A stretch of 64,000 nucleotides of DNA from Curvularia clavata (GCA_023920165.1 CP089281.1:248001-312000), one strand, 5' to 3'. Counted from the stretch's first letter, positions 1-64,000 are shown. Notes: generated by a model from the letters alone, not told the origin. Translations and numbers: made by a program.

Positions 1-521
1 TCGGAGCTTGCTGGAATACTTGGGGACGATGCCTGAGGCGTTGAGCTTGAAGCAGATGTGCTGTCACTGGTAGTCGGGATATATGAAGGTCGATTTCCCA
101 CAGTCGAATTGTGATTGAACGCGGACGTAGCCGAAATAATGTTCTCGGGTGATGACAACTGGCTAACAAAGCTTGATTTTCCGACTGACGTTGCAATGGA
201 TGAAGAATTCCAGGATGCTGTATGAAAAGGCGCTCCGCTTAGAGATTCGTAGGTGCTGGAAGAGGAGGTAATCAGAGTAACTAACACCGGAGCTGTCGTT
301 GGCATTCCAGATGAAGCTATACCAGTAACCAAAGAAGGCTCAACAGTCGAGGGAAGGTCCCGTGGGACAAATATATCCTCGTCTCGACAAGTGTTAGCGG
401 ATTTGCTAGGATATGATTGCTATGATTGAGGAGACTCACAGCGCTCAGGTAGACTGTATGGCAAAGAGGCATCAACGCTAAACAAAGTCAGCGCTAGAGA
501 AAATACAAGGAGTAGTTCCAT
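1..521 (-). CDS. Secreted Ser/Thr-rich protein, 5' part (runs off the window edge)
   Basis: ATG at 521 gives the signal-peptide-like MELLLVFSLALTLFSVDA. Intron 439-383 (GTGAGT..GCTAAC..GAG) is followed by an open Ser/Thr/Pro-rich frame to position 1. Not in the ORF track. Confidence 0.65.
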
Positions 522-2059
522 ATCAATGAATGGAGACTAGATTCCTGGGGCGTAGAGAGATTGTTGTAAATTTGTACTTGGATAAGAATGATTGAAGGAA
601 GTTGAGATAGCTATGAGTGAACTTCGAAAGGGTTTAAATATTCAACAAAGCAGCCCACTTACGCAACAGACGTTGTACTCGAGAGACGAGAAGGACGTCC
701 AGACTAGACGGTAAAATCCCTCATCATCCTTGGGTTTCACAAGGTGACTTCGCCGCTTCCTGAAGATGACGAATTGTGCCTTTTCCGTCCACTATACTAG
801 GGTTTTCTGCAACGAAAAACAAGGTTGGAAACGAGGTGATGGGGGCGAGCAAGGACGGAGTCCGACAGTAGTTCTCAAGATGGAAAAGATTTCATACCGT
901 GGGCACCTATGTCTTCGCTTCATGCATGCGGCGTACAAATCATATGCCACGATCGTGATGCCACTCCGATCCACTCCCAGGAAGCTCTGTATCAAGGATA
1001 TTGGCCTGTTGAGGTTTCCCTTTGTCGCCTCCTTGGTACGTTAGCAATGGGGCCAAAATGTGCCGAATGGATAGGTATTGCGTTGGTAGATCAGGTCATC
1101 TGTAGCATTTGGGTGTTATGAATCCCCAACGTTGAGGGCTATGGCCTACCGGGGTGTGACTGCTTTTGAAAAGTAAGTTTCCTCGACCTTAGCATCAATG
1201 TGTTTGGCTGAGAGAAGTAAAGCAGCAGATATGGAGAAAATCGAGATCAAAACAAATTCAAAAACTCAATACCTGATCCCAATTGCCTTTGCACCTAAGA
1301 ATTACTCGCCGGTTAGATGCCGCAGTGAAAGCGGCATTATGACAGTGCTTGGCATTGTGTACCTCTTAGGAGAAAGATGACATCCTGTGGTGATGGAACC
1401 TCTACAACAACTTGGCAGAAAATAAGGGCCCCCACATGATACAAGATGTGTAGCACATAGAGTGTGTACGGCGTAGACAATGGTGCTGAGCCATGAAGGT
1501 GCATGGGGCCGATGCGGCGAGGTAACCAACATGTCATGTGCAAACCAACATACCAGTTGTAGTAATCTCAGGATTGTATAGACGAGCGATCCCAGCTTAA
1601 GCAAAAGTGACGTTGTGTAGATGGGTATGCTAAAAGGTTAGAGGAGGCGATGGTGACGATAGAGTTTCATGAGGATACCGTGCCGCATAACTGTACCTAT
1701 CGGGGTACGTGTGACGTCACTATCGATCCATTGTGATTGGCTGCATTAATATCGCTGGATAGAGATTAAAATTTTACATGTCTGTCCAGTCTACTGCGTA
1801 ACTATTATCTTTTCTTCTGTTTTGATACGGATATCAGCAGTAGAGAGGCCACTGCGGATCAGTCCGGAATCAGCTTTTGCGTGCACCAATCCTTTGGACC
1901 CGCAAAACCATTGTCGCCGCAACTTTGCCGCACCGCCGGAGAGAAACTTGCTTCCATGTTTGTAAACACGGAGGTATTTTCGTATTTAGGCAGAATACAA
2001 AAGATGCGCTAACAGCCCGCTTTGGAGACTCCACACACGTAACCTGCGAAGCCGAGAAG

Positions 2060-2642
2060 GCGGGGACCGAGGTATGGAGACCCGCGGAGCGGCAGATGAA
2101 CGCTGATTAGTTACTCTTGCGCCACATTGCTTGGAAATGAATAGTTCATGCGATTGAGCCTCAAAGCTTATCTTCTCTTGGGACGAAGGAAGTGAGTCTC
2201 GGCGGTTGCATGGCAAGACAGGATCCTCAACTTCGAGAGACTCAGAACTGTACCCCATAGACGATACCCAAATGCATGACTTGGTCAATAGCTCCATGAT
2301 GATTTTGCAGATAACGGGGCCCCGCCCAAGCCAACCCACTATTATATCCACTTTTCGAAGTTCGATCCAATGGTGTATATACTCGTCAGCGCCCTTAGTT
2401 CGTGCTCCGTTCGTACGAGGCGAGCGTCTGCTACTAATGCTCCGTAGCTCCATGCTTGAATTACCTCCTACAGCGGATCTCGAACATTGATTTCATTGAC
2501 CTTAACCGTCCTATTTATCCGCCATGAAAAGGTCGATAGAGCGTATAGCAAAGGCTTCGTGCCATTGAGGGCAAACTCGAATAACATATGTAGACCCAGT
2601 TCCCCACGATTGCCTTATCATTGGGTTCCAATCGTCCGGGGC
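2060..2642. promoter_or_regulatory. Putative CreA/Cre1 carbon-catabolite-repression sites upstream of the sugar transporter
   Basis: Several SYGGRG matches on either strand (about 2060, 2084, 2319, 2602, 2636). The motif is short, so chance hits are possible. Confidence 0.3.
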
Positions 2643-2754
2643 TTCGACTCAAGACCGGTTGGCAATCTAGCTCTTCAAATTTCGTTTCGCAGTCTTTCTC
2701 GTTATTTTTTTCACGTCTAGTTTTGGCAAATCGACGGACCCCAAAGCTGTCAAT

Positions 2755-4767
2755 ATGGCTCCAATTGGCGGTGGTGGTGGTGGCGGTGGTGATGTACAAG
2801 CGGCTGCTTTGGCACGCCGGAAAGCGCTCGCTGGTGAATCAGGACCTATGGCTCTTGTCAAGAATGCAAAGGTCTTTGGAATTGCATGCTTTGCTTGTCT
2901 TGGAGGCCTGTTGTACGGTTATAACCAGGGTGTCTTCTCCGGTGTTCTTACCATGAATGCCTTCAAAAAGCGTAAGTAACTCAATGCACGTTTCTGTCTT
3001 CCAAACAAATTCTCATAATCCTCAGACATGGGAGACTACATCGAAGATCCAGCAACCTTGGAATGGAACTCTTCGAAGCAAGGCTGGCTCGTCTCTATCC
3101 TCGAGCTTGGGGCATGGTTCGGAACCATGTACTCGGGTTTCCTCGCCGAGATCCTTTCACGAAAATGGGCGATCCTCATCAACGTTGCTATATTCATCGT
3201 CGGTGTCGTCGTCCAGTGCACAGCAATTACAAACGTTGGTCACAATGCTATCCTTGGCGGTCGCTTCGTTACTGGCATGGGAGTCGGCTCTTTGTCGATG
3301 ATTGTACCCATGTACAACGCAGAGATAGCGCCTCCGGAGGTTCGTGGTGCGCTTGTCGGACTACAACAATTGAGCATTACTTTGGGTATCATGATCTCAT
3401 TCTGGATCGATTACGGCACAAACTACATTGGCGGATCAGGAGACGGACAAAAGGACCCCGCATGGCTTATTCCTTTGGCCTTGCAACTTGCTCCAGCTGT
3501 TCTACTCGGTGTCGGTATGCTATTCATGCCTTTCTCGCCAAGATGGCTCGTTCACCACAACCGCGAAGCTGAGGCTCGCCGTGTACTTGCCCAACTGCGC
3601 GGTCTTTCTCAAGACGATGAACTTATCGAACTGGAATACGCCGAGATCCGCGCTCAGAGTCTGTTCGAAAAGAAATCGCTGGCAGAGAACTTTCCCCACC
3701 TCCAGGACATGAGTGCAACCTCGGTGTTCAAACTTCAATTCGTGGCAATCGCTAGCCTATTCACCCAAAAAGGCATGTTCAAGCGTGTCATTATCTCAGT
3801 ACTCACCATGTTCTTCCAACAGTGGTCTGGAATCAACGCAATTCTCTACTACTCTCCGACAATCTTTTCTGATTTGGGATTTTCAAGCAACTCTGTGAGC
3901 TTGCTGGCCACTGGTGTCGTCGGTATCGCCATGTTTCTCGCGACTAGTAAGTTGAAGCCTCGTGGTTTTTTCAAGTACCTCAAACATATATTAATGGATC
4001 TGTAGTCCCAGCGGTGTTGTACGTTGATAAACTCGGTCGCAAGCCAGTGCTTATCAGTGGCGCTATTGGTATGGCCGCTTGCCACTTCATCATTTCTGGT
4101 ATCGTAGCCAGTTTCGAAGACGACTGGCCAAATCATCAAGGCGCTGGATGGGCGGCATGCGCTATGGTCTGGCTGTTCGTCATATTTTTCGGCTACTCAT
4201 GGGGCCCTTGTTCGTGGATCGTCATGTCTGAGATCTGGCCTCAGGCAAACCGTCCCTATGGTATCGCTCTTGGCGCATCTTCCAACTGGTAAGTGAAGGC
4301 TTGTCCGGATCCACATCGATTCATTACGGTACTAACAGTAACTTACAGGATGAACAACTTCATCGTCGGTCAAGTAACACCGGATATGCTGACGCACCTG
4401 CGTTATGGTACCTACATCTTCTTCGGTCTCTTCACGGCCATGGGTGCACTTTTTATCTCCCTCTTCTTTCCAGAAACCAAAGGACTGTCGCTAGTACGTT
4501 TCAATCTAAACCATCATCAAAAGTTCATACGAAGCTGACGATGAATTACAGGAAGAAATGGATCACTTATTTGGCTCCGTTGGCGCTGCACAGCGCGAGA
4601 AGGAGCGCTGGGACGAGGTGTATCATGAGGTTGGGCTTACGGAACTCCTAGAGCGTTCTGGCCTGATAAATCGGGATACTCACTCGAACGCTTCAATTAA
4701 AAAGGAGCCGCCAAGCTACAAAGATACACTCGAGAAGGACAGGACGAGTTTCGTAGAACAGGCATAG
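2755..4767 (+). CDS. MFS sugar porter family transporter (5 exons)
   Basis: Motifs GGLLYGYNQG, PMYNAEIAPPEVRG, QQWSGINAILYY, VDKLGRK and PETKG. Introns at about 2972-3025, 3947-4005, 4289-4348 and 4494-4551 join the ORF-track fragments. Confidence 0.93.
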
Positions 4768-4975
4768 AATTGTGGTTTAAGGACTGCTGTTGTGGGTGTA
4801 ATGGGTAGATGATAGAATAGTACGACGAAAGTCAAAGAACGAGCGAGCTTCTTGTATGATCACCAGATAATATCACAGGATGATATCTGTATCGTTGCCG
4901 CTTCATGAAAATGGTACAAAATTCGCATCTCACATATGTCGATTGATAAATGTGCCTGAGTCAGCCCACAGTTTC

Positions 4976-6313
4976 CTACTTCCTCAAGTTCCTCGTCGTC
5001 TGCCTCTTAATCTTTTCATCAACCTTTACAACAGGCTTGATCACTCTCTTTGCCACAACAACGGGTTTTCTTGCCGCCAATACATCATTCCTTGCCTTCT
5101 TCTCCTGCTCCTCCTTCTCTGCAAGCGTCTGATCGCGGATTCTTGCTGCTACCTCTTCCCACACCCCTGGCACCTTAGTCTTCATCGTGTACGACCTCCC
5201 TTCTTTAACGTAAAACTTGAATCTCGGCTCATTTATTACGTCGAGTACCCTCCTCAGCACTCCCTTCTCTCTCTGTCTCTGCGCCCACGCGTCCGTCTTC
5301 GGAAGTTCAATGTTAGCAAGGCGGAATCTGCGCTCTGGCAGGGCGCGCAGCTCGTGCAAGAAAGCAGTTGTATGTTTGCGGAATGGGAATATACGCAAGG
5401 TGACAAACTCTAGCTTGGTGTTTGCTGTTGCGAGTGGGTTCCTGCGCAGAGTGCTGGCGAAACGTATGAGATCATGGCGGGAGCGTCGGGCAGATTCTGG
5501 GATCTGCAGGAAAACCTGGTGTACGAAGGGGGCGGTAAGATAGGCGAGAGTCAGGGTGGGGATGGTGCCCAAGATGCCGACTGGACAGGGTTGTCAATGA
5601 TAATGTTAAGGTGAAGAGGATTCATGATGCTGTAAATAAGGATGCGAAGAGTTGAACAATGGGGCCATGCATGTTCAGCTTTTACCCGTTTGGGCTCTCT
5701 GGTAAAATACAATCTAGGGTCTGCACAGAATGAAAGAAGGTGACAGCGACGTCATGGGGAATCATGCGAGAGTAATGAGACAGCAGCATGCATCGAACGA
5801 TAAATGAGGAGAAAAAGACTCATTACGAGTATAGTCACTCATAGCATAAAAAAGAAACAATAAGGTAAATAGGAGAAACTCACCAAGAATGGCCTGCATC
5901 TTCCTCATCCTTGTATCAGGCTGGTTTTCGTTGTTCCATAGGGGTGGCACGCCAAAGACCAGAGTGGTGCCAAATTGCAGCAAGGCCATTGCCTTCCAGA
6001 AAGAGATCCATGTGGTTCGTGCGTCACCCGCATCATAGATGAGTAGTCTCGATGGGTATTCTGACTTCTCATCAGTTTGATATGCGTATGTTTTGATCTA
6101 CACCTTGTACGCACTCCGCTCTTTTTCACCTGCTTTGGCTCCTTCTTTTGCCGATCTCCCGAACAAACGAAGCGTCGGAGAAGTAGAAAATTTCCTCTGA
6201 CATGCTCGGCACACGAAACTAGCAAAATGTGTATGGGTGACTGGTCCCTGACTTCTTGCTAGCGGTGCAGTAGTTCTGAAAGTGGCCGCAAATACGAAGA
6301 GCCTCGGCTGCAT
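4976..6313 (-). CDS. Conserved hypothetical fungal protein, probably mitochondrial membrane (3 exons)
   Basis: Arg/Ser/Thr-rich presequence-like N-terminus MQPRLFVFAATFRTT. Middle exon YPSRLLIYDAG...FGVPPLW. Intron 5883-5581 (GTGAGT..CAG). Last exon is ORF 4976-5572. Confidence 0.7.
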
Positions 6314-6715
6314 GTTGACTGTGAGCGAAGAGTTGAAGAGGAGGGAAGGCCCTGGTATGGCTGCAACAGTTGGGCAGTGGATTCCGGAGCGTAGAAGTCA
6401 CCTCAATACCGCCTTAGAAGGGCCGTCGTATAAGGTGGTAGTCACTTTTGTCGCTCGGAATTGGCCAATGACAGAGAGGCAGAAGACGAAACGGATTTCG
6501 AGTTTTCCAGTGTCGCGTTGTCACGTGCGTCGGCGGGCCGGCACTAGTGCCCCGGCCGGCGCTGAGAGGCCGACGTCTCAGGGTCCGCCAGATGCCACGC
6601 TTCCTCTCCCTGAAGCCGCCCGCCATTATGCTTCTGTATGTGGCTTGATCCACGACTGTTCTCTCTGTCAGCGCTTCTGATTCTTTGTGCATGATTCATG
6701 TGATAGGTTGCAATT

Positions 6716-7928
6716 ATGTTGTTCGCCCCCGCATTCCTGACGCTCCTTTCGTTCATTTCTCTCGGCTCCGCATACCACGAACTCAGCGACGAGACACTCA
6801 AGCACCTGCCCGGCCCCGGCGATGACTTCGACATAAAGAAAGGCTCCCTGCTGGCGCCTATACTGGTTCCCAGAGTATCTGGCACTGAGGGTAATATTGC
6901 CGTGCGGAAACATTTTGTAGACTTTTTCAAGTCGCAACTCCCGGAATGGAAGGTAGAACTGCACAATTCCACATCGAAGACGCCGGTAAGCAACGGCAAG
7001 GACGTACCTTTTGTCAACATTATTGCCACGCGCGATCCACCGGGCAGTATGGAGGGTGACGTGTCCAGGCTGGCACTGGTCGCCCACTACGATAGCAAGT
7101 TTACACCTGAAGGGTTCATCGGAGCCACAGATAGTGCGGCACCGTGCGCTATGATCATGCACATTGTGCGCAGCATTGATGCTGCTTTGACGAAGAAGTG
7201 GAAAGAGGGCAAGGGCGATGACTTCAATGTGGAGCACAAAGGCGTTCAAGTCTTATTGCTAGACGGCGAAGAGGCTTTCAAGAGTTGGACCGACACGGAT
7301 AGTCTGTATGGCGCAAGGTAGGTGACCTTCTCGTCGCAGCTATGAAAAATCGCTAAGTTGTCACGGCAGGGCTCTTGCTGAAGACTGGGAGTCGACCTTC
7401 CATGCCGCGGCATCCATCTATCGCACCCCGCTCGATTCGATAGAATTATTCCTCCTCCTCGATCTGTTGGGTTCCAAAAACCCACAAGTACCCTCATATT
7501 TTATGACTACACACTGGGCATACAAGAACATGGCGAAGGTAGAGGAGCGCTTACGAAAGCTCGGCTTGATGAAGTCGTCTCCGAATCACCCATCCAAAAT
7601 GGCGAAGCGCGAGAATAAGAAGCCTCGCGCTGAGCGACCATTTCTACCGGATAACAACAAGAAGAGCCATGATTTCTTGGGCGGTTTCGTTCAAGATGAC
7701 CACGTTCCCTTCATGGCTCGCGGCGTTGAGATCTTGCACATGATTCCTTCGCCCTTTCCGAATGTGTGGCATACTATGGATGATGATGCAGAACATCTTG
7801 ACGCGGACACAGTAGAAGATTGGACGAAATTAGTCATGGCTTTTACAGCTGAATGGATGGAATTGGAAGGATCCTTTGACTTCAAGACAGAGAAGCAAAA
7901 AAGAGAAGTCGAGAAGACGGAATTGTAA
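6716..7928 (+). CDS. Glutaminyl-peptide cyclotransferase (peptidase M28 fold), secreted
   Basis: Signal peptide, then AHYDSK, GATDSAAPCA, LDGEEAF, SLYGAR, QDDHVPF and WHT motifs. One intron at about 7318-7369. Confidence 0.92.
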
Positions 7929-8342
7929 GCAAGTTCTACCCAGTATGAATGTTTGTAAGTTAACGCATCGCAGTGAGATACCCTAGACTACTGCGAATGA
8001 ATCATTTCGAACATGGAACATGGAAGTGAGATTGTGTTCGTGTTCGTGTCCATGTCCTATATGACATTGTTTCCAAATCTTCGCATTGACTATTCATTCA
8101 TACTAACAATGGAACAAAGGCTATTGTGGGAACAAAGTGGTTGAATTACCATCCTTTCAGACTAGCCTCGACAAAGCTGTAGGCCTTTATACAGATGATA
8201 AACTTGAGATACCCATTCTACAGTTCGAGTCGGCCTATAATATTGTGTCGCATGACTCGATATTCTATACAAGAGAAACGTCTCCTCGAATCTCATCTTA
8301 GCAGTATCTCGTCGACGAAAACTCGCAAATCATAAGAACGCG

Positions 8343-10139
8343 ATGCCTAAACAAAAATCATTGAAGAAAAATGATGCTGCGCATCAAGAATCTCAGCGAC
8401 CTTTGGAACGCAGCAAGGCTCCACAAGCTGCTGCACATCGGCGAGGCGGAACACATAGAGTGCGCGACGAAGACAAGACGAATTCCATTTACGATATTTA
8501 CAACTACAGAGAGCTTGTTGATGCGACCAAGGAGCGTGGCATATATCGTAAGGATATGAAAAAGATGGAGATGGCTTGGGCACTTAAGCGAAACGATGGC
8601 GAGAAAAAGCGTGCTGAACGAGAGAATCTGATGGCATTGCAAAGAAAGAGAGAAGAAGCGAAGAGGGAGCAAGAGCGTATCACAGCAGAAAAAGAAGAAT
8701 TGCTGAAAGCTAGACAGAGAAAGAAGGTCGAGAAAATGAGGAAAAGAGAGCGAGATGAAAGTGTTAGCGACGATACCGAGAGTGAAGATGAGGCTGGAGC
8801 TGTGAAACAGGCTGGAGACGAATATAGGCGTGAAGCTATAGGAAAGGCACTAAGTGACACGTCCTGGGATAGCAGTTCCGCAGAATCAATGTCCGATTTT
8901 GACTCCGCAGATCAAGTACTCAAACCGTCCTGTAAACTCCAACTTTTGGAATGGCCATATCAGACAATGCCGCCCGTCGAACCCGATTCCTCTACTCCAC
9001 ATTTCCTAGATCTTCAACCTCGACAAATGCCCTATGCGGCACTGAGAGTCACAACTACGCTCAGTAAGCAGAAACTTTGCTTACCCGGTCTCAAGTACCC
9101 TTCTAGTATAGACCCAGATTATGTTCCCCTCGTCCCTGCCTCTGTGCGCACCGCAGCGCACAAAGGGCATCTAAAAGGCATCCTGCGCAATGCCTCCATA
9201 GAAACGGGTGAGGAGTGGGCTTCTCGTACGCTCGTCCAGGGAAGTACTGCTACTCTATATTTCCATCCTAGCAATCTCGGCAATCCAACAAAGAGCCTTG
9301 CTAGTGTGTATGAGAAGTGGAACTTGGAAAAGAGGTGGGTGAGGAGGGTGCATGCAACGCATGAGTCACGCCCTGGAGCTAGAGAGGCGAGAAAGAGGTA
9401 TAAAAAAAGATATAGGGGCAGAATGATGGCGGAAGTGTACGAGACGTGCAAGTGGAGGCCAACAGCTGTGGGATATATCCCTGCTTATTTGGATTTTGAC
9501 CCAGAAGCGGTAGATGAAGATGAGGACGACCAGGAGAGATCGCTAGAGAACCTGAGGTTTGTAAGGTTCAGTGGATGTGATGTGCCGCATTACTATTTCT
9601 GGGTCAGCGATGAAAAGGAGGGTGAGGAAGATGGAGAAGTGGAAGAGGTACGCCAGTACGAAATGGTTGGTGCACGGAAAAGGCCCTACAAAATCGTTGA
9701 ACAGGAGATTGAGGAAGATGGAGAGCGTGAGGAAGTTCGCCAGCGTCCACATATTGGTGCGCGGAAAAAGCCCTGCAGAACCGATCAACCGCCACCTGAT
9801 CGCGAGACTTGTAGAAACGAAACACCCATCAACGACAAAACAGAAAGTGTTTTGGAAGAGATAGGGTCGGATACAAGCGCAGAGGGACTGTTTCGTGAGG
9901 CTAGTGCTACATCTATGCTCAGTGAAGAAATAGATTGCAATCACTCGATTGCTAAGTGGCTGGATCATGTCGAATCAAGTCGCGATGCGCCGCCGACTCC
10001 AGTGAGTTTATCGGAATCTTTGGGAAGGGATGAAAAGGATGGGCTACACGGTTGGAAAAGGGCCTTCTCACCCATATCAGAAAAAGAGATGGGTGAAGAA
10101 TGCCCGTTTTGGCATATGCCATGGGCCAAGGGGCCATGA
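8343..10139 (+). CDS. Hypothetical protein with charged coiled-coil N-terminus
   Basis: 598-aa uninterrupted ORF with a K/E/R-rich helical region and no recognised domain. Confidence 0.75.
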   Translation: MPKQKSLKKNDAAHQESQRPLERSKAPQAAAHRRGGTHRVRDEDKTNSIYDIYNYRELVDATKERGIYRKDMKKMEMAWALKRNDGEKKRAERENLMALQRKREEAKREQERITAEKEELLKARQRKKVEKMRKRERDESVSDDTESEDEAGAVKQAGDEYRREAIGKALSDTSWDSSSAESMSDFDSADQVLKPSCKLQLLEWPYQTMPPVEPDSSTPHFLDLQPRQMPYAALRVTTTLSKQKLCLPGLKYPSSIDPDYVPLVPASVRTAAHKGHLKGILRNASIETGEEWASRTLVQGSTATLYFHPSNLGNPTKSLASVYEKWNLEKRWVRRVHATHESRPGAREARKRYKKRYRGRMMAEVYETCKWRPTAVGYIPAYLDFDPEAVDEDEDDQERSLENLRFVRFSGCDVPHYYFWVSDEKEGEEDGEVEEVRQYEMVGARKRPYKIVEQEIEEDGEREEVRQRPHIGARKKPCRTDQPPPDRETCRNETPINDKTESVLEEIGSDTSAEGLFREASATSMLSEEIDCNHSIAKWLDHVESSRDAPPTPVSLSESLGRDEKDGLHGWKRAFSPISEKEMGEECPFWHMPWAKGP

Positions 10140-10644
10140 CAAGTGCGTGCAACGATTCCATCCCGGTGATATGGAAGCCAAGAGTGTTTCAGGGTCAGAC
10201 TAGACATACTTTCTTCCACAGCGCTGTCTTGCAAACACTATGCTGTTCCCGAGCACGTGGTGTTACGAACAGGGCTTCGTAATCTTAAGTGAAATGGGGG
10301 TGTGATGTATGTACCTTACTATCTGCCTTGTCAAGCGCAGCTTATAGTTGCATGCATTAGCGTCTGGGGTTGTTTGCGATTAGCGGCATGAATGCCTGTT
10401 CTGGATAAGATAGGCCTGCGGCGCAGTCCTCAACAGCGGTGGTGACAGGGATCCAAATCCATGGTGGTTCCTCCTCTGTATTGGGTGCTAGGCATATTTT
10501 CTAGCCTGCTCTCAGCTTTGACAGTGAACGCTTGAAGGTCTCATTATTTAGAGCCTAGAGATGCATAGCGAGGTGATATACTCTAGACACATTTACTCCA
10601 CACTTTATCTGCCTTTACATAGGACTCTGAAGACCCTTGTCAAA

Positions 10645-11595
10645 ATGGACGCTCTCAGCCTTACTGCATCGATCGTAAGCGTCGCCACAGTCGCTATACA
10701 AAGCATCCAATTCCTCACCAATACTATCGAAAAAGTGAAAGATGCGCCCAATGTACTCAAAAGCGTTACCACCGATCTTCAGGCGATCCATCTGGTTCTA
10801 AAAAGCTTGAATAAATTATTGGAAGATGATCCCTCGCAGGATATACGGGATGTTCAAATGAAGTATGCTGTTGAGAACTGCAGCAGAGCATGCAGCACAT
10901 TCCAAGTGCAAGTTAAGGATTGGATGAAGCATTCACAAGAAGACAAAATGTTCTGGATGGATAGATGGAAAGTCGGATTGTTCGGCCTTGAGCGCGTCAA
11001 GACATTCAGAGCGCAGCTGAGTGACAGCAAAAGCACTCTCAGTGTCGGCTTGAATACTATCACAGTGTAATTCTGTTTCCCACTCCCACGGATATCTCGA
11101 CTAGTTCTAATATATTGCAGTCTTGCAACATCTCGCCAAGAACACGTTATGGAAGAGATGAAGAAAATGATCTTACAGCAGAATGAGGTTCTCATTCAGC
11201 AAAAGATCACACAAGCAGATACTGAAGCAGCAGAGACACAAAGCGCCATACACGAGCTGATAATGAAGATGGATGAGCATCAAGGTTCTGTGGTTCGACG
11301 GAGCAGAGTAGAACTTATTCGAGAGCTTGAGACGCAGCAAGCAACGAACAGGGTCCTCATGGATATGTGTGAGGAAGCTCTTTCTGCAACCACACAAGCT
11401 CGTACGGGTCAGAAGATCAAAGGGCTCAAAGCAACCAACAACAGCTCAGCTCTTGCTGGATTCATCAACACTTCCAGTGATCGATGGAATATTGATCAGG
11501 ACATCTCGGAAATACATGCAGATAACTGGAGTACTGCACTCGCAGGGGTTATGGAAAATGTAGATTTCAGCTATCTGGGCCATAAGGGGGTGTGA
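10645..11595 (+). CDS. HeLo-like (HELL) cell-death effector with C-terminal HET-s-related amyloid motif (298 aa, 2 exons)
   Basis: N-terminus MDALSLTASIVSVATVAIQ...DAP..L is typical of the HeLo-like fungal STAND N-terminal domain. Intron 11067-11120 (GTAATT..TTCTAAT..CAG) joins two ORF-track pieces in frame. The C-terminus has two 21-aa pseudo-repeats. Confidence 0.88.
11407..11556 (+). repeat. Two amyloid pseudo-repeats R1/R2 (protein level)
   Basis: R1 GQKIKGLKATNNSSALAGFIN (11407-11469) and R2 DQDISEIHADNWSTALAGVME (11494-11556), 29-aa period. Confidence 0.8.
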
Positions 11596-12036
11596 GGAAG
11601 TGTCTGTACGAATTTTTGTATGTAGCACTACAAGGGATGGATGCATTGCATCATGCAGCTAAGCGCTGCTCCTCAGGAGTCAGGAACGACATGATGGGAT
11701 TAATTTGCCCTCGTATCTCACGTCCCAGATGTATGCATTTCGGATACGCTATTACTTCTTTGGTTCAGCCGGTATGCATGCGCAGGGTGACGGTCACCCC
11801 TTTTTACGTTGGGGGCGTAACCCCAATCTCGCCTGTGACCAACCCGACATACGTGAAACACAACCGAGTGCATGGGCAACCGTGCCGCACGCCTACATGT
11901 TTGCCGTTGCATGTCCTCCCTTCTCCTTCCTGGAACCCCACAGTACTCATAATACTGATATATTTCTACTCCTCAGGCAACGGGGCTACTCGTCGGTCGA
12001 CAAAAACTTCCATCTCAACGTCTAATTTTCAGAACA

Positions 12037-14811
12037 ATGTACGCAGGGCAATCTGAACTGCATCAAAATCTGAGCCACAACACTGTCCAGAATGGGTCAC
12101 AGGGGTTTTTTGGAACTGTGCAAACTCTGAATGTCGGAAGCGTTGCATCTTTAGAAGGTATCCCTGATGCTAAAGACTTTGTTTCGCATAACTCTGACGA
12201 AATTTGCATAGACATTGAGGAGCTAAAAGCCAAAGCATGTCGGAATGCGATTTTCATTTCTGACCCCAAGGTTGACCGCGAGGAACTTATCAGCGCTAAA
12301 GGCATTATAGTGCCTGGAACATGTGAATGGATCAAGAAAGACAAAAACTTTAAGGCCCTAAAAAGGGGAAAATTTTCACTTCTCTGGATTACCGGAGAAC
12401 CGGGGAAGGGCAAAACGATGCTCTCGATCTTCATTACAAGATACCTCGAAGAAACGTATCCCAAAAAAAAGGAAGGAGAAGTCATATACCATTTTTGTGT
12501 GCACAAGAAGAGAGACACAGGTGCTGCTTTGCTTCGTGGTCTACTATATCAGATTCTCAACAAACGTCACGAACTTACCGAAGAAGTGTTTTCGTACTTT
12601 GAAACGCCCGAGAAGACGCAGCAAGCACTGTCTTCCTTAGAAGCTCTCTGGGTCATCTTTCTCAAGCTTATCGAGCACCCAAAACTAGGCGTCATATTAT
12701 GCATACTCGATGGACTCGACGAGTGCGATGAACATACGCGTAGGTTTCTTTTGCCGAGATTTGCACATTACTTCGGCTCCAGCCAAACTGCACCTCGAAC
12801 TCGATTCAGGCTTATCGTCATAAGCCGAGCCCTTGAAGGTTTAGAGAAATTCAAGAAGATTGACCTCGACAACGATCCTGAGAGAAGAGGCCGAACAGAC
12901 ATGGAGCTATTCGTGTGCGAGAGAGTGGATGAATTATTCCGAGAAAAGAAATTCCACAATTCATTCCGTCTACATGTGCAGAACACTCTGCTTTTCAAAG
13001 CCGATGATACATTCCTGTGGGTAGGCTTTGTCGTCAACGATCTACTAAAGTTGCGCACATGGAGCCAAGTACAAAAGCAACTGGAATCACTCCCGGATGG
13101 ACTTAGCAGCATTTATGCGCGGATGTTATTAGAAATCCCGGAGAAAGAACGAGAAACGGCTCTGTCCATATTACGGTGGGTCTGCATTGCCCGGGAACCC
13201 CTGAGCCTGCTAGAGCTGGCTGAATTGATGGCTCTCCAACAACGCGGCCCTGGCCCCATCACATCCACAGGACCCAAGAGAGCCCTCGATCTTGTTGATC
13301 TCAAGCAAGAGGCCAAAGACGCGGTAACCGTATGTGGGCAGATCTTGAGATTGAAACATGAAGTAGTCACTTTCGTTCATAAAACAGCGGGAGACTTTCT
13401 AATGCGTAAAGAAAGAGAGGAAAACGAAGTACTCAGGGTCTTTCAACTGGAGTGTGAAGAGGCGCATCTTCTGCTAGCGCGAGCTTGTCTCCAATCCATT
13501 GCGCAAAGCGAGTTGTACACTTCGATTATCGATCAAAACCGACCATGCGCCCCAGGACATTCACCGTTCCTCCGTTATGCGATAGAATATTGGCCCCAGC
13601 ATGCTCAGAATTGCTGCCATAGGGCCAGCGATCTCTTTGATGACTTTTGTGCTGTTTTTGATTCCAATCCTGGCTTGCGCCAATATTGGTGGAAGGAGCA
13701 TCGCTATCTTTTGGCAAGACATTTTGATTGGCTGCACCCTATCCCCTTACTGAACATGGTAAGCTATCTGGGAATAACACCCTGGATAGAAGCGCTGGTG
13801 CAGAGAAATCCCTCGGGTACCGACATCGTAAATGAGAAAGACAGAAGTGGTAAGGGGCCAATAGAATGGGCTTGCAAAGGAAGACAAGAGAAAGCAGTGG
13901 AAACATTACTTGCACACATAGCCCGTATCGACAAGACTAAGCAGTACAGTTCTCTTATCAACAAAGCCATCGAATGGGGCAACCAGAAAATCCTCAGGAT
14001 GCTCGCAGAAAAGGGAGCAAACTTCAATGGTTCATGGCTACATAGGGCAGTCTGGCTCGGAAGCGAGACGGAAATATTCAAGTTACTCTTGAAAAAGGGT
14101 GCAAAGCTCGAGTCTAGGGACAAAGATGGACGTACGCCACTCTATCTTGCTGCGGAACTAGAAAAAGAAAGAATAGTGTCCTTTCTCATTGACGCAGGAG
14201 CGGATATCACGACCAAAGATAGTGCCTGCCGAACATTGTTACACGCTGCATGTTCTTCGAACATGGAACGCTTGGTGCGGAAGCTCTTGCATATGGAGCT
14301 CGATATTAGAGCGAAAGACAAGTTCAAAACTACCATGCTGCACGTATTAGCTCGCGATAATCTTTTCAGGGAGTACCGGCCACTATTCCGACTTCTAATA
14401 TCCGAGGGAGTAGAAGTCGAGGCGAAAAATTGTCATGGCTCGACGCCTCTGCATATGGCAGCTGCATCACACAATTTTGCACTTGTGGGACTCCTCATTG
14501 AGTATGGGGCAGACGTAAACGCGCAAAACAGATTCGGAAACATGCCACTGCATTCAGCCTTGATGTATGGCGGTTATGGAAAGGTAGCGAGGATATTGGT
14601 TCGCAATGGCGCTGACGTGAACGCTCCGGACGACCGGGGATACATTCCACTCAAGGATTGCATTCAGAAACATGAACCCAAGTTCCCAATCTTAGATCCG
14701 CAAGCACGAGTTACATCTTGTGAGTGTGTTAGGTGGAAACTCAGGGACGTAATGATGGCTAGAGAGTTAATAAAATCTGGCCTCTTCGAGATAGGCAATC
14801 CATTTGAATAG
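12037..14811 (+). CDS. Fungal NLR: N-terminal amyloid motif (R0), NACHT, ankyrin repeats
   Basis: Pre-NACHT SDPKVDRE..KG..PGTCEW, Walker A GEPGKGKT, Walker B ILDGLDEC, FLWV. About 10 ankyrin-like repeats (e.g. GRTPLYLAA, GSTPLHMAA, GNMPLHSAL). No folded N-terminal effector domain is evident. Confidence 0.93.
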   Translation: MYAGQSELHQNLSHNTVQNGSQGFFGTVQTLNVGSVASLEGIPDAKDFVSHNSDEICIDIEELKAKACRNAIFISDPKVDREELISAKGIIVPGTCEWIKKDKNFKALKRGKFSLLWITGEPGKGKTMLSIFITRYLEETYPKKKEGEVIYHFCVHKKRDTGAALLRGLLYQILNKRHELTEEVFSYFETPEKTQQALSSLEALWVIFLKLIEHPKLGVILCILDGLDECDEHTRRFLLPRFAHYFGSSQTAPRTRFRLIVISRALEGLEKFKKIDLDNDPERRGRTDMELFVCERVDELFREKKFHNSFRLHVQNTLLFKADDTFLWVGFVVNDLLKLRTWSQVQKQLESLPDGLSSIYARMLLEIPEKERETALSILRWVCIAREPLSLLELAELMALQQRGPGPITSTGPKRALDLVDLKQEAKDAVTVCGQILRLKHEVVTFVHKTAGDFLMRKEREENEVLRVFQLECEEAHLLLARACLQSIAQSELYTSIIDQNRPCAPGHSPFLRYAIEYWPQHAQNCCHRASDLFDDFCAVFDSNPGLRQYWWKEHRYLLARHFDWLHPIPLLNMVSYLGITPWIEALVQRNPSGTDIVNEKDRSGKGPIEWACKGRQEKAVETLLAHIARIDKTKQYSSLINKAIEWGNQKILRMLAEKGANFNGSWLHRAVWLGSETEIFKLLLKKGAKLESRDKDGRTPLYLAAELEKERIVSFLIDAGADITTKDSACRTLLHAACSSNMERLVRKLLHMELDIRAKDKFKTTMLHVLARDNLFREYRPLFRLLISEGVEVEAKNCHGSTPLHMAAASHNFALVGLLIEYGADVNAQNRFGNMPLHSALMYGGYGKVARILVRNGADVNAPDDRGYIPLKDCIQKHEPKFPILDPQARVTSCECVRWKLRDVMMARELIKSGLFEIGNPFE

Positions 14812-15222
14812 AAAATCAATCAAATTCGTCTTTACTCGAATGGCTCAAGTACAATGAACAAGAGCAATAAAACAGTAAAACTGATCGGAATTCAGAATGC
14901 AAGGCTCTGAGCAGAAGGATTTGGGGATAAGACTTTGGTCAACTATGTGCTGTCACGCGCAATAGTATACAGGTGATCGTCAGCAAATCAACTTCCAAGA
15001 GAGATTCTAGTAATCAAGTGTCACACGAAGCTGTGAAAATGTATCAATGCACTGCCTTTATGAGAATAAAAAAAGCGTACATAAGTGATCAATCACCTTC
15101 CGGTATCGCCAACACGATGATCTTGACTACAGTACCGAAAATGCAATTCAATTGCTATGATATCTTTGGCGCGGAACAGCCGCAGCATGCCACTATGCCA
15201 TCACTCTATTTCACCCTCGAGC

Positions 15223-16041
15223 CTAGCACGTAAACACCGATGGACCAGGCGACGTATAAGTCTTACTTCCCGCGTACAGATTGTACACAATACCCGCATC
15301 ATTCTGCTTGTATGCTCCCGGGAAGGAGACAGTCGCAGGTGTCTTATCAGCAGAGCCACCCACAACGTTAATCTGAGCGCATTCCTACAACACATGTTAG
15401 CATTTCCCATTCGGTTAAGACAACACAACGATAGTCTTACCATGTAGAACTGCGCTCCCATAAGCTGGCTCGCGGCGTGCAGCGCAATCAGCTCGCCCCT
15501 GAGCAGATACTGGCCTGGTGCAATGCACTTGGGGATGGTGACCGTCTGCACACCCTGGTTTGCAATCAGGCGGTCGACACCCCATTTTGTGCCGTCGAAT
15601 GCGTCTTGGGCGATCTTGAACCAGCCGCTGCCGACACCCGTGTCAGTCTTGGCGTCGCTGACCTTCTTCAAGTAGGCCATTACGGGGCCCTTGTGCGAGG
15701 CATCGACGACATCGTTGGGTCCAGAGGTGAGAGTGTGGCGCCATGTCATCGTTACTTGGGAGCCGGCTTGGACGGTTATGACGGTGTTGGTTTTGGCGGG
15801 GCCATCGTTGGGTGGGCCGTTGCAGGCGATGGAGTTGCTGGTCACGTCGCTGATGGGCTATTGTTTATGAGTCAGTGGGAGGAAAAGAAGAGTAGTTTTG
15901 GGAGATGGAAAGACGTACGCCATCGTAGGTCGGAACGCGGACGCCGTCGCCGACAGCACCACCGTTGACACTGAGGAAGATTGTGTGGGCAGAAGCAGAC
16001 GATGCTGCCGCAGCGAGGACAAGAGATGTTGAGAATTTCAT
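15223..16041 (-). CDS. AA9 lytic polysaccharide monooxygenase (3 exons)
   Basis: Signal peptide [18 protein letters not shown] followed by His1 (HTIF). Motifs [27 protein letters not shown] and FPGAY; ends PGPSVFTC*. No CBM1. Confidence 0.95.
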
Positions 16042-16695
16042 TTTGATATTCTACTCGCCGGTCGTATGTGGTTGGAAGTGAGCTCTCAAAGCCAACTTGA
16101 TGTGGACTCCATCGCCTTATAAACTACTTTCCCTTGTCTATTTTCCATGGCTTCGGGCCCAAACCCGAGGTCAAAAAGCCCACTAGACGTCGAATGACAG
16201 CTTACTAGCATTTCGGGACCTTAGTCCTCCCGAACTGTATATTTCAAAGAAGTGGAGAGTTTCGGCTATATCCACCAACAGAACGATGATCTAGCTGCTG
16301 CCCATCCCCTCCCGAAATTCTAGCGAGGCAGCTTTTCCATCTTACATCCGGAGCGCGCGCCGCCGACAAAGTGTAGTCGCGAAGATATAGATTAAGCAAT
16401 ATGGAATGTACGTCAGGGATTCTTCGGAGTTTTAAGCGACACCGACCCTGGCCAATCGCAACGCCAGATGTAGATTACAGGACATTGCAAAGGCCAAGAC
16501 GCTCAGGACTTAGTGCCACTTTATATGAGGGGGCTTACTTGTGACCTGGTTACGTGCTGCCACGAATGTCCTTGCCGAGACGAGACGATGGTGTGCGTCT
16601 AGGTGGCCGTGGGGAAGCGTCATGGCTGAACGGAGCATCATGCCAGGACGTTCGTTTTCTACAGCGCTGGCTCGCCGACACTGCGTATCGAGTGC

Positions 16696-18948
16696 TCAAA
16701 CAAGCGTAATATCTTCGAATTCGGTGCCATCCGTCGCCACGACCTCCCCCTTCATGATTCCGTGAACATATGCTTCACCCAACAGTTCAAACTCCTGGTT
16801 CACACTACTGTCACGCTTTCGCCGCAACACAAACGGCACACAAGCTCGATCAAAGACAGCAATCTCATCGCCGACTTCAGCGCCTCTGGGAACTAATGCA
16901 AAGTAGCCTTCCTTAGTTACAGCGAACCGGCGCATCTTCAATGCGGCCCGAACTGCCGTTTGCAAGTCCTCTAAAGTCCTAGCTGGCTTCCGGGTTCTGA
17001 GGTTTTCAAGTGTAAAATGACCCTTTTGACGCCGTGCACTAATAGTCTGACCAGGCAGGGAAGGCGTCTGGCCTGTCGTTGAATCGAGGATCAAGCCAAA
17101 AGCTTCACTGTGATCGGGTGTGGGGGTTGAGGTGCCTGAACCGTCTCGCCCAGCCAGTATGGTGTAGAAGAAAGCTTCATAAACCGATACACCGGATAAG
17201 AGATATTTGTGCCACTGCCTCGAAGTCAAGGTCAGGTCAACATATGACTGCAGATAGCGATTCGCGTTTCTGGGGTCGTCGATATCGAGAATAGGATTCT
17301 GACCGACACAGCCCAAACCAGTAATCGTGTCGAAAAGCTTTCCAGTCAATGTAAGTGCCTTCTTGTCTTCACTCAGCATCATTTTCGGCCGCGCCTTCCC
17401 AGTGACGGGTCTCCCGCCAGCGCAGAACAGAGCCCAGGCTTTCGTCGAATAACCAAATGCTTCGGTCACTCGTGGTGTGCTCCAGTCTGGCACCCATGAC
17501 GGCTGCAGTGGTTGATCGTGATCAACACAGCTTAGAATTTCATATTGAAATGTTGGCAACTGTGTTATGCAAGCCTCGTGATATACTTCCCTTGTGGAGA
17601 TAGTGGGATTATAATTAGGGACAATGCTGGATTCGGCTATCCCAAGCACGCCGTAGACTTTGTCCTTGGGTTCAGTCGCCTGGGCATATCGCGTAGATAC
17701 CAGGATATCGAGAAGATATTTTCTCTGAGTGAGTACCTGCCCTTGAAGACGATCTGCCTGGATAGAATCAATAATCGCAGCTCCATGTGGCGGCAAGAGC
17801 TTTGCGTTCTGTTTGTGGAGAAATTGGCGATCCAAATCCTCGCTAGCAGTAAGCCAGCGGAGGATGCCAGTTTCTTCCAAACAGTAACACCATGACGCGA
17901 AGTCATCCCAACCAGCCGTAGCATTTCCGCACATGATGAAGAGGTGTTGTGACAAGACGGCTTCTTGTATCGTCCACAACCTACTGAACCATGGCCTACG
18001 TAGGACTTGGCGAACAGCCCACCATGCTTGGTCTAGGGCAGGAGGAAAGTCCAATCTGCCGAAGTCTGCTGGCGATACTTGCGCATCGGTTCCTTGCAGC
18101 CGGGCATATACAGTCTCCATTAAATCGAAGGCACAAACAGGATCCTCATCGTTGTCATCGCCTAGCCATATGAGCGTGTTGGTTGCATGCATATAAATCA
18201 TGCGCATTAATGGAATTTGCTGTCCCTTCTCCGCCAGATCCTGTTGATTGATACAAACCTGGTCAGTCCATACAAATACGCTCTTTTCCGTCAAGCGCAA
18301 GCGGCGCAAAGCACTGGCCAGGCTCTTTAAGATCTGTATAGATCCATTTTCTAGCCAGATAGTCTGGTCAAATAGGGGCGCACCCCAGACATAGCTGAGC
18401 GCAGTATACCACACCACACGCCCCGTGGCTAGTGAAATAGCATGATTCGTGCGTCTTGTATATGTGATGGTTCTTCTACTTGTATTGGCCGGATTATCGA
18501 GGGAATAGGCCACATGCTCATCCCTCGGTGGGTGCGAAAAGTCGATACTAACCGTGTGCAGCCTTCCTCGCAAGGGAGTCTCGGCATCACCGGCATAAAG
18601 CTCCAAAACACGTATTTCTCCTTCGCCAAGGGGTCCGTAAAGCGGAGATGAAGAGGAGTGGGTTTTGCCTTCCCCACTTTGTGACCGCTTGCGATCTAGG
18701 AACTCCGAGATATGGCCCAAAGCGATCACATCCACGATACCGTTAGCATCACTTGGGCCATCAGATGTAGCGGCCTTGAAGTCGGACGTTTTGGATAGCG
18801 CAGAGTAGAAACAATCACAGCCGTCTAGGGTAGTGAGTAAAACGGGTTGGCTAAATCTTCATAGTCATGTCACACCTTGTGGATTTGCTGCGCACGGACA
18901 TGTCGACGCGTGCTCTATATGCTGGTAGGATTTCTGTAAGTTGGTCAT
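16696..18948 (-). CDS. HET-domain (heterokaryon incompatibility, HET-6-like) protein
   Basis: Motifs YTALSYVWG, WTDQVCINQ.D..EK..Q...M..IY, RPWFSRLWTIQE, DKVYGVLG and GEAYVHGIMKGE. An inferred first exon 18948-18876 and intron 18875-18825 give an in-frame ATG start. Confidence 0.92.
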
Positions 18949-19303
18949 CTCAGTTGGTTGTGTGCGAAGATGAACAAGAGGCGATCCCGGCATGTTTTAG
19001 CAGCTACGATGACACAATGAACTAAGCCCTAAGGGGAATGGTTGCTGTTGCGAGATGTATAGGGTATTTGTACAAATACCGATGTTTGCGTAGAGGTAAT
19101 CGACTAATATTGAGCAGGCTTCTGCTGTTTGATCAATGCCAGACTAGTAATAAGACCAAGCCGTGTGCATACCTGCATGGCAATGGCAATAAACTCAAAT
19201 CCAGAAACACCCCTGATGCAGTCATTTCCCAATGCACTACGACATAACCAGATAGGGCAGACGACCATCTTAGCCGAAACGTCATTGACAATGGCTTATT
19301 TCC

Positions 19304-20624
19304 TTAGTCGAGGCCTGAAAAGTGCATGATGCCATGACCCTTTGCTTGCTGCCCCTTGTTCTTCTTTCTCTTCTTTCGCTTTTGTTTCGGCTCATCATCG
19401 CTGCTGTCATCCATGTCGTCACTGTCGTCGCTATCATCGCTGCCATGTTGGCGCTTCTCATTTGCAGTTTCCTCTTCATTCTCTTCTTCGTCTTCGTCGA
19501 CATCTTGCCAGGTCTGCTCGCCCCAAACCTTGACGGTCTTGCCACCACTGCTGATCATCCTGCCAGTGACATCAAAATCGAGCCCGATCACGCTCTCCTG
19601 TGACAGTTCATCATGCTTGAGCTCGGCGACAATCTTGTTAGGTCCAATCTTGGCGAAGCGGATATTGCCGTTGCCCATGCCTACTGCCACGATCTTTCCG
19701 CCTGGTCCAACACCATCAGGTACAACGGTGATTGCATCCAGACTTTCGCCGCCTCCCTTAGAGCGGTCGATAATGATGCGGTCGTCTTGATCGTCCCATA
19801 CGCCACGTTCCCAGAGTGTAAGAACACCATTGCTTGCGCCCACCACAACCTTTTCGCCCACATTAGTGCCCTTTGTAGAAAGACCCGTGACTATCGCAGA
19901 ACTGAGGAGCTCCTCCTCTTGATCCTCGCTACGAACCATAACTCCTCTCCGGATGTCCGTGACCGCCAGTGTACTGCCACCCGTGGTGACCCATTGTTTG
20001 CTGAAGCCGCTGGTACTTGCTTGTGTCGGCGGTAGTGCAGTGAGGGATGAGACATAGTCGTCGTGCGGGCGATGCGTGTTCTCAGGCTTCAGTGAGACCT
20101 TCTCCCCGCCTTTTAGATTCCTGATGTCGTAGATGTGTAGCGCTCCAGAGTCAGTCGTGAGGATGAGGGATTGTGGTGAGAGGGCGTGAACCAGTGTAGG
20201 TGCATCAATGCCGCCGTTGGAGCTGTTTCGCGTTAGTGGTGACTTCCCATAACCTCACATGTTCAAGAGAGACGTACGGATCCAGTGGCACGGCGATCTT
20301 GGCGGTGACTTGACCTGTTGTCGAATCTGCGACCTTGACGATGCCATCGGTGCCTGCGGAAATCAACGATGCGCCATCAACGCTGTAGCCCAGCGTCCGG
20401 CAGCTTCCCTTGTGTCGCCTTGTGCGCCAGGCCCTGTCTATGGTTCCGAAGCCATTCTCCGACGCCAAGGTTGTATCGTCGTCGTCGTCGCTTGCGCCAG
20501 AGGGCAGGCGGTAGGTGTGGACGTCGCCGTTTGCGAGGCCGACTGCGACAAGCGGCTCCTGAGGATGGACCGTCTGCACAAAGATGTCGTGCTCTACAGG
20601 AAGAGCGCACAGGTTCTCGAACAT
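19304..20624 (-). CDS. JIP5: WD40 repeat protein JIP5/WDR55 (ribosome biogenesis)
   Basis: [30 protein letters not shown] and an acidic/basic tail ending FSGLD. One intron at about 20278-20222. Confidence 0.85.
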
Positions 20625-21429
20625 GATTGTGTTGTGCCAATGGAGGGTTGGATGAAGGTCGAGTGCATTTCCCTTGGGCGACAGCTTCAACAATTTTTGT
20701 GGAGCCGCGGTCCAGCGCATGGCAGCCGCAGCCGCAAGGCTTGGCAGGCACATGGCACTCGACTAACATTCCTTGCCTCCTCCATCGCCCATCTGGATGG
20801 ACGCTGCATGTAAATTCTGGTTTCTCGAGAATCATCTTCCTTTGGATGTCGCATGCGCTGGTAATATACCTCCGCCTGACGTTGCTTTGATGGATAACAA
20901 CCCTACAAGGAGCCCTCGCGAAACCACGGCCTCCCATCGTCTTCGTTCCACAACATCTTCACCATTGCATCCCTTTCTAGCTGGCGAAAGGACGCCTTGA
21001 TTTTCCCAGATGGACCCAGTCGCCCCAAGAACCGGGTCAGTGGAGCGCCAGAACTCGATGAGCCGCATGCTGAACACCTTGAACAACTGTTTGCTCCCAA
21101 TCACAAGGCTCCTGTAGAACACGCTCCTTGCCTATCAAAAGCCCCATCCCATCGCCCCCGTATTGCCTAGTCTATGGAATGTTGAAAAAAGGAAGGTCGG
21201 CAATCTGCCTCCACCCGTTAGGCTTGTCGAGGGAAAGCATCCGATTCACGTGGATTATTGATTGGCTCTCGCGAGCATCCCCGGCTCCTCGCCATCTCCA
21301 ATGCTGTACAATCGGCGCAATGACATCCGACTCCATCAAGCCTTTTAAGAAGAGGGAAATGGCTGTTAAATTGCACGGCTAGGCCACAGGTTCTTCGCAA
21401 TACAGGCATTGTCTCAAAAGTCGCTGAAG

Positions 21430-22539
21430 ATGCTTGCTTCGTCAATTCTTTATGGCCTGCTAGCTGCAGCGTCGGTGGTCAGTGCCAACCGCCACAACAG
21501 GGCTCTCAACTACACCGTTGTCACCGGCATCTTCCAGCAGGACGACAAGGCCACCGATCCTTCCAAATTCAACTTCACTGCCAGCAACTTTGGCCTGATT
21601 GACCGTGCCTACCCAAGCGACAACTCCTGTCCTTCTGGCAAAAGTTCGACTCAGTGGCAGCGCCTGGCTCATTACATTTCCACTCTGAACGACAAGTCTG
21701 GGCGCAATGAGCGCTACAGTCTCGTCTTCCTGGGCCGCCACGGCGAGGGCTTCCACAATGCTGCTGAATCTTACTTTGGCACTCCTGCCTGGAACTGCTA
21801 CTGGTCTGAACGCGATGGCAATGGTACCGTTACCTGGGCCGATGCCAAGCTGACAGAGGTTGGCAAGCAACAAGCACTGCTCGTGAACGCATTTTGGCAA
21901 CACCTGATCAAGGACGAGAAGATTTCTCCTCCCGAGTCTTTCTACACCAGCCCTCTGTACCGCTGCCTGGATACCGCAAGGCTCACATTTGAGGGTATCA
22001 AGTTCCCAGGCAAAACTCGCTTTGTCCCGGTTGTCAAGGAGTTTCTTCGTGAAGGCATCAGCGCGCATACCTGCGATCGTCGCCACAGCAAGAGTTATAT
22101 CCACAAGAACTTCCCTAGCTTCAAGTTCGAAAAGGGGTTTGCTGAGGAAGACCCCTACTGGACTGAGTTGTATGCCGAGCCGAGTGCTGCCCAAGATGCA
22201 CGCTCTAAGGTAGTCCTGGACGACATCTTCTCCAGCGACGACAGCACATATATTTCTATTACGTCGCATTCAGGCGAAATCGCCAGTCTACTACGCGGTA
22301 TGTTAATTGCGGAATAGTAACCAAATTCAGTATCTCAGTACTAACGCAATGTTCCAGTCCTTGGCCATCGCGACTTCAGGCTCAGCACCGGAGCCGCCAT
22401 TCCTGTGCTACTCAAGGTTACCACGCTGAATACGCGTCCTGTACCCACCACGACGCTACCCTATGAACCACAAAAGACGTGCGCCACACCTCCCGCCATC
22501 CGAGACTCGAGCTGCAACGACTGCTCTTGCTGCCTGTAA
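21430..22539 (+). CDS. Secreted histidine phosphatase / phosphoglycerate-mutase-like protein (PMU1-like)
   Basis: Signal peptide, then LGRHGEG (RHG motif), SPLYRC, HTCDRR and SHSG. Intron at about 22298-22357. The last exon ends SCNDCSCCL*. Confidence 0.88.
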
Positions 22540-24752
22540 ACTCTTTTTACTCGTTTCAAACATGTACATATTTGAAATATATCCATCAAGTATCTAGTAA
22601 AATGCTTTTGCGTTACCATCCTGACTCGGAGAGTCGTTCTAGACCTGAAAGAAAATATCCTACATGAACCTATATAACCAATCAGGTCTTTTAGGAAGAG
22701 CAAGAACCTACCGTGTAGCACAACAAGTCACTCTACCTCGGTTTCCTAAACTGCATTACCAAGCAAGCATCGATCTAACAAGCATAATCCCAGCGCCCCA
22801 ACTGCGCAGCTTCCCTTGCCCCTCCGATCCAGCATGTGGGAAACAAAACCCCATATCCATGATTTTGTTTTCCGGCGGATCATTCTGCAAGGATAGCACC
22901 GCCCTATGACAGCGATTTGCTTACTTCTCGTCCCTGTGCGAAACTGGGGGGGAAGGGGTGCGGCTGTTAGACTAGGAACCCTAACGAGCCCATGCCAATA
23001 CATCGTAGTCAAGGGGGGACGGCGGGGGATACGAGCACTAACAATGAAACAATAATTCCTGAATCAATTATGTGTTACAACTGTATTATCGTACCATTGT
23101 GATCGATCTCCCGTTTCACGCATACACGAAAACCCAATGGGTAGGATATACCTAGTAAAAGGGAACAAGGGTGCAAAGACACGAAATAGGAGAACGGCAG
23201 ACATGCACAGAAAACAACGCCGCTGCTGGAAAAAAATCGCAAGCAGAATACGAGTACCAAACATCAAGTACCAGTGTTTTTTTCCCGCGCAGCCCTCAAC
23301 AACTGTCATTGTAACTAACGCAACTTGCCGAGGTGTCATGTACCTTTCAGCTCCCACAAAGACGGTCTAGGTAGACGCTAGCCACCCGCTTGCAGCGCAG
23401 GGCGTCGATATACTCCGCGACCATCACCTGCACCAGCGACTCGCTAGACTGCTGCGCTAGCCGAAACAAAAAAATCCCCCGGCTGCAGGCTTGCTGATGT
23501 ACCATAGTCTCTTTTCGTGCTCGGTACACTACATGGACGTGTCGGGCCTATTGGCAGCCTCTTGCCGACGTAGCAGTCATGACATACGGTGTTGCATTAT
23601 TCGTTGCGTGCACCGTGTGGGACACACTACTTTGTCGATCCGGTTTGCTGCAAGTATGCGGGGAGGATAGCATACTTGCGGGCGGTCAAGGAGTGAGACG
23701 AGTGTACCGCGTATGCATTTTGATGTCAATATGTTTTCTGATCCCGAATACGTTGTACACATTTGTCTGTGTTAGGCGATATCGGTACCTTTCCATTTTC
23801 CCTATGCACCCTTCTTCGTTCCTCGCTGTTGATCCTGATTGAGAGGAAAAGTCATGGCGGCGGCCCGGTTTGCCCGCGCCCCACAAACAGTCGAGTTCGA
23901 GATCGGCAAACTTGGGTCTGCAGATTTAGAGGCTTGCGCCACAAACTACTAGATCGCATAATCTAGATGTTTGATTTAGTCCAGACCGCTCAAACACGGT
24001 CTCGGCCTGAGACTCGTAGGCGTAACATGGAAACTTGCGCATGTAGCATCACAGATGATGTTGTCTGTCCTGGGGATCTTTCTTGGTATGAACGTTGTCA
24101 TTATGCGACTGATTTTTCAACTTGTCGTTGATTGGTGAATTATTAAGGTATCTAACTATATCGCGTGGGTATATGTAAAAATTACAAGGAAAAGGCCGTT
24201 TGTCGTGATGATGGTGTTATACAAGAAACAGGTACGCGGTGTACCTCAGCTGCATTGTCCTCTCATGCATCTTTTTTTGTGCCATTCATTTTTGCACATA
24301 GCGTGAGGAGATATAGGTGTAGCATGCAATCCACTGATAGTAATGCAATGTAGAACAGGTCTTACATGCAATGCTTGCCGGATTAATGGATGTGAGACCC
24401 TGTTTCCAGGAAGCCGATCTGTTCAAGTTGGCATTGCATCGAAGGAACGTGGTCCACGGTAAAGCGACAACCTTTGCTGCATCGCGCTTTCGAATTCCCG
24501 AGGGCTCAATGGAGCTACCTGATGGCAAGAGATATTTGTTGAGAGCGTAATGACTAGTGTGATGGAAACGAAGAGAGCGGTGCTTGGTCATAAGGTGTCG
24601 ATATCAAGACGAGGACTACAGACGCCCTAGGTGTAATGTCGATAAAGATGCCACATCCAAGCTGCAGCCTATGGTGCAGGACAATGACTGACGCCATCAA
24701 GGTAGCACAACTTGCGTTATTGGAGCATAGGAGGGTGTGCTGCTCTATCCCA

Positions 24753-26119
24753 TCATCTGTAGGGTGCGGAAATTATTGAGCCCCTCTCCTCATCCGTAAT
24801 GTAAAACGACTTTGATACCATGATTCCTTGGAAGTCGTCTTCAGTGCTACTCCGTGAGCTCTTGATCCTCAAGCTCTGTTCGCTGTCATTGTCTGAATTG
24901 TCGACACGGGTACTCTTTTTGGAATTTTGTGGAGCATTTGGGAACCAGTTGGGTGACTTCATCTTGTTTCCTGTCTCCAAGTCCTCTTCTGAAGTGCGAG
25001 TCTTGACGGTGGCAGAGAGCTTGTAATGATCTGGTCGTAGCTTGTCGGCCTTGGAATTTGTACCAGTGCCAGCGGCATTCTCTGGAAGTGGTCGAGACAT
25101 GGCGTAAGCTGAGGGACGATAGGCAGAGGGGTTGTGTGTTGTTAGTCCGAGCTTGTGCATAACGATGAAGAAGAGAGGGCGAAGTGTTGCGAGACTGCCT
25201 GCGGTAATGGCAAGACCTTGTTCAACTGAAGACCAGATGGCAATATCAAGTGTGGACCCTGCTGAGATTAGATTGTGAGCGGACACAAAGTGGAGAGAAC
25301 CTACAGAGGAAGTCGGGTGAGTTGAAAAAGTGGATAAAGGGCAGGCGTGCGATGACGGCAGCACTTGCGATGCAACCCATGGTAATCAAGGGGATCAAAG
25401 CAACCTTTGCCCTTGTCTTCAACTGCAGATGCCAAACGAGGAATCCAGGGATAATGGCAAATGTAAAATCGGAAATGATGCTGAAGGTACTGTATACATA
25501 ACCAAGGACGCTGATGACAGTATTGTCAATGCATTTGCCCTGTTGCGAAGTGCGGTCCCACATGTAAGAGATGGGATAGCACTGAAAAAGGCAGACAAAG
25601 AAGAAGGTACCTCCGGCAACGACTGAGATACACATGGCGCCGTAGATGATCCTGCAGATGTTAGTATATTGCGGTCTTGCGCCAGTCTCCTGGGGCAACT
25701 GACCAAGTGTGGAGTTTTCGGACACTGATGCGTAGCAAAAGGAATCCAATTGACATTTTGGAGCAGATCATGGACCACGAGTAGAACAAATAGCAAAAAT
25801 ACCAGGCGTGCTTTGCATTCTGTACGCCCTCGATGGGCAGGTCACGATGGTGGTGTCCGGTTCCATACTTGATACCAATGCAGGACGATGTTGTGTAGGC
25901 TATGAAGAAGAGCTGAAGAGTATGTTAGACACCGGGTCACTGGCTGGGCTTGATGGGTGCTTCACTCACTGTTGCAATGACCATGAGCCAGTCGTCGAGA
26001 CCAAAGGCCTTTACCATTCTCAGGCGGACATAGCACCTCAGCAGACAAGCCGAGACGGCCGTGGTGACAAAGGCAATGTTGACTGCAAGCAGCTCGGGGC
26101 CTCTGTTGGGGACGGCCAT
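24753..26119 (-). CDS. PTH11-like (fungal rhodopsin domain) integral membrane protein without CFEM, multi-exon
   Basis: LRCYVR...FGLDDW, FQCYPISYMW, SDFTFAIIP..LVWHLQL and WSSVEQGLAITAGSLATLRPL. Confidence 0.88.
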
Positions 26120-29100
26120 GACGAAGGTGAAGTCGAGGCACGGGATGCTCACGCAGCAACAAACAGCCCCAAGAGCCTGATGGCTGAGGGGGCGTCGTTC
26201 TTTTTACGTGAGTAGGATTGTTTTTGCCGAGGTGGAGCAATAGGGAGGAATGCATCATGCATGCCGCCACGAGAGAGGTGGGTCACTGCGCGGCTTCGCG
26301 ATACTGGATCCAGGGTCTGGTCCGTTTCAGCGAGAGGCAATTACCAACATGGGCGTTTACCCGCGGAGCTAGGACATGGCCCATGGATTTGGCATGTTGT
26401 TCAATCATGCACGGCAGGCCATCCCAGGACGCGTAGATGCGGATAGTAGTGATGTGCTGATAAACGAGATTGGGCCATGGTGACCAAAGCTAACAGAGCA
26501 GAGGCACTGCTCCACTCGAGATGGTCTGTCTGTTGGGTGCGCGCTGGCATAGTCTGTGCCACAGTCTTGATCGGCTTCTCGGCGGTGCAGCCACTGGGGC
26601 GGTACTGTGGGCGGGTACCTGAGACAACGCCCTCGCGGTAGTCAAAGTCAAAAGCAACGGCTCAGCAAGCGTCGTCGTGGTGGGTGGTGGTGGACTAGGC
26701 AGTGTGGAGGCCTGTCTGTCTCTACACGGCAAGGCCGTTGGCTCGAGGTTTCGCGTGGTGGTGGGGCACGTGAGCGCTAAGCCTCTTTGGTCTAGGCCCA
26801 CGAAAATCTTGCCTCTCCTGCATCGCGTGCAGTTCTCCCAGCCCGCTCCAAACCCCGGACGCCCTCCAAGGTCCAATGCTGTTTGTCGACGCACAGTCGT
26901 CGAGCTCCTTTTTACCCGCAAGTTTCATTCCTGTCCATCCTCACTGCCGGTGCCCTTAACTTGGAAATGCTCGACAGGCCCAGCCACGGGAGCATGCGGC
27001 CGCTACTGGACCTAACCTATGTCGTCCATGGTTCGGTGGACCCCATGCAAGCTTGCCCACTGTATGCTGGGCTGGATGCCGAGGGATCTCTCATGCCTTA
27101 TCAGGCTCCACGGCTCACGGGGACTGGGGTGGCGCTCGAAAAGCATGGCCACAAGCCAGGCCTCCCAAGCTGCCAATGTCCTGCGCACCATCAGCTTCAA
27201 CATGCCGGGCCCTGCCATGCGCCAGCTGACTCGTCGCCGCGGCCCCGGCACTTGCAGATAGCTCTGGGTACACAAAGCTCGACGCCCTCACCCTATATCT
27301 GTGGCATTTGCTTTGCACCACTTCCGCACTGTCCCGCGCGCAGAAATCGTCGCACCAAGTCACAGCTCCCGTAACTGAAACTAAGATTTAGCGGACACCC
27401 AATCCCGACCAGAGGGAATTGCCCGATAGCTAATGATTCGCCTGAGCGCCACGTTCGCATGCTGGTACACCAACTACTTAGTACCAAACTTTACGGGATG
27501 AAGTCATTCGGTTAACCATAACATGAGCCTGATCATACACGAGCATTGCCCTCTTGTACACACAGTGACATTCGTTGCAGCGGACCAGAATGATGGGCTT
27601 ACCCTGGCAAGCAAGGATAGGCAACGCCTCACATACGCGAGCCGCACTTGTCACTCCACAGACAGACGCCTCCTGACACGCCTCAGGCTACGGAACATTT
27701 AGTGATCTTTGCTCACCACTTTCTGCCCCGCCGTTGCGACCACGGGAAATTTTGGCTTATTCATACTCCGCTTGAACACTGGTCCGCGGTGAACGGAGGC
27801 GCTGACGCAAGATCCTTGCATTGTGGTGTATGGTGGCCATCGGCCCCAAGCTGCATGCAGTACAAGATACGTTCAAGGCAAACATCTGCGCCAAGTTATA
27901 CCCAGGGCTCCACATATATCACGCATCTTCTCTAACGGTTGTGCAACAATGGCTTGGTAGTGTGCCTGCTGCATTGTGCTGCAGCGTGGCGCGGAGATCA
28001 CACAAGGGCCAGGCTTTGGACCATCTCCGCGTAACACCTGGTGACGACATCTTAGTATCCGAGTACCGGTGCCGACTCTCTCCGTGGAAGGCTCCCACGC
28101 TGCCTGAATCAACGCCGTTCGTGTTTCAGATGCAGGGCTCTGCGCATGTCAGACTGCCGTCGGCATCCCCACAGGCCGCGACTCGTTCGACATTGGTTGG
28201 TTCTCGGATATCGTGCTCAACAAAATGTACCTGCCCCCTTTGAACGCATTTACAGCCTAGGGTGCTCTATAGAATAGGTAGGGATTGGGTTACTATACCT
28301 TACTCATCGGGCTTAGCGTTACCCCGCGGGTATATCTCTCCTATACCTTTGCCATTGCACCTGGTGACACTGACCAATAGGGAAGGTCAAGGATCCTAAT
28401 AGCTAGCACGGAAGAAACGAAACAAATCAATAGTGAGAAAAATATTTGTTTCGATAGCACCTCGCGTCTAGGCCGTCTGGCCTTCATCATTCTTCACGTG
28501 CATACAGTAGCCTTTCAGGGTCACTTGACAGAACTAGGCCCACGCTTCCGTATCACACTGCATACAAGAAGACGAAGATCCCGCTTTCAGTTCGATACGG
28601 TAAGGCTGGTGTGGCAGGACATTTGTGTCTCTCTTGGAATGCGAGTTCTAGGCCTGTGGTGCCACAAACTTGTTTTCCATGTCTCTTACCAATAAGCCAG
28701 ACGGCCTATGAATCGAGTTTTCCACGTTAAGCGCATTTCTATACCTGCCTGAACGTCAGACAATTGCGCCGTTCAATTATATGTCAGATCGGCTATAAAG
28801 CTTGATATGTGGGGTCGTCCGAGCTGACTCCAAAGTATATCTTGACCGACATCGATGAGTTCAACTCCCTGGTGAGGTAGAGATGCCTGTAATTCTGAAA
28901 CTTGACTTGAAACATTCGGCATTTGTTAGAACCTTCGTGAGCAGTTCACGCTTTAGTGCGGGGACTTTGCGAGGCACTACTTTTGTAATCAGTTCGGGAT
29001 TCCGGCTGAACTTTAGGTGTCAGTACTGTCTAGAAGCACTCACAGTGCATCCCGTGCTCCAAAAGGCTCGACCAGACACTCTTTAGTAACGGATGAATGC

Positions 29101-29671
29101 TTCTATTGTCAACAATCTGATAAGTATGACGATAAAGCGAGTTGCACGAAACACTGCACATAGCACCAGGTTGCGATCGTCATCCTGCTACGACATTTCT
29201 GGAGGCTTCCCCTAGTTTCTGATTACTTGCACACGTGATAAAGATACTCTTGATGACTGATTAGACTTCATTCAAGCACTCGAAGATAAGCGGGTAGCAC
29301 CATGCAGCAAGCGGAATGTTGTTCTCAAGTGGTGAATTTAGCTAAAGAGCTTCAGTGCCATAGGCTCCATCATCCAACCAATTCTCATTGCTAGTAATGG
29401 CTCAGTAAAATGCAGATCCCGATTATTCCTATGATGTCCTGACCGGATAAAGCGATTACAAAACAGACAGCTATGCGCGGCCACAGGCTTTTGCACTAGC
29501 CAGTATACTTGCCTCGTAAGAACATAGCTCTAGGCTGCCCAAAGTAATTTTGTAAACGCCCCTTTGCGCGCCTTCGTCTATCAAAGTCTGTTACGCTTGC
29601 AAAAACTGCAGCAAGATTTTGGACGAGCTTTTAGTACAAGCAACTCAACTATAACACCACTGCACCGTCTA

Positions 29672-30844
29672 TCACATTTCTTTCAAAGAAACATTATTCA
29701 CCACATCCGACGAATTTGCCTCCTCTTCCTTCCTTTTCTTCTCCTCCTTGATCCTCTTCTCCTCCCTTTCGCTATAACGATCGCCAAACAGGTCGAAATG
29801 TGGTCGCATAACCAACGTGTACTTTACAAATTCCTCCATACAGTCAACTAACCTATCCCTGTTACCACTCGGCATGAGCCTACTGCCTCCATCTTCTGCA
29901 TCCGCCTCGGTGAATTGCTTGTAAGCCATGGGTATTGAGCTCTGATTTGGGATAGTAAACATGCGCATCCAGCGGCCAAGGACACGGAGAGAATTGACAG
30001 TGTTGAAACTCTGCGATCCACCGTTGACCTGCGCTATGGCCAAGGTGCGTCCTTGAGTCGGCCGCACAGAGCCAGTCGAAAGTGGTATCCAGTCGATCTG
30101 GTTTTTGAACACGGCAGTCTAATGGATTGCAGGCGTTAGCTACATACTTCTTCCCAACATGTGAGGTGCAATAGAGGGAACGGGATAAAATACTTACAAG
30201 ATTTCCATGCTGCTCAGGGCTCACCCATACATGCCCATCACTCCACTTGCTAAGCTCACGTAATTCCTGTACCTTTTCATGCGAATGCTGCACGTCATCT
30301 TTTACCGGGAGCCCACTCGGATTAAACACACGGACATCGCATCCGAGCCGGAACAAGATACGACTCGCCTCATAAGCAAGAAGACGAGAATACGATCTGA
30401 ATAGCCACTCAGCTGTCATCCATATGAATGGGAAAAAGAAGTCGAGCCGTGAAGCTCGATGGGTAGAATCTACCGTTCTCGCATACTCCCGTACAAGACG
30501 AGAACTTTTATCCTGTCCCCTCCACGCTGAAGCACCTGCTCGTCTACCATTTTCAGCGCGGTGCTGAGCTCGAGTCTTGCGATCCAGTCGCTACTTGCAT
30601 GCTGAGTTTCGAGCAAGAAGGGTCGGTATATCTGGCGAATGGATGCATCATCTTCGTGGGCGGGAATAGCAAGCGATGTATGTCGGTAAGCAGGATCTAT
30701 GGCGATTTCTGCTCGGATACGCTCTGCGGATGTGTTGTTTAAATCGCCGTTCATGGCTGCTTTAAAGGTTGAGAGAGAAAATGAGCGCTTGAGGTTTGAG
30801 CTGCGGCAAGATGTAAGGCGTGTAAGTGGGCGATATAGTAGCAT
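29672..30844 (-). CDS. arsH: ArsH, NADPH-dependent FMN oxidoreductase of arsenic resistance (3 exons)
   Basis: [56 protein letters not shown] and PNQSS. Two in-frame ATGs, at 30844 and 30754. Confidence 0.93.
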
Positions 30845-32162
30845 CGGTGGACTGCGCAGGGATAAAGTTTAGTTTTTCATTGTAGCGTTTTATTTTGGAT
30901 TCATTGTGCAGATACGTGATTAGGCGTGATGCTTCTACTAGACACAATGACAGTTATCGATAAGACGGTGACATACCCCCCTATCGCTGCCAGGACATCG
31001 GTATGTCACTTGTCGCGTGTCATTGGCTGGGGAGGGTCCATTGCGGATCTTTTCTGGAAAACTTCCACGTTACTTCACATTTGTTATTTGATATGCACTA
31101 AATAAGTGTTTCGTATACAGTGCTTCTCATATATAGTGCCCATTCAGCCAAAAAAAAAAATGACGTGCTTTTGGTAGCAATGGAATGCCACCGACCAATG
31201 AAGTCTTTTTTTTCTTACTGAATTCTACACATTGCAGATATAGAGATATGATCTCGACACAGCATACATGGTTTTTAGTGACTGTGAAGGCTGTTCGATA
31301 ACTTTGAAATATTGAGACTATGATTTTGTCTCATTAAGATAGGAATATGCTTAGTTGTGCTTTTGTGGCGAGAGGCACAGCTACTGTAGCTATGATCTTT
31401 CCTGCAATGAAAGAAACTCACCACTGCGCTCAACAGATATCTTACGAGCGGCTTTATGTCAGAGTTCTTTCATAAGCCTATTAACAAGTCGATACTTTCT
31501 ATCATCATGCGACCCCATGATCGCAGTGATCCAATCCTTTACCCATTCTCCATCACCGAGATGCCTCAGTTCCGATTCTTGCCATTCCAAACATCATCTA
31601 TCAATCACCAATCTAAATTTTTCGATCACAAAATCTGTTTCGAATTAGCACCCGCCACACCTTCCTAATCCACGTAGAAGAAAAAAAACGCTCTTCGAGA
31701 ACCTCGGTTAACGGGCCGAAAGGACGGAACAATCCATCCACGATGAATCAGACGAGATAACCTTGCGTCTAGCTAGCTGATCAATATTGCGGAGAGCGGG
31801 AGGCGCCGCGCTATCGCTGGGGAAGGTCAGCGTATTGGTAGGGCGACTGACTAGTGGATTAGGTGAGAAAAGAGTAGGGTCATGGGTGGTGAAGGGGTTA
31901 GCGCTTCGCCAGCGACTCGGAATATCCTTGTTTTGGTGGTGGCAAATGCTGATGTCGAAAATTTCGAATATCGTGTGTGTGATTGGTATAGCAGAGCGCC
32001 TTCGTTGGGGTAATAGGCGGGTTGTGTGGGAGTCTTATTTGAAGTTGAGATTGTTTGAGTCGAGGAGAATGGATGGAGAGAAGAACATGAGAGTTTACTG
32101 ACCATGCAGGCAGTCCGAGAAAAGGTAAGAGATTAAGGGTAGAAATAGGCAGTTAGATTTCC

Positions 32163-33065
32163 TCAACTTTTGTAATTTTGCATTAGCTTATCTATGATAT
32201 TAATTCCCATCTGTTCCTCAGCAGAAGGCGCCTTTTGCTTTTGCCCCTCGGGCGCAAAACCCTCTCTTTGCATAATGTTTTCCATCATTCGTATGCCCCG
32301 CAGTTCCTGTAGTGGCGGTATGTGTTGGAGGCCGTCCGGATCTACAGTGTCAAAGTTGAGACGGCCGGTCGGTTTGACCGCTCCAGTAACCTGGAAGATG
32401 GTGTCTGGTGTGATGACAAAGTCACACTGTACTTCGCCAGACCTGGTTGGTTTGATCATTTCCATGTTCAGTCTTGCTTCGTCGACTACTTGGCAGGCGT
32501 GCGCGACTGCAGCGACGGGTGCGTTGGGTCGTAATGCACCTATGTCTTGTAGCAGCGCCCATTGTACTTCGAAGAGATTTTCCCCTTCCCAGATAGTGAC
32601 GCCTTGAACGCTGAAGATGAGGCCACCTGTAACGCACATGTCGATTTTCAGGCCCTCATCACGCATTTGTGCGAGAGTAATGGGCCGGCCGATACTCGGT
32701 TTCTCCATGCCATCAAGACAGGCGGCGAGGTTGTATTTGCTCTCTTCGATACGTCCTGGATGCAGGAGGATGAAGCCTCTGCGTAACCGATAGGTAGCAA
32801 CAAGTAGCCGCTTTCCATCCTTGAGAGCTCGTGCTCGCAAGTGCTCGAGGCTATTGTCTGGGGTCACGAGTATGACGTCGGCAGCCTGGTAGCATGGCAG
32901 CGCGGTTAAGCGATCGATGGCGGCAAGGGAGCCTCTGAAGTCCGGAGTAAAAGACATAAAGTCATACGAGAACCTAGCGTCAGGAACCGCATCCTGGATT
33001 AGCTCCTGATAGACGCGCGACCAAATCAGCCTTGAGCGTTCGGAGGAGGAGGGGCGGGCCGCCAT
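32163..33065 (-). CDS. 5-formyltetrahydrofolate cyclo-ligase-like protein (NagB/RpiA fold)
   Basis: PDF.GS..A..RL, VTPDNSL..LR..AL.DGK.LLV.T..LRRGF, H..QVVD and DFVITP. Intronless, 300 aa. Confidence 0.8.
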   Translation of the reverse strand: MAARPSSSERSRLIWSRVYQELIQDAVPDARFSYDFMSFTPDFRGSLAAIDRLTALPCYQAADVILVTPDNSLEHLRARALKDGKRLLVATYRLRRGFILLHPGRIEESKYNLAACLDGMEKPSIGRPITLAQMRDEGLKIDMCVTGGLIFSVQGVTIWEGENLFEVQWALLQDIGALRPNAPVAAVAHACQVVDEARLNMEMIKPTRSGEVQCDFVITPDTIFQVTGAVKPTGRLNFDTVDPDGLQHIPPLQELRGIRMMENIMQREGFAPEGQKQKAPSAEEQMGINIIDKLMQNYKS

Positions 33066-33509
33066 TGGTGTGAATCCGGGTCGAAACAGGCGGGCGGCTA
33101 CAAAGTTTGGGGCGGTGCAGGCTTGTCTGGGGGAAGGATGAGTAGGACGGGCGAAAGTCTGTATACAGACTGACGGGGAGGGCCATTGTTCTAGAAGACG
33201 CGGGGGTTGTTCTGGCGGATGACTAAGAAAAGCCCTCTCCGCTCGTAGCTACAGTGCAGCCAGCCTCACGCCGCCATGTTTCATCCCTCTTTGTCTCGCC
33301 ATACTTGCTCGACATTCCTGAGGCAGATTTTTCGCGGCTGCCGGCCACTTCCGCGCATGCGGCGTCCCGGCAACAAATGCTCCAGTTTACGCCGATCCTT
33401 GGAGCACTCGGCTATTTGGCTAACTAGCCTACCATATTGCCGAAGAGATGCATATCTTGGCCCACTGACGGCTCTTTGACGTACTACTGCGTCCATCACC
33501 AGCTTCATC

Positions 33510-34802
33510 ATGGCAACCATCAGTGATCTTGTCCCTTCGAAAACCGACTGTGCGGAGAAAAAGATGCCGGATCAACGGAGCTGCGAAGGAGCCGATATCG
33601 ACTCCACCAATGCCGACCCCCCAGTGCTCGGCCATTCTCTTCCGGAACAGCCGACCCAAGAGACTGGGGAACCCGGAAGTGAAGGCAAGAGCAGGAAGAA
33701 GTCCAAGACTGCAAAGATGCTTGAAGTTGCCAAGTGGTTCGTCAAAGACCAGTGGTTCCTGCTAGCCATGAGTGCCGTCGTCCTCTTATCCTCTCAAGTC
33801 CAGGTCCCAGCATCTCAGCAGCGGACCAAGCGAACAGTCATCACTTACCTGGCTGTGTCCGTCATCTTCTTCATCAATGGCTGTACCCTCGATACTCGGC
33901 TCATGCTTGCCAACTACATGCGCTGGAAACTGCACATCTTCGTACAGCTCCAGTGCTACCTCGTCTGCTCAGCTGCCACATTTGCCATTGTCAGTCTGTG
34001 CGCCACAAATCCCCGCTTCATGGACCCATGGCTACTGATTGGCTTCCTCTTCGTCGGCAGCGCTCCCACGACCATGTCAAGCAATGTCGTCATGACGCGC
34101 CAAGCCCATGGAAACGCCGCCCTGACGGTGGTGCAATCTGTAATCGGCCAGTTTCTCTGCCCCTTCCTGACTCCCGTGATACTCCAAATGTATCTCTCCA
34201 CTGGTTCGTGGTACAGCAAGGTGCTGCAGCGCGGCTCTGGCTATGCAGGCATCTATCAGCGTGTCTTTATGCAACTCGGCCTATCGCTATTTGTACCCAT
34301 GCTGCTTGGTCAGATCGTACAGCGCTTGTTCCCTAAGATGACCAAAAAGGTCTTTTTCGATTGGAAGCTGCTCAAGCTGTCGTCCATTGCTCTGCTTACC
34401 ATGGTTTGGCAGACATTTGACCAAGCCTTCTCGTCGGGGGCATTCAAAGCCGTCAAAACGTCCAATATCATCTTCATCGTCTTCATTACCATTGCGCTAT
34501 ACTTTATCTGGTTAGCCATCTGCTTCACTGCCGCTACATTATGGCTGCCGAAAAAGGACGTCATTGCCTGCTGCTACTGCTGCCCGGCCAAGGCGCTTGC
34601 AATGGTAGTCCCGCTTACTTCGGTCATGTACATCAATATAGATCCCGTGGATCAGTCAAAGATGCAAATTCCTGCCATTATTTTCCAAGCCTTTCAGGTT
34701 GCCATCGGGGGCATCATGACAATTGGGTTCCGAAGATGGATACGACCTGAAGAAGAAAAGGAAGAGGCTGAGAAGCTCATGGAAACGGGGGGCAACAATT
34801 AG
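33510..34802 (+). CDS. Sodium/bile-acid symporter family protein (SLC10A7/RCH1-like)
   Basis: DQWFL, IFFINGCTL, PTTMSSNVVMTRQAHGN, CCPAKALA and multiple hydrophobic segments. Confidence 0.88.
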   Translation: MATISDLVPSKTDCAEKKMPDQRSCEGADIDSTNADPPVLGHSLPEQPTQETGEPGSEGKSRKKSKTAKMLEVAKWFVKDQWFLLAMSAVVLLSSQVQVPASQQRTKRTVITYLAVSVIFFINGCTLDTRLMLANYMRWKLHIFVQLQCYLVCSAATFAIVSLCATNPRFMDPWLLIGFLFVGSAPTTMSSNVVMTRQAHGNAALTVVQSVIGQFLCPFLTPVILQMYLSTGSWYSKVLQRGSGYAGIYQRVFMQLGLSLFVPMLLGQIVQRLFPKMTKKVFFDWKLLKLSSIALLTMVWQTFDQAFSSGAFKAVKTSNIIFIVFITIALYFIWLAICFTAATLWLPKKDVIACCYCCPAKALAMVVPLTSVMYINIDPVDQSKMQIPAIIFQAFQVAIGGIMTIGFRRWIRPEEEKEEAEKLMETGGNN

Positions 34803-35054
34803 TCTGTTTGGAGCAATCTCTATTCGTATTGCTATTTATCTAATTTGGCCAAGTGTGGGCTTCTCAATTCTACCAGCAGTAGACGAGACGCACTTCTCTC
34901 TGTATATCCCGGCCACAACCTTCTAATCTCCACTCCCTCTATAATGTTCTCACATCTTGGTTCTTCCCAGCCTGTGATTTTTGTCTATTGCCATGTTGCA
35001 TCCAATTCAAGAATGATGCCATGTACCACTGGCTTGGAAGTGCCTTTCATGCGC

Positions 35055-35379
35055 TTAGCTGATGCAGCAGCATCCGTTGGGGATCTAAAAAAACCATCAG
35101 TTTCCATGTCTAGCAATATTAGGATCCGTTGATATGACTTACGCATTTGCACTTGCCGCTGAAGCCGTCGCAGGGACACTCGACGCACGACAGCTGAGTA
35201 GCTGTGCCGTCGACGTCGCGGACCTCCTTGACACTGCGCTCCAGACTAACCTGTTTAAGCAAAAACTAGGTTAGTAAATGTAGTTTAATTCAACTTTGGG
35301 GCAAGGGGATACTTACAGCAGCTGGGGACGCAAGGGCAACGGCGGCACCAAGTGCAGCGAGGATGATGGAAACCTTCAT
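35055..35379 (-). CDS. Small secreted cysteine-rich peptide (66 aa, 8 Cys, 3 exons)
   Basis: Exons 35379-35317, 35250-35143 and 35084-35055. Both introns have GTAAGT donors, TACTAAC/ACTGAT branch points and YAG acceptors. Product MKVSIILAALGAAVALASPAAVSLERSVKEVRDVDGTATQLSCVECPCDGFSGKCKCIPNGCCCIS*. TATATAA lies about 120 nt upstream. Confidence 0.88.
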
Positions 35380-38300
35380 CGTGTTGGAGTTTGAGGTATT
35401 GTTGAGTACGGTTTGGTGGTTGAGAAGTTGATCGTGGGTTGGATGTAGAGTGTTGGTTGAGTCTATGATGGTTGACCAGAAACAGAGCTTAGCACTGGTT
35501 TATATACCTGTGAGACGCGAGGGAGCGGTGGGTAAGCGGCGTGATAGCAGCGGCAGAGCAGAGGGAGCGGTGGAAATGCGGCTGGTAGACGGAGAGGTTT
35601 CAGTCGTTCGTTCGGTTGACTTTAACACCAAACGCGACAAAAGCAAACGAACCTCGACTCGTTTTCACCACAGGAGTGGCAATCGGCACCTATTTAAGCA
35701 AAGCCGCGCTATCGCTTCTCCCCGACCCCCCTGACCCCAACGCTTCAGTAATCTAGACCCGCTTCTGCACTTTGCTCCTCCGCATTTTCCCACGCGATGT
35801 TAATCTAAGCGGTCAGCAAGCGTCGTTTGTTCTGGAACTCGAGCGATCAATCAGATGCCGTCGCAGGCGGACTTTTTTATTCTTGTTTGGAGAGCGGGGT
35901 GCGAGACCCGGATAAATGGTTACAGGGGCCTGGCTCCTGGGTCAGCTGGATCGCATGCACGCAATATTGTTGATATTTGGATATTATCATGGAGCAACGG
36001 GATTGGGTGTAGAGACAGAAATGCTGCCTATAAGGTTCCGATATGCACAGGGGTGGGGTAAACCTGCATGGTATGCCGCGAAATATCTGGAAACTCGGGC
36101 GACGCGCAGATCGTTTCCGCTGGATGGAAAATTGGTAACAACGTGGATCTGCGTCGTTTTTTTTTAGTAGCTCGTCGAACCGACCCAAACGCCAGTTTTG
36201 ACACCTCGCAGGTATCCGGTTCCCTGCGTCTTGCATAGCGCGTGCCCGTCTCCCGTCCCACCCCGTATTACTACCGCTGATCCGGCACTAGCCGAACACG
36301 TGGTAGGTCGAGATCTCTGGTTGTTTATTTTCCGAATTACGGCTGGAAGATTAAGTACTTATACGAGCGTGGAATCGCTTGAAAGCGACTGTCACCAGCT
36401 ACTGCAGCCTCAGCACTTCATCACGAATTAAAACTCGCTAGTTCAAAAACGCCTTTTCCGCCCCTAGGTACTGTGACTGAAATGTAGCTTCTCCCTTTAG
36501 CCTTACCATTTCTTCGTGTTAAAACACGCTATGAACAGCTATTTGGGGATGACTAGTCGCTGATACCCTAGTTGTTTCGTAGACCAATACAAATCTCTAG
36601 TCGATTAAAAGCTCTCAGCTAGCTTTGGTAATAGACTTGAATACATGATTGCAAGACCTTGAATGGAGAGTAATGAAGTTCCAAGACTGAACCATGATCT
36701 GTACAGAAAAGGGAAGAAAAGTGACCTACTTTTGTTTGTACATGCTCTCGGAGGAGCTCACGCAGCGTGGAGCAGTTCACTAAGTCTTGCGTGTATGATA
36801 TCTAGGCCTACGAGCCTAGTTGGCTCATGAAAACTCTGGTTATCTCTGTTCACTTCTAGCGACTATCTTGGTGGCTCATGTTACTAGTTCTGCCGCAGTC
36901 CTTGTACTGTGTAGAAGTCAAAGTGCCGTGGTTCTATCCTCGAGACCTTAGTATTTCTATTGCAAGGGTTATTGTATCCATTTATATGTCGTGCTGCCAA
37001 TATTAATAAGTGCTTGAAGACCGGCATGACGGAGGTTTGCCTCGAGATCATCAGTTAATCCACGGCAGGTAACGTGACTTCCGAGGTATCGCTGAAGCGC
37101 AGCCGTATCCACTGTAGTTTGACAGTGAAGGCTTAGGTAGGCCATTAGATCTAGGCCTCAATTGTATTCAGACTTTTATCTAGCAAACAGTACTCCCCAG
37201 TCCGAAATGGTCAGCATCATGGTCGGGAGCTAAGTGGACATGTATTGGACCTAGGTGTTCTGTGAGTGCTTGTGCGTGACTGCAATTATCTTAGAACAAG
37301 TCTTGCAGAAGCTAGGAAAGCGTAAGCAAAAGCGAATTGAAGGAGAGAAATCGATCCCAATTTGCTGACATTGGTGCGATAATCAAAATGTACCACTAGA
37401 GTAGCTACCAGATTGGTCTATCAATCTAATTAGCTGATCTGACTGATCTTTTGGTTATATCTAGCCTGATGAGTTCATCGGGTCATATTACATACAATCG
37501 ATCAGATCAGGTCATCAGAGTACTGACCGGTATTCATACTACGACAAGACTTAAGCTTGTGGAGATAGCGTCCGCCGCTACAACAGGCAACTTCTACCGC
37601 CAATCGGACACGCGCGACAGGGGGCGCAATGATATTCAAGCTGTCGTTCGGCCCATGTAGCGCGTGCACGCTGCTCGATTGCGCGGTACTGACGTGACGG
37701 CGAGTTGGAAAAGTGCATAGGTAGTTGGCCGGGAAAGCCACTGTGGGCTCCAGCCATTATTTTCCCGCCATTACCTGCCTTTGCTTTACAGAGCAGCGAG
37801 CCCTACTGCTGTGCAACCCGGAATCAAGTGTAGACGGTGGCTGAGCTTTCCCACCGCACGCGCCGACTTAGTAGGGCCGGTATTGCGCCGTGTGGTGATG
37901 GGCAACGATTCCATAACATGCGACTTGTTTCTATTTAGCACTTGCGCATCGCTTTTGTGATGCTTGTAAAGGCGCCACGGCAGGCTATGCCCTTGTTCTC
38001 AACGTCCAATGAAATTTGTGTGCCGACTGGCCATAGTGTAGGATTGCAGGTGACGACATCCCATCCAAGACTAGGGACGGCTTGCATCTGCGACGACGAC
38101 TTTTCTCGTCTCATGCTCACTCCTTCGGCTCTAGCCCCTCCTCCGGGTTCATCTATCTCATGCTCAATATCCCATTCGGCACCCCATTTTACATTTTGTT
38201 TGGCACTGTATTCGATAGCATTCTTGGCTACTGCAGCTATGGGCTGTGATGTACCTTAGTATACAGACGTCAGTTGCGGCGCTTGCGGCAGGCGTTCCGC

Positions 38301-38954
38301 GATGCAAACTGGGCTAATGAGATTAAATAGAGCTTTGGCTGATTGGTCTCCACCTACGGACACGTTTAACACACAGACATGCAGCTGACCAAAGCGTGCA
38401 TGTGCTTACTCTTACCGCCTCCTCGCGTAATTGATAGCCTCCGCATCTTTTGCCTTGACGCAAGGGTGGTCCAACATTTTTGAACAACCACACAAGGCTG
38501 TGTGGGTTATCAGAGACACGCGAGAGCTCAGCTAACGCTCTTGGGCCAAGCTGCAGGGATTCGCATGGTCAGAGTCCGCAGATCGTGTCCGGTGCCTGGC
38601 GTGTGGTGCGGCGCGCCTAGCACCTGTGCGACCCCATCCGGCAGCACACTGCATCAGCTCAACATGCTGCTTCGTTGCCCTCGAATCGCTGGTCCTTCTG
38701 GGAGAGCATAGCCTTGTGTTTTGTCCAAGCCGAGCCACAGTAGATACTGGGCAACATGTTTTCCCCTTGTCAAGTAGGTGCCATGTCAATAGGCGGCCGT
38801 ATCTATAAGTATCCAGATAGCCTCCTCACAATTCACTTCACCACAATCATCAGCTAATTCCAGAGTCCGGAATAGATCCACCGTTACAAGCAAACGCAAA
38901 TCTGTGCCCAGCCGTTACTTGCTCCTTCCATCTTGTTGTTCAATCTGCCAGCCC

Positions 38955-39910
38955 ATGGACTCTTTCCTTTCGCCTTCTCCGCCTCATGATCTCCAAGAAG
39001 GTCGCGAGCCTGGAATGCCAAGCGATTCCAATAGTGAAACTAGTCTGTTTTACCAGTTCGCTATCTTCGGAAAGACGCTAACGATATGGTTCAGCTGTTG
39101 GAAACCCCAGCGCCGACCAACTCAGTCTAGGAGACAGGCTTGTTCAACAATCCCGTGACATGACCGGGCGCCGTACGTCTCAGTCGCCGCTTGAATCTCT
39201 TGTCTATGATTGACTTTTCTCTAGCAGACCAGGTAGGCGAGTTCAACAATCCAGTGGGCACCGAAACCCGTGAAGCTCAAAGGGAATATGGACCACACCC
39301 TATGGCTTTGAGCACTGCGCAGTGGTCATTATCACACCAATATGCACGGTCTGACCATGCCACATATTTGAATTCTACTACAAATATGTCCGAATGGGCA
39401 ACGAAGCCTTGTATGACCAAGTTAGTATCCCTACCGTTGTTGAAAGTGTCCCTACTTACAATCCAACAAAGCCAATCTTCTGGGTCGGATCCCACATCGA
39501 CTACCTTCTCCAATGATGGCCAGACAGCGACTCAAAACTCCACACTTCATGAGATCCGCGCAAATCCCGCTCGAGTACAGCCACGAGGCACACTGCCCAG
39601 AAATCAGGAACAGCGTCAATCGACATCCACTGAGGTCGGAAGGGTCACCTCTGGACCAAATGGCCGCACAATCGGAGTCGTCTTTGAGAATCGTAAATTT
39701 GCATGCGTTATGGACGCATGCAATGGTACAACATTCTCCCGTCGCGCTGAATTAGAGCGTCACTATCGAGAACGTCATGATCCAAACCGGCAAGACCTCT
39801 GGTGCCACATTCCCACTTGCGAAAGCTACAGACTCAATGGAGGCAAAGCTTTCACTAGACCAGATAAGTTTAGAAAGCATATGAGGGACAAGCACAATTG
39901 CTACTTGTAA
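38955..39910 (+). CDS. C2H2 zinc-finger protein (5' exon structure uncertain)
   Basis: Two C-terminal fingers: FACVMDAC..TFSRRAELERHYRERH and WCHIPTC...FTRPDKFRKHMRDKH. TATAA at about 38804. Confidence 0.75.
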
Positions 39911-40130
39911 TGACAAACTACGATGCTTCTAGTCCTCTTTCCCGAGAGTCTGCTTTCCGCGATTTCTTTGGTACTTAGCACTTTGTAATCTATTTCAGCT
40001 ACTTATCCATTAAATTTCCATTGAAAATGTTTTTTGTTCATCAGACAGCGAAAGTAAGACTTGAAGGTTAACATCATAACGTACCACCCCACACAAAAAA
40101 CACAGCAACCACCAAACATCACTACATCAG

Positions 40131-43100
40131 CTAATCATCCAGTCCAATATTCTTCAAACCCCCCTGCCTTGTCCAAAACGTGTCCCAAGCCTTTGGCCAC
40201 CTCTCTTCCTTCAAGCCCTTGAGCCAGTCCTTGACCGCAAATTCTTCCTCGCCCTCAATCCGAATCATACCATTCTTAATGCCCTTCCAGCCCTTCATTG
40301 GAACCTTGATATAGCGATGATCTGGACCGCAGAAACTAAGCCACGGCTCTTCAATCTCCCCGCGTGTCTGCGCTAGACGTTTGCCATGGCATTCTTCACA
40401 TAGGTCGCAGTTGACGCAGACCAAGCAGTAATACATTGTCTTAGCCCATCTGGTCATGCCCGTGCCACACCCATCGCACCAGATTCCAGTTCCAGTAACG
40501 TCTTCATCAAGCTCTTCGAATTCTTCTGCAGTAGATTCGGATTGCTTTTCAGTAGATTCTGGTTGTGCTTCAGTAGACTCTGGTTGTGCTTCAGTAGACT
40601 CTGGTTGTGCTTCAGAAGATTCTGGTACTACCGCAGTGGGTGTTGGCTGTGCTTCTGTAGTTTTTGACTCTTCTACAGTGGACTCCGGAACTGCTGCCGT
40701 GGAATCTGAAATTTCGGCGACTTCCGCAGAGTCTCGTCTTTGGCCAGCTGCCTTGTCGGGCAAGGTAGCGTCCCCGGCCTCCAACTCGCCATCTGCCAAT
40801 GGAGCTTTCTCAGCTTCGGCATTCTCTTTGGTGGTTTCTGTCGCATCTGCAGTCTTTTGCGTCGCATCAGCTTCGGTGCTGTCTTTCTCGGACGCACTTT
40901 CTGAGCCTTCCGTCTCACTGTTTTGATAATATATGCTGCGATCCAGGATGGAAAACTGTGCAGAGCATGCGATCTTGGCATCTCTTTCCAGACCATCCAA
41001 TGAGCCTAAGACTTTGGACAGCAGTCGTAGGCTTGAAGAGTCGTTCCACGACACGCTATCCTCGAGCCCAGCGATACAAGCATTGAATAGTTCATTCATA
41101 TGCTTCTGGAAATCCTTTGCAGGCCCCATAATCCGGAGCATATTTGCTAGAAGCATGCTCACATGGGATTCCTGAAAGTCGTCATCGCGATGGGCGTTTG
41201 GTAGAACCCTCAAGGTTTCGACAATCTCCTCTTTCTTCGTTGGGTCTGCAGAGTCCTGGAACTCATTAAAGAGTATTTCCGCAAGCTTCATTCGTTGCTG
41301 TGTCTTTTTCTCCTGCATTGTCTCTTCATCCCACCAGTCGGGCTTTGGGTTCATGGCCAGAATTTCCTGGCGAAGGGCTTTTCCCTTTTGAACATCGCCC
41401 ATCACCGGGTAGTAAAGATTTGCAATCGCTGACCGAATGTTGAACAAGAAGTAGCTGTCCTCGGGAAGAGTTTTGGCCAGAGCATATAGCCATTCCAGTA
41501 GGAGTGCAGTCTCCCCGGCCCGTTTCGCCGCTCTTTGCATGCGAGACTCTGCGTTTGAATCAACCCAGCCCCTGAAACAATATGTAAACCAACTGTTTCG
41601 CTCTTTTTCGGTCCAGGACTTGAGCTCACTCATGAGCTTGGTTCCATCGGGATCATTCTTCTCTTTAAACAAGAGGGTAATGTCATCGAGATTGGTACCC
41701 TGCAGTGGTTGGTCACCGGAGAACTTCCTAGCCTCATTCCAGATTCTCAAGGCTTCCTCGGGTTGCTCTATTTCTATGCAGGACCCGGCTTTAGCGGCTA
41801 ACAGTTCCAGTCGAATTTCGCTAAACTCCTTCTTTTTCTCTTTACTCAGATCCTCTGACTCTGGATCTGGCAGCATAGCGTATGCTTGGTCATGATACTT
41901 GATGGCCTCGTCATGTTCATTAATCCAAGCATACCATGGTGCAATAAGACGAAGTGTTTCAATCTTCTCTTGAGTATCGCCGTCCATTCGTTCCACAGCC
42001 TGCTTTAGGTACGAGACGCCTTCGGTGATGGTTGTCTTCCGGCGTTCTTCTTCATCGAAGTGAGCACCGTACCTACAGAGCGTGGATCCGACTGCTCTCA
42101 GAGTCTTGAAGTCTTCGAGGGGAATGTCGAATTGTGTAGTGACTTGATAAATGACCTTGAGTGGCTCCTCCTCATTCTCCTCCAACCGATTCGCCTGCAT
42201 CTGATTAGTAACTTATCATCGTGAGGCATGAAGTGCTTACTAAGCTAAGGATAAGTTTGATGTATAGAAAAATCTCGAATATCCACCATTCACGTGTAGC
42301 GTTCAGCCAGTTTTGAACGTGGCCCTTTGCCAGGGGAATTAGAACATTCTCCTTGTTGACGGCAAGTGCCCATTCCTTGACCTCGCTGTTCAGTTTTTCA
42401 TCTGCGACGGACGCTGACTTCTTTGCCCAAAGCAGAAGAGCGTCGTACCAGACAGGAGAACTATCGTCTGTTCGTTCGGGGTAAATATCTGTATGCCTTG
42501 CACGGAGTTCGAACAATCTTGCGATGTTGCTTGTGTTCTGTGTGATAGTGTGCAACAAAGTCGCCACTTGCTGAACTGTTTCTTCTGTCGCTTGCTCCAC
42601 GTCCAGCTCTTTAAGGTGTTCGTACCAATACTGGGTTGCGTAAAAGGAGAGCCCATAGGTTGCTTGGTCCTGGTCTTCAGGATTTTCGGCAGCTTTGATC
42701 ATGATTTCTACGCACATTTGGAGAATCGTCAAGTGCGCAGCTGCAGCTGGCGTTCGGAACTCGGTAGCGCCATCAGCCTCGACACTGACACTCTTGAAAT
42801 ACTGCCTCAGGGAGCGGTCTTGAAATGAAAGAGGAGAATCGCGATACTCGAGTTCAGGGACAGTGTCGTCCTTGGTTTCATCGTTTTCATCGTCATCTTT
42901 GTCATCTTCCTTGACGTCCTCCTCGGTCTGTCGGTTCTGCCCGAGTTCAAGTATGCGTGATGAACGGCCAATTATCTCTTCTTCAATGTCGAAAGACTCA
43001 TCAGAAAGCGTCAGTTGTACTAGGTTTGAGGCTTCGGCTAAGCTCAGCGATCGTTTGGAAAAGGCTAGCCATGCGAAAAGTTTCTTCAATGCTTGATATT

Positions 43101-45145
43101 GCGCATCTGAACGATTCCGACGGCATTCCTCAAGAAGAAGCTTATAAAGGTCGTGTAGAGAATTTGGCAACTTCTCCAACTCTTCCAATACGGCTCGCTC
43201 TCGGCCAATGTAGGAAAACCTCCGCAGCACGTGCTCCACGTAAAGCATACTGTCTGCTTGCTTAACGACCTTTCGGGCAATGGCTCTCTTGACAGCGTGG
43301 CTGAATTTCCGAACCCGTGGCAGGTTATGAAGACGATTCTTTACGAGTGCCTTGATGTCAGGCTTCATTACCTCCTTCGTAACCTCGATGACTGGAGGAT
43401 CGAAAAGTTGCAGAATGGGCTTCTCTTCTGGCCTGCTCGTTACAAGTACTGAGATGTTGGCATCATCAAGCTTCAGATCAGATAGAAACTGTGTCATGAT
43501 GCCACCTTGTTGAATATTTGCCTCATCTAATCCATCGAACACAAGGAATAGGCGACCAGCGGACTTTTCCTTACTTGGAAACATGGAAAAGAATACCCTT
43601 TCCCAAGTGGACACCTCGGATGACTTCCCAGAGTCTTCTCTTATGTTTGCTGCCACCTGCTCGGCGTACTTGTTGTTTGATTCGGCAATCTGGAGTGCAG
43701 CAGACGCGAACGCATTTTGTACCGACTGCAGGTATGGATGTTCTTCTTTGAAGTAGAAGTACGCAAAGCAATTGTGCTCATCCTGGACTGCGCGCAGCTC
43801 TTGAACCGCTGAGTAGGCTAGGAATGACTTGCCCATACCCTCATCACCTTTTAGCCATAACAGGCGATTTTCTCCTTCTTTCCAGGATTTGAAGTGGGAG
43901 TGCTCACTGAGCCACTTGGCCGTGTGCTCGACTCGAGAATCGCGCATATCTTCATGCTGTGCCAGGTTCTCCCGGTGCGCGTCAGTCCAGGAAGGGAATG
44001 TTTTCTCGTTTTCGGTGAAGAACTTCTTGATCTCTCGCAAGGCTTGAAACTTGCGATCACCACCATCGCCTTTTGTTTTCGCACTTTGCTTCTTCTTCTC
44101 CTTCTCCTCTTTCTCAGATGTTTTTCCGAATTTCTCCACCATCGACTTTTGGAGCTCGAGGAGTATAGCGTGGCTCTCATTCTGCTTGGCTTGAACTGCG
44201 ACGAATCCTTCGCTAACCACTGCTTCCAGTTTCAAGCTGCTCATGTATAACTGCTGCACGTCTTGGCCAAGGTTTTGGCGAAACTGTTGCAGCTTTTCAT
44301 CCAGTTCGTCGAGTTTAGCAGCGTTGGCGGATGTGTCTTCTTGTACTGCATTGAGCATATCGTTTCCCTCCTTTACCTCATCCTGGACAGTTCTGATGGA
44401 GCTATAAGTCTCATAACCAACAGTTTGGTTGAGCTCCTCTATCGAGGCTTGCATGGCGGCGAATGCAGCCAAGAGCTCTTGGTCTTCCATATTCCAAAGC
44501 GCATTGAGCCATTGTGCTATAGATAATCAGCATGTTCTGCTACAAGGATTGCGATTCTTACAAAACCGTTTCTTTTTGATGAGGTATCTCACCCTGCCAC
44601 ATACTGAGAGCTGCATAGAAAATACCCGAACAATGGCAATAGCGAGTGGTCCAGACTCTGCCCGTTGCTCGAGAATGGCAAGTCGCCCAAAGAACCGAGC
44701 CGAGTACTCAAAGAACGATTCAACACGGTCGTAATCGGCCTTCACACCAGCGAAAGCCTGCTGACATTGAGTGACGATATCTTCGAAAGCCAGTTTCACT
44801 TACAGATATCAAACGACTCGCGGCCGTGAATACAAGCCCCACCGGCATTGCTGGTGGAAACGCACCTGCGGCAGATCCAATCGCAGCAATACCGTCTATG
44901 CATTTTTGCATATCCCCGAGAGAATTACCCATAGCTGACCGGAACTTAGACATCTTGCTCCCATCGTCGCGAAACCCCTTGAACCTTTTCATGCCCTCGT
45001 CGAGGCTTTGCATTGCGCCGTCTATACTCTGTGCGCCCATGGATGAAAGATCTTCACCGGTTCGTGCATTGTAGTCGCTTATGGCTTGCGTCCATAGTCG
45101 ACCAAGATCAGTGGCCGAGCTCTGTTTCGCAGTCATGGTCTCCAT
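40131..45145 (-). CDS. Fungal NLR-like STAND protein: Goodbye-like N-terminus, NACHT, helical/TPR-like repeats, C-terminal ZZ zinc finger (4 exons)
   Basis: N-terminal LW..AI.DY..RTG..L...F..FR pattern, Walker A GDEGMGKS, Walker B LVFDGLDE, C-terminal WCDGC..YYCLVCVNCDLCEECH. Introns 44803-44758, about 44561-44517 and about 42240-42201 join the ORFs. Confidence 0.88.
40528..40626. repeat. 21-bp coding minisatellite (about 4.5 copies, EAQPEST)
   Basis: Unit TCAGTAGAYTCTGGTTGTGCT is tandemly repeated just upstream of the ZZ-finger coding region. Confidence 0.9.
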
Positions 45146-47551
45146 ATTACTACAGGGGATATAGAAGTAGGGCAAATAACGATGGAGACCAGAACCTAGT
45201 GGAAGCAGTGTGTGTTTGTATGCGTGCTTACACTACGACATATGGTAGCAATTGAAAAGAGATGCTCAATTCCAGTTCGCAAATCGGAAGCGTGGTGATT
45301 ATAAGGACTTCACTAGACACATTTCAGCCTTACGGCTGACTGATTTGTAGCCTGACCGGAGATGCGCCGCGCATGCCATTCGAACGATCGGTTGCTATAG
45401 GAGGCCTAGAGCGTAAGATTCTCTATTCTTGTAATTGGGGGCTGAAAGGTGTTCTCTTCATTGGTGGGGCAAGTCATGCGCTCGATATTTCGGACTATCT
45501 GCCGTTTCAGTAGCTTGGGGGCCGTAATGAAGCCTTTTAATTGGCTAATCGATGCATACACGCCAGAGATGTACATTTGCGTTAAGAACAAAAGGTCTAA
45601 TTGTTTGATATACAAGCGACCACCGTCCACTGATGCGCAGTATGCGACTTATTCAAAAATTATTATCTGAACAATATAACTTTCCCATCGACTGTCAGCT
45701 CGGGACTAAAAGTTCAGTACGACGATTGTAGCAAGAGCAAAAGCAGATTCAACGATACGAACATCCCTGATGAAGCGAAGCTTGAGTAACCGGACGCAGG
45801 GGCTGGTATTAGCTTGCTCATAGTAATGTATTCAGACAGCTTCAGCTTCCGCCTGACGCATGTTGCTCCCCTTATCCCTAGCTACTTCGCTTAGGCAACG
45901 CGCGCTTTACTTATCATAGCCATTCTGGCGGCCGCAAGCGTGATCCCAGGCCTCCCGTCCGTTGAAAACAAGGCCGCCACCGATGACTTACTATGGCTGC
46001 ACGGTTGAGCTTGGGTATATGCAGCCAATCTAGGTGGCTGGCAACGTGCCTGGGAGTTGGCTTGGCTCCCCACCACTAGGTACCGATATTGTTCAATATT
46101 GTCTACAAAGCTTACGGCTCTGTATCTTTATTTGTCTTACGGCATGCTACATAATCTCCTTGGCATGGCTCACCTGCATGGCTCATTTGCATGGCTAGAA
46201 AGTAGAAGGCAGATGGCTTGAATCTGCGATTGTCTAGCCTCTGTGTTACATTGTTATGCAGCGCATGCTGTGTATATCTAGTAAAAGTAAAGAGCCCGCG
46301 CTCGAGACTGAAGGCGTTCGTAGGCCAACTGCCCCGCTACTGTCGAGCGCAAGCAAGCAGAGCTCGCTGCTGATCATCATTAACGGAAAACGTTGATTAA
46401 AGTTCAGCACAGGGAGAGTAAGTCATGGACAAATGTGTTCTTTGGGCTGCACTATGGTGGAAATCTTGAGAGAACAGACTGAAACTAGATTTCGGCCCCC
46501 ATCATTCACACCATCTTGCTTGTTCTTTGGCTGGTCCTTGGGCTTACTGACTAGAATGACCAAGCCACCAACCATTTTCAACAAAGCACGCATGACGAAG
46601 GAGCGTATCGTATTTCGGCTGAGCGGAGCAATATGGGAGGGGGTTTAATGGAATACTTTGTGGAGATTCGCACAGCTGGGATTTGCATGTAACTTGCTAC
46701 CTGTGTTACCCATCATAGCGATTCGGCTTAGTTGGTTGTAATTGCAGCTTTCACTGCATTTGAAAATCACTCCTGCATTCAGCTGTGCAGGCTAATACAC
46801 GATCTAATTAGCTCTATGAACCTCTACTCTCGGCCATCTTATTAATGCCAGGATATGAGGGATCTCTTTTTATGGTTATCTCTGGATCTTGTGAAAGCAA
46901 AAATGCAAAAGTTAGTATGATTTGCCACTAGGCTGCTATTGAAGGGGCTAGCTGGAGTAGCCAGGGTAGTTTGAGCTCAAGGTGCATTTGTCTTCAGTGT
47001 CACTTGCCAGGCTTCAAGCTCCAATCAGTTCGAGCTACTAGAAAATTCGGGCGCAGAAGTAAGAAAACTACCCAACTTCATAGGCTCAGCTTTTGACGAG
47101 TTTCAATTGCCCAAGTCAGTGACAGGTTTCGGCAAGACGTGGATCCGGATCGTAGCTCAAGTCCGTCTCACATTCTTTAGCTCTAAGTTTTGGACGGACC
47201 TAGGCACGTCATGAGTGTGCTTTATTCTCGGGAAAAAATACTAGAATACGGAGTTTGGACTAGCTACAAGCTCAACTTGTTTCATCAAATGTAAGAGTGC
47301 AGGAAATATACGAGAAAAGCTAGAGAAGTTTCGGAAAATCGTGCAACAAACGAGCTAGAGACCAGTATAGAGCAGATCCTAAGTCCAAAATTGTACTTTG
47401 ATGTCTCTAAACTCGTGAAGACACAATAGATTCTATAAATACATAGCTAAGCCAAGGTGCGGAAATCAAAGTTTGCGAAGGAAGGAATATGCAAACAGGG
47501 AAACACAATGAGACATAAACCTTCCAAACAATTTGTCTGAGAGCTATATAA

Positions 47552-49024
47552 TTAGGCTCGACCATTAACACACCAATGAGTCGAATAAACCAAAGCTTCT
47601 CCGGAAGAACTTTCAACGCGAAAAGTCATCGTCACGCAGTCTTTACTGCCCCTCAGTTTCCCTACCAATGCTACAGCAGCTCCATCAAGAATCTCAGCGG
47701 CTGCCGGGTCCATTAAATCGTTCTCGTCAGTCGCATCAAGAGTTCTAGGGGTGATGTATGTCGCTCCATCGCGGAAATACCGCTTTTCTGAGGTCTTTTC
47801 CTCCTTACGGCCAGTCGCAGATCTCTTGATGTGCGATTCGATTTCGCTCTCTGAGGGCTCCGATAAGACCCAGTCCCAGTGCGTCCACCTAGCCTCATGA
47901 TCATGAGCTTCGATCTCTTTGGTGGGTAGCCTGCCATAATGGATAAGGTACTTCCAGAGTGACGTTATGTTTCTATCTGATTGATAAGGGCCGCGCCGAT
48001 TGATCCATTCAACCCATCTTGCGACGATTGACTTTGCTCTTTCCACTGTGACTTCAAAATATTCTCCGTGGGATTGCCGGCATGAGGAGCAATGCCAAGG
48101 TTTGCGCAAGTGCTGCAGATCGGAAAGGATTAACTTCTCAGCCCGCTTCACCCATGTGACGCGTTGCGAGATATGTATTGTCTCCAAATTTCGACCACAC
48201 TTTTCATGTTGGTTAGCACGCTTCTTCGGATCTTTGGCTCGGCCAATCTTCAAAAACCCGGTCTCGGGGTCATGGAGAATGTAGACAAAGCCCTCCTCGT
48301 CCGATGGCAAAATCTCCTTTGTGGCAATGTCAGACAAATACCAAGTCACTAGCTGTGTAGTATTGCTGTTGTTGGCCCGCATAATTTCTTTCTGATTGTC
48401 ATTCGTCTCAGAATCTTTTCCTCTCATGTTATCATATCGAAAACTCCTATCAAGCAACTTATTTGCGCCGCTTGCTCGTGGAGGGCTAGTGCTGAGCTGC
48501 CTGATCCGGTCAGAGAGCTCTTTTTGGTCGTTGCTTGGATCATTCTCCTTGTCATGTATTGCTTTACATTTTGAACAACCATCTTGATGATTCCTCAGGT
48601 TCCCTGGTTTGACGTAACTCATCCCACAAAGGGCCCGAAGTTTCTGAGTGCCGGTTCTTGGGCTGCTCTCGTACTTCCTTGTCGAAGTTTGCTCGCTATG
48701 TTCTGGGCTTGCGGTGCTGGAGGGTATTGAAAAGTTGGGTTGCTTCAAACACGCTGACAAACCGACACCGGTTCTTGCTTTCAAAGCCGTTGGAGGGGTT
48801 TCGGGGCCTGATCGAGAGCGAGGAGTGGTTTTGTCATCCTTCTCATCATCCGAATCAATAATGAATGGGGTTTCAAGCGAAGAACCTTTCTCCTTGTATG
48901 GTTCTGTTCCGAGTGTGCTTGAGTGTATAGGGTCATTGGTGAGACGAGCGTTTGCGCTTTTTCTTCGATTTTTTTCAAGACTATCCTTGGGCACAGGGGG
49001 GCCAAGAGAAACGCGATGAACCAT
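47552..49024 (-). CDS. T5orf172/MUG113-like GIY-YIG-family domain protein A
   Basis: EEGFVYI...LKIGRA.DP..R....KCG...AEKLI..L...C..C..H.EYF. Likely start is MVHRVS at 49024; the ORF-track extension upstream is probably non-coding. Confidence 0.85.
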   Translation of the reverse strand: MVHRVSLGPPVPKDSLEKNRRKSANARLTNDPIHSSTLGTEPYKEKGSSLETPFIIDSDDEKDDKTTPRSRSGPETPPTALKARTGVGLSACLKQPNFSIPSSTASPEHSEQTSTRKYESSPRTGTQKLRALCGMSYVKPGNLRNHQDGCSKCKAIHDKENDPSNDQKELSDRIRQLSTSPPRASGANKLLDRSFRYDNMRGKDSETNDNQKEIMRANNSNTTQLVTWYLSDIATKEILPSDEEGFVYILHDPETGFLKIGRAKDPKKRANQHEKCGRNLETIHISQRVTWVKRAEKLILSDLQHLRKPWHCSSCRQSHGEYFEVTVERAKSIVARWVEWINRRGPYQSDRNITSLWKYLIHYGRLPTKEIEAHDHEARWTHWDWVLSEPSESEIESHIKRSATGRKEEKTSEKRYFRDGATYITPRTLDATDENDLMDPAAAEILDGAAVALVGKLRGSKDCVTMTFRVESSSGEALVYSTHWCVNGRA

Positions 49025-50678
49025 TCTGGGAAGTAAGATAGTGACGAGGTAGGTCTGCAGAAGAATGTAACTGTAGAGAGTGTTCTGACACCACAAAGAG
49101 GATACATTACGCTCTATTTGTATCTCACTATCAGATACAATCAGACTAAAGGCCATTCGAAGGCAGTGCCGTTGTAACACAAAAAGGCAACGTTCTGTTG
49201 CACGGACGGACAACCAGCCACAAACGTGCGCCTGCCACAGCCTTGCATTCATGAAACGAGAAGTTCGTCGTAATCCCATGCACGCTGTAGGTCCTAGCTT
49301 CCGCGGCAGGAGATAGGATATGTTGAGGCCTCGCCGACGGCGACCATTTACAGCCTTGTCATAGTTAGGTGGGCGAATCATGCACGAAGTAAGAATCAAT
49401 GCAACAAGACCACGCCTTTTCTCGGATATACTGACCAGGATCACTATCTACGCGGTCCTGTTAGTATGCAACTGAACAAGTCCATGTTCAGTATGATAAT
49501 TGGTCATTTCAAGAGTTTGTGGTTGGGGGCCAATTTATCTGCGTGGGGTTGTTGGATTGCTAGTAGTGCGCACGCGCGTCTTCTGAAACGCCTGTGCTCC
49601 AATTTCGGCGACGAACCTTCTTTGGTACATACCACCTACGAGCATCATTCGAATACTCCTTTCAGCCTTGGATGCGCGAAAGACCATCTTGCTCCGCGCC
49701 TGAGGTTGGTCTGCCTTCACGTAACTCAACTTGTGCTATCCTAACCTTTCCTACTTTAGCCGTTCTAGTTTCTTTGACTGGCTATATTGGATGCAGATAT
49801 CAGTAGCCGCGGACACTATCGGGACGGCCCACTGGCGCCTCCAGAATCCGGGGGAGGCTGACCAAGAGTGGTTAATGCTGGGTGGGGTGAACGGAGCGGA
49901 AACTCCACACACACACGTGGCGCGGAGGATCGCGTTTGAAACAAGATCATGTCAAACCAAGCGCGTCACTGCTCGGAAAGACGGCGAATATAGGCGTCTA
50001 TTTACCACGTGGGATATGTTATGAGGTTGTGGTTATAGGTTGGTCTCATGTGGGTAACAGCATAACATGATGGGAAAGTGAACAGACAACGCACAATCCA
50101 GCCAGTGCTGCAAAGTTTTCCTAGAGCGAAGGACATCAATTACAAATTTTCAGACAGCGAGACAATATGTGTTCGAGTTGACTTGTCGCTGAATCTCGGC
50201 TGCGTAAGAATTTGACGCGTTGCTTCCTAAGGTGTTAGGAGCCCCTGCAGAACACTTTGTCGAAGACCTGCGGCTCTGCGGCACAGCTCATGCAGCCCCC
50301 AAATAACTGCAATATTTGGATCCCTGCACTGAGGCATACACGAACTCGGTCGTTTCATAAACGATCCTGCGTGTCAATTATGCTACTGTGGCGTTCTACT
50401 GCAATAGGTGCACAGCCTTCATCCTTTACACATGGTTCGATCTCACCAGCCATCAGACCGCAATACCAAGTGTTCGTGGGGGGACGGTGATATTGATCGC
50501 TAATTCTGGTGTTTCACGAGAAAATACCTCTAGATAAGTCCTGTAGTATAAGTATTGTCTACTCTAATGGATTGTTGACAGCAGAACACTTATATTCTTT
50601 TGGTTCTTTTGATCCTATACTCGAAATCTACTCCAATCTCTCAGCCAAAAAATCTTCTTTATACTTCCTATCGACATC

Positions 50679-52687
50679 ATGGCTTCTATGTCTTTTGAAA
50701 GCGCCCGGAAGCCCCGTGGCACGAGAAAGTCCGATGTTTTCGTTGATGGCGACGCCGAGGTTACGAGCAAGCATAGGAAGGCCCAACCATCCTTCAAAGA
50801 AGACCTTTCTTTATTGAGAGATTCCATAACTATCTCTACAACCAGAAGTAGCAGTGGGAGTTCTGTACGACCACAGTGGGCTTCTCTTGCATTTGATTCA
50901 CTCTCCGACAAGAGAGGGCCAGACTTGACAACCTTACTGGACCCAAGAAATCTCTCATGGTCTTCTTCGACAGCGAAAACTTACAATAGGTTTTCACCGG
51001 CTTCTTCTGTGGGTGTCTGGGATCTTCCAGAGACACCTCCTCGCTTATCCGACACGCCTTCTCCGGGCCAGACATGGACACCTTTAACACCTCCAACGCC
51101 CCCGAGTCCGTCATTGGAACGCCGAAAAGGCTCCAAATTAGTAGCCAAAAAGCTAAAAGAGAGTTACTTCGATGATGCAGTGGGGTCCAATGACGTGAAT
51201 AGCGATTGGCAAGAAAAAGATGGCTTCCGCCCGAGGAAACTTTTTCGCAACTATACTGCGGAACTTGAAAAAAGTGGGTCACATCTACCTTTTGGCTATC
51301 GAAGAAATCTTCTAACTCATGAGTTGCAGTCTCGAAAGCTAATGCTGCTGCTGGCCAAATCAAGTTCAACGTGGAACCGTCCTTCGATTTCTCCCTTGAT
51401 GAAGCACAGCCGATCAGTTCTCGTACCCGCTCCAAGACCAGCAAAGCAGTTCAACTTCCCGCATCCCATGATCCAATACAATCAAATGACATTCCAAGCG
51501 TTGTAGTAGCACCATTAGTCTCTGGTTCTGAACTTCCCTCTTTACTGGAGTTGATACTACCACTCGACCTCTACAAGAGACTAGATGGGACTTCCAGTAC
51601 ATGCATCGGATCTATGGAATCAAGGTCGTATGCACGATGCAGCAACAGCCCGAGAGGGTCTTTGGGAACTGCTCTCGCTATTGCTGGAGAACTTGCAAGA
51701 TCCAGAGCTGAAAAAGACTATGAGACCATGGTTTGTGAAATCGAAGAGCTCGTGCACGAGGCGATGTGTGGCACTCATAGAAATGTTGTACTCAAGGAAA
51801 CCAAAAAAGGGGTAAGAATTGAAGAATTACGAAATCACCTCTACCATTTCAAGACCAAGTCGAAGATAGACAGGCAGGCGCTCCAACAATGGCTTGATAC
51901 CATATCAAATCCCAAGGCTTCAGCAGACCACATCCCATGGGTACGCCGTGCATTTGAACCTACTGTCGTCGCCAATCTGCACTCTGTGCCGTGCAAAGCA
52001 TTAGGAACCCCATCTAAATCAATCAGAACGACACCCGAACCACTCAGACCCGCACCCAACGCCTCAAAGTCCAATGGGCAAATCTCATCTTTCGCTGATT
52101 TCACTCCCTTCCAACTCAAAAAAACAAAAGGCATTCCTGTCTCGGACGCCCTCATCATGGAAATCAAGAAACCATTAGGTGCAAGCGAAACCAAGTCCGG
52201 TTTCATCTACATGTTCTGGGACAAGCGGTACTTTGGCAAAGTCAAGATCGGGCGCACCAACGATATCAAAAGACGGCTTAAGGAATGGAACAAAAAATGT
52301 GGCAAAACACATAGCTACCTTTCCCAAGACGATCGGAGCTGTGTTGAGATGCCACATGTAGGGCGTGTCGAGAGACTGATACATACCGAGCTGAAGGAGT
52401 GCCGGGAAAAGAGGAAATGCGAGGGGTGTGAAACGTTGCACCAGGAGTGGTTTGGCGAAAATGAGGTGCATGCTGTCAAGGTAGTAAGGAAATGGCAGGA
52501 GTGGATGATGCAGCGGCCGTATGTGATGAACGCGACAGGTCAGTGGGAGCTCAGACCGGAAATGTTGGAATCGCTTGGGCAAGTGTGCGAGCCGTTGGCT
52601 AGGGACGAGGTCGTGGTCAAGCAGCCGAGGAAGAGTGAGGGAGCGAAACGTTCTTCGAGGAAGAAGGGCGGGCGAAAGACTATGTAG
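50679..52687 (+). CDS. T5orf172/MUG113-like GIY-YIG-family domain protein B (2 exons)
   Basis: SGFIYMF...VKIGRT.D..RRL.EW..KCG...RVERLIH.EL...C.GC...HQEWF. Intron 51274-51329 (GTGGGT..CTAAC..CAG) joins ORFs 50679 and 51371. Confidence 0.88.
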
Positions 52688-52805
52688 TGCCATGTAACGA
52701 GGAATATGGGGATTTCTGGATTTAATTCGTTCTTGGTTTTGTTTCATTCTTAGTTTGAGCTCAAGTTCTTTTTGTTACAACTTCTTATCGCTTTCCACCC
52801 CTTCG

Positions 52806-53957
52806 TCAAACGATCTGATTTAGCAACTCTTTTCCCTGAACCAGCCTTTCCAAGTTCTCAGCCGTCTCTTCGTACCACGTTGTAAGTGTACCTTCCTCCA
52901 CATACCCCATATGTGGCGTCAACAACACCCTGCTTTTCTCCTTTTCATCCCAATTCACATTGCGCCACGGGCTATCGGCAGGAAGAGGCTCGATATCGAA
53001 CACATCAAGCGCCGCGCCGCGGATCTTGCCATTTTTGAGTGTATCCAGCAGTGCTGCCTCATCAACGAGGGGGCCGCGAGACGTGTTGATTAGCAGGGCG
53101 GAGGGTTTCATCCACGCTAGTTCCTGTGCGCCAACTATACCTTTTGAGCGATCGCTGAGTACGTAATGCAGTGATATCACGTCAGCGGACTTGAAGAGTT
53201 CTTCTTTGCCAACAACCTGGAACGTCTTCTCCTTCTCATCCAGCATACCCGCGCCAGTAACAGGTAGACCGCACTCCTCTGCCAACTTGTCCGCTTTGTC
53301 TTGCGTCAAATTAGCGCTCCAACACAAAATCTTCATGCCAAATGCCAAAACTCCCACCCTAGCAACATGGGCTCCGATTCTACCGAGTCCAACAAGTCCT
53401 AGCGTCTTTCCCTGTAAGCCCATCGCAAGCTCAGTCTGCCAACCTGCCGGCCCGCCTTTACCCTTTACAACCGCGTCGTCGGCAGCAATATTACGCGCAA
53501 GCCCGAGTATAAGTGCCCAAACATGCTGAGTCGTAGGATGTCCCCCGCCCTGCTTGACTGGCAATGATCGCAAAGACTGGCCGCTACCCTTGCCGTCCGT
53601 CCTCCCCTTACCAGGCGCCGCGTAAACCTTGATACCCAGCTCTTTCATCGTTTCTAGATCCCAGGATTCAAATTTTCCGCCTGTTGCGAAAACGGTCTTG
53701 AGATTTGGCAGTTGGCGTAGTAGTTCGCCTGGAAAGGCAGTGCGTTCGCGCATGGTCGACAGGACGGAAAATGGTTTCAGTCGATCAACGAGAGCCTTGC
53801 GGTCAGCATCTGAAGTTTTGGGGTGCGAGTACGAAGGAAGTGTGTCTTTGAAGACAGTAACTTCAACTTTTGACGAATCGATGTGAGAGAAGTGCTGTGC
53901 TGCTATACCATGGTAGTCGTCGAGCACCGCAAGTTTGATTGGCGAAGTTGTAGTCAT
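52806..53957 (-). CDS. D-isomer-specific 2-hydroxyacid dehydrogenase
   Basis: LAVLDDY, MRERT, GLVGLGRIG, INTSRGPLVDE, ALDVFDIEP and TPHMGY. Intronless. Confidence 0.92.
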   Translation of the reverse strand: MTTTSPIKLAVLDDYHGIAAQHFSHIDSSKVEVTVFKDTLPSYSHPKTSDADRKALVDRLKPFSVLSTMRERTAFPGELLRQLPNLKTVFATGGKFESWDLETMKELGIKVYAAPGKGRTDGKGSGQSLRSLPVKQGGGHPTTQHVWALILGLARNIAADDAVVKGKGGPAGWQTELAMGLQGKTLGLVGLGRIGAHVARVGVLAFGMKILCWSANLTQDKADKLAEECGLPVTGAGMLDEKEKTFQVVGKEELFKSADVISLHYVLSDRSKGIVGAQELAWMKPSALLINTSRGPLVDEAALLDTLKNGKIRGAALDVFDIEPLPADSPWRNVNWDEKEKSRVLLTPHMGYVEEGTLTTWYEETAENLERLVQGKELLNQIV

Positions 53958-54525
53958 GATGATAAATTGGAGATTCGAGATAGACTTTTGGGAAGAGATG
54001 GAAACACAATGAGTGGGCAAGTTTTGATACGATGTATGGCGGAAACGTATCCGAGCCGGTTGAGAATAGCTAATTCGGCAATTGCATCGGATCCGATTGA
54101 GGGGCATCTACTTTTCCTTGAGGCTTGTGGCGAGTGAGTGAGCCCGGCGACGTAGCGCAAGACTTTTATTAATAAAGTTAGTATTCAGGCTTATCCTTTC
54201 GAGATGACTGCAGTTAACACTCGTGCTTGGTGGTGAACCGGCATCAGGTCGAAGGTTGGTTATCGCGTCATGTTTAGGATGCCTGGATTGGCTGACTAAA
54301 CCCCTCAACGTCTATGATGTGATACAGCTCAATGTTCGTATATCCAAATTACAAAACTTGCTCCGGTATTCTAGGCCTTGAGTTTCTTTTTTGTTCTTTG
54401 TAACATGTTCTTGTATTGCGAGGCGAGATTCGCCTATTTACAAATATATACATCGTCTATCAATCTAAAATTCTAGTCGGGTATCTCATGCAAGATGGCA
54501 CGCATAGCTAGAAGTAAAATGCTCT

Positions 54526-55796
54526 TCAGGACAGCAGAATGCGTGCATCTTCGTGATTGATCATCACCTCCTCATTCTCAAAAGAATACTTCCGCCGCAC
54601 AATTTCAAAGACGATAAGTCCAGCAGCTGTACTGGGCGTTTGTCTTATCGTGCTCATGAAAAAGTCGCGGTAGAGGTAGTTTCGCCAGCCACCAGCACGT
54701 TTGGCCAGCACCTTGCACTGTGCAAACGTCTCTTCGTAGGCATGGTAGTATCGGCGAACTATATGCGAAGGTTTGTTGTCCAGATGTGCTTGAAAGTCCA
54801 GAGCCTCAAGTCGACGATAGTGGACGTCCTGGATTTCCGTCAGGGGGTGTTGGATGAGTTGGGATGTTATGGATGCTGAAACACCCGCTAGAAGCAAGAA
54901 CATGGGTTCCAGCATGTAATGCGGTCGTATAACTGGACGGTTATCGGGGTCTTCTTGAAGATAGGGAATGGAGCTTTCCAGTAACGTGTCCCGCGTTCGG
55001 CTGCCGTAGTATCGCGAAACGAATTCCAGATATGCCTGGCTTTTCACAGTCTCAAAGGTGCCAAAAAAGACAGCTGAGCCGAAAGCATCCTTGAGAAAGC
55101 TTAAGGTCCAGCCAGCAAAAATGCCCTGCAATCCAATCGACCGCAGTTTGTATCCTGCGTAGTGCCACATGGTCTTGTGCTTGCCCTCGAGGATGTCGGC
55201 GGTGCGAAAGCGAGTCTGGAGTGCGTCGAATGGGGCAGCGACTATTGATTGAATGCCGCCGCCAATGAAACCGGCAGTAAAAGTCACAGATGGTGGTGGT
55301 GGAGGGTATACACGCTTGGTCTGGTACGAGGATGGCTCGTGGAGGGCCGAGAGGCTGTGGAGGTATGCGGTATACAGAACTGCACCGATACTACATGGTG
55401 TTAGACACTGTGTGGCTCAGATGCTGATTCTACATACCATGTGTTTGCCATCAGAGGTGGCAGGACCTGCTTGGGTATGAAGCCCCATCCCTCGGTACGT
55501 ATGGCGTGTGCGAGGACAGCAGGAGTAGTCATTCTCCACGACCACTTCGCGTCTGCCATGATGTGGGGGTTGATGGCCCTGGCATAGCCCATATAATCGA
55601 TCCTCCCCCTGAAAAAGGCCTTTACAGGTGCTCTGAAATAAAAGGCGACCATTCTTGCAGCCACGGCTCGCATACCCGCGGCCTGCACACCCGTCGCCGG
55701 TGCCTTGTTGGGTGACTGGGGTGTGTCGGGAGCGCCATCATTGGGGCCATCACTGCGGGAAGAGACTCCAGCGCGGACACTGGAGCCGGCTGTCAT
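54526..55796 (-). CDS. Mitochondrial carrier family-like protein (2 exons)
   Basis: Px[D/E]xx[K/R]-like signatures APFDALQTR and HPLTEIQ, with F.GW.LSFLKD. Intron at about 55437-55392. Confidence 0.78.
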
Positions 55797-56278
55797 TGCA
55801 TAACATGAGAGGTAAGAGAGGGTTACAGGCGCATAGGCGGGGGTGTCGGCAGGCTGGGTATATGAGGTGAAGGCGTTCCGCGTGCGAGGGTCACAAGCGG
55901 GCTAGTGGTGCCTGGGAGATGCAAGCCGCAGGTGAAGTGATTGGCGAGATGGCCAGGGATAGGACTGAAACCAAAGAGCGAGCGATCAAATGCAAGGCGG
56001 GCGAGTATTTTGCATCTGCATGTCCGGGATGTGGGGCTGCAGTTTAGCTCTGGGCGGCATACAGCGCAGAGTGAAGGTAAAGGAGGCTAGACCCTTTCGG
56101 GAGTTGAGAGGTTGCGCACGGGCCCCCCAGGCAGCGCGTTGCAGGCGGCCCTCGCGTCGTCGTCGTTGCCATCAGGTTTCGCGACTTTTCCTAGCGACGT
56201 CTCTCTCACTCTCCTCCACCACTCTCCGTCTCGTCCCCGCCATCACCTCTGGAGGTTTCATTCTGCGCACCTTCAACC

Positions 56279-59200
56279 ATGGCGGACGACATTGTCATCG
56301 ACAAGGCGCTCTTTCACGAGCGCCTCAACAACCTCGTAGCCAAGTGGAAGGCCGACAAGCGCTCAGGCGACCAGATCTTCCAAGGCGCTGGCTCAATCGC
56401 CACGCTGGTCGGCAAGGCGAGCGAGCCTGGCATCTACCAGAAGCCTGCAGCCTTTCAGGTAAGCTGGCGCATACTGATACTTCGCAAACGGCAAGCTGAC
56501 AAGCCCAATAGCTATGGTTGCTAGGCTACGAATTCCCTGCGACGCTGTTTGTCATCACCCCCGAACTTGTCCAGATCGTCACAACCAAGAAGAAGGGTAA
56601 GTCATTTGTGGCTGCCTAAAATACAATCATTTGCTGATGCAGGCGATGCAGCTGCGTACCTCGAGCCGCTCAAAGGCGGAAAAATCCCTCTTGAGATTCT
56701 GGTACGAGGCAAGGATGCCGAGGAGAACAAGAAGCAGTTCCAGACATGCATAGAAACCATCAAGAAGGCCGGCAAGAAGGTTGCTGTGCTGAAGAAGGAC
56801 AATGCCAACAACGCCTTTGCAAGCGAGTGGAAAGCCGCCTTTGACGAGGCCGGTTTCAAGGAAGAGGACCAGGTCGATCTGGCCCCTATCTTGTCCAACG
56901 CAGCCTTGTCTGTCAAGGACGAAAAAGAGCTGAGAACCATCCGCGATGCTGCGCGAGCCTCGAGCGCCCTCATGACCAATTACTTTGTCGAAGAAATGTC
57001 CGACATCCTCGATTCTGAGAAGAAGATCTCCCACCGTGCCCTCGCCGACAAGGTCGCAAACAAGATCGACGATGCCAAGTTCTTTGAGAAGCAGAAGGTT
57101 TCCAAGACATTTGACTCTTTGCAGCTGGATTGGTGCCTGCAACCCACTATTCAGAGCGGTGGCTCGTACGACCTGAAGTTTGCAGCAGAACCCGACGAGA
57201 ACAACCTGCATGCTGGTGTCATCATATCCGTCCTTGGTCTGCGCTATCAGACATACGGTGCCATGGTTGGCCGTACATACATGGTTGGACCCAACAAGGA
57301 ACAGGAGAATGCATACAAGCTGCTGCTGGCCATCCATGACTTGGTTATCAAGTCTCTGCGCGACGGTGTTGTGGCCAAGGATGTGTACAACAAGGCACTA
57401 GCAATGCTCAAGTCGAAGAAGCCAGAATGGGAGAAGCACTTCCCCAAGAATCTCGGATATGGTATTGGTGTCGAGAACAAGGACTCTTCGCTTCTTCTGA
57501 GTGGCAAGAATACGCGCGTGCTCAAGGATGGCATGACTCTTGTTGTCCAGACCGGTTTTTCTGACCTCGAGAACAGCAAGCCACAAGACAAGAAGAGCAA
57601 GAACTACTCGCTTGTACTGGTTGACACGGTCCGTGTCGGACAGGGCGAATGCGCAGTTTTCACCAAGGACACCACCTCAGACCTGGATGCCGTCTCATTC
57701 TTCTTCGACGAGGAAGAGGAGGAAGCTAAGCCCAAGGCGAAGAAGGAGCGCCCCGCCATTGCTCAGAACAACATTACAAAGACTCGAACGCGCCACGAGC
57801 GAACAACGAACCAAGACGCCGAAAAGGAGGAGCAGCGGCGACAACATCAAAAGGAGCTGCATGCTAAGAAGCAGGCTGAGGGTCTCGAGCAGTACAGTGA
57901 GGGCGCGAAGTCGCTAAATGGCACTGAAGAAAAGAAGTTCAAGAAGTTCGAGTCGTACAAGCGCGACAACCAATTCCCCAGCTCAGTTGCCAATCTGGAG
58001 ATTGTCGTTGACAAGAAGAACCTCACAGTCCTCCTGCCCATTATGGGTCGACCTGTACCGTTCCACATCCACACCATCAAGAACGCATCGCATACTCCCG
58101 AAGCAGACTTCACTTCTCTTCGTATCAACTTCCTCTCACCTGGTCAGGGTGTAGGACGCAAAGATGAGCAACCTTTCGAGGACCCCAACGCGCACTTCAT
58201 TCGTAGTCTGACGTTCAAGTCGCATGATGTGGACCGTATCGACCAGATCACCAAAGACATTACAGAGCTGAAGAAGGAAGTGGTACGACGCGAGACCGAG
58301 AAGAAGCAGATGGAGGATGTCGTTGAGCAAGACAAGCTCATTCCCCTCAAGTCTCGCAAACCTCACATGCTCGATCTCATCTTCATCCGCCCAGCACTCG
58401 ACGGCAAGCGCATCCCCGGTAGCGTTGAGATTCACCAGAACGGTCTGCGCTACGTCCACGGAAACGGCACAGCTAAGATCGATGTCCTTTTCAGCAACAT
58501 GAAGCATCTGTTCTTCCAGCCCTCGCAACATGAACTCATCGTTATCATCCACGTCCACCTCAAGAATCCCATCATGCTTGGCAAGAAGAAGACCAAGGAT
58601 GTGCAATTTGTCCGAGAAGCCACCGAAATGCAATTCGACGAGACTGGCAACCGCAAGCGCCGTCACAAGTTTGGCGACGAAGAGGAGTTTGAGCAAGAAC
58701 AGGAGGAGCGTAGGCGACGTGCGGCTCTCGACAAAGAGTTCAAGAATTTTGCTGAGAAGATTGCCGACGCCGCACGCAACGAGAACGTCAGCGTTGACAT
58801 TCCATACCGCGAGCTCGGTTTCAACGGTGTACCTTCACGATCTTCGGTTCTTGTCCAGCCTACAACCGACTGCTTGGTCCAGCTTACCGAGCCTCCTTTC
58901 ACATGTCTTACGCTTTCTGAGATTGAAATTGTCCACCTTGAACGTGTGCAGTTTGGTCTCAAGAACTTTGACATGGTTGTGGTATTCAAGGACTACAACC
59001 GCCCCCCTGTTCACATCAACACCATTCCCGTCGAATCGCTTGACCCGGTTAAGGACTGGCTGGACTCGGTCGACATTCCGTTTACCGAGGGTCCTCTGAA
59101 CCTCAACTGGGCCACCATTATGAAGACGGTGACATCGGATCCTCATTCATTCTTCGCCGACGGTGGATGGTCCTTCTTGGCGGCCGAGTCGGATGACGAG

Positions 59201-59452
59201 GGTGATGGTGATGAAGAAGAGGAGTCGGCGTTTGAAGTTTCAGAGTCTGAACTCGCCATCTCGGATGAGTCGTCGGACGAGAGCGACTTTGACGAGAATG
59301 CGTCGGACGAGATGAGCGACGAGGGCTCTGAAGAAGAGTTTTCCGAGGGCGAGAGCTGGGACGAGCTGGACAAGAAGGCGGCGAAGAAGGATAAGGAGGC
59401 TGCTCTTGACGATGATGAGGATGAAGGCAAGGGCAAGAAGAGGAAGAGGTAG
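56279..59452 (+). CDS. SPT16: FACT complex subunit Spt16 (3 exons)
   Basis: WLLGYEFP, IQSGG.YDLK, GRPVPFHI.TIKN, EIHQNGLRY, HLERVQFGLKNFD, GPLNLNW and an acidic tail. Confidence 0.98.
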
Positions 59453-60033
59453 ACGGGGTTTCATCTATCCCTTTTTACCCTTCTCTCTTACTTCCTTGGT
59501 CTTGTCTTGTTCTTTTCCTTCTCAGATATTTTCCATGTAACAGTAGGCTCAGGTGATGGCGACCGAATCACGGGTTTCTTGAAGCGGGGCTCGTTGCCCA
59601 AGGGACAGAGACATGTCAGAATGTGATACCGTCTCCTTTATATCTTTTGCCCTTGCCAAAACATTCAACTATAGTTAATGCATGTTCTTGTTCACAGCGA
59701 AATTACAACGATGCCATGCTGTTGCGTGTGCCCAAGTACTTGATGCATGCTTCCAGCCCGCTTTCCACGAATACAAGTTGAATGATGCTGTAAAAAAAAG
59801 CAAATCATTAAGGTACATTATGAACATTCCTGTTGATGTTGATATCCAACAAGGAGTGGACTTGATTGTGCTGCATCAAGTCATGCTGCATCTCTAGTAC
59901 CCTGGGACCTACCTGACGACGAGCGATACCCTCTTTTCCTGTTAAAACGCCCCTCCCTTCTTTGCTCCCTCTTCCTTCATCTATTGTTCCTTTAGTACAA
60001 TAAGGACAGACCATTACCGCCACCAAACAAAAC

Positions 60034-60060
<27 letters not shown>
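60034..60060. repeat. (TA)n microsatellite, about 13 units
   Basis: Pure TA run between the convergent SPT16 and GT31 genes. Confidence 0.95.
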
Positions 60061-60064
<4 letters not shown>

Positions 60065-60279
60065 TTACAAGGACAGACTCCGCCCCCAAAAGAGGGAGGT
60101 TAAGCACAAGAACAAAACAATATGAGAAAACGCCTCTGGGTATCTAACGCCATATGATGCCGTGAACTCGTGTAATATGTGTCATTATAAACAACAACAA
60201 AACCATATCATTATCGTCGTTTTTTTTTTTTGATCTCGTTGCCTCCCAAAAAAAAGAACAAGTTGAAAAAAGATTATTG

Positions 60280-61620
60280 TCAAGGATTGGAATGAACGAA
60301 ACGTGCACCCTGACAGGGCGAGCGGGCCTGTTTAAAAGCCTTTATTCTGTCCAACATCCATCCTGAGGTCCACTGGCGGTCGCCTTCACGAGGGTGATGG
60401 TAGCCGAGCCGAATCGAGTATCCGAGGCGGCACTCTGAGCCCGTGTGTTGGAACTGCATGCAGCTGCTGTCCTTTGTGCACGCTTTCTGACAGCTGTCAA
60501 AAGATTTGGAAGCTGATTTACTTTTTTTGTAGGTCACGTCCTCGGATAAATTGGACCAATCTTCTGCCTTCTGGCGGAGGTGGGGCTCGATAAATGTGAA
60601 GAGCTCTTCAAACATCAGTGGTTGTTCTGGGTGGGATCGTGCCTTTTCCCACTGGGAGAGAGAGGTAAAGTCTTCTTCATTGAGGTGGTGCATAGTCATG
60701 ATGGCTTCACACCATTGCTCGTTGTCAAAACGTATGGTTACGGGCTTTTCGCCGTTGAACATGGGCCAGTAGCCTCGGAGAGGCACCCCGCTCTTCTTGA
60801 GGACCTGTGCCAGAACCTCGTCGCCGCAGCACTGGCTTCGCACATCGACGCCGAAGAAATGGGTGCCCGGAAAATGCTTGTTTTCGCCAAACATTCGGCC
60901 CAGCGCCATGATCTTATCCAGAGCGGCCCGTGACAGCACAAAGCCACTGCCGCCGTGGGCAAAAATGGCCTTTTTCTTGGGCCACACAGGGGATCCAAAG
61001 TAGTAGGCGGTGTGTGAATTAAAGTTGGACAGGAAGCGGTACATATTATCGTAGTTGACGTACGTGTCGAGCTCGAGGAAGAGGTACCACTGTGAACGGG
61101 GCCGTAGGTACGAGGTCCACTCCATCATGGGTAGAAACTTGTATTTGTCCAGCCTCCAGCCATCGGGTGTCTTGTCCGTAGTCAGGTTGGCCGTCTGGAT
61201 AAGGTCGTAGACCTCGAAGTCGGGATTGTCGAACTTGTACTCGGGGCGTAGGTGGGCGAGGGCGTCGGAGATCTCGAAGCCGTTGTACGAGTCTCTGCGG
61301 TCGGAGAAGATGAGCAGATCCTGCTTGCAGCGGCCAAGGCGGTTCAGATAAGCGGGCAGCTTGGTGGGGACCTCACCGGCGCCAATCTTGAGGACAATAG
61401 TCACGTCGTCCATGACGCCGGCGGTGAAGGGGGCGCATTCTTCGCCGAAAGGCACCACCACCTTGGGGACGGGCGCGGGACCAGCGGGAGGGGGCCGATC
61501 GACGAGGATGTCGTAGCCGCGCTCGCCGCGCCAGAGCCGTGGCAGCAGGGAGGAGAAGAAGAAGGTGCAGAGAAGCAGCGCAGCGCACAGCTGGCGCAGC
61601 GGCGTCAATCGCACCATCAT
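60280..61620 (-). CDS. Glycosyltransferase family 31 (Fringe-like) type II membrane protein with Cys-rich PAN-like tail
   Basis: N-terminal transmembrane segment, GWRLDKYKFLPM, WYLFLELDTY, FAHGGSGFVLS, CCGD and C-terminal C..AC...C.Q...C. Confidence 0.88.
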   Translation of the reverse strand: MMVRLTPLRQLCAALLLCTFFFSSLLPRLWRGERGYDILVDRPPPAGPAPVPKVVVPFGEECAPFTAGVMDDVTIVLKIGAGEVPTKLPAYLNRLGRCKQDLLIFSDRRDSYNGFEISDALAHLRPEYKFDNPDFEVYDLIQTANLTTDKTPDGWRLDKYKFLPMMEWTSYLRPRSQWYLFLELDTYVNYDNMYRFLSNFNSHTAYYFGSPVWPKKKAIFAHGGSGFVLSRAALDKIMALGRMFGENKHFPGTHFFGVDVRSQCCGDEVLAQVLKKSGVPLRGYWPMFNGEKPVTIRFDNEQWCEAIMTMHHLNEEDFTSLSQWEKARSHPEQPLMFEELFTFIEPHLRQKAEDWSNLSEDVTYKKSKSASKSFDSCQKACTKDSSCMQFQHTGSECRLGYSIRLGYHHPREGDRQWTSGWMLDRIKAFKQARSPCQGARFVHSNP

Positions 61621-61907
61621 AGTGGCGGCAGTGGTGGAGGTGGAGGTGCTCGTTGCTACACACTACAAGGCCGGTATGTTTGGGCGAGGCCCGGCATGGC
61701 TGACGCGACCAAATTGGCGCCAGCGTATCATTCCTAATCGGGCTAGCGCGTCATCACATCCCACTTCTGCCTTTGCCCATCTCACAACTGGCCGCCTTTT
61801 GTGTTTTCTCCCATCTGACAAGATCTGATGACGTCATCAACACGTGCTGCCTCGCGGTACATGGCATACATCAAGAACCATGGGTACAGAACTACCTGCA
61901 TGTCTAC

Positions 61908-62759
61908 CTAGGACATTGCCTTCACCTCAGTCGACTGCGCCACTGGCCCCCTCCTAACCATAGTCTTCTCACCCACCGGCACAAACCCCACATGCATATA
62001 GACGCGCCTCGCCATTGCACTCGACTTGAGATACATGGGCGTAACCGGCTCCGTCGCATCGGCCTGCTCAATCGCCCAGTCTAACAGTCGCCTTGCAACC
62101 CCACGGCCCTGGAAGTCGGGCCAGGTGATGAGCAGCGCCAGGTACCAATGCGGCTCGCCCTTCATGACCTGCGCTCTCTCCTTGTCGTCTTCGGCCGGCC
62201 CCTCGTGCCAGCTGTCTATGATGCTCGCCCACATTTCATCGACATCGGCATCGCTCCAGCCTAGCGATGTCTGCCAGTTGTAGAATGAGAGGGCGCTGCG
62301 ACGAAAGGGATCATGGGTGCTGTTCGTATCGGGGCGGCCCCAACAGGCTGCGCCAATGGTTTCGCCGGTAGAGGCGAGCACGGCTTTGACGAAGGCGAAC
62401 TCCTTGTGTGCGAGAATGGCCTCGAGGCGCTTTGCGAAGCGCTGTATGCTGACAGTCTCGGAAGGGCGCAGCTCTGCTGGCTCTTTCGCTGCCCATGTCT
62501 CTTCAGAGTAACATGCGCGGAGTCCTTTTGCCTGTGCAAAGCAGTGTCAGTACCGGCCGTCTCTTTGGTTGGATTCTTCCGAGGCTCTGACCAGTTATGG
62601 AAGTGTGCTCTTACATACAATTGTCATGGCATCTTCTACCGTGCACATCTCAACCCGGATGTCGGTGTCTTTCATACGTCTCTCAGGCGCTACAGGCGTT
62701 GTTTGGGGACCTGACTGGTCTGCCGGAACTATGCTGGAGTCTGTCTTTTCTTGCGCCAT
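61908..62759 (-). CDS. GNAT family acetyltransferase (2 exons)
   Basis: HWYLALL.T.PDFQGRGVARRLL and Y...GF. Exon 1 reads MAQEKTD...DAMTI; intron 62618-62532 (GTATGT..CTGAC..CAG) restores the frame. Confidence 0.87.
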
Positions 62760-63293
62760 GGTCGCCGTGGATTACTCGAGTCGGTGTGAAAAACGATGCT
62801 GAAGCCTGTTGATCTCTTCGCAGGCTGTGAGACAGTCATGCCCAAACCCAAGATGACAGGTAGTTGCCTGAATCCTCCGCACCCCTCTTAAAACTGGTTT
62901 TCCCCACGGGCTCCGCAGTCTTACTCCACCCTCTTGCTCCTGGCAGCGTTCCATGAGAACTGATTTTGAACAAATCAAGGAACATAGTCAGACCATGGCA
63001 AACGCGGAAAAGGCTTAATCGTCCCTCGTGTAGGGGGTTGGTTTTGGGTGGGTGGGGTGTGATTGAACAAAGCGGGTGAAGGCTCCCTTCCCGTAGTTGC
63101 ACCTTCCTCATCAAGGCAGCTGCCAAGTTGGACTGGATGCTGACTCGGAATCGACATGGAGTTATGACTAAGGATTTTCTTCGACGTCGGCGTCGTAAAA
63201 GGAATGATTGCTTCTATCACACTTGTATATTCATGTGCGACGAGACAACAGAAGTGAGTTTGGTACTTTGAAATCTACATGGAAGCACAGCCA

Positions 63294-64000
<707 letters not shown>

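Follow-up and report, generated by a model that had tools for sequence, protein, structure and literature searches.

Several fungal systems are known in which an effector and an NLR share an amyloid motif. In HET-S/NWD2 of Podospora anserina (HRAM1; PDB 2RNM/2KJ3), r0 is carried by the adjacent NACHT NLR, and the pore-forming effector bears a two-rung solenoid. HELLF/FNT1 (HRAM5) consists of a protein with a HeLo-like domain and two pseudo-repeats, together with an adjacent NLR harboring r0. These two genes, which a preliminary description of the present locus had assigned to Fusarium, are Pa_3_9900/9910 of P. anserina. FNT1 belongs to the NB-ARC/TPR receptors. For HELLF, experiments have demonstrated prion behaviour, relocation to the membrane and cell death. 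The HELLP/PNT1 (PP motif) and sigma-motif systems, too, use a common amyloid motif to connect an NLR to its HeLo-like or SesA effector. The closest described systems are the HRAM2 pairs of Daskalov, Dyrka and Saupe 2015 (PMC4518210), such as AFUA_8G05770 of Aspergillus fumigatus with its NACHT-ankyrin neighbour, Aaosphaeria arxii 422914 and Lophium mytilinum 615678. According to that study, HRAM motifs carry a glycine at position 19 and hydrophobic residues at positions 5, 8, 10, 16 and 18; r0 motifs are poor in D/E/K and richer in S/H, and r1 and r2 show charge complementarity (PMC4518210). Most HRAMs begin at NLR positions 5-9. No experimental study of an HRAM2 motif was found in the literature searched.

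The window, a stretch of 64,000 nucleotides from Curvularia clavata (GCA_023920165.1 CP089281.1:248001-312000), very probably harbors a two-gene NLR/effector amyloid-signalling module of this HET-s-related (HRAM) type, belonging to subfamily HRAM2. The pair is real, and it is a new member of the motif family catalogued in 2015, not a new kind. Its effector gene is located on the plus strand. Exon 1 (10645-11066) encodes the N-terminal part of a HeLo-like (HELL) domain, including the extreme N-terminal hydrophobic helix, and exon 2 (11121-11595) encodes a helical hairpin, a prion-forming-type region and the TGA stop codon at 11593-11595. The predicted intron of 54 nt between them (11067-11120, plus strand) has the splice signals GTAATT...TTGCAG and a CTAAT branch-like site. 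An alternative in-frame ATG is present upstream at 10561, but the ATG at 10645 is favoured because the MDPLS start of five homologues matches the MDALS encoded there. Since an in-frame TAA occurs at 11068-11070, inside the predicted intron, its retention would truncate the protein at residue 141. The predicted spliced product of 298 aa is colinear without a gap with four of the five homologues, and the fifth, P0004, shows an 18-aa insert precisely at the exon junction. Its length also lies within the limit for HRAM effectors with an N-terminal HeLo, HeLo-like or SesA domain (<310 aa). The run X1, the kind of which was guessed, yielded a single 251-nt contig (13081-13331) inside the NLR gene that spans neither the intron nor the transcript start.

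The domain assignment confirms the HeLo-like character that had been proposed for the 298-aa protein. In a Pfam scan, residues 1-140 of the effector matched profile positions 1-137 of 209 in the HeLo-like family PF17111 (E 5.9e-24), and a SesA match (E 1e-5) was slightly below the SesA cut-off. A sequence search of the HeLo-like exon against the PDB gave no useful match (E 4.3). As PF17111 is currently named 'PigL_N' in Pfam and homologues in UniRef are labelled 'Azaphilone pigments biosynthesis cluster protein', the protein could be regarded as an accessory protein of the PigL type, encoded in an azaphilone pigment gene cluster and with only incidental repeat similarity. This is extremely improbable. 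None of the 16 other scanned ORFs in the window is a polyketide synthase or tailoring enzyme, and JGI labels P0004 as 'Fungal N-terminal domain of STAND proteins'. Moreover, the repeats match HELLF and are the best-conserved part of the effector: the repeat region is 62-71% identical to the five homologues (36-41 of 58 residues), versus 44-49% for the HeLo-like part.

The last 80 residues of the effector harbor two pseudo-repeats of 21 aa. In the HRAM register, with G at position 19 as in 'motif 1' of file S1 of PMC4518210, R1 (TGQKIKGLKATNNSSALAGFI) comprises residues 236-256 (11404-11466, plus strand) and R2 (IDQDISEIHADNWSTALAGVM) residues 265-285 (11491-11553, plus strand). The strings named in the preliminary description are present at residues 237-257 and 266-286, followed by the tail ENVDFSY, which includes the aromatic DFSY that it had reported. 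The repeats are separated by a loop of 8 aa, NTSSDRWN (11467-11490, plus strand), within the 6-18 aa known for HRAM proteins. The loop has the same length in 43 of the 57 family representatives possessing both repeats, and 6-11 aa in 55 of them. The C-terminal tail ENVDFSYLGHKGV (11554-11592, plus strand) contains aromatic and glycine residues, and a tail of such type has been described for HRAM proteins (PMC4518210). PP and sigma systems differ from this arrangement by their single-copy motif (a pseudo-palindromic GxQxG core or roughly 40 aa in the case of sigma), whereas the window effector shows the doubled 21-aa HRAM pattern.

At positions 5, 8, 10, 16, 18 and 19, R1 contains I, L, A, A, A and G and R2 contains I, I, A, A, A and G, in line with the HRAM rules. 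Lysines at positions 4, 6 and 9 of R1 are complementary in charge to D2, D4, E7 and D11 of R2. The same constraints recur across 56 family members, which were pre-selected by repeat score and are mutually related: throughout the exon-2 alignment only the two G19 glycines are invariant, all 56 have hydrophobic residues at positions 5 and 8 of both repeats, the charges of R1 and R2 at position 4 are opposite in 33 and like in none, and 42 combine a net positive R1 with a net negative R2. Position 15, where HRAMs prefer a positive charge (R/K), is occupied by S in R1, T in R2 and Q in R0. In the same pre-selected, related set, K or R is found there in 11/56 (R1) and 8/56 (R2) members; PMC4518210 describes this charge as a preference, and the rows for the clade of the window motif in PMC4518210 are also devoid of it.

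The family profile matched the HELLF fibril structure PDB 6EKA over both repeats (E 2.6e-5; next match E 0.034), and 8/21 residues of R1 and 6/21 of R2 match HELLF by our own count from the profile alignment. AlphaFold2 modelled exon 2 as helices at 2-49 and 56-95 followed by two beta-repeats, with a mean pLDDT of 90.3 (78.4 for the repeat region alone). Strands were placed at motif positions 3/4-6, 9-10 and 15-21 of both repeats, and although this is a monomer prediction and not a fibril structure, the R1-R2 region is thereby predicted to have a two-rung strand pattern. When 24 chains were aligned with VIA-align, the only two with Z>=2 were 6EKA (Z 4.4, rmsd 4.7, 51 residues aligned) and HET-s 2RNM (Z 4.0, rmsd 6.4, 61 residues aligned), both weak matches. 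A Foldseek search with the repeat region also gave a weak match (E 1.0, TM 0.29/0.35), and with the whole exon-2 model it retrieved merely helical-hairpin look-alikes (E>=0.19).

A spacer of 441 nt (11596-12036) separates the effector stop codon from a co-oriented NACHT-ankyrin gene, at the distance and on the strand noted before. This NLR is encoded by a single ORF of 924 aa (12037-14811, plus strand), and an identical protein is on record as P0006. Its NACHT/NPHP3_N nucleotide-binding domain covers residues 94-264 (12316-12828, plus strand; PF24883 E 9.3e-30, PF05729 E 7e-8) and includes the Walker A motif GEPGKGKT at residues 120-127 (12394-12417, plus strand). The next in-frame methionine after 12037 sits in the P-loop (GKGKTM), and therefore an intact NACHT domain requires a start at or before 12037, with R0 included. 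Residues of about 610-854 form an ankyrin-repeat region (13864-14598, plus strand; Ank_2 E 5.1e-47, Ank E 1.7e-34, and others), the presumed ligand sensor. In this region no tandem repeats or high internal similarity were found at the DNA level, which argues against the idea that the effector is mainly a self-propagating prion or part of a heterokaryon-incompatibility allele pair like het-s/het-S, with the NLR not being its trigger. That idea draws on the prion propagation of the HELLF and HET-s repeat regions and on a HET-domain ORF nearby (16696-18207), but a matching r0 carried by the neighbouring NLR is a hallmark of NLR control, and we regard the idea as highly improbable. A prion or incompatibility role would, in itself, be compatible with control of the effector by the NLR.

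R0, LHQNLSHNTVQNGSQGFFGTV, occupies NLR residues 8-28 (12058-12120, plus strand) as a single copy in the gene adjoining the effector. The string described earlier at residues 9-29 (12061-12123) is present there, and the published HRAM register starts one residue earlier. R0, R1 and R2 align without gaps, as had been stated, and in the HRAM register all three share Q3, N12, S14 and G19, with hydrophobic or small residues at 5, 10, 16, 17, 18 and 21. Pairwise identities amount to 9/21 for R1/R2, 5/21 for R0/R2 and 4/21 for R0/R1. R0 contains no D/E/K, two H and two S, in accordance with the r0 composition rule of PMC4518210.

All 62,611 21-mers of the six-frame translation of the window were scanned with gapless profiles to assess whether this match arises by chance. 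An R1+R2 profile derived from five other species placed the window R1 and R2 at the top of the list, in this order, with R0 at rank three and in the same register. Conversely, an r0 profile from nine other NLRs ranked R0 first, R2 second and R1 third, again in one register. Using an R1-only profile, R0 ranked just 83rd. Among 120 related NLRs, an effector-derived profile applied to residues 1-60 placed the window NLR 6th (16.5 versus a median of 0.6). Judged by these scans, the match between R0, R1 and R2 exceeds chance. HMMER searches in which R1/R2 or r0 were modelled as 21-column HMMs failed to retrieve R0 at E<=100, which we tentatively attribute to the narrow profiles and to the length model, given a target of 950 aa. 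When NLR residues 1-95 were used in a word-based search, only the NLR itself was retrieved (1 of 76 candidates). A complex prediction with two copies of NLR residues 1-45 and the effector repeat region returned a score of 0.00 ('no answer'); as alignments were unused and the partner fold was uncertain, it is neutral on binding.

R0 agrees with the HRAM pattern at positions 5, 10, 18 and 19, but deviates at core position 8, which is a polar N, and at 16, which is G. Together with the F at 18, these residues might signify that R0 has drifted and that the NLR cannot template the effector, the genes being adjacent yet uncoupled in a decaying or rewired module. The low identity of R0 to R1 and R2 and its failure to be detected by the short HMMs would fit such drift, and so would its leave-one-out score, which marks it as the most divergent among ten r0 motifs (24.0 versus 31.2-49.1 for the others). 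Scored with the effector R1+R2 profile, however, R0 reaches 16.5, a value between the extremes of the nine other r0 motifs (6.9-27.1) and higher than that of the documented r0 of A. fumigatus (10.9). R0 also belongs to a conserved sub-type, as 9-10 of its 21 residues recur in the r0 motifs of Bipolaris P0074 and Alternaria P0008 (the latter counted by eye), and both the effector and the NLR ORF are intact. Uncoupling is thus very unlikely. Across 10 NLRs bearing r0, G20, Q22, F24 and G26 are invariant.

Placement of the pair in HRAM2 follows from the published catalogue. File S1 of PMC4518210 lists the same motif clade, with r0 motifs from adjacent NLRs, in A. fumigatus, Aaosphaeria, Lophium and others. 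Ten of its rows contain a GQKIKG repeat, all with a loop of 8 aa and seven with r0 from the adjacent NLR, and two of these ten are the same proteins as the hits P0001 and P0005. A. fumigatus and Cadophora are each represented by two rows in this clade, and Table 1 of the study gives each two HRAM2 proteins and no other class, which identifies the clade as HRAM2. Thus the subfamily, previously given as unknown, can be named. Within the part of the HRAM2 description that was available, the distinguishing residues agree: Q3 is present in R0, R1 and R2, and R1 and R2 have A at positions 16 and 18 without the core Q of HRAM5 and HRAM4. The documented HRAM2 pairs share the effector architecture, the R1/R2 consensus, the aromatic tail, Q at position 3 and a NACHT-ANK receptor with r0 at about residue 8, and their exon-2 counterparts in A. 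fumigatus, A. arxii and L. mytilinum are 48-52% identical to that of the window. All 25 HRAM2 r0 motifs in Table 2 of PMC4518210 cluster with their own r1/r2.

The two Podospora systems are more distant. HELLF shows the HRAM5 hallmarks, QxFG together with a core Q preceding the glycine, whereas the window repeats contain I/K/G and A at these positions (QKIK, QDIS, and ALAG without Q before the glycine), and the HELLF loop is two residues shorter; homology to HELLF is still detectable. HET-S/NWD2 follows the same logic, but has a HeLo instead of a HeLo-like domain, N instead of Q at position 3 and a WD-repeat receptor, and PF11558, the Pfam model of the canonical HET-s PFD, did not match the effector at E<=1. 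The layout nevertheless resembles NWD2/HET-S as proposed, with a HeLo-like effector that ends in two HET-s-related repeats and, downstream next to it, an NLR bearing a single matching N-terminal copy. On sequence grounds, the interpretation in the preliminary description is therefore supported. The pair is very probably a member of this class with ankyrin repeats as the presumed sensor, as had been proposed, but NACHT-ankyrin receptors bearing this motif were known before: P0029, an NLR of A. fumigatus Af293, carries the r0 printed in PMC4518210.

In comparison with the HRAM2 examples, the window R0 is a Pleosporales-like variant, the form HQ.LSH..VQ.GSQ being common to the window, Alternaria P0008 and Bipolaris P0074. 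R2 ends in TALAGVM, which is nearer to R1 than in most HRAM2 members and is shared with the 71%-identical P0126. Conceivably, R0 and R2 represent a lineage-specific HRAM2 sub-type with a co-evolved private templating specificity, an orthogonal amyloid channel that would no longer cross-seed other HRAM2 pairs or HELLF and in which the Asn at receptor core position 8 would be discriminating. We consider this unlikely.

By analogy with NWD2/HET-S and FNT1/HELLF, and provided that both genes of the HRAM2 pair are expressed, the ankyrin repeats would sense a ligand, whereupon the NACHT domain would oligomerise. The N-terminal R0 segments gathered in this way may adopt a beta-arch or solenoid rung, and this nucleus could template R1-R2 of the effector into a two-rung amyloid beta-solenoid. 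The effector helix would then insert into the plasma membrane and kill the cell.

The locus adds one more intact, tightly linked receptor/effector pair to an HRAM2 family that has been catalogued in silico. Because homology between HRAM2 and the solved HELLF prion domain can be detected, such pairs are convenient for testing how cross-seeding barriers between amyloid signalling channels are set by a few residues. As the 54-nt intron splits the effector, intron-blind gene callers keep only the exon-2 half and hide the combination of domain and motifs. This accounts for the earlier remark that the ORF track conceals the effector, and exon-2 halves are stored elsewhere too: 64 of the 90 family representatives are shorter than 200 aa.

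The stretch at 10645-14811 of the window harbors a real, apparently intact HRAM2 (HET-s-related amyloid motif, subfamily 2) NLR/HeLo-like pair of a kind that is already known. The effector gene starts with an ATG at 10645 (forward strand), and its first reading frame is closed by a TAA at 11068-11070. A predicted 54-nt GT..AG intron at 11067-11120 (forward strand; 5' GTAATT, a CTAAT branch-like site, 3' TTGCAG) links this frame to the ORF ending at 11595, giving a protein of 298 amino acids after predicted splicing. Aligned with five homologues, the spliced effector is colinear with four of them without a gap at the exon junction. The fifth, P0004 (a JGI model), has 18 extra residues precisely at this junction, as if the same intron had been retained. 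The N-terminus of all five homologues is MDPLS, which corresponds to MDALS at 10645 and favours that start over the upstream in-frame ATG at 10561. On the same strand, 441 nt further downstream, an uninterrupted ORF at 12037-14811 encodes the NLR of 924 amino acids. The next methionine in this frame lies inside the P-loop, so for a working NACHT domain translation must begin at 12037 or upstream of it, which places the N-terminal motif copy R0 within the NLR protein. By sequence reading and predicted splicing, the region reads as the preliminary description had claimed for the spliced effector and the NLR behind it. A 3' splice acceptor-like TTTTCAG at 12026-12032 lies five bases 5' of the NLR start codon; this gene may have an intron in its 5'-UTR or a further exon upstream.

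Comparison of the effector N-terminus with the Helo_like_N profile, as proposed earlier, gave a match of exon 1 to PF17111 (E 5.9e-24). Helo_like_N is the former and PigL_N the present Pfam name of this family; the JGI label of P0004 is 'Fungal N-terminal domain of STAND proteins'. Sixteen further ORFs of the window were scanned and none is a pigment-cluster gene, which argues against a literal reading of 'PigL'. Exon 2 matched no Pfam family above the cut-off, nor the canonical HET-s prion-domain Pfam model at E<=1. In the NLR, residues 94-264 match NPHP3_N/NACHT (E 9.3e-30), and residues ~610-854 form an ankyrin-repeat region (Ank_2 E 5.1e-47); no DNA-level tandem repeats were found in the ankyrin region.

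Exon 2 encodes two 21-residue repeats, R1 (TGQKIKGLKATNNSSALAGFI, effector residues 236-256) and R2 (IDQDISEIHADNWSTALAGVM, 265-285), separated by a loop of 8 residues, and R0 (LHQNLSHNTVQNGSQGFFGTV) occupies NLR residues 8-28. The HRAM register comprises a glycine at position 19, hydrophobic residues at positions 5, 8, 10, 16 and 18 and, at position 3, a residue specific to the subfamily (Daskalov, Dyrka and Saupe 2015, PMC4518210). R1 and R2 satisfy all of these core rules, R0 departs from them at positions 8 (N) and 16 (G), and position 3 is Q in R0, R1 and R2 alike. Charged residues are K4, K6 and K9 in R1 and D2, D4, E7 and D11 in R2. R0 contains no D, E or K, but two H and two S, the same pattern as in the r0 motifs of PMC4518210. 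Aromatic and glycine residues occur in the effector tail ENVDFSYLGHKGV, in agreement with the C-terminal tails of HRAM proteins in that study. In the segment just past r0 (residues 29-45 of the window NLR, 12121-12171), several related NLRs show a second short G.V.F.G-type element (e.g. FGSVSFAG, GRDVIFSG), at the place of which the window NLR carries LNVGSVAS.

The HRAM subfamily, given as unknown in the preliminary description, is assignable. File S1 of PMC4518210 holds ten GQKIKG-repeat rows, all with an 8-residue loop and seven with the r0 of the adjacent NLR. Two of these rows are the effector relatives P0001 (Aaosphaeria arxii 422914) and P0005 (Lophium mytilinum 615678), and the A. fumigatus rows are AFUA_8G05770 / KEY82242, in the cluster of P0127. 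A. fumigatus and Cadophora have two rows each in this clade, and Table 1 of the same paper lists two HRAM2 proteins and nothing else for each; the clade is therefore HRAM2, an assignment drawn from the tables and file S1 rows. In Table 2, each of the 25 r0 motifs of HRAM2 groups with the r1/r2 of its own pair, and Wojciechowski et al. 2022 (PMC9815663) recovered HRAM pairs again, a few of them HRAM2-like. The locus had also been proposed as an uncharacterised, ankyrin-sensing member of its class. The NACHT-ankyrin protein P0029 of strain Af293 carries the A. fumigatus r0 printed in file S1, so that an ankyrin receptor with this motif was already catalogued. No experimental work on the HRAM2 motif was found in the literature searched (listings and cited passages); the window pair is uncharacterised at the bench, yet not novel in kind.

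Pairwise identities among the motif copies are 4/21 (R0/R1), 5/21 (R0/R2) and 9/21 (R1/R2), and 21-column HMMs left R0 unreported in HMMER. A gapless profile ranking of all 62,611 21-mers from the six-frame translation is clearer on the R0 match. With an R1+R2 profile from five other species, the top two ranks went to R1 and R2 of the window and the third to R0, in register. R0 also ranked third with an R2-only profile and 83rd with an R1-only profile. An r0 profile from nine other NLRs placed R0 first, followed by R2 and R1. Margins in the ranking were narrow (15.4 and 15.2 vs 15.0 for the next 21-mer). Applied to the N-terminal 60 residues of 120 related NACHT-ankyrin proteins, the profile built from effector repeats found r0-like motifs at residues 7-10, and the window NLR ranked sixth (score 16.5 vs a median of 0.6). 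Among ten aligned r0-bearing NLRs, G20, Q22, F24 and G26 are invariant. None of the other nine motifs diverges as far as the window R0 (leave-one-out score 24.0 for R0 vs 31.2-49.1), but its likeness to the effector repeats falls inside the range of the others (6.9-27.1) and above the A. fumigatus r0 (10.9). The r0 motifs closest to it are those of Bipolaris P0074 (9/21) and Alternaria P0008 (10/21, counted by eye).

All-against-all HMMER searches with exon 2 yielded 90 cluster representatives (P0126-P0215) at E<=1e-3 (36 at <=1e-10, 4 at <=1e-30). By score thresholds, 57 of them carry both repeats, with a loop of 8 residues in 43 and of 6-11 in 55. Most of the 64 representatives shorter than 200 residues are exon-2-only fragments or ORFs. 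Together with the P0004 insert, these indicate that stored models of the effector family are systematically broken by the conserved intron. Compared with five homologues, the effector is best conserved in its repeat region (36-41/58 identical residues vs 93-103/198-210 for the HeLo-like part). An alignment of 56 sequences combined the window effector with four named homologues and with 51 representatives selected because they have both repeats, others being dropped; as these sequences are related and pre-selected, the following counts describe the family and not independent events. The two G19 glycines are the only invariant columns, and positions 5 and 8 are hydrophobic in both repeats of all 56. 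At position 4, R1 and R2 bear opposite charges in 33/56 and like charges in none, and a net positive R1 is combined with a net negative R2 in 42/56. In the relative P0133 (1089 aa, 3.7-kb contig), a HeLo-like domain and an R1-like repeat without R2 precede ~830 residues that match no Pfam family; either its gene model is fused or its architecture may differ.

Searched against PDB, the 56-sequence profile matched the HELLF prion fibril 6EKA across both repeats (E 2.6e-5), and the next matches were helical designs (E>=0.034). AlphaFold2 predicted two long helices for exon 2 (pLDDT 90.3) and, behind them, strands whose motif positions coincide between the two repeats, a pattern unchanged for the repeat region alone (pLDDT 78.4). 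Foldseek placed 6EKA first (E 1.0) and HET-s 2RNM fifth (E 2.8), neither significantly. In VIA-align only these two of 24 chains reached Z>=2 (6EKA: Z 4.4, rmsd 4.7, 51 aligned; 2RNM: Z 4.0, rmsd 6.4, 61 aligned). The modeled folds give weak support, and sequence homology to HELLF is the firmer link. HELLF and its NLR FNT1, named in the preliminary description as Fusarium genes, are Podospora genes. The preprint bioRxiv 10.1101/2020.07.06.188508 reports prion behaviour of HELLF(209-277) and that full-length HELLF moves to the membrane and kills upon meeting the prion form; the r0 of NWD2 templates HET-S (PMC4518210). By homology, a ligand sensed by the ankyrin repeats would cause oligomerisation of the NACHT domain and nucleation by R0, upon which R1-R2 would be templated and the HeLo-like helix released.

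The NLR is directly followed downstream by an AA9 lytic polysaccharide monooxygenase exon (15201-15749, reverse strand; PF03443, E 6.3e-30). A HET-domain ORF ~2 kb beyond the NLR (16696-18207, reverse strand; PF06985, E 2.2e-8) is, judged by this domain, a second gene of the non-self/cell-death type near the pair. Another NACHT NLR is located at 40131-44490 on the reverse strand. Its ORF 42205-44490 matches NPHP3_N (E 7.7e-34), the following ORF 40131-42200 has no Pfam match, and the 188-residue N-terminus of this second NLR is helical and charged, with no amyloid-like motif. Two ORFs match T5orf172/MUG113 (GIY-YIG-like), at 47552-49381 (reverse strand, E 9.6e-17) and 51614-52687 (forward strand, E 1.2e-22).
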